A stretch of 38,030 nucleotides of DNA. It comes from Octopus sinensis. Its lineage: Eukaryota. The notes beneath the pieces were generated by a model that was not told the DNA's origin, ran no database searches, and saw only the letters and a list, made by a program, of their open reading frames with translations. Within the stretch, counting starts at the first letter, position 1. Each line of letters starts with the position of its first letter. The stretch is taken from the NCBI RefSeq assembly GCF_006345805.1, contig NW_021835765.1, positions 1 through 38,030 of the forward strand, read 5' to 3'. This document shows positions 1 to 38,030 of the stretch, piece after piece. The position numbers and the translations under genes are program-made.

Positions 1-525
1 ATATCATTTTCATCAAGAAAATCTGCAACTTGATCTTTGAGTTCAAACACCCTTCTAATCACTTTTGCACGAGATAGCCAGCGTACCTCACAATAGTATA
101 AAAGCGATGTATATTTTGAATCCATATCTTCACACAGCTTTGCAAAAAGCTTAGCTCTTAAAGGACTGTGAATCCTAACAATAAGTAAGATGGAAAGTAT
201 TTTCTTGTCTTTGGAGTGGTATTGATTATATTCCAATCATTTTGATTTTTTGAACCATCGTCAAAATCTTTATTATTCGTGAATTTTCTTTTGCAACCAC
301 TCAAGAATTTATTCATGTGTTAAAATTATTTAATTGTCTAATAAATTAAATAAATTTTTGAAAAAATATAATTTTTAAATTAATAACTCTTATTATCGGA
401 ATATAGTCACGTTTTTTACATAGATATAATTTTCTAAAAAATGTTTCTGAAATACTTTTCGCGCCTCCCTTGACACGAGTCAACGCCTCCCTAGGGAGGC
501 GCGCCTCCCCATTTGGAAACCTCTG
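1..525 (-). mobile_element. hAT (Buster/Charlie, ZBED5-like) DNA transposon, internally deleted, runs off the window
   Basis: Minus strand 1-180 reads IHSPLRAKLFAKLCEDMDSKYTSLLYYCEVRWLSRAKVIRRVFELKD (hAT RW motif). It is fused directly to an N-terminus MNKFLSGCKRKF...KTRKYFPSYL (about 316-180). The terminus CAGAGGTTTCCAAATGGGGAGGCGCG starts at 525, with GC-rich subterminal palindromes. The 8-bp flank acaTAagg fits the Buster nnnTAnnn target pattern. Confidence 0.85.
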
Positions 526-1369
526 ACATAAGGGTTTGAAAGTATTATGTTTTTTAAAAAAATTTCTTAATAAAAAATATTTTAAGATTTTAATTGATAT
601 TTTTTACAAATAAGAAAAAATCAAAATGCTTCACAAATCATTAAGACGCAGAAATTTACTTAAGACAGACATTTATTTTTATATCAGAAATGTATTTTAT
701 TTGCAAATTCTGTCTTTTTGAATGTTCTATCTGTACATTTTGGAAGGAAATTTAAGTTTATTGTTTTAAGCATCAAATAATCATGGTATCGTCGATTTAT
801 AAATTCGTCTCTATTTATTCGGATTTTTTATTAGCAAGCAATTAAGACAATTTATGTTATTTATTTTTTTTAATTATTTTCATAAGTATTTTCTTCGTGG
901 TTCCATCGTCCATTTGAACTTTTACCATATGATACAAGAGAATTTCAGCTATTGTACAAACTTGTCAGTATTGTCTTTCGAATTTCTTGAGTGCAAATGA
1001 GAGATTGGTAACACAGTTCTTTTGAATCCTTATCTGCAATTTAGAATAATCTGAGTTACCTTACCTTAATTTTGAATGAATATTTTATTCGTTGTTTTAC
1101 AGTAAAGTATCTTTTAGCCACATGTTCTCGTGATGTTATGTCCACAATGCGATTGTTTCAGGTAGATATTTTTCCATTGACCTTAACCCCTAAAAATTTT
1201 TTTAGGAAGAAAATATGAAAAAGTTAACACAAGTTTAATAACCCCTAAACAGACACCTAACCTAACCCAAAACTTATTTTTGAAAATCAAGTTGTCAGCT
1301 TTTCTAATTTTAAGAAAATTTTTTAAAATTAAGATTTTAGTTTTTTTAATCATGAGAAATGCAAATTTT

Positions 1370-1670
1370 CTATATTGCGACAATCTCCTTGTATTGTGAA
1401 ATTCTTGCCAGTCCATAAATAACAAAGTACTTAGTTACATTCAATTGTTCATATAAAGTGCATTTTCTATTTTGAACGTTTATATCGATCATGACGAAGC
1501 AAAAAACAATCGCCAATTTTGTTGGAGGTTTAGTAGCCATGCATCTTTTGACTTGACAAAAAACAAACTTCTTTATATATTCTTGAATTTCTTTTCTCTT
1601 TAGGTTGTACATTTTCTTTAAAAGACTGTATAGTCTGTATCTTCCAAAATGGTCATAATTGTGTTCAGCC
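1370..1670 (-). mobile_element. Gypsy/Ginger-type integrase remnant (HHCC zinc finger)
   Basis: Reads EHNYDHFGRYRLYSLLKKMYNLKRKEIQEYIKKFVFCQVKR...KPPTKLAIV..MID. This is an integrase HHCC finger (first Cys mutated) followed by the start of the core. No termini found. Confidence 0.65.
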
Positions 1671-2069
1671 TACTTTTTGATCAGGAACACCAGTTACCTC
1701 AATTGTTAAATTTTTTAATTCTGCCTAATCAAAAATAAAAAATCAGCCTGAATCCATTTTCAGGTAAATTGTTTTTTATTCTCAAATTCAAAAGATTCGG
1801 ATAATTTTGTGTTTCTCTCCATAGTTAGAATATTTTTTAATTGGCTAAATCTTTTCTCGACTAAATAAGGTGGAACCATTATAACATCGAGGTTATCTCA
1901 TTCCAAAAACTAGGAAATTTTCTTTACTTTTTTGATCACACGACATGTATAACTGAAGCTAACAAGTGATTTCGAAATAAAAAGTTCGAAATACAATGCC
2001 GTTTCGTCACAATTAAACACGTTCGTAGGTTCATAAGTTCGAAATAATAATCATATTAGTCAAAAAAGA

Positions 2070-2300
2070 AAGGAAACAATGACCTGTCAGACGATTCTGG
2101 CATCTCCATGAATAGTTTTGTTAATATTTCATACCTTTTTTCAAAACGGTCCAATCATTCATTCGATGCTTTAAACGAGTTCAAGTGGAGTTCTTGGGTA
2201 ATTTTTAACACAATATTATTAAACAATGTTCCTGAAACTGGAATTTTATAATCCCTAAATCTTGGAAAGCTGAAAAGACTAACTTTTCTATCTCCGAGAA
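2070..2300 (-). mobile_element. pogo/Tigger transposase fragment (CENP-B HTH)
   Basis: Reads KIPVSGTLFNNIVLKITQELHLNSFKASNE*LDRF..KTIHGDA, matching the Tigger IPxSGxxxxxKAxxxAxxLxxxxFKASNGWLDRFK motif, with stops. Confidence 0.75.
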
Positions 2301-2689
2301 ATTAGACAAGTTTAAATCAATTTTTATTGATTGATTTGACGAATACTTATCCTGACTTTGATTAGAAAACGAGTGAGACGATTTTTAAGCCGATCCTTTT
2401 GGAAATAGTCGTGACTAAATTTAGCACAATCTAACAACCACTCTGAAAACGATGACTGCATACTAGTTATTCAACTATTATTGTTACTAATTTCAAACAT
2501 TAAAGAATACGCGTGTGCGAAATCCAAAGTAATTTTGTTCTTTTGTCTCCACTTTTTTTGCACCTTAAATGAAATGCTATCTGTGCTGGATTTGCAGTTT
2601 ATGTTAAAGAAAATTTTGAAATTTTTAAGACTTTTATTGAGATGAAAAATATGAAGAAAAACTTCGTGAGAAAATTTTGTATTATTAGA

Positions 2690-2790
2690 GATCAGTTCAA
2701 TTTATTTCGATAGAAAGATGTGTTCATGCCTATCTTGTCAATTACAATGAAATTCAACATTGTTCGTCAACATGAACCAAGCTAGTATTA
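2690..2790 (+). mobile_element. possible integrase core C-terminal fragment
   Basis: ERCVHAYLVNYNEIQHCSST resembles the YNxxxHSxT motif of rve integrases. The match is short and weak. Confidence 0.3.
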
Positions 2791-3189
2791 GATAAGGGTT
2801 CACAAATTTTGATTCTGATCTACGAATTTTGTTTATTTAGTTTTCTAACCTAGTAAAAGTTTGATGACTTGGTCGGTAACATTTGGCTTTTCAAATTTCT
2901 TATAATGGCTTTAGATATACGTGATTAAAGGATTGGGCGTTTTTTTCTTTTTATTGTAGAAATAATGAGTACATTTGAAAGCTTAGTAGATCATGAATAG
3001 AGAATAAGCTGTTCACAAACGGAGAATGCAGATAAGAAACGTTTATTCTAGGGTATGAAGAAATGTTGAACAAATATGTTGTAAAATATTGAAATATTTT
3101 AATAGAATAAGTTCCCGTTTTTATTACGGCGACATTCAATTTTCAGGATATAATAACGATTAATGTCAAGATATTTATCACTTGTTCTG

Positions 3190-3590
3190 TCAATTTATTC
3201 CCGTTCTTAAACCCACAAAGAGCAACAACACATGAATTCTGGGAATATACACTCGGAGTGACCTTAAAGAATGAAATGAGAGTTTGGCTGTGCTTTTCAA
3301 CAAAATGAATTTCCCGCTTTCATGGATAATAAAGACTTGAGGAGTGAGAATGAGGACTTTGACTGGCTCCCCGAACCACGTAGTGACCTCATAGGGGAGG
3401 TCGGGTGGGAGAAGGAGAGAGAGCAAGAAAAGGGTTGTATCCACAACATGTTTGTATATTATTCCAGCAGTTCCACCACTCCTAACTCATTCCTTTATAA
3501 GCCAGGGAATGCACGTGCCATTTCAATGTCTTTGATGTAGTACAGTCTGGTAGGCAATTAGGGGGGTCACCAAATATGCAAATCTTGGAT
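3190..3590 (-). pseudogene. PRMT5: PRMT5 (protein arginine methyltransferase 5) TIM-barrel fragment, frameshifted
   Basis: Reads WWNCWNNIQTCCGYNPFLA /frameshift in CT tract/ LLLPPDLPYEVTTWFGEPVKVLILTPQVFIIHESGKFILLKSTAKL. This aligns by eye with PRMT5 WxWWHNFRTLCDY..ALEIGADLP....[29 protein letters not shown]. The methyltransferase domain is absent. Confidence 0.65.
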
Positions 3591-4111
3591 TAAAACACAA
3601 ACTAACTCCGTGTTAATGAACTGAACCTAGTTGTCTACAAAACTTGTATTTTGTTGATTAACCACTATTCCGAACATGCCTATTTGTTAGTCTATTTAAA
3701 TAATAAGTAAATGGGAAAACAACAAAATATATAGTCATATTGGCCGGTCTAATCCACTAACAGTCCATTAGCCTGTAGGGAGTGGAGTATGCTCACTCGC
3801 CCTTTTACAACGACTAACTACCGTCGACCGTGCACTCACAATCTTCTAGGGATATTCAATATCTGCATGTACAACACGTCAAATCTGTTCCTCCGCGCAC
3901 ACCAACTGTCCCCACAGATATGTCCACAATGTCCTCCCCAGTCTGATGGTATGATCTGCTAGCCGCCCCTTTTCTTTTATACACGTCTGCCTCCTATTCA
4001 GCGAGTTTTGTTGATTTGTCCTGACCATTTGACTGGTTATCCTGTTTGACTTATCTCTCTTACTTCTATTTGGATTGATTAGGTTTATTTTGTCGGTGAT
4101 TTCCTACCCAG

Positions 4112-4640
4112 CATGAGTGACCCAGAATATCCAAATGACAAGGAGGGAGATCAGTTGGAGGGGCACTACTGGTGTTGTCGGTTTATTAGAGACGGGTACA
4201 ACACAGCAGTGTAGTGTGGTGAATATAGCCAGGATAATGGTAGACTGCACTAAAAACACTAACAGCATTCGAGAATATCAAATAGCCACTTTAATCATTG
4301 ATTGTGTGTTTAATAACCAATTGGAGAAGGTGGAATTCACAGGCTGCCCACTACTACGATCGAGTAACATGACTAAGGAGGCGATTGTGTTGTTTTTTGT
4401 CCCTCAATGGTAGGGAAGGCTTATACTCTCCGAACTCAGGTTTTCAGTGGACGGATTAGCCTTGAGAGGTCATCGACATGTGAGGATTGTCAATGGTTGG
4501 CAAACTATTTGAAGTTGACGTTTCATCCATGTCCGGAGAGGGAAACTAACAGTCAAAGCTTAATCAGCTTATCTTTTATAGAAATATGGCCATTCTGATG
4601 TCTTTGGGGTCAAGCAAAGTGACTGGTCGAACTAAGGTAT
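4112..4640 (+). pseudogene. unidentified multi-exon host gene fragment
   Basis: GC-richer island beginning ATG AGT GAC CCA (MSDPEYPNDKEGDQLEGHYWCCRFIRDG). It has several candidate 20-30 nt GT..AG introns, e.g. gtagactgcactaaaaacactaacag. No consistent spliced frame could be built. Confidence 0.3.
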
Positions 4641-5961
4641 GTAAATTTGCTAGTAGAAATGTATATTCATCTTAATCTGCATCAAATGGATAGATTGAAT
4701 ATAATTGGAAGTTTTGGGATTTTCTTTTTATCAGAATAAGTCGTGTACTCGTCACTTCGATTGACTTTACGACAGTTTCATTAACGAAATTTATAAATCA
4801 TTCAGAAAACGACCGTTATTTTTTATTCCAGTTTATTCGAACGAGAAAATCACGTTTCTCTCTCCGTACCTGATAAGCCGATTCATCACATGTCATTAAC
4901 AACTATTCATGTCAGTATTTGGAATATGTGGATTAATATGCAGTTGACAGAAATAATAATCAGACTACGAAGGCTTGTTATGAGTAGTTATGCCATAATA
5001 TGAGTAGTTAGCTCTACGAAAACATTCTAAAGGGAAGGTGGAGCTAGACTGGCCATAGGGAGTATGGTTTTATTTATGATTAGTAAAAAATGAACTTACA
5101 AAATTTAATTAGATGTACTTTTTATGGACCGATTAGAAAAATCTAAATAAAAGATACAGATAATTATTTCAATAATAATTATAAACTATTTTTCATTAAT
5201 TATTGTTTAATTATCTTGATTTTTAATGACAAACCTAATAGATTTTTAGACACGTTTTATTTAGTTTGTTGTACTCTAAATTAATTAGCTTTGCTTTATT
5301 TTTTGTATTAAATTGGATTCAGAAGGAATATTTTGTGATGAAGTTTCTTTCAGTGATTTAATTATCTGAAATTTCGTCATTTTTGTGATATTTTCCGATT
5401 TTATTCCTCTAATCTGTTTCTAATTTTTTTCAAATTATATTCCTCTCATTTCAAAGTTTTTGACCAGAAGGACTGTTTTCGGTCGTTTTACTTGTCTTCA
5501 CGGCTTCTTAATTTCAGTTTATTAGTTAATTGTCATTTAATAGATTCTGAAAAATAGTCAAATTAATGAAATTAAAAATTCTGCAAAAATTTCTACTTTA
5601 AAAACGGAAAAAACAAAATTAATCATAATAGTTGTAAAGGATTGTTGTTTCTTCTTTTGTATTGAAAAGAATTGTTTTAAGGATTTCTCTCCAAATTTGA
5701 ATTTGACTCAATTTGATTTTTTTATTTCCTACAAACTCTTTTATTATTGAAGATATTCGATTCTCCATTGAAATTAATTTATTAAAAAATCTTATTTAAA
5801 TTAAGCAATTCTTCAAAAACTGTCAAGTCACAATCGTTTTCGATCACTAAGTGAATAAAAAGTATGACAAGTGAAATCATTATAATTAAAGCTAATATTG
5901 TGAATAATTCATCGGTTAGACATTTAATTGATATATTTTTCAAACTGTATTTGTTAATGTA

Positions 5962-6875
5962 CACCCCTCGACATTAAAATCCGGACAGTTAATAAGTCGT
6001 CATTTTTATTATCAATTTTATTAAATTAAAAACTTGTTTGCAGAAAAAAACTCCTTTTTTGCTTTCGAATATGACATGGAGCATTGTCTTGTTGGAATAT
6101 GAAGATGTTTAGTCCCATTTTAATGGCTGATTTTTTCAGATTGTTAGCAAGAATGTTTATTTATTGTCCTGAGTTTATTTTTTCATCAATGAAACATAAC
6201 GAACCCATTCCAAAATATGAAAAGCATCCCCAGACCATAATTTTGCCGCCACCACACTTAACAGTTGGGTGATAATTTGAATTTTTGAATTCATTTCCCC
6301 TTTTTCGGTATATTATTTGTCTTTATGGTGCATAATAAACTTCAAAAGTACACTCGTATGAAAAAATTACTGATCTCCATCCTTCATCATATATACCAAC
6401 GAATATTTTCGATATTTCATATTTTTTGAGTATGTTTTTTTACTTAATAACGGTTTTTTCTTTGCTACTCTTCCAAATAAAACATTCTTATTTAAATTGC
6501 GAGTAATTGTTCGCGGGGAAATTACTTTTTGAGTGATGGTTTCCATTTCTAGAGCGAGGTCTTTAGCAGATTTTTCACTATTGGCTTCAGAAAGTTCCAC
6601 TAACATTTTGATTTTGTTTGTATTGAGTAATGTTGGTCGTCCAGACCCACTTTTTCTATAAATGGTTCCTGAGTTTATGTATTTTCGAATAACATCGAAA
6701 ACGGTCGATTTCGGAACTCCGAGGATATCAGAAATTCTCCTATAAGAAAAATTTTGCTGGTAATAAAAAATAATTTGTCCTTTACAAAAAGAATCCATTA
6801 ATTTTTTCTAAAATATTTAAAAAAATTAGCTCTTTTAACTATAATAGCAAAAGTATCCGGAATTTTACGCCACTG
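5962..6875 (-). mobile_element. Tc1-family transposon, deleted and frameshifted
   Basis: ORF 6798-6367 carries the Tc1 HTH and GRP motif (KSGSGRPTLL). Downstream it reads HPTVKCGGGKIMVWGCFSYFGMG...FQQDNAPCH and is truncated before the catalytic E. Imperfect terminal repeats share aaaat(t)ccgga; TA is present at 5960-5961. Confidence 0.85.
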
Positions 6876-7240
6876 AAAACAGTTTAAAGTAATTAATCAA
6901 CTAAGAATGTCCTTGTTTGGTCAATAAATGTGTAATGTTTTGTCATACGCATTTATGCACTGGATTCCGTTCTCTATGTCCTCTTAAGCCCAAATCTAGT
7001 TCTGAGAGAGTAGATAACTGACATGGACAATTCGTAGGATTCTCGTCTATTTATTGACCACAAATAATATCAGTCAACATTGCCAGTCGATGTAACAGAA
7101 CAGACTGTGCTTGGTCGATTAGGTACCCAATTTTAATGGGATGTACGAGTTGTAGAACCTTTCTCTTTTAATATAATTATAAGAATATATTTATATATAT
7201 ATTTGTTAGGTGGGTGGTAATAAATAAAATTGAGGTTTGA

Positions 7241-9137
7241 ATGGATGATGTGGACCTGGATGATTTGTCGAAACCTCTGTTGAACACTTCGAATAGTGGG
7301 ACCTTCTCGACTACGGAAAGGGACTGGTTGGTAAGCTCAGTGTACGACTACTACCGAAAGAAAGGAATATGGTGCATAATAGTGGACGAACTATTCAATA
7401 TAATGTATTAAAGACTAAATGAATATAGACGAATTGTGTTTTTGTGTGTGTTTGTAATGTACGTATATAAATGTGTGGACTTTGATTGGTGGAATATAAA
7501 AGAAGGGAACAAATCAGACATATTCCTACCAGTGGAGTCATGTCTAAGAGTGTGTAATAGAGGAGAAATGTGTATAGTGGTGGGAGTGGGAATATTCAGT
7601 GTTGTCAAAATATGTATTCTATTATGGAGACTGCCCCATTTGTGGAATATGAGGAGATTATTGAAGGATATGTCTATAAATTCAGTGAGTGAGTGGATGT
7701 GATGGTAGAATGAACTGTACGTGACTGCATGGGATAGGATTGAGAGAGGACTAATAGACAAGGATAGTGGCCTAGATGAATTACGTAAGAATGTAAGTAT
7801 AATGTAAGTTTGCCACAGCATGATTGTCCGACACACCAATTTTATGGTAGGACTAATAAGAGAATTCGAATCTATTCCTTGCTTTACAAAATTGATGGAA
7901 TTGTATTTGTTTAAGCTCTTATTTCCGTCGTGTGTGCAGGGGACTGTATTCTCAACAAGGGTGAGTATAGCAGAGATATACCGAGTGGGGGGTCTGAGGG
8001 AATATGCGGAGAGAACGTACCCTTCTCTAATATGGTAGAATTAGAACACGGTTGGTGGTGATGTGCTTGTTTGGCTTAGTTTTATCCCCATTCTTGTTTG
8101 TTGTCCAACTGTTGTATGTGTGCTTCGAATATGCTGAGGTATGTCTGTCTGATTAGTTTAGATGATTCGTAGGGCTCCTTCCAGTATATTTCGACACCGC
8201 TGGACTCCTATTGCTTACTATTCCCTTCGAAACTACTCTGAATTGGATCATGAATTGGAGGAAAGACTTGCTTTGGCCTATCCTTTCGCTAATCAGTATA
8301 TTCAATGTTTTTCTTCTCCATTGGTGGGTGTGTTGGCAAGACATGCTACTTATTTTGCGGGGGCTGTCCTTCTTTTGTTTGCTGTACTTACATTCCTTCA
8401 CGACACTATTCTTCAAGTTCCCAGAATTGTGACTGCTATTGCCATCACTAGTCTGTTTTTGTTTATTTACATTCCAGCTGCCGTTTATGCCTTTGCTAGT
8501 AGTCGACAGGTTGTTTTCTCTCTCCTTATCTTAGTCTACCACTACTAATCCACACCACATTATCCCCCATCTGGTAGCACATTTATATCATTTCTCCCCC
8601 GACCAAAAACAACCACTCCTCACTTATCGACATTTTACACTCCTTTTTCAATCACATTTAGTTGTACTTATTCAACACTTACAGATTTATTTGATACAAC
8701 AAGTGGCTGCACCGTTTACTGCTCCCTTATTTCTTTTCTTCTTTTTTCGACATAAAATACCACGACTTGTACATTTTGTTTGTCAACATACTCTCCGTAC
8801 ACACGCAGGTGGAGATATGCTGGACTATGCCCTTCTTCATGTCCCCCCTGACCACACCACTCTCCATGATAAACTCGAAATATCACTTCTTGCATTTTCG
8901 GTGCTTTTATTCTTACATTTCAGAGAAACAATCCAAGTTGGACTCCCCCTTCACAAACTCGAACATTTATACAACAACATGCTCGTGACAGTTTGCCTTC
9001 TTTTTCTATTTTTAGTGCAAGCCTACTTACAGTCTACTGAGCCCTCTTCACTTCCCTTACATACTGACTTGGATGGGGTTAACCACGAGTTTCTAACGAG
9101 TATTATATATTCCCGCATGAGGAGAGACGCCCAATAA
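7241..9137 (+). CDS. ATG9: Autophagy-related protein 9, intact, 10 exons, 560 aa
   Basis: Nine GT-AG introns: 7405-7428, 7685-7708, 7785-7808, 8017-8038, 8139-8161, 8510-8534, 8661-8684, 8901-8923, 8991-9015 (22-25 nt). Removing them gives 1683 nt open from ATG to TAA. ATG9 motifs include VYDYYRKKGIWCII, HSMIVRHTNFMVGL, SPFLFVVQLLY, RNYSELDHELEERLALAYPFANQYIQCFSSP, FQSHL-IYLIQQVAAPFTAPLFL and KLEISLLAFSRNNPSWTPP. Confidence 0.92.
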
Positions 9138-9641
9138 TATATTTTGTATTTTTTCATTCCCTGTTTGAATAGCAGTAGTACGTAGATAGGGTGACTACAC
9201 TTCAACAATCGAGCTTTCGTCAATAAGGACATACTTTTTGGAGAGAATGACATACTTTGTACCGTTTACAATCTAACATACAACCGATCCATTCGGCAAA
9301 AATCTAATGCTGTATAATCGATAAGATAGATGCTATCAGTTATTTTCCCAATAAGAATTTTTACAATTTTGTCTTAGCTGGCATCAGTCCCATCAACAAT
9401 TAAAAAAATCTTTTCATTAATTAACAATCCGATTATTTATTTCACACTTTTTGGTCAAAATTCCGATATTATTTCGACATTTTGATTCTGAAGGTAACTT
9501 GAATTCAATAGTTTAGAAAAAATGTATTAAGGCAGAATTATATAATGGAACATTTCTTAAACATATAATGAATAGAAAGTCTGCTAAATGAAGTATAAAT
9601 ATTAAAAATGTTGGTTCCAAAATAGAGACCAATTCTCAATT

Positions 9642-9870
9642 CCTCCCAACACAAAGTTTAGTGACATAACTGTGCCAACCGTTGACTATATAAGATCATC
9701 GTACATACTTGATCTTATTCTAAAAAACGAAAAACCTGTAAATATATAATCCAACTGACCAGGTGCTTTGCGTGGGTCCGACCGGGACTTCCAAAACCGT
9801 GACAATCACGGAAAAACTGACCAAAAATCTCCCAAATGAATATATATCAGAATTCATAATTTTTTCGGCG
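9642..9870 (+). pseudogene. DNAH1: axonemal dynein heavy chain (DNAH1-like) segment 1, start of AAA3
   Basis: Reads PPNTKFSDITVPTVDYIRSSYILDLILKNEKP / 25-nt intron 9738-9762 / VLCVGPTGTSKTVTITEKLTKNLPNEYISEFIIFSA (AAA3 P-loop). Similarity stops abruptly at about 9870. Confidence 0.85.
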
Positions 9871-11087
9871 ACATTTAGAAACTCTAATTTTACAGAAACA
9901 ATATTAGGACATGATAAATTATTTTTGTTCAGCAAAATAGAATTTTCCAAAAATGTCACTTATCATTTTTGTCATCAATCTTCAAACCATTACAACTAAT
10001 CCAAATTTTCTGAGGTGTTCTGAACATTCCAATTACAAGCTCACTTCTACTTCCGCCGGTTCAATGTGTTTCAGACTTTGCTAATATTTTCACGGATTCC
10101 GAATTAAACAGCTGTTAAATGGGTTCTATATTGTATGAGCTGATAAATAGTTATGTAATCATTTTACTACATAATGCGTTGATCGAGCTTTCTAAATGTG
10201 CCAATTTTTAGGTTTTGTAATTTAAAAACACTCGAAAGTCAAACCAGCCAGGAATTGACTTAAAGAAAGACAAATTTTTTAATTTTTTTGAGTCTTCGTG
10301 CATGTAGTTATTAACGACAAATAATACAAATCAGAGTAACAATTTCTTAAAAGAATTTATTATGTTGACTTTTTCATTCTAAAAAATGTTATTTTCATTT
10401 TAAAAATGATTTTTCCACTTAGTTTGTCTTCTTGTTACTGATCGGAGGGTAAGAACGCTTCTCTCGATATTATTGTGGCTCTCTGGTTGACGTAAATCAT
10501 TAATGTCACCAACAAATCCTTTAATCCGTTACGTGGGAATTGTTTTGCAGTACTGTTAACCTAGCTCTCCTTAGTTATTTGTATTCGATTTCGACTTCTA
10601 AGAATTTCGTCAAATCTTTTCCCTTTCTATGCTCACAACAGTTTGATCTTGTGAGTTTCCGTTGGCCTTCAAATTTTCGGAATAAACAATGGGCAGCACT
10701 CTAAACACCTGTTTCGTCTCTTCTTCCTCTTCTCTCGGCCAGACATCTCAAAAAGTGCAATGGAGCGACATCCTCTGAGTAATAAAAGACTCAATCAACA
10801 AGCATCAAGAGATAATATAGATTGCAGTCAGCATGGCATCTGACTTAAGAGACAAATCATCTTTCTGATATTAAAAAAGTTTTTACTGGTTTTAAAGCAA
10901 ATAGTGAGCTCAGGAAGGCGAAATGAACATTTAATCCTAATGTTTCCCTTTGTATTATGTAGCAAGAGTAAAATCATGCTAAATTGCATAAATGTTGATC
11001 ACTGTCAAATCAAAAATTAACGACTATTTATTATAAACATACTCCCCACTTTATTAAACGTTCACAAAATTGATAGAAAATTTTGAA

Positions 11088-11435
11088 ACAACCCGGGTTC
11101 CGCCAGTGCGCTGGCTGAAGAGACAAAGATGACGAAATACCGGTGTATTTCGGACGCTTTTGAGTTTGCCCCCCTCGCCTTCGAAACCTCTGGAATCGTC
11201 GGAAAGGCTGCGACTCAACTCCTCACCGCCATTGTTAGAAAAATCTCCACAAAAACAAACGACCGGAGGGAGACGAGCTGGCTGTTCCAGCGAATCTCGG
11301 TTGCTGTGCTCCGCGGAAACTGCCACTCAATACGCAGCGCGGCATCGTTGAGCTGACCCTCAGGCCCTCGACAATTCCCTTAGCCACCCAATTGCTTACT
11401 TTTTTCTTTCTAGTATAACTGGCATAAAAAAAAAA
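11088..11435 (+). mobile_element. CRE-clade non-LTR retrotransposon, 5'-truncated (RLE endonuclease end plus 3' UTR)
   Basis: Reads GSASALAEETKMTKYRCISDAFEFAPLAFETSGIVG...RETSWLFQRISVAVLRGN*, the C-terminus of the restriction-like endonuclease. An A-run follows at about 11426-11435. Confidence 0.8.
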
Positions 11436-12354
11436 TATATGGAAAAAAAAATAGTTACATTTTACCAGTATGAATATTCAAACTTTTGTAAATAGAAAAA
11501 GTACACGTCACATAATATCTTTAAATAAGAAGCTTTTTGCTAATTATAAAATAAATACAATCAACTCCGTAATGATCTGATTAAATCTTTTCGACAATTC
11601 CCTGATATGTATTTGACTAATGCAGAACTTGTCACAGACTTTTGTCACACAAGAGTTTTTAGATTCGGTTCCATTGCCTGATTGTAAGAAATTTCAAAAA
11701 CTAAAATCCATAAAAATTCATCAAAATTGTTTTAACCTTTAATCTACTTTTATTTTTTCTATTCCTCAAAAAACATGATTAGAATAAATGTCTATTACAA
11801 ACATTAATCAATAAAAATGGCTGTTTTCATATTTAAATATGCAAAATAAGCTAATTTTATGACTTTTGAAGAATCTTAATCTAATCTATCCAAATCAGAT
11901 CCTTAGGCCTTTTTAACATCCATTCGTTCATCATGAACTGGTTTGAATAATGAGGGTTTATTGAGTCCATTTCAATGTCTTGTGAATCTGTATTCTGGTC
12001 TATCATCCGATTAATTCGACATTTCATGTCAAAACGGCTAAGAGATATTCTCGGGTGACTAACTCTTTTCTATCCTTTAAAAAAGCATTTCTTCTTTTTT
12101 TCTTGGTCTTCTATTAGCTTTCCGGTGTATTTGTATTTTGAAAAACGGGGATGTCAAATTCAGGAGATAGTTCAGTCCCGCCTGATTCCATTTTAATTGG
12201 AATAAATGTTTTTATTAGATATATTATATGTTAAAAAATTAATGATTTTTTAAATATTCAAAAAGTAAGTTGGATTTTTCCGACAGAAAGTCGACATTAT
12301 ATTTATATTAATACATTTCCATCATTCAAAATAATTTTTTGCAAAATATTGTAA

Positions 12355-12764
12355 CTACATGCTGGAGGATTTTTACAGCGACCGTGTCCTTGAAGAGAAA
12401 TACACTTTTTCCAAAACAGGAGTATTTTTCCAACTTCATCCTTTGACGGACCACAGAGTTAGGTTACTGATTTTAGTTGCCAGGGGTATTTGACCTATAT
12501 AAGAGACCTGCCTATCAATGATAGCCCGGAGATATTCAGACTGCACGAGAATCCAGATATCACTTTCGCTCAAAACCAAAGTGCCAGAATACCAGAAGAC
12601 TCGTCTGAAATGTCTGTTTATTAGTTTATGATTGAGATTGTGGACAAACTTGTCAGAGATATCTTCCCCATTCTTTCCCTCGAATTCAGCATAGTGGAAA
12701 TATCTTTAAAGTATCCCGTCCTTTACGAAGAGTCAATGAACACTTCCTCATCCAAGAAGCCATA
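12355..12764 (+). repeat. ~410-bp near-identical copy of dynein C-terminal region 17930-18336
   Basis: Direct alignment from ctacatgctggagg to gaagccata. Only four 1-2 nt indels differ, and the 26-nt intron is present in both copies. Confidence 0.95.
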
Positions 12765-12789
12765 AGTTCCCCCAAATAAGTCAATTGAC

Positions 12790-13195
12790 AAGGCACTATT
12801 CCACCAGAAACCTAATCTACCCAAATCAGACATGTGGGATTGTTTCGGAAGCTAATTGGTCCCGTCTGATTATTTCAAATAAAAGTCCGTAGAATTCTTT
12901 CGTCATTATTTTGTCTGTCGAAATTTCTAAATTCATTCTTCTAAACTCAGAAATCATTGGTTCATTCTCCGTCAAATTTAGTTCGATTTTATGCTTATTT
13001 TAAATCAACAAAATACACAAAGTTCATTGTTTTGCATTTTTAGTTCTGTCATTGCCTTGCAGTGCAACTGTTCAAAACTTGAAACTCTGTCCAAAAGTGA
13101 ATTAAAACGACATTTCAGATCATTTAGAAGTCTTTCACTGCATTCGGACTGTTCTTTAAGGTTTTCGACGAGGTTTTGAAATTTGTTGGACCCAG
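12790..13195 (-). pseudogene. unidentified coiled-coil host gene fragment
   Basis: Reads FQNLVENLKEQSECSERLLNDLKCRFNSLLDRVSSFEQLHCKAMTELKMQNNELC / 23-nt intron at 13016-12994 / HKIELNLTENEPMISEFRRMNLE...ETIPHV*. The frame is continuous after splicing. Confidence 0.5.
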
Positions 13196-13199
13196 ACAG

Positions 13200-13697
13200 T
13201 CGGAAGTGAATCTACGGCCCTCCTCTGGGGAAAAAACGAATATTTTTTATTGATGATTTGAATATACCAGCACTAGAAATCTGGGGAGCTCAAACTCCAA
13301 TCGAATTAATTCGACAGTGTCTCGGAAACGGAGGTTGGTACAACAGGAAAATGATTGGTTCGGTCATTTATGTCTATTTTGTGTAGAAGACTTTTGCAAA
13401 CTGATTGACATTAATTTCTGTTGTGCAATGGGTCCTCCTGGTGGGGTAGAAACGCAATGACGCAGAGGTTTTTGAGATGCTTCAACATGGTCTCCTTTGT
13501 GGAAATGAGTGACACAAGCATCCGCCACATATTCGGCACAATCATACGCACGTGGGCAGGTTAAGAAGTAAAAATGAATAATTCAGATGGCATAAATCGA
13601 TTTTGGGACACGTAGATCAGATTGTTACGGCATGCATTAAAATATACCAAAATGTCCTCAAATTTTTCCTTCCGACTCCGAACAAGACTCTTTACAA
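13200..13697 (+). pseudogene. DNAH1: DNAH1-like segment 2, rest of AAA3
   Basis: Reads RK*IYGPPLGKKRIFFIDDLNIPALEIWGAQTPIELIRQCLGNGGWYNRK...DINFCCAMGPPGG...HVDQIVTACIKIYQNVLKFFLPTPNKTLY. It ends exactly at the hAT terminus. Confidence 0.9.
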
Positions 13698-15454
13698 CAG
13701 AGGTGTCAATTTCGCTTCGAGGGCCGCATTTATAATAATTTCTCATTAAGGGAAGATTGATTCTGATATTTATTATGATGAATAACCAAAATAAAAGAAA
13801 CTAAATTATTCAATCATCGCCCTTTAATTTTGGTGAGAACTGCTTCCAGAGGATTAACATCTTTTTTAGATACAATTTTTGATGTGTCAGGATGAGCTAT
13901 TCATTTAGTTCCGACTTTTATTAAAGAAGATAAATGTTCATCATTTAATCCTGTTTTTTGAGCAGTTTTTGTCAATTTCATTAAAGAAAAAAAGCTGTTC
14001 ACAACATATGTCGAATCAAACATAGCAATGATTTTTTTGCGCAAACTTTTTAAAGTTTTTAAACTTTCCAAAAAGATATGAAAAGAAAGCAGGTATTCTA
14101 ACCTCCAAATATTTAGCTTTATAAACATTCATCTGCATTGGAAACATTAAGAGAGAATGGTGATGCGAATAATGAAAATTGTTGTTCAAAAGACGAAAAA
14201 TCATTAAATCTTTCTTGAAATTTATTTAACAACGATTCTAGTTGTTTTTCATACCGAGTAAATTCATTACATTATGTGCATCAACAGTACTCCTGATCCA
14301 AGATTGACTTTTCATTTCGTCTATGTTTTGCCTTTTCATCTCCATAAATGAAATTATTTCCGATCTCAGCGAAAGAAAATTTTTTAACAACTTTGTGAAG
14401 TGATAACCAGCGGACTGGAGTATAAAAAGGAATGTCGCTTAACTGATTATTAATATCTGTCAGCAGTTTACTAAACTTCCGGTGGTTGAGGGGATGACCT
14501 CTGATATAGTTTACTGTTTTTGTGACCAAACTAATGGTATTTTCCATTTTTAATATTTTGAACACAAATATTGCTGATGAATAATACAATCAAAATGAGC
14601 AAATGATGACCCGGGATTTACCTTTTCTATTTCAGCTCGCAATTTGGCGGCAACGCCAGCATGTCGTCCAACCATATTCGGAGCACCATCAGTGCATAAA
14701 CATACAAGCTTCTTCAAATCAAATCCATATTCAAAGAGAATTTGTAGTAGTTATATAAAGATATCTTTACTAGTAGTAGTATCGTGCATTGGTACCAGTT
14801 CGAGAAATTCTTCATAAATATCAAATCTGAATCACATGCTCTAACAAAGATTGCTAATTGTCCAATTCCAACGACGTCGACTGTTTCATTGATTGCAATT
14901 GAAAAATATAATCGAATTTTAACAAATCAGACTTCATTGGTTTTTCAAATTCATTGTCATTTCATTAATGTGTTCGGCAACAGTAGAAATATCTTAAACA
15001 AGTGGGCGTCGTCTGGACAAATAATATTCGTTGTTTTTACAAGGCATTGCTTGATGAAATTACCATCACAATATGATTTTCCATTTACTGCAAGCATTCT
15101 GCTGATTTCATAGCTTGCAGTGACAAATGAAGTACTTCGATTATGACTTTTTGTGAAATAAGTCTGTAGCGCAGATAAATTTTTTCGCAATTTTGTGAAA
15201 CATGCATTGGACCTTCTTGGTTAATAAGCAACCTTCGAAATAATTGTATGACAAATGATTAGATTGATAATGCCTCTTTAGGTTGTGTTCTTTCGGTATA
15301 GCGATAAAATTGTTAAATATCAAACAATGTATTTTTCCATCAACCTTTGTGTAAAAATAGAAAAGTTATCATTAATCTTGAAACACTCTCCGTTCATCTT
15401 TCAAGCATCGTTTCATTTTTATTCCAGAAAAAGCACGTGACATTGACAAACATG
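13698..15454 (-). mobile_element. hAT transposon (SPIN/GTF2IRD2-like), decayed, inserted in dynein
   Basis: Terminus CAGAGGTGTCAA at 13698 is preceded by cttTAcaa. The minus strand reads MKRCLKDERRVFQD..HNLKRHYQSNH, YEISRMLAVNGKSYCDGNFIKQCL, LCTDGAPNMVG, CIIHQQYLCSK, VNYIRGHPLNHRKF and VRWLSLHKV. The right end (ttgacaaacatg followed by atttaaaa) is only a tentative degenerate TIR/TSD. Confidence 0.85.
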
Positions 15455-15519
15455 ATTTAAAAATACAATTAAAAATTTTAATTAAATGTAACAAAAATAA
15501 AAAAAATAATTTTTTGTAG

Positions 15520-18500
15520 ACTTGATTTGTCATGTTTACGTACGATATCAAACATTTGTGTCAAATTTCTCGCGTTATTCGTCAGCCCTACAAAATAGGC
15601 CAAGAACTATGGTCTAACTGAATGGAAGGAAGACCTCCAATCAGTCATGATGTTGGCTAATCTAAAGGAGACTCAGATTGTGTTTCTCTTCATGACACAC
15701 AGGTTGGGACTTGAAGAGACCTCAATGGCAGATAAAAAGACGAAGGATTTTTTGAGAGCCTCAACAACATCTTAAATTCAAGAGATGTTCGAAATCTTTA
15801 CGGAAATGAAGAATTGGACAAAATATATGAGCAAATGCAGCCAATTTATAGTGAGATGCGGATGCAGCCCACCAAGACAAATTTATACTCGATATACACG
15901 AAGAGAGTGAGAACTAATCTAGAAGAAACAAGAGCTCATGTTAGAAGGAAGAAACTGATGCATGTGCAAAGGCAGAAGAGTGTCAGAACATCGCCGACGA
16001 TGCCAAACGAGACCTGAGTGAAGCCCTCCTCATCCTGGTTGGTCAATACGTCTTAGATTATGAAGGGGATCAAGCCCAAAAAAGTCCCCACCGACATTCC
16101 CGAAGTTTGGACATCGATGGGGAACCCGGTAAAAATACGGAATTGGCAAATTACCGGACTGCCTAAAGACAACCTTTTGGTAGAAAATGCACTCATCGCC
16201 AATAACTCAAAACGGTGGCCACTATTTATTAACCCACAAGGACAGGTGAACAAATGGATTAAAATGCTGGAGAAGAATTCGACCCAGTCTCTGACTCTCT
16301 GCTTCTGAGACAAGTAAAATAACCTGAACGATTGAAGACCTTCAAACAATCGGGGACCACTGTAATCAAACTAGGGGACACATTCATCCCCTACCACGGC
16401 GACTTTCGGTTCTATATCACCACCAAAATGTCGAATCCACATTACATGCCAGAAATAAGTGTGAAAGTGGTTTTGATCATTTTTACTCTCAGTCTTCGGT
16501 ATAAAAGTCATTTTCAGTTTTAGAGGCCTCAACCATCGTTTCTTTTTTATTCCAGAAAAAGCACGTGGATCAGTTATTGGGGATTGTCGTGACGGAGGGA
16601 CTTTCTGACCTTGAAGAGGCCAAGAACCAGTTGATTGTCAATAATGCTCGAATAAGGCATATAAATACGAATCAATATTCAAATAGGAAGGAATTAGAAT
16701 ACAAAATTATTGTTCGACTCAGTTCATCGGAAGGCAACGCCGTGGATGACATTGACCTAGTAAAAATGCTGGCATGCGGGTAGCTGTGAATACTCAAGTA
16801 CTGTTTTTTCGTAGTGGATTTGGCTAAGATTGACCCAATGTATCAATACTCGTTGGAGTGGTTCGGAAAAATATTTCTCAACAGTATTGCCAACGCAAAA
16901 AACTCAGGTCATCTCAAAAAGCAGGAACTAAATTGTAGATGATCTGAAAGAGAGAATAACTTTCATAAACGAATATTTTACTTTCAATTTGTACTCCACT
17001 GTGTGTCGATCGCTCTTTGAACGTAACAAACTCTTGTTTGTATTCCTCTTTTGTGTGCGAATCAAACAGAACTTTGGAGAAATAAAGGCAGTTCTTAAAA
17101 TTCAACGAGTGTTTAGAACGAGTGAAGATATCTCCTGTTGAGCTCATTCGAAAAGACCATTCAAAAACCGAACCCCGCTCCAGACTGGCTCTCAGACAGA
17201 AATTGGAAGGAATTGGAGGGACTGGCCTTACTGGACTCATTTAAAGGAATAGTCGAACACTTTATTGACAATTTTTGCAAATATAAACATATGTTTGATA
17301 GTTCAGATCCCCACAAGTACATCTTATAGTTTTATTAACAACCATCCACTGCCAGCTCTCTGAGAATGATTGTCCTCAAATGTCTTCGGTCTGATAAAAT
17401 AACCCCGAATATGCAGCAATACGTCTCCAACAACCTTGGAAGCCATTTCATCGAGCCTCAGGTGAATTTGGGTGATGGAGACGGTTTAGACTACTCACCT
17501 GAGTCTAGTCTTCAAGGACTCATCTCCCTTCGTTCTTTTCGTCTTCATTATTTCGGCTGGAACTTACCCTGCGGCGGATTTATACAAATTCGCGCAGGAA
17601 ATGCGCTTTTTTAAAAAACTTTTGTCAATTTCTTTTGGACAAGGACAAGGCCCCAGGGCTGAAGAGATTATGAGAGAAGAAATTGAGCACTGGTTAGCTT
17701 GTTTTATGGAGTCATCTTAAGAGAGGAAATTTGGGGTCCCTGGGATTTAATATTCCTTACGAATTCACAGACGGAGACTTGCGGATATGTATTAGTCAGT
17801 TGAAAATATTTTTAATAGAAGTAAAAAGTTTTAAGCCATATTTATATAAAAACACGTCTTAAAGTACACTGCTGGGGAGATAAACTACGGCGGACGACTC
17901 ACCGACGACTGGGACAGAAGGACAGTCGCCTACATGCTGGAGGATTTTTACAGCGACCGTGTCCTTGAAGAGAAATACACTTTTTCCAAAACAGGAGTAT
18001 TTTTCCAACTTCATCCTTTGACGGACCACAGAGTTAGGTTACTGATTTTAGTTGCCAGGGGTATTTGACCTATATAAGAGACCTGCCTATCAATGATAGC
18101 CCGGATATTCAGACTGCACGAGAATCCAGATATCACTTTCGCTCAAAACCAAAGTGCCAGAATACCAGAAGACTCGTCTGAAATGTCTGTTTTTAGTTTA
18201 TGATTGAGATTGTGGACAAACTTGTCAGAGATATCTTCCCCATTCTTTCCCTCGAATTCAGCATAGTGGAAATATCTTTAAAGTATCCGTCCTTTACGAA
18301 GAGTCAATGAACACTTCCCTCATCCAAGAAGCCATAGTGGTAATATTATATGTCAGTTAGAATCGTCTTCTTGGTGTCATTAGAAGGTGTTTGGAAAACT
18401 TACTCAAGGCCGTCAAAGGACTGGTTGTCATTTCCCAGGAGTTGAAGGACATGGCACAGAGTTTGTACACCAATAGAGTGCCTTGATGTGGGAAAAATAT

Positions 18501-19149
18501 GTATTCTCTGTTTTTTTAGTTTTTAGGGATATCCCTCACTCAAATCACTCTCTGCCTGGATGACGGACTTGGTGGACTGGACGAGGTTCATTGGCGATTG
18601 GATAATGGCGGAATTTCCAAGGTCTTATAAAGGCAATATGCTTAGTTGTTTTGGATTTCGGGTTTCTTTTTTCCGCAGGCTTTCTTGATGGCAACTCTCT
18701 AAAACTATGCTCGAAAGAACGTGATTTTAATTGATAAAATAAGTTTCGCTTTTAAAGTATGGCCGTGAGCACAGTGTAGGTGTTGGAAGGAGAGGATATA
18801 TCCAGTCCTCCTTTGAGTGGGTATTAGATTACGGGCTTGTTTATGGAGGGGGGTCAATGAGACGGGGGACGTCGAGTGGAGTCGAGACCGAAGGAACTGT
18901 ATGTGGAAATGCCTCCAATCTGGCTGATTCCGACAGAAAATAAAAATTATGACGACTCCTTGTACGTATGTCCGGTTTATAAGACACTGACGAGAGCTGG
19001 TGAGTCATGTGGTGGAGGAATGTGTAGGGACTCTGTCCACCACGGGACATTCCACTAACTTTGTTTTCTCGATAGATCTATGTAGTTGGGAAAAGCCAGA
19101 TTACTGGATAAAGCGCGGAGTGGCTATGATATGCGCTCTGAACTATTAA
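15520..19149 (+). pseudogene. DNAH1: DNAH1-like segment 3, AAA4 to C-terminus, with many deletions, stops and frameshifts
   Basis: Motifs in order: [117 protein letters not shown] / 28-nt intron 19000-19027 / [12 protein letters not shown]...[14 protein letters not shown] (stop 19147-19149). The C-terminus matches my recollection of human DNAH1 (ICALDY). Confidence 0.9.
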
Positions 19150-19499
19150 CATTTGATTTATCACTAATTTCATTATTTGGATTTGCTCACACTTTCTATT
19201 GCTTAGTTAAGACCCCTCAGTGGTAGTACTAGGTGTGTCCATTTGATGCCAAATACGCTTGGTTTGTCTAAATAGACAAAGTTATTGAAATAATAAAAAT
19301 GTAATAACTATTAGGCAACAACGATTATGTAATAGCATTTTTTGAGTTTATTCCTATAATCTGTTATATATTTTTTTTAATTTCTCAACACTGTAATTTT
19401 ATTTTGCATCATTATTGTCATCCAGAGTGTCAGAACATTTAACAAGAGAATATAATCTAAATATTTATTTTATTTGATTTGACATTTCTCTTATTTGTT

Positions 19500-20325
19500 A
19501 CTCACAATTTGAATGTCCACTGGTTGGTCTTCGATGTCTTTTTCCACAAATGATGACATTTCTGGGCTGACCAATGCAAAGAGACTGCTTAGAGAAGCGT
19601 TCAATTTTACTTCAAAGTCAATTTACAAATGTAACAAGATGACACAGAGCCATTTTACGTGTTTTGAAGTCCATTTCGACTAATCTGCCAGCACAGCACA
19701 CTTCAGGTCTTTTTCGATAATTGGGATGTTTGGTTCTAACAGATTGGAGGAAATGGACTCCGGACGGGAATAAAATTCATTGGATATCCATTATATGAAT
19801 CATACGCGTTTCTCTGTGTGGAATTTGTTATATCCCCACCCTTAAAATATGTTTATATCACTGATACAGTGTGATTGTAGTTATTCGCCATTCTTTTAGT
19901 TTTTTAATAATTGGAGTGTTTGGTCCTAACAGATTGGCATATAACAGCCACTTATCTTCAAACATTCGCCACCCAGTCAAGTAGGGTGATTCCAAGGGGA
20001 GTCAGCTGCTGGTCCAGAAGTAACTGTCATGAATGCATCACGACAATACTTTTTCAGTACTCATTTCAATACTGTTGAATATTCCGTTTACTTCGATGAC
20101 TCTTGTGGAGATTATCCCTTTGACTTTTGTTTGGGTCTGGTCAAAATGAGGAAATATGAGTCTAAAAATGTGATTTGATAAATATGATCCTACTTTTAAC
20201 TACGGATATAAGGTCATCAAGTGTTGCCCCGACTTTTCTCATTCTCCGGAAGAGCGAGATTTTTCGAGCTTTATAAAACCGAAGTCGTCGGAAAGAACTG
20301 CAAGATTGCCGTCAGCCATCATATT
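19500..20325 (-). pseudogene. unidentified decayed coding fragment(s)
   Basis: Protein-like stretches in shifting frames: MMADGNLAVLSDDFGFIK, LIFPHFDQTQTKVKGIISTRVIEVNGIFNSIEM and NLLGPNTPII / NLLEPNIPII. No family recognised. Confidence 0.25.
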
Positions 20326-21550
20326 TGTGCTAATTTATAAATAAAGTTTAGTTATTTTGAGATAATATTCAAGCTGATATTGTATAAGATAGGAAAGCGG
20401 AGCTTATATCTTTAAGAAGCTTGTATGGGTCCATTCTTAGCGATTTCAACTGCAAAAGTAACGCTAATTTAGACTATATATCCCGTTTTGAAAAACCTTG
20501 AAATTTGCACTATTTTTATAGGTTTTTTTTAATCTCTTTGTCGATTACAATTGAATTTAAAATTGTTTGTCAACATGAGTCAACATAGTATTTGATGAGG
20601 TTTGTTGTCTGAGTTGATAGTATTTACAGCTGTTTGGAGATCCTCACACCAGGTTGCAAGGAGTATGTACAATAATAAGTTTTTTAAAATTAATATTTTT
20701 TTTGAGGCAACTACACTATTGACCCGTCTTGTCTCGACATTTTATCGCGTCGTATTTTATTAAGGCACGCTACTTACGACTTAGACTAAACACAGAATTC
20801 ACTCGCACTAAAAAAATGTAACCTAGCTTAGTCTTCTGAATACTTTTTGTCAAGTCCCTGACTTTTTCCGTCCTTTTTATACGGGGTTTCCCTCTCTAAT
20901 ATTTGCAGAATGTTTCTGTAGCGGATATTAGTCATGAAGGACATTTCGGGAATTTCCGACCCCATAAATAATATATTAGTACTATGGACAATAAAAGTCA
21001 ATTAATTATTTATCTTAGTTAATTGTTTATATAATGAATAATTTTATAAAATAAATAAAAAAACATTTAAATTCGTGAGTAAGTATGTAGTATGTTGTGG
21101 GTAATCATCTGTAGACGTACAGATACAAAGGAATCATTTGATTTATGCTGCTGACATATTTGTGGACATTGAGAGCCAAGAATGAAAAATATGTTTGAGG
21201 AGAGATTTTCTTGATTGTAAATAATAATGCGTAATATGTGACATGGGCAACGCGTTACGCATGGGCAACCGGTTACATTTTTTGACCTTGTAGATGTCAA
21301 AATTAAATCCTTTGATTATCACAAATAATATTTTTATGGGCCAATTATAAAGTTTAACAATGCCTTGTATGGATTTAAATTGGTTTTTGTTCATGTACTT
21401 AAATAATTTTAAAAAGTTATTTTTTTTAATGTTGGTAAACCTAAACTTATTGGAAAATTTTTAGCGTGCTAGATTTGTCTCTTGTAATCTAATAATAAAA
21501 TGATATGGTGTCTGTCTGTCTGTGTGTGCACACCAACTTCAAATTGGCAA

Positions 21551-24500
21551 TACGATGTCCTCGACTTACATGATGAGGTCCTTAAAACCTTCCCCCAAAA
21601 AAAATTAAAAAAAATTTTCTGCATTTTGGTTAAAATGAACAACTACAATGTCCTCGACTTACATGATGAAGTCCTTAAAACCTTCCCCCCAAAAAAAAAT
21701 TAAAAAAAAGTTTTCTGCATTTTGGTTAAAATGAACAACTACAATGTCCTCGACTTACATGATGAAGTCCTTAAAACCTTCCCCCAAAAAAAATTAAAAA
21801 AAAAAAAAGTTTTCTGCATTTTGGTTAAAACGAACAACTACAATGTCTTCGACTTACATGATGAAGTCCTTAAAACCTTCCCCCCAAAAAAAATTAAAAA
21901 AAATTTTCTGCATTTTGGTTAAAATGAACAACTACAATGTCCTCGACTTACATGATGAAGTCCTTAAAACCTTCCCCCAAAAAAAAATTAAAAAAAAAGT
22001 TTTCTGCATTTTGGTTAAAACGAACAACTACAATGTCTTCGACTTACATGATGATGAAGTCCTTAAAACCTTCCCCCAAAAAAAATTAAAAAAAAAGTTT
22101 TCTGCATTGGGGTTAAAACGAACAACTACAATGTCTTCGACTTACATGATGAAGTCCTTAAAACCTTCCCCCCAAAAAAAAATTAAAAAAAAAGTTTTCT
22201 GCATTTTGGTTAAAACGAACAACTACAATGTCTTCGACTTACATGATGAAGTCCTTAAAACCTTCCCCCCAAAAAAAATTAAAAAAAAAGTTTTCTGCAT
22301 TTTGGTTAAAACGAACAACTACAATGTCTTCGACTTACATGATGAAGTCCTTAAAACCTTCCCCCCAAAAAAAATTAAAAAAAATTTTCTGCATTTTGGT
22401 TAAAATGAAAACTACAATGTCTTCGACTTACATGATGAAGTCCTCCTTAAAACCTTCCCCCCAAAAAAAAATTAAAAAAAATTTTCTGCATTTTGGTTAA
22501 AATGAACAACTACAATGTCCTCGACTTACATGATGAAGTCCTTAAAACCTTCCCCCCAAAAAAAAAAATTAAAAAAAAAGTTTTCTGCATTTTGGTTAAA
22601 ACGAACAACTACAATGTCTTCGACTTACATGATGAAGTCCTTAAAACCTTCCCCCCAAAAAAAAATTAAAAAAAAAGTTTTCTGCATTTTGGTTAAAACG
22701 AACAACTACAATGTCTTCGACTTACATGATGAAGTCCTTAAAACCTTCCCCCCAAAAAAAAATTAAAAAAAAAGTTTTCTGCATTTTGGTTAAAACGAAC
22801 AACTACAATGTCTTCGACTTACATGATGAAGTCCTTAAAACCTTCCCCCCAAAAAAAATTAAAAAAAATTTTCTGCATTTTGGTTAAAATGAACAACTAC
22901 AATGTCTTCGACTTACATGATGAAGTCCTTAAAACCTTCCCCCCCAAAAAAAATTAAAAAAAATTTTCTGCATTTTGGTTAAAATGAACAACTACAATGT
23001 CCTCGACTTACATGATGAAGTCCTTAAAACCTTCCCCCCAAAAAAAAATTAAAAAAAAAGTTTTCTGCATTTTGGTTAAAACGAACAACTACAATGTCTT
23101 CGACTTACATGATGAAGTCCTTAAAACCTTCCCCCCAAAAAAAATTTAAAAAAATTTTCTGCATTTTGGTTAAAATGAACAACTACAATGTCCTCGACTT
23201 ACATGATGAAGTCCTTGAAACCTTCCCCCCAAAAAAAAATTAAAAAAAAAGTTTTCTGCATTTTGGTTAAAATGAACAACTACAATGTCTTCGACTTACA
23301 TGATGAAGTCCTTAAAACCTTCCCCCCCAAAAAAAATTAAAAAAAATTTTCTGCATTTTGGTTAAAATGAACAACTACAATGTCCTCGACTTACATGATG
23401 AAGTCCTTAAAACCTTCCCCCCAAAAAAAAGTTAAAAAAAATTTTCTGCATTTTGGTTAAAATGAACAACTACAATGTTCGACTTACATGATGAAGTCCT
23501 TAAAACCTTCCCCCCAAAAAAAATTAAAAAAAATTTTCTGCATTTTGGTTAAAATGAACAACTACAATGTCCTCGACTTACATGATGAAGTCCTTAAAAC
23601 CTTCCCCCCAAAAAAAAATTTAAAAAAATTTTCTGCATTTTGGTTAAAATGAACAACTACAATGTCTTCGACTTACATGATGAAGTCCTTAAAACCTTCC
23701 CCCCCCCAAAAAAAATTAAAAAAAATTTTCTGCATTTTGGTTAAAATGAACAACTACAATGTCCTCGACTTACATGATGAAGTCCTTAAAACCTTCCCCC
23801 CAAAAAAAAGTTAAAAAAAATTCTGCATTTTGGTTAAAATGAACAACTACAATGTTCTCGACTTACATGATGAAGTCCTTAAAACCTTCCCCCCAAAAAA
23901 AATTAAAAAAAATTTTCTGCATTTTGGTTAAAATGAACAACTACAATGTCCTCGACTTACATGATGAAGTCCTTAAAACCTTCCCCCCAAAAAAAATAAA
24001 AAAAATTTTCTGCATTTTGGTTAAAATGAACAACTACAATGTCCTCGACTTACATGATGAAGTCCTTAAAACCTTCCCCCCAAAAAAAAGTTAAAAAAAA
24101 TTTTCTGCATTTTGGTTAAAATGAACAACTACAATGTTCTCGACTTACATGATGAAGTCCTTAAAACCTTCCCCCCAAAAAAAATTAAAAAAAATTTTCT
24201 GCATTTTGGTTAAAATGAACAACTACAATGTCCTCGACTTACATGATGAAGTCCTTAAAACCTTCCCCCCAAAAAAAAATTAAAAAAAAAGTTTTCTGCA
24301 TTTTGGTTAAAATGAACAACTACAATGTCCTCGACTTACATGATGAAGTCCTTAAAACCTTCCCCCCAAAAAAAATTAAAAAAAAAGTTTTCTGCATTTT
24401 GGTTAAAACGAACAACTACAATGTCTTCGACTTACATGATGAAGTCCTTAAAACCTTCCCCCCAAAAAAAAATTAAAAAAAAAGTTTTCTGCATTTTGGT

Positions 24501-24940
24501 TAAATTGAACAACTACAATGTCCTCGACTTACATGATGAAGTCCTTAAAACCTTCCCCCCAAAAAAAAATTAAAAAAAAAGTTTTCTGCATTTTGGTTAA
24601 AATGAACAACTACAATGTCCTCGACTTACATGATGAAGTCCTTAAAACCTTCCCCCCAAAAAAAATTAAAAAAAAAGTTTTCTGCATTTTGGTTAAAATG
24701 AACAACTACAATGTCCTCGACTTACATGATGAAGTCCTTAAAACCTTCCCCCCAAAAAAAATTAAAAAAAAATTTTCTGCATTTTGGATAAAATGAACAA
24801 CTACGATGTCCTCGACTTACATGATGAGGTCCTTAAAACCTTCCCGCCAAAAAATCAAAAAATTATTTTCTGCATTTGATTAAAATGAACAACGTTAATG
24901 TCCTCGACATTCATGATGAGGTCCATTAAAACCTTCGAGG
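21551..24940. repeat. tandem array of ~93-99 bp units, about 36 copies
   Basis: Consensus approximately AACTACAATGTCCTCGACTTACATGATGAAGTCCTTAAAACCTTCCCCCCAAAAAAAATTAAAAAAAATTTTCTGCATTTTGGTTAAAATGAAC. Length variation is almost all in C and A homopolymers. Units were counted by hand. Confidence 0.97.
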
Positions 24941-25292
24941 CAAAAATCTCACGTATTAAGAATATCCTTGATGAAAACGACAGCGAGAATATTAACAATG
25001 ATGAACTCCCAATTATTCGCGATAAAGAAATTCAATTCATCCTATGTTTTTCTCTTTAAAATTAAATGCATATATCATTATCGACCATGAATCAAAATTA
25101 AAGCTATTATCATATTTGACTTTGACAGAATGTGCAATTACAGATTGCACGCCTTGAATAGAGTGTGCAATTAACAGATTTTGAAAAACACTTTGATAGT
25201 TGAAACCACATTAGCACAATCATTAACAACAATTTACCACCAATTGACAGCGCAATCAGAAGAATTTGCGTAAAAATATTAACTATTTAGTT

Positions 25293-25526
25293 AAGTTTTC
25301 GTAAAGATAGAATTTATTTTCGGTATGCCTCTTTTCCTAAACTTTTTTATTATTCAAAAATAATTTTTTAAATAGATAACCGAAGGAGGGAAGACGACCT
25401 TAAGAAAAGAAGTTTTCGTAAAGATAGAATTTATTTTCTGTATGCCTCTTTTTTCTAATATTTTTTATTATTCAAAAATAATTTTTTAAATAGATAACCG
25501 AAGGAGGAAAAACGAAGCTGAAGAAA
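25293..25526. repeat. two-copy tandem duplication, ~117-bp period
   Basis: aagttttcgtaaagatagaatttattttc...tagataaccgaaggag starts at both 25293 and 25410. Confidence 0.85.
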
Positions 25527-25867
25527 AAACGGTCAGCTTAAAGAATTAATTAAATCTTTTTTGTGTGTCGCTTTTTTGGCTGCTGCTACTCTGCCTGCGC
25601 GCATCTCCGGCTGCCCCATTTCCGCCAGTGGTTTGTCTAATCAAGGTCACTAAGCTAATCTCCGGACTATAAAGGCTCTTAAGCATTATCTTATTGGCTG
25701 TTAAAAAATTAGACTGGTTGTTGCCGTGGCGGCAGAGATTTTTTTGTTTATATATACTATTTTACAAATTTTTAAAGTTTTTTTTTGTTTTTTTTATTTT
25801 TTTGTTTTTAAATTATTCATTTTTATTTGTTTTTCTTTATTTTTTTGTTATTTTCTAAAAATTCAAC

Positions 25868-26320
25868 CGGATTGAATTTTTAAACTCCTTAGATCCCTCT
25901 GGAATGCCGAATCATCTTTTAAAGTTAAAGATAGGCGTTCCAGTGGTTTTATTACGAAATCTTGCGCCGCCTAAATTATGCAACGGAACGAGGTTAGTTA
26001 TCAAAATTTGATGGCTAACTTAATAGAGGCGACGATATTAACAGGTAAGTATAGAGGTGGGATGTTTTATATTCCACGAATTCCGATAATTCTGATGAAT
26101 TACCATTTAGATTTAAAAGGCTGCAATTTCCTTTGAGGATGAGTTGCAATGACAATAAACAGGCCAGGGACAGTCATTAAAGGTAGTTGGGTTATTTTTA
26201 GAGAGTGGTGCTTTTCACATGGACAGCTGTATGTGGGATGCTCGAGGGTAGGCAGAAGAGAAAATTTATTCATATATGCCAAGGAAGGACGACGACAAAC
26301 ATCGTTTATCAACAGGCGAT
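25868..26320 (+). pseudogene. Helitron PIF1-family helicase C-terminal remnant
   Basis: Reads [58 protein letters not shown]. It continues through frameshifts as RLQFPL..AMTINK, FSHGQLYVGCSRV. Confidence 0.9.
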
Positions 26321-26437
26321 AGAATAGGGTTACATTAAACCAGGTAGTTTTATACATCTACATAACTTATAGTTGTTTGATGAAACAGCCCTCCGCAGGA
26401 GCTAGGTCGCGGTGAGCGAAGCGAGCTGCCGAGCTAG

Positions 26438-27120
26438 TGGCTTCATATAGAGGTTATGTCAAAGTTTCTTTAGAGTATCGAATTTTAAAGATGCTTGGGA
26501 AAATAAATTCCCGGAAGATTTTTCTACGCAAGCAAAATATAGACTTATAAAAAAGATCGAGAATTTTACAATAATCAATGAAAGGTACTTTAGATTTACG
26601 ATTAATGCGCAGATTGTATCTCAAATCTGATGATCCAAAGCTCGTCATTACTTTGGACAATGAAACTGAAATGGAGCATGTAGCTAAATCTCTACACTAC
26701 ACGAATATTCACACGGAGGAGTAAACAAGATCGAGTATGAGTGTCGACAAAGATACTTCATTGTTAAAAATGACATAATCAGAAAAGTCATTCGAAATTG
26801 TGAAGTATGTAAATTGCCTGTCCATTGAAAGTTTTAATTCTTTTAATTTTTAATGTAGGTTGGTGATATGAATCATCATATTTTTGCTTCTTCTCCGGTG
26901 ATATGAATCATATAAGGCAATGAATAGAAAAATGAATGTACACAATAGTAAATACGAGTTTACTGTCGGAGATAAAGTTTAGATAAATAATTATAGATAG
27001 GTTCGAGTTAAAAAATTATGGAACAAACCCTTCGTTACGGTTGGATAAATTCGAGTCTGCATTCTATCCGACGGCTGAAATAATTAACATTTTATCAAAT
27101 AATCGAGTCGAGGTAAATCA
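26438..27120 (+). pseudogene. Ginger-like transposase/integrase remnant with the DDE core deleted
   Basis: Reads (M)ASYRGYVKVSLEY /fs/ WENKFPEDFSTQAKYRLIKKIENF / 28-nt intron 26585-26612 / LYLKSDDP..SLHYTNIH /fs/ GVNKIEYECRQRYF..IIRKVIRNCEVC (HHCC). It then jumps to the C-terminal FTVGDKV..KFESAFY..EIINILSNNRV. A 15-bp duplication (ggtgatatgaatcat) lies near the deletion junction. Confidence 0.75.
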
Positions 27121-27399
27121 ATCATTTTTATTTAATAGATAAAATATGCTAAAGGAGAGATATGGACGGTACCAATGGCAAGACTAAAAAAATGATTAAT
27201 TTTTTTTGTTAAAATGCATTATTCTTTGAAGTTATTCAATGATTAATAATTGACATCTACAAGGTCAAAAAATGTAACCGTTGCCCATGCGTAACGCGTT
27301 GCCCATGTCACATAATATATACCATAATCACGTACTCACATCAATGCAAATTTCAAATACATTTTATTGGCTTCCTCACTTGTCCTTTTGATTGATCTC

Positions 27400-27977
27400 A
27401 AATTTATAAACGAAATTGAATATTCGGAATCAAGTTATGATAGAAAATCCGAATAAAAAGATATTTAATTTATATTCATAATTGCATGAGATTAATCAAA
27501 TATTTTTAATAGTTTAATCACCTAATAATTGAATAGGAGATTAGCATTATAACAGATAAGTTACATTGACAGTCTGTCATATATAGAATCATCTTTTAGA
27601 TATAATGAAATGAGATTTTTTATAAAATGCATATTCTCAGTACAAAGAATTGTTTTAATTGTCAAACATAAAATCTATCATAGATAATAACTGCTTGTAG
27701 CCTTCTATCGAAAATCTTTTCCGACTGCGTAAAAAACAGACTAAAATTGGATTGGCTAATATTTAGATGATTGCACTATGTTTTGTCCTCCCGATATTTT
27801 GTTAAACAATTTTGAATCTCTAATCACAGCTTGTTATTCATTGATTTTGAAATTAATTCTCTCAAATCGGAAATTAAAAACATTTTTATTCATTTTAAGG
27901 TCTTTTGTTAATCTGAAATTTATAAACGAAATTGAATATTCGAATCAAGTTATGATAGAAAATCCGAATAAAAGATT
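27400..27977. repeat. ~62-bp direct repeat pair (27400-27462 and 27916-27977)
   Basis: aaatttataaacgaaattgaatattc(g)gaatcaagttatgatagaaaatccgaataaaa occurs twice, 516 bp apart. Weaker similarity extends about 50 bp upstream. Confidence 0.85.
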
Positions 27978-28214
27978 TTTCACGCTCTGGTGCGCTCTTC
28001 TGCTGAGAAGTAATCGGCATTAAAGTTAATAAAAACAAATTTGTTAAATTGAAATTAAATTCTAACTTTTTACTTTTTCCTGCCAAATTTGATTCAATGC
28101 TCCGAAAATTCAATTAATTTTGTTTATAATTTCGGATTAATTTTGTTTATTATTACAAAATAATTTTGTTGATTAATTTTTTTAATTAATTTTTCAAATT
28201 TAATTAACAGCACG

Positions 28215-29270
28215 CTTTCTATGGTTAGAAAAAGGACTGAAGTCAAAATTCATCTAAAAAACAGATTTGTAAAAATTAAGGATTCGAGGAAATGTCTCTG
28301 AATGAATTGTCTCAAATTATCAGAAGAGAATTAAACCTGGACCTACGAAATTCTACTTTATCTGAAATTTTAAAATAAAGAACAATGAAAAAGTGAGAGC
28401 TCAAACACTTACTATAGACAAGCTTGTAAAAATTATTATCTGCTTGAGAATTCATTGATAAAATGGATATCTCGAATGGATGTTATTAACGGAATGGACT
28501 GGACACAGCAAGAAACCAAACTGTTTCAAAGATTCAATGTTGGAAAATACTGTCATTATTATCCAAATTCGAAAGCCAGTTATTTGTTTAATTGCGTGAT
28601 GCTGCTACTTGATGATGAACTGAAGCAATATAACAAATTTATTTACTTCTTGATTACGCGCCACATTTTGAAGAACAATTTTCCAAACATTGAAGTTATA
28701 AAGCTTCCAAAGAGTCAACTGCTAATCTTCAACCAATGGATGCATGAATAATAATAAATCTAAGGCATCATTTCAGAAACAAGTTAGTGGTTGATTATAT
28801 GAATTTGCTTGATTAAACTTTTTTGTTAATTTTAGACACCCAATATTGTTACTTCACGAAGAAAAAAATAATTACTTTAACAAAAAAAGTGTAAAACAAG
28901 AAACTATCAGTAATTGTTTTAAAAAAGTTGGAATTATTCAAGTCTTATGCTGGAGAAGAGTTGTCTCCAGATCCAATTATTGAGGCACACAATAATGAGC
29001 TAGACCAAATTGTGATTGAAGAAGATATATTTCAAACAGAAAAAGTCATTGATGACGATGAAATCATTGGACTGTTTCAAGAAGAATACACTGTTGAAGA
29101 TATCATACTTAATGCTGAAGATGGCCAGAGTTACGATATTAGCCCAACCACTTTATTTGATGCAATTCAATAAAGTATTTTACATTTTTTTATAAAATCG
29201 AAAATTCAAAACCAAAAAAAGTGAACAAGTTTAATTTACTTAAATATATCAAAGAAATGTTCAATTTTTT
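28215..29270 (+). mobile_element. pogo/Tigger transposase remnant
   Basis: HTH (NELSQIIRRELNLDLRNSTLSEILK), DDE_1 pieces (YYPNSKA, LLLDDELKQ, FPNIEVIKLP) and an acidic tail at 28928-29173. Heavily deleted; termini not defined. Confidence 0.7.
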
Positions 29271-29307
29271 AAAATAATTCAAATTCAATAATTCGTAATA
29301 TCGCTAC

Positions 29308-29710
29308 ATGGCTAGTCATACAACTTTTGAAGAAAAAGCCATAATCATTTGCATGTATAAATCTGGAAAAAACATACAGAGAAATACAAAATATCACCAA
29401 AAGATTGCTCGGCACGATATCAAAAATTATCAGAAGCTACTCAAATAACTTCTTGACGGACAGAAAAGCCGGGTCTGGTCGACCGTCATTGCTTAATTGT
29501 CAATAAATATTTCAAATAAATAAATTTGAAAAGAGATGCCCATTTAAACTTTGTTAAATATGCCAAAACCTTTACAAAAAAAACAGAAAAATCAGTAACA
29601 GCTTAAACAAGAAAAAATAAAATGAAAAAAATTGGTTTGAATGTTTATCTGGCCATGAAATCCCACTTCTTACCCAAAAACATAAACTTCGACGATTGAC
29701 GCATCTAAAA
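29308..29710 (+). mobile_element. Tc1 transposase N-terminal remnant
   Basis: Reads MASHTTFEEKAIIICMYKSGKTYREIQNITKRLLGTISKIIRSY..RKAGSGRPSLL. It is truncated where a CRE fragment begins. Confidence 0.75.
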
Positions 29711-29739
29711 ATCAATGTACACAAATCACATCATTTTCC

Positions 29740-30000
29740 TTTTGTTCTGTAGTATGGTATTGAACGAGGCAAACTTGTTCCTCGAATACTCCCGAATACA
29801 TCTCCGGATCCTTCGGCCCGCAAACAGCCAAGTTCTTGAAGGACGTCGGCCTCTTTATCGCTCGAAGAAACATGGAGGACGCGAATCCTCTTGGCTGAGA
29901 CAAAGGATTTCGGTTACAATCATGCGCGGCAACGCACAAGCTATCCGTTCGACCTGGACATAACCGTTATCTCACAGCGCTCGTAGGTCGAGCTCGTTTT
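29740..30000 (+). mobile_element. CRE-clade retrotransposon 3' fragment
   Basis: Reads SGSFGPQTAKFLKDVGLFIARR /fs/ GRESSWLRQRISVTIMRGNAQAIRSTWT*. Confidence 0.75.
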
Positions 30001-30099
30001 TCCTCGCGGACTTTTTCATTTTCACTTTTAAACTGATTACATTTGGTTGTAATAGCAGAATTAACTGCCCAAATGGTCATCTCAAATACACTTGCTGAA

Positions 30100-30700
30100 A
30101 ATATTATGTATTTCTTCTTTTAAATTTCGTTAAAAATGTGCAAAAATAATTCAGAGATAATAAAAAAACCCCTCTCAGTAATAATACATTTCGTAGAAAA
30201 ATTGATGAAATGTCCATACAAATTGAGGACATATTGTCTGATAAATTGACAAGAATTAAATTTTTTGAAAATGATAAAATTTTCTCAAAACATTTATTTA
30301 TGCTGAAATCAGAAATAAATTCCCATTTTCATAATATAATAAATATTCAAATTCCACGATGAATCTATACTATTCGAATCCATAATGTGACTGCTTGTGC
30401 TAAGTTTGCTATGCAAGCTTAGGGTTTATAAATAAATAAATAATGGGAATTACTAAGTGGTCATAAATTTAATTACAAAAACAGAGGGGTACATTATTCA
30501 ATTGAGAAAGCATTTACTGATCTGGAATTTAAAATCAAATATTTCGACATATATTTGTGTTCATAACTAATCGCGATAATGAACAACATCGAGAGTGATA
30601 AATCCAGAGTTATCCTTTTTCGAATTCTTAAATTATAACTCGTGGAGCAGAGTAAAAGCTGCCCGTGATCTCTACTTAATTCATAGATTTTTACAATTAA
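30100..30700 (+). mobile_element. hAT (Buster-like) transposase fragments
   Basis: KKTPLSNNTFRRKIDEMSIQIEDILSDKL matches the Buster PLSNNTVxRRIxEMS motif. Downstream matches are weaker. Confidence 0.6.
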
Positions 30701-30858
30701 AAACATTAAATTGATAACTCCTGATAAAAATTTTTCTGCCCATCGAACAGATATCTCAAAAAATAATTTTCCAGTTTATTCATCAAAACTCCTCTTGTGA
30801 ACGAACTGTTTTATTGGTCGAAGAAATCTCATATCAGACCAGAGAAAATAAGATAATA

Positions 30859-33094
30859 CACTCAACCCTCGCAAATTGGCCCCTCTCAAATTGGCCACAA
30901 ATTTTAATTTTTTTGTGCTATAATTTTTATTCTTCAAAATTTTTTTTAATAAATTTGAATTTTATTAATAAAATTTGTCCCAAATGTCTTCTCGCAATAT
31001 TTATACTCGTCCGAATTTTAATCAGAAAATAGAAATTTTATCTTATAAAGAAAGAATCCTCATTTTTCGTGTCATCATTTGGCCGAAAGAATTTCTTTTT
31101 TTTTAATAAAAAAATTTCTCGAAAAACAAACAACAACATTCTTTTGAAAAAAGATTCTCTTCTCAAAGATAGCAAGATACACAATCTAGGTTCAAAAAAA
31201 GTATCAAATCTTAAGTTTCCTGAACTTGATGCAAAATGGTTGAATGGATGGATTTGATTGTGACTAGAGGTATCTTATTTAGGGTCTAATATTTAGACGG
31301 TTTTCTTAATGATGCCTTAATTTCTAGTAAGGCTATGTTTTTTGCGCAACAACTTAAACTAGTAAATTTTAAAACTTAAATGGTTTTTTGAAAAAAATTA
31401 AAAAACGAAATGGATTTCGAATGCGAAAATTCATGGAAAATTGAAAACAGATGATCCCGTTGATATCTAATCTTTCCTTTCTAAATTTCGTGAAGTTTTA
31501 CAGAGATACAATGATGATCAAATTTACACTTAGATGAAACTAGATTGTTTTATAAATCATTCCTTCAAAATCTATTTGTCGCAACCGATTTAAAGGTTAC
31601 AAAAATTTCAAGGATCGTGTTTCTATAATGCTTTGCACAAATTGATTGAAATAAGTTAGTCAAGGATTAAAAGGCACTTGCGGTTGCACGCATGATGGAG
31701 TGTGCATTGCCGCGAACGACAGCTATTCCAATTTGTTGGAATAACCATGACACTTCTCGAGGCTCCCACGTCGCCTAGCAACTTTTCCTCCGACTTCTCT
31801 GATGAAAGAAGTCGTAAGAGGGCCGGTTACCCCAGAAGTCTCCACAGCGATAGGTACGAAGCGGTACCGTTGTCAAAGATTTGCGTATTTGGCAATTTTT
31901 CTTTGCTCTGCAGCATCTGCTGCAGAACCTGGAGAAACAGCAGAAGAGATCATATTAGTTTTGGAATGGGTGTCAGTCAACACACGTTGAATCCCAAACC
32001 AACGATTTTCCACAGGAGTAGGGAAAAGTGGTCATCCCATCGGGTCTTTTCCCATCTCCACGATATAAGCCCACTGGCTCTAGGATCGAGGGGAAGCCCG
32101 CCGACTCAAGAGCTCTTAAGATAACATTGTTAATAGCGGAGTGCCGAGGAGCTCGGCCAGCACTTCGTTTGCAAGAGAGTGGTGTACACCTTTGACGTCA
32201 ACCATTTTTCCACATCTACAACGATGTTGTTCGCAGATGTCAAGTCCGAGTCTCAGTGCAGTACCGATACGCATGCAGTCATCCTCTAATAATGTTCCGA
32301 GGCCAGCAATTGGCATAGCATTCAGCCATGACCCACTGAGTGGCACAGCTGCAGAGCGTAAGCAGGCGAGGCGGTGCTGGTCGAGCCTCATTGCCAGGTT
32401 GTCTGCGGTGAACGCCTCTCTCTACTCGACTCCCACACGGCCTTTTTCCTCCTCAAAAATTGCATCCACGTTCCCAAACTGTTATATTTATTGAGATGCT
32501 CGCCCTGCTTTATACAAGATGAAATATTGCATTCTATCGATGATACGTTAAGATTGTGCGCCGAGTGGATCCTAAATGTCCGTTTCGATAATGATGGGTG
32601 ACCCAGTGTAAACTACCTCTTATTCTGGCAAAGCTGGCCTAAGATCCGCCCTGGACCTTGCCCTCCCAGCTTTCCTGTCCTCTCACTCATCCTGCCGAAG
32701 GCTATCCTTGGAGATTCTACATAAATCCCCCGAATCTTCTTTGGACAGGCCTTTTGAAGATGGATGTATGCTGTGGAAGGAATCAGGATTAAAATTCCCG
32801 ATCCAAACATCACTCCAACAGAGCTGGGACAAATTAAGCTACAAAATTGACTTGTAAATGATATAGAACTCATTGATTTACAAAATTATATAGAACTGGA
32901 CTGGCGGCTTTGTTCAAAAATGCGTCCATTATTAATTTTTACGAATTGGAAAATATAAAAATATTATAAAATATTTTTTGTACGGCCCGCGAAGCTAATC
33001 TTAATTATCGATTTGGAAGGATTATCGATTTTTAAATCTAATTGGCCAACAAAATTGAAGTATCCAAAAATGCCCAATTTGAAACGGTTGAGTG
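30859..33094 (+). mobile_element. pogo/Tigger element with TIRs and TA TSD, interrupted by a CRE insertion
   Basis: TA|cactcaaccctcgcaaattggcc ... gcccaatttgaaacggttgagtg|TA (23-bp TIR, 4 mismatches). The transposase reads KFPELDAK..TR / 27-nt intron 31270-31296 / DGFLNDALISSKA..KGYKNFKDRVSIMLCTN. Confidence 0.85.
31646..32843 (-). mobile_element. CRE-clade non-LTR retrotransposon with an inverted 5' part
   Basis: Minus 32409-31646 reads [61 protein letters not shown]. Plus 32407-32843 reads GERLSLLDSHTAFFLLKNC..LLYLLRCSP..DLALPAFLSS..QQSWDKLS. Candidate TSD AAATTGA at 31639-31645 and 32844-32850. Confidence 0.85.
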
Positions 33095-33637
33095 TATTAA
33101 AAAAATCAGAATAGTAGAAAAAATCAAAATAATAAAAAAATCAAAATAAACAATAAAATACTAGAAAGAAATAAATTAAAAAAGTCTGTATGAATGCATA
33201 TTAATTAATTGATAAAATGAATACAAATTCACTTGCAAAATATACTTTATGCAAGATATTTTACCAGTAATCAATTTAATTAATAGTCAAACAAATAAAA
33301 AAAACAAAAAATTATAAAATTAAAACATAAAAGCACGAAAAAATAAAATAAGAATTAACTGCATACATGCACAACAAAAGAAAATAATATAACGTGCGTA
33401 ATAATTTATTGTAGTTAATTCGATAAATTAAAAACATTTAAAAAATAAAATAAATAACATTTAATATCACCAATCTGTATTATTTCAGCTCGTCAAATAT
33501 AAGGGCAAAAAGAAATTGTTCTACAAGGATCCTTTTCTTCTAAACCTGCCATCAATTTTGTCTTCAAAAAAAAAGTTTGTTGAGCCATGGGAAAAATGCC
33601 AGAATTTCCACATCCTTAGATGCAAAATTGATTTCGT

Positions 33638-35566
33638 CAGTGTAAAACCTCTCGAATCCGCCACCTCTCGAATCCGCCGAATTTTTTCAAGAATACGAAA
33701 TTTCCTATGAGATATTCCCGAATCCGCAAATTTCTCGAATCCGCCGCGTTTTTAGAAATATATATTTTTTTTTTCTTAATTATTTTTTTTTAAATTCAAA
33801 ACACTTTTACACGAGACATTCATTTAATTGTGTGTTGGTCCTGTTAATTGTAATGAAACGTAATTGTACCAGATTTAAAAATTCCGAAAAACAAAAATTA
33901 TTAAATTTATCGATCAAAATCCAGGAATTTCGCTTACAAGAGTGTCCGCTATCTTTTCCGAAAGATTCAGACGCGTTATTTCAAGACGATCTTTAAACGA
34001 CCTTAGGAGCAGAAGGAATGTATCTGCCTTGCTTTTTTCAGAATTATCTCGGAATCCATATTTAAAGTTCAATGAAATTGATGAAGATACTATGTCATGG
34101 ATTGAAATGATGGAAACCAGAGGAGCATTTCTTAATGATTCGATTATTCTTACAAAGGCTGAAGACTTTGAGAAGAAACGTCAAATAACTGAGTTTAAAG
34201 CCAGTCGTGGATGGCTTGAAAAATTTAAAAGAAGACATGGTTAAAATTGAAGAAACTTTATGGAGAATCTTCTACAGAGAATTTCTCAAATTCTGAAGTT
34301 AATGATTTTCTCATTAATATAGAGTAAAAATAAAATTATATGGTCGCGAAAATGTCTATAATGCAGATGAGACAGGATTATTTTATAAAGCTCTTCCATG
34401 TAAAAGCATTTGCAAGATCAAGAGATATGGACATAAATTATTGAAGGATCGAATATCGATAATGTTCTGTTCAAATATGACTGGTACCGATAAACTAACA
34501 CCATTCATAATTGGAAAATTCAAAAATCCTAGATGCTCTAAAAATTTAGCTATCGAAGTTTTGTGACCTATCATAATTCAAAAAAAGCATGGATGGATTC
34601 TATGTTTTCCTTATTAAACTGGGGGATTTGGCAGCAGAAGAAGAAAATGATCATTGGGAACGGACATGGCTTTTCTAACGCATAACAATAGCCATCTTGC
34701 GTGGGAATTGCCATTCCATCTTATCCTCTGCAGCTAATTAAATACTAAATAACAGATTCAAATATGATAATTTCGTTTTTAAAAAAAAAATGTAAAAAAA
34801 AAAATTTTAATAAGAAATTATAAATTTCTTTTAAGATGCCAATCTTTGGGAAAGACAGATTTTTGTTACGACGATTTATCAAATTGAAAAGCAAAAAGAT
34901 ATTAATAATATGTTAATTAATTTCTTCAAAAAAAAATTTTTTTGGGTTTTAGTGGTGCATGAGTAGGCTTGAATGCCCACTTAATAGTCCAAGAAAGTTT
35001 GCCCTCAAATGCGAAAAAAGTTTTTTGATATACGATTATTCCCCCGAGTACTGCCCCCTTATCAACGGAACATGTATAGTCATCCCAATTAGTCGACAGT
35101 CGGTGACGAATTTGCCAATAAATATTCCGTCGTCTTGTACGTACATTCAAATACCAGGGAGGAACATTGGTAACACGTGACTATTTACAAAATTCTAAGA
35201 GAATGAAGAGATCCTGGACAATTTGGATGAAAATGATGATGAGGACATTGATTGTGGAGAAAAAAAGAATGGACAAGTCGTTTTAGACCACGATGCTTTG
35301 AATGCTCTCCATACATTGAGGAAGTACTTCAACACAAAAGGATGAAACTAATTTAAATGTCTTCAATCACCTTGATGATGTTAGTAGAAACATCAAAATA
35401 ACTAATAACTATTAAACTAAAATAACTGACTATATTTAAAGAAATTAATGTCTTCATTTTTTAATTAGTCTATAAAAAATTCAAATTTGTCTCTCGAATC
35501 CGCCAAACTCTCGAATCCGCCGTAATTTCCCAGGTCCAAATTTGGCGGATTCGAGAGGTTTTACTG
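33638..35566 (+). mobile_element. pogo/Tigger element, decayed, with an internal foreign insert
   Basis: TIRs cag(tg)taaaacctctcgaatccgcca and tggcggattcgagaggttttactg|TA, with repeated ctcgaatccgcc subterminal motifs. The transposase reads FKASRGWLEKFKRRHG, YNADETGLFYKALP, KDRISIMFCSNMTGTDKL, KAWM. An acidic tail lies at about 35190-35450. Confidence 0.88.
34630..34745 (+). mobile_element. CRE-clade retrotransposon extreme 3' fragment
   Basis: Reads ERTWLF*RITIAILRGNCHSILSSAAN*, followed by A-rich sequence. Confidence 0.65.
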
Positions 35567-35613
35567 TACCAAAATTTTACTCTTTGTGGTTTCATTAATA
35601 AAATGAAATTAAC

Positions 35614-35644
35614 TGCCCATAGGTATCGCGTGGCCCATGTGACA
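35614..35644. mobile_element. solo terminus related to the 21237-27312 Ginger-like TIR
   Basis: tgcccataggtatcgcgtggcccatgtgaca versus the right TIR tgcccatgcgtaacgcgttgcccatgtcaca: 26/31 identical, ending in ACA. Confidence 0.65.
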
Positions 35645-35894
35645 AAATAATCGCATATGTGGGAGAAGCATGGAGTCGATTAATAACAACAACAATTGTC
35701 AATTGTTGGATGAAAATAAACGAACAGAGAACATGTTTTCCTGAAATTAATTCAAAAAAAGAATCTGAATTAATTGATAAGCATGTTTTAGCTTTAATGG
35801 ATCTTGAAATAAACGGAATTGAGGATAATGATACTTTGTATAATGGAAATGATGAAATTGAAAGTCCGACTTAAAGATTCAATGAGAATAATTT

Positions 35895-36690
35895 CTTGTA
35901 AGCTCATGCGGACTCGTTGAAGGCTCTACTAACCAGATAAAGACTGGCTTGTTACCGTGCCAGCCGCCAACCGCATTCTGGCTCTTGCTTAACTGCCTTC
36001 CTTCGACCCATTTGGACACCTGTCTTGACTCCGACGCCCTCCGTTTTGGGCTTTGCCTCCGCCTCGGACTTTCCGATTGTAGTCCCCACCCCTGCCCTGT
36101 GCGGATCTCTTACTATGGACGTAATACGGGCTCCATGCCCTCTCCTGCAAGAAATCGCGGGTCGTATTAAAATTCCACATCCACGCCATTCGGCGATTAA
36201 CAGAATCATTCTCGAATCACTCGAAAGGCGTCTACCCTTCTGTCCTTGAGCCTAATGGTCTCGACCGTGGTGACGGAAAAGGCCGGACGGCTCTACGTTG
36301 TTCTCGTTTTATCTGGGAGACCTTGGGTCTGGGAATTCCATTGTGTGGATACCTTCTCAAAGTCTTTCATCAACGAATCGGACCTCTATTGCTGGGTCTC
36401 GTGCTAAAAGGCTGAGCTTTCGAAGTGCCGGAAAATATCAGTCTTTGATGGATGACTTTTGTTTTGGCCAATCGTTGTCGAGACTTCCGCGTCTTGCTCC
36501 GACCCTCAACTTCCCTAAAGAAAATTGGCACATCTTTGTTCTTCGCGGTCCAAGGACCCCCTAGGGAATTCTTTTCTTCCTCATTCAGAGGATCCTGCTG
36601 GCTGTCATGCGTTGCAACAGCTGTTCCCTCCGTCTCGCTGGGAGAATTATTAGTTTGTTGACTTTACTTATAGTTTGACCCTTGAACATT
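35895..36690 (+). mobile_element. CRE-clade retrotransposon 3' part, frameshifted
   Basis: Reads [72 protein letters not shown]. Confidence 0.8.
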
Positions 36691-36701
36691 TGATATGTTA
36701 T

Positions 36702-37490
36702 TGTCGTGTCTTATATCGTCCGGGCAGTTTATATCGTCCGGGGTGATGATCTACATTAATCATCTTTAATCATTTGTTAAACTTATGATTTTTATTAATT
36801 TAACCGAAAATTTTACGGAATTAATTAAAAAAAGATTTATTTATTTTAATTTATTATTATTGTTTTATCAAAAGCTCTTTCCGTTTTCTTGTCTGAGGTA
36901 GGATACTAAAAATGAGTCGGAAAATCTAGGGTTAGGCTAGGGTTAGGGTTATGCGCTAAAATTAACGATTTAGAAACCGGGGAAGAAATTAAAATTAGCA
37001 ATCAAGAATAAAAAAATTATAAAAATAACTTTAATTTTGAATTAATCTGTTTTTTTAAATTCTCTTCTTCCATATTTCTTCAAGCAATTCATAGTTTATA
37101 TTTTTAAAATCAGAACTGAATGATCGAAGTTTTTCATAAGAACCGTCTTTAAATAATATATAAAGACTTTAAAAATTTATTAAATTTATTGTAATAGAAA
37201 TTTAATTTTTAAAATTTTTAGAAATACAATTCTGCAGCATTAGAGAAAGTTAAAAATACAATTTTTTTAGAAAATTCCAAAACAATATAATATTTCCGGA
37301 TTTTTGCCCGCGATCATGTATAGTTTTGGTAAGATACCTTCCATTACTAATGTTCTGAACTCTGTGTTCTTTTTTATTTTTGTATTCATCTTTGCCGTTC
37401 GTGTCAAAGATGTTTAACAAATGATTAAAGATGATTAATGTAGATCATCACCCCGGACGAATAAAACGGGCCGGACGCATAATCACCACA
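36702..37490. mobile_element. non-autonomous TIR element (MITE), Ginger-like ends
   Basis: Termini TGT...ACA with a 5-bp TSD GTTAT (36697-36701 and 37491-37495). The inner TIR tcgtccggggtgatgatctacattaatcatctttaatcatttgttaaa is a perfect 48-bp match on both sides; the outer part is imperfect. The interior is AT-rich and non-coding. Confidence 0.85.
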
Positions 37491-38030
37491 GTTATTAATG
37501 ATCTTGAAACTTCCTTATTCAACACTTGCCCTGAAGGACTCAAAGAATACTATGAATTCAAGATAAATGTCGAAGATTCTAAGAAATAAATATAATATGG
37601 TTCAAAATAACTGATTATTTTTCATAGAATAAATTAATTCCTCTTTTTTAATACGAAAAAACATATTTTATTATTAAAACATCATATTTGCTTTTAAAAA
37701 GTAAAAATTATATATACCTCTACCTTAGGGGCACCCTCTATATTTGGGGCACTTTTCTATTGGGGCGGGGTCGTACTGTAATATGCTTACAAGCAATTAT
37801 ATGAGAATATTTTATAAAATAAATATTTTTTAGATATAGAAAATGTATAAAAATGGGAGAAATCAATTAAAATTTTCAGTCATTATTAATAATGTTTATA
37901 GAATGATTAAAATACATGATTCTTCAAACCAATAATTATTATAAAATAAAGGATCAAGGAACCAATAAACATAGAAATAATGAAAAAAACCATAAATAAC
38001 AAGTAAAACTATTCATCACAGAAAAATATA

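What the first reader, a model, noticed from the sequence alone, without database searches (positions are those of the whole stretch)
7241..9137. Strand GC skew reverses at the midpoint of the intact ATG9 gene
The sense strand is strongly G>C in the 5' half (hand counts: 7561-7620 G19/C3; 7681-7740 G22/C5) and strongly C>G in the 3' half (8581-8640 C21/G2; 8821-8880 C23/G7). It is near balance at 8161-8220 (G12/C16); the gene midpoint is about 8189. Introns follow the same pattern (intron 2 gtgagtgagtggatgtgatggtag; intron 6 gttgttttctctctccttatcttag), so protein selection alone is not the cause. The protein is also shifted: V/G/W/M/C-rich first half, H/P/T/L-rich second half. Each strand is C-poor in its own 5' half. 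That is the pattern expected if replication forks repeatedly converge mid-gene, as on a gene-sized circle or a linear molecule copied from both ends, with ssDNA cytosine deamination. Convergent sense/antisense transcription is an alternative. Dicyemids, a candidate source, are reported to have chromatin elimination and extrachromosomal circles, but that link is inference.
Basis: partly seen in the sequence, partly recalled or inferred. Interest (0 to 1): 0.78.

Follow-up and report, generated by a model that had tools for sequence, protein, structure and literature searches.

The report
Strand composition flips mid-way through ATG9
An intact autophagy gene (ATG9), probably from a dicyemid parasite, is purine-rich and nearly C-free in its first half and pyrimidine-rich and nearly G-free in its second; the bias also holds at silent sites and in introns and has reshaped the protein, but its cause is unresolved and is not the cytosine deamination first proposed.

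Summary
GC skew on the sense strand goes from +0.52 (7501-7800) to -0.46 (8401-8700). This is the largest flip in the 38-kb window (z about 4.2). The best break point lies at 8066-8230; the gene centre is 8189.

I rebuilt the gene as 9 exons and 8 introns of 22-25 nt. It encodes 568 aa and matches Pfam ATG9 end to end (2.7e-64).

Four-fold sites and introns flip too, and GC skew and AT skew flip in the same direction. So this is a purine-to-pyrimidine switch. C falls to about 10% of neutral sites in each strand's own 5' half, while T is not enriched. That contradicts C-to-T deamination.

Fifty-one ATG9 orthologues show no such halves (z about 8). An axonemal dynein gene in the same window sits near parity.

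The skewed domain starts at a TATA-like element and ends near the stop codon. No palindrome, RNA structure, recognisable antisense gene or telomere repeat explains it.

The likeliest cause is germline transcription-linked, transversion-type mutation pressure whose polarity reverses along the gene (confidence about 0.4). A gene-sized replicon is not excluded but has no support. Genome-wide generality could not be tested.

The parts
7241..9137 (+). Intact ATG9 coding region: 9 exons, 568 aa, ATG to TAA
   Evidence: Exon model from a minimal-intron search refined by homology. Pfam PF04109 ATG9 2.7e-64, profile 12-477 of 478, one stretch. Human ATG9A structure 7jlo 6e-31.
7186..7200 (+). TATA-like run (TATATATATATAT) about 40-55 nt upstream of the ATG. 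The C-free stretch and the rise of the cumulative G-C walk start here.
   Evidence: Sequence read directly. The cumulative walk rises from about 7100-7200, and bin 7200-7299 has G29/C9. Promoter function is inferred, not shown.
7200..8065 (+). Regime 1: sense strand purine-rich and C-poor (G fraction of G+C about 0.68-0.70)
   Evidence: Four-fold sites in 7241-7749: G22/C3. Introns 2 and 3 contain no C.
8066..8230 (+). Switch zone. Best break points: 8066 (purine/pyrimidine), 8176 (G/C step), 8231 (sigmoid midpoint, width about 115 nt). Cumulative G-C maximum at 8174; gene midpoint 8189.
   Evidence: ATG9 homology runs straight through this zone (exon 5, intron 5, exon 6), so it is not an assembly joint or an inversion.
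8231..9100 (+). Regime 2: sense strand pyrimidine-rich and G-poor (G fraction of G+C about 0.32-0.35)
   Evidence: Four-fold sites in 8400-8899: G6/C19/T31/A20. Introns 6-8 have one internal G each.
7405..7428 (+). Intron 1 (24 nt, GTATTA..ATAG)
7685..7708 (+). Intron 2 (24 nt, G12 C0)
7785..7808 (+). Intron 3 (24 nt, G6 C0)
   Evidence: Placed by homology to human ATG9A
8017..8038 (+). Intron 4 (22 nt; a 28-nt alternative ending at 8044 is also in frame)
8139..8161 (+). Intron 5 (23 nt)
8510..8534 (+). Intron 6 (25 nt, T14 C6 G3; a 52-nt alternative from 8483 is also in frame)
8901..8923 (+).
   Evidence: Removing introns 7 and 8 together restores ...LLAFS/RNNPSWTPP..., matching the ATG9 consensus. 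The Pfam score rises from 155.9 to 218.3 bits.
8991..9015 (+). Intron 8 (25 nt, T16 C4 G3)

Best explanation
The ATG9 locus has been under a long-lasting, strand-asymmetric mutation pressure confined to its transcription unit. The polarity of that pressure reverses near the gene centre.

On each strand, the 5' half has lost pyrimidines, above all C, and gained purines. The net exchange is of the transversion type (C:G to G:C and C:G to A:T, with some T to G). It is not C-to-T deamination. The pressure is strong enough to drag the amino-acid composition of a conserved membrane protein.

The most likely source is germline transcription. One chemistry shown experimentally in yeast fits the signs. 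Pyrimidines (C, or U in place of T) are excised from the unpaired non-template strand. The abasic sites left behind are bypassed by Rev1/Pol zeta, which insert C, so that strand acquires C>G and T>G changes.

The sign change along the gene could arise in two ways. Different phases of sense transcription might carry different mutational regimes, as proposed for fungi. Or antisense transcription might enter from the 3' end.

What is shown: the composition, its presence at neutral sites, its mirror symmetry, its limits, and its absence from orthologues and from the neighbouring gene. What is inferred: that it is mutational, that it is linked to transcription, and the lesion chemistry.
For: 1. Neutral sites carry the signal, so it acts on nucleotides. 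Four-fold R/Y p = 4e-9; intron interiors p = 5e-8.

2. The domain matches the transcription unit. The cumulative G-C walk starts to rise at about 7100-7200, next to a TATA-like run. It peaks at 8174 and has returned by about 9100. The 900-nt flanks have GC skew -0.03 and -0.15.

3. The halves are mirror images. The 3-mer correlation between the 5' half and the reverse complement of the 3' half is 0.60, against 0.10 with the 3' half itself.

4. C is the depleted base on each strand's 5' half. It is about 0.10 of four-fold sites, against 0.23 in the dynein control. The gain is in G and A, not T.

5. At columns conserved in 51 orthologues the net change is G +14, C -10, T -3 in the 5' half and G -17, C +15 in the 3' half. 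G>C, A>C, T>G and C>G are prominent and C>T is rare.

6. The pattern is lineage-specific. Orthologues show no N/C difference; z = 8.1 for implied GC skew and 5.2 for purine skew.

7. The axonemal dynein gene in the same window is near parity at four-fold sites (G64 C58 A74 T55). In animals, transcription-linked skews are reported only for genes expressed in germ cells (background of PMC3315797). A housekeeping autophagy gene fits that better than a ciliary motor gene; this contrast is inference.

8. Precedents exist. Opposite GC skews at gene 5' and 3' ends, affecting four-fold sites and amino-acid usage, are known in unicellular fungi (PMC3315797). Transcription-dependent C>G and T>G on the unpaired non-transcribed strand via abasic sites and Rev1 is shown in yeast (PMC6063437).
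Against: - Only one gene was available, so generality and any link to expression are untested.
- A step fits better than a ramp. Two plateaus of similar size meeting at the exact centre come more naturally from replication geometry than from transcription.
- With convergent transcription, the antisense transcript would have to stop mid-gene and outweigh sense transcription by about the right amount.
- Polarity is opposite to the fungal case, and there the AT skew is flat.
- The chemistry cannot be fixed from one sequence. Loss of purines (G>T, G>C) on the complementary strand, with divergent geometry, fits equally well.
- No transcript data were available.
- Selection on the nucleic acid itself is not excluded.
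Confidence: 0.4

Rival explanations
1. Gene-sized replicon. ATG9 is, or long was, carried on a roughly 2-kb circle or linear mini-chromosome. Its forks start at the ends or junction and meet in the middle, so each strand is the exposed template in one half.
For: This geometry explains four features at once: two plateaus of similar size and opposite sign, a fairly sharp switch, a switch at the midpoint (8066-8230 vs 8189), and limits at the gene ends. Mirror-symmetric purine skew at both ends of gene-sized chromosomes is known in ciliates (PMC2633312). Dicyemids are reported to eliminate chromatin and make small circles (PMC6543705).
Against: The gene sits inside a continuous 38-kb sequence with transposon remnants and a satellite. 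No telomere repeats and no meaningful direct or inverted repeats lie at its borders. Documented dicyemid circles are mostly under 1.6 kb, and their only protein domains are mitochondrial. Changes made on somatic molecules are not inherited, so the replicon would have to exist in the germ line and feed back into the chromosomal copy. The ciliate skew covers only about 70-130 nt of non-coding ends and does not enter the coding region.
Confidence: 0.1
2. Chromosomal replication landmark: a fixed fork-convergence zone, or an origin, lies at the centre of ATG9. The skew is an ordinary replication-linked asymmetry.
For: The sign change is step-like, as at bacterial origins and termini.
Against: Replication skews extend to the next origin or terminus. 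Here the skew stops at the gene ends. The dynein gene 0.6-10 kb to the right, which is old sequence on the same strand, is near parity at four-fold sites. Amplitudes of +/-0.5 are far above known nuclear replication skews (my own knowledge). In the usual deamination-type replication skew the GC and AT skews have opposite signs; here they have the same sign.
Confidence: 0.05
3. Selection on the nucleic acid. The G-rich/C-poor 5' half and C-rich/G-poor 3' half are themselves functional, for example by controlling R-loops, polymerase flow, mRNA 5'-3' pairing or splicing fidelity of ultra-short introns.
For: The limits and the centre coincide with gene landmarks. McLean and Tirosh proposed an adaptive reading for the fungal skews. 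The composition gradient raises predicted pairing between the two halves, 198 pairs against 87 +/- 29 in full shuffles.
Against: The spliced CDS is no more stable than block-shuffled controls that keep local composition (-424.5 vs -422 +/- 11 kcal/mol, z = -0.19). It is slightly less stable than fully shuffled sequence (-440.6). No long complementary arms exist. Avoiding cryptic GT..AG pairs could explain a G-poor half but not a G-rich one. Introns take on the composition of their surroundings rather than contrasting with it. No orthologue shares the pattern.
Confidence: 0.12
4. Cytosine deamination of exposed single strands (C to T), by whatever process exposes them.
For: C is the depleted base on each strand's 5' half. 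In the 3' half, inferred G>A changes are moderately frequent, 10.5 of 88.
Against: T is not enriched where C is lost: four-fold T is 0.17 in the 5' half against 0.22 in the control. The AT skew has the wrong sign in both halves. C>T is 2.3 of 71 inferred changes in the 5' half. GC content is not lowered (0.39-0.41 against about 0.40 in dynein exons). CpG depletion is the same in both halves, 0.64-0.66.
Confidence: 0.04

Closest known systems
[quoted passage not shown]
   Same: The skew changes sign within a gene. It affects four-fold sites and shifts amino-acid usage between the two ends. It is tied to the transcription unit and is attributed to transcription-phase-specific mutation or to an adaptive cause.
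   Different: Polarity is opposite: fungi are C-biased at the 5' end and G-biased at the 3' end. AT skew is flat in fungi but flips here. The fungal effect is a modest genome-wide average with intermediate values mid-gene. Here a single gene shows about +/-0.5 with a step-like switch. Generality in this genome is unknown, and the one control gene lacks it.
Mirror-symmetric subtelomeric purine skew of ciliate gene-sized macronuclear chromosomes (Nyctotherus, Sterkiella; PMC2633312)
   Same: Each strand is purine-rich near its own 5' end, so the coding strand goes from purine-rich to pyrimidine-rich. It occurs on a one-gene unit, and those genomes also have tiny introns.
   Different: The ciliate skew is limited to about 70-130 nt of non-coding leader and trailer next to telomeres and does not extend into the coding region. 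Here it fills the whole CDS, about 950 nt per side, with no telomeres, inside a 38-kb chromosomal context.
Replication-linked skew switches (bacterial origin/terminus; linear genomes copied from both ends, such as adenovirus)
   Same: Two plateaus of opposite sign with a switch point. For end-primed linear genomes the switch lies near the middle (the adenovirus case is my own recollection, not retrieved here).
   Different: The classical signature pairs G>C with T>A (keto excess). Here G>C goes with A>T at neutral sites. Scale is 2 kb rather than a whole replicon. The flanks are unskewed.
Transcription-associated mutagenesis through abasic sites on the non-transcribed strand (yeast; PMC6063437)
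   Same: It predicts pyrimidine-to-G changes (C>G, T>G) on the unpaired strand. This is the class that fits the signs of both skews and the inferred replacements.
   Different: It was shown with reporters in repair-deficient yeast, not as an evolutionary footprint. Nothing in that system predicts a polarity reversal at mid-gene.
R-loop-associated GC skew at human CpG-island promoters and terminators (Ginno et al. 2013, PMC3787257)
   Same: Positive GC skew downstream of the start of transcription, as in the 5' half.
   Different: Going by that paper's abstract and my recollection of the paper, the 3'-end skew that promotes termination is also G-rich on the sense strand. Here the 3' half is C-rich. 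No CpG island is present (CpG o/e 0.64-0.66).

Membership tests
ATG9 (autophagy lipid scramblase, Pfam PF04109) | Full-length match to the ATG9 core profile above the curated cut-off | tested here: met
   218.3 bits against a cut-off of 27, E = 2.7e-64, profile positions 12-477 of 478 in one stretch. Human ATG9A/ATG9B and a third chain deposited simply as Autophagy-related protein 9 (7d0i), 6e-31 to 6e-16.
ATG9 (autophagy lipid scramblase, Pfam PF04109) | Intact reading frame with start, stop and canonical splice sites | tested here: met
   ATG at 7241, TAA at 9135-9137, eight GT..AG introns of 22-25 nt, no in-frame stops. Expression and function not tested.
Fungal-type opposite 5'/3' intragenic GC skew | Sign change of GC skew between the gene's 5' and 3' parts, visible at four-fold sites and in amino-acid usage | tested here: met
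Fungal-type opposite 5'/3' intragenic GC skew | Polarity: coding strand C-biased at the 5' end, G-biased at the 3' end | tested here: not met
   Opposite polarity here: G-biased 5', C-biased 3'
Fungal-type opposite 5'/3' intragenic GC skew | AT skew flat along the gene | tested here: not met
   Four-fold A/T is 35/17 in the 5' half and 32/62 in the 3' half, p = 1e-4
Fungal-type opposite 5'/3' intragenic GC skew | A genome-wide property of many genes | not testable with these tools
   No other DNA of the source organism could be retrieved. The only control gene in the window does not show it.
Ciliate nanochromosome subtelomeric purine skew | Each strand purine-rich at its own 5' end (mirror symmetry) | tested here: met
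Ciliate nanochromosome subtelomeric purine skew | Confined to about 70-130 nt of non-coding ends next to telomeres, not entering the coding region | tested here: not met
   The skew fills the CDS. No telomere-type repeats in 6.5-9.8 kb.
Replication origin/terminus-type skew | GC and AT skews of opposite sign on a strand (G>C with T>A), as from deamination | tested here: not met
   Same sign at four-fold sites and in introns
Replication origin/terminus-type skew | Skew domain extends over the whole replicon arm | tested here: not met
   Flanks and the neighbouring dynein gene are near parity. This would be met only if the replicon is the gene itself, which could not be tested.
Extrachromosomal circle or gene-sized linear molecule | Junction reads, capped ends or a depth step at the borders | not testable with these tools
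   No reads available. Sequence shows no telomere repeats and only short, chance-level flanking repeats.

The most novel reading that the evidence does not exclude
ATG9 in this animal is maintained in the germ line on, or is repeatedly copied through, a gene-sized replicon. The mirror-symmetric purine/pyrimidine switch is that replicon's footprint.

More generally, dicyemid genes may be subject to an undescribed gene-scale mutational regime that reverses polarity at the gene centre and is strong enough to rewrite protein composition.
Probability: 0.12. Interest if true: 0.9.

Novelty: new variant of a known kind. Interest (0 to 1): 0.62.

Why it matters
A nuclear animal gene with neutral-site C (or G) driven down to about 10% on half of its length is very unusual. 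By my recollection, asymmetry of that size is otherwise seen in mitochondrial or single-stranded genomes. Here it has visibly pulled the sequence of a conserved membrane protein: E/D/K/N are replaced by Q/H/T in one half, and A/Q/H/F by V/G/C in the other.

If it proves general in this genome, it would be a second, opposite-polarity and much stronger case of the intragenic skew reversal known from fungi. It would also offer a clean natural system for asking which step of transcription or replication produces transversion-type strand bias.

If it is specific to a few genes, it could mark unusual replicons in an animal already reported to eliminate chromatin.

For annotation and phylogenetics, it warns that parts of dicyemid proteins may be compositionally distorted in opposite directions within one gene.

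Tried and rejected
- Inverted duplication or palindrome as a trivial cause: none found; the longest inverted arms are 24 nt or less at 71-87%.
- Assembly joint or inversion at the centre: rejected, because ATG9 homology is continuous across 8.0-8.5 kb.
- Protein selection: rejected by four-fold sites and introns.
- A family-wide ATG9 property: rejected with 51 orthologues.
- Selected mRNA structure or 5'-3' pairing: no excess stability over composition-matched shuffles.
- Overlapping antisense protein gene: no Pfam match in antisense ORFs.
- CpG or methylation decay on one strand: CpG o/e is equal in both halves.
- Telomere repeats at the borders: none.
- Avoidance of cryptic splice sites: it cannot explain the G-rich half (reasoning only).
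- A second intact gene as a replicate: the PRMT5-like region at 3.1-4.7 kb is degenerate.

Retrieving more of the source genome failed. The word-indexed protein search gave nothing for the draft ATG9 or for the neighbouring transposase ORF. The exhaustive HMMER scan found no relative above about 44% identity. The first minimal-intron model, with introns up to 60 nt, was too coarse and was replaced.
Full report
**1. The observation**

In 300-nt windows the sense-strand GC skew is near zero up to about 7050. It is +0.43 to +0.52 over 7201-7800, falls through zero around 8100-8400, and is -0.45 to -0.46 over 8401-8850. It returns towards zero by about 9150.

A sliding contrast (left minus right, 600 or 900 nt a side) puts the largest flip of the whole 38-kb window at 8171. 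Delta GC skew is 0.65-0.68, z about 4.2. The only comparable value is the edge of a satellite array. Fisher tests between the halves give p = 8e-19 for G versus C and 1e-14 for purines versus pyrimidines.

**2. The gene**

A minimal-intron search gave an open frame from ATG 7241 to TAA 9137. Comparison with human ATG9A showed that short introns fit better. Two further introns (8901-8923 and 8991-9015) restore a conserved ...LLAFS/RNNPSWTPP... segment.

The final model has 9 exons, 8 GT..AG introns of 22-25 nt, and 568 aa. It matches Pfam ATG9 over profile positions 12-477 of 478 in one stretch (218 bits, E = 2.7e-64).

Homology runs straight across the switch zone. The flip is therefore not an assembly joint, an inversion or a palindrome.

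**3. What kind of asymmetry it is**

The flip is present at every codon position. At four-fold sites the 5' half has G36 C11 A35 T17 and the 3' half has G13 C30 A32 T62. In intron interiors the 5' introns have G22 C8 A32 T35 and the 3' introns G3 C14 A5 T39. The corresponding tests are p = 4e-9 and 5e-8 for purine versus pyrimidine.

GC skew and AT skew therefore flip in the same direction at neutral sites. It is a purine-to-pyrimidine switch. The two halves are mirror images in k-mer content: the 3-mer correlation of the 5' half with the reverse complement of the 3' half is 0.60, against 0.10 with the 3' half as written.

The dynein gene of the same window gives a baseline at four-fold sites of G64 C58 A74 T55. 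Against it, both halves are abnormal. On each strand's own 5' half, C drops from 0.23 to about 0.10. The gain goes to G and A, and T is not enriched.

**4. Limits and shape**

The cumulative G-C walk begins to rise at about 7100-7200, beside a TATA-like run at 7186-7200. The 41 nt before the ATG contain no C. The walk peaks at 8174 and has fallen back by about 9100. The 900-nt flanks have GC skew -0.03 and -0.15.

A two-plateau step (break at 8176 for G/C and 8066 for R/Y) fits better than a linear logit ramp. AIC is 973.7 against 986.3 for G/C, and 2552.9 against 2575.2 for R/Y. A sigmoid gives a width of about 115 nt. The gene midpoint is 8189.

**5. The pattern is lineage-specific and has reshaped the protein**

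An exhaustive HMMER scan of 1.84 billion representatives with the exon-6 ORF found 478 ATG9 relatives. None exceeded about 44% identity.

I aligned 51 orthologues that cover the core. I scored each residue by the G-minus-C content its codons imply. The N-half minus C-half difference is -0.009 +/- 0.065 in the orthologues (range -0.15 to 0.12). In the window protein it is +0.52 (z = 8.1). For implied purine content the values are 0.013 +/- 0.096 against 0.51 (z = 5.2).

In the window protein, V/G/W/M/C number 71 in the N half and 27 in the C half. H/P/T/L number 55 and 104.

At columns conserved in the orthologues but changed here, the minimal nucleotide changes are as follows:
- 5' half: net G +14, C -10, T -3.
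- 3' half: net G -17, C +15, A +6.5.
- G>C, A>C, T>G, C>G and C>A are prominent.
- C>T accounts for only 2.3 of 71 changes in the 5' half.

**6. Alternatives tested and set aside**

- RNA structure. The spliced CDS folds to -424.5 kcal/mol, against -422 +/- 11 for block shuffles that keep local composition (z = -0.19). Full shuffles give -440.6. The composition raises predicted pairing between halves but adds no stability.
- Antisense protein-coding gene. No Pfam match in antisense ORFs.
- Strand-specific CpG decay. CpG o/e is 0.64-0.66 in both halves.
- Telomere or junction features at the borders. None beyond short chance-level repeats.
- Second gene as a replicate. The PRMT5-like region is degenerate.

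**7. Source organism**

Introns of 22-25 nt occur among animals only in Dicyema japonicum and myxobolid myxozoans (PMC13644364). The neighbouring gene is an axonemal inner-arm dynein heavy chain (DNAH1-type, 7e-157; Pfam domains). Myxozoans lack cilia (my own knowledge), so a dicyemid is the likelier source. Window GC is 33.6%. D. japonicum is reported at 36.7% GC with 49% repeats (PMC6736024).

**8. Mechanism**

It predicts T gain where C is lost. Instead the AT skew has the opposite sign in both halves, T is not enriched, C>T is rare and GC content is not lowered.

A chromosomal fork-convergence zone or origin is also unlikely. The skew stops at the gene ends, and the dynein gene just downstream is near parity.

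What remains is a process bound to the transcription unit or to a gene-sized molecule. I favour germline transcription-linked mutation, for four reasons:
- The domain starts at the likely promoter.
- In animals such skews are reported only for germline-expressed genes (background of PMC3315797). That would explain why a ciliary motor gene lacks the skew; this contrast is inference.
- Fungi show that a single transcription unit can carry opposite skews at its two ends, with effects on four-fold sites and amino acids.
- In yeast, excision of C or U from the unpaired non-transcribed strand, followed by Rev1/Pol zeta bypass, gives C>G and T>G on that strand (PMC6063437). This is the class that matches both skews.

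The reversal could come from phase-specific regimes of sense transcription, or from antisense transcription entering at the 3' end.

There are weak points. A step at the exact centre with similar amplitudes on both sides is what replication geometry gives most naturally. The polarity and the AT behaviour differ from the fungal case. The mirror model, purine loss on the complementary strand with divergent geometry, fits the composition equally well.

The gene-sized-replicon reading therefore stays open at low probability. Against it:
- The gene lies in a continuous chromosomal context.
- It has no terminal features.
- Circular contigs in a dicyemid assembly carried only mitochondrial protein domains (PMC6543705).
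- Somatic changes are not inherited.

**9. Comparison with what is known, and novelty**

The closest known phenomena are:
- the fungal 5'/3' GC-skew reversal, which has opposite polarity, flat AT skew and is a modest genome-wide effect;
- the mirror purine skew at the ends of ciliate gene-sized chromosomes, which covers about 70-130 nt of non-coding sequence only (PMC2633312).

This case differs in three ways: its amplitude (about +/-0.5), its purine/pyrimidine nature across a whole coding region, and its step-like central switch. I rate it a new variant of a known kind.

Whether it is general in this genome is the key unknown. No other DNA of the source could be obtained.

Noticed in passing
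window 21551-24936: A 97-bp satellite with about 35 copies at 94% identity. It has its own constant strand bias (GC skew about -0.35, AT skew about +0.17) and produces spurious long ORFs.
   Followed up: partly
window 21232-21330 and 27220-27317: Inverted repeats of about 50-60 nt (80-86% complementary), built from an 18-nt unit (CATGGGCAACCCGTTACG). They bracket a roughly 6-kb unit holding the satellite and a Pif1/Helitron-like helicase fragment at about 25.9-26.4 kb (the helicase was identified by eye from ORF text, not searched). Possibly one composite mobile element.
   Followed up: partly
window 9.7-13.7 kb and 15.6-19.15 kb (+): The 3' part of an axonemal DNAH1-type dynein heavy chain. 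Pfam AAA_7 matches in 9.7-13.7 kb; AAA_8, AAA_9, Dynein_heavy, AAA_lid_11 and Dynein_C match in 15.6-19.15 kb. It is interrupted by inserted sequence at about 13.9-15.5 kb.
   Followed up: partly
window about 12.3-13.0 kb versus 18.0-18.4 kb: A segment of the dynein gene is duplicated. The peptide MLEDFYSDRVLEEKYTFSKTGVFFQLHPLTDHRVRLLILVARGI occurs twice. The two copies differ in which one keeps the downstream frame, so the gene may be rearranged or partly a pseudogene.
   Followed up: no
window 6367-6798 (-), about 440 nt upstream of ATG9: A 143-aa ORF that resembles the N-terminal helix-turn-helix part of a Tc1/mariner transposase (judged by eye). It had no hit in the word-indexed protein search. 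ATG9 is thus an isolated intact gene between transposon remnants.
   Followed up: partly
window 11.05-11.36, 29.7-29.96, 31.7-32.9 and 35.9-36.6 kb: GC-rich islands (0.47-0.55). The first two share a motif (ETSWLFQRISVAVLRGN / ESSWLRQRISVTIMRGNAQAIRS). They look like fragments of one retrotransposon family, but were not searched.
   Followed up: no
window 33.9-35.9 kb (+): ORFs that resemble a pogo/Tigger-type transposase (ASRGWLEKFKRRHG; NVYNADETGLFYKALP), judged by eye. GC skew changes from about -0.24 to +0.27 across 33.5-34.3 kb, the opposite direction to ATG9.
   Followed up: no
window 3193-3486 (-): A weak PRMT5 TIM-barrel match (E = 2.7e-5, below the Pfam cut-off) in a region with two moderate skew flips (3461 and 4071). 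No intact gene could be assembled, so it is probably a decayed fragment.
   Followed up: partly
window 7408-7839 (-): A 143-aa antisense ORF runs across the C-poor 5' half of ATG9. It is expected by chance, because a G-poor strand has few stop codons, and it has no Pfam match. This is a trap for automatic gene callers.
   Followed up: yes
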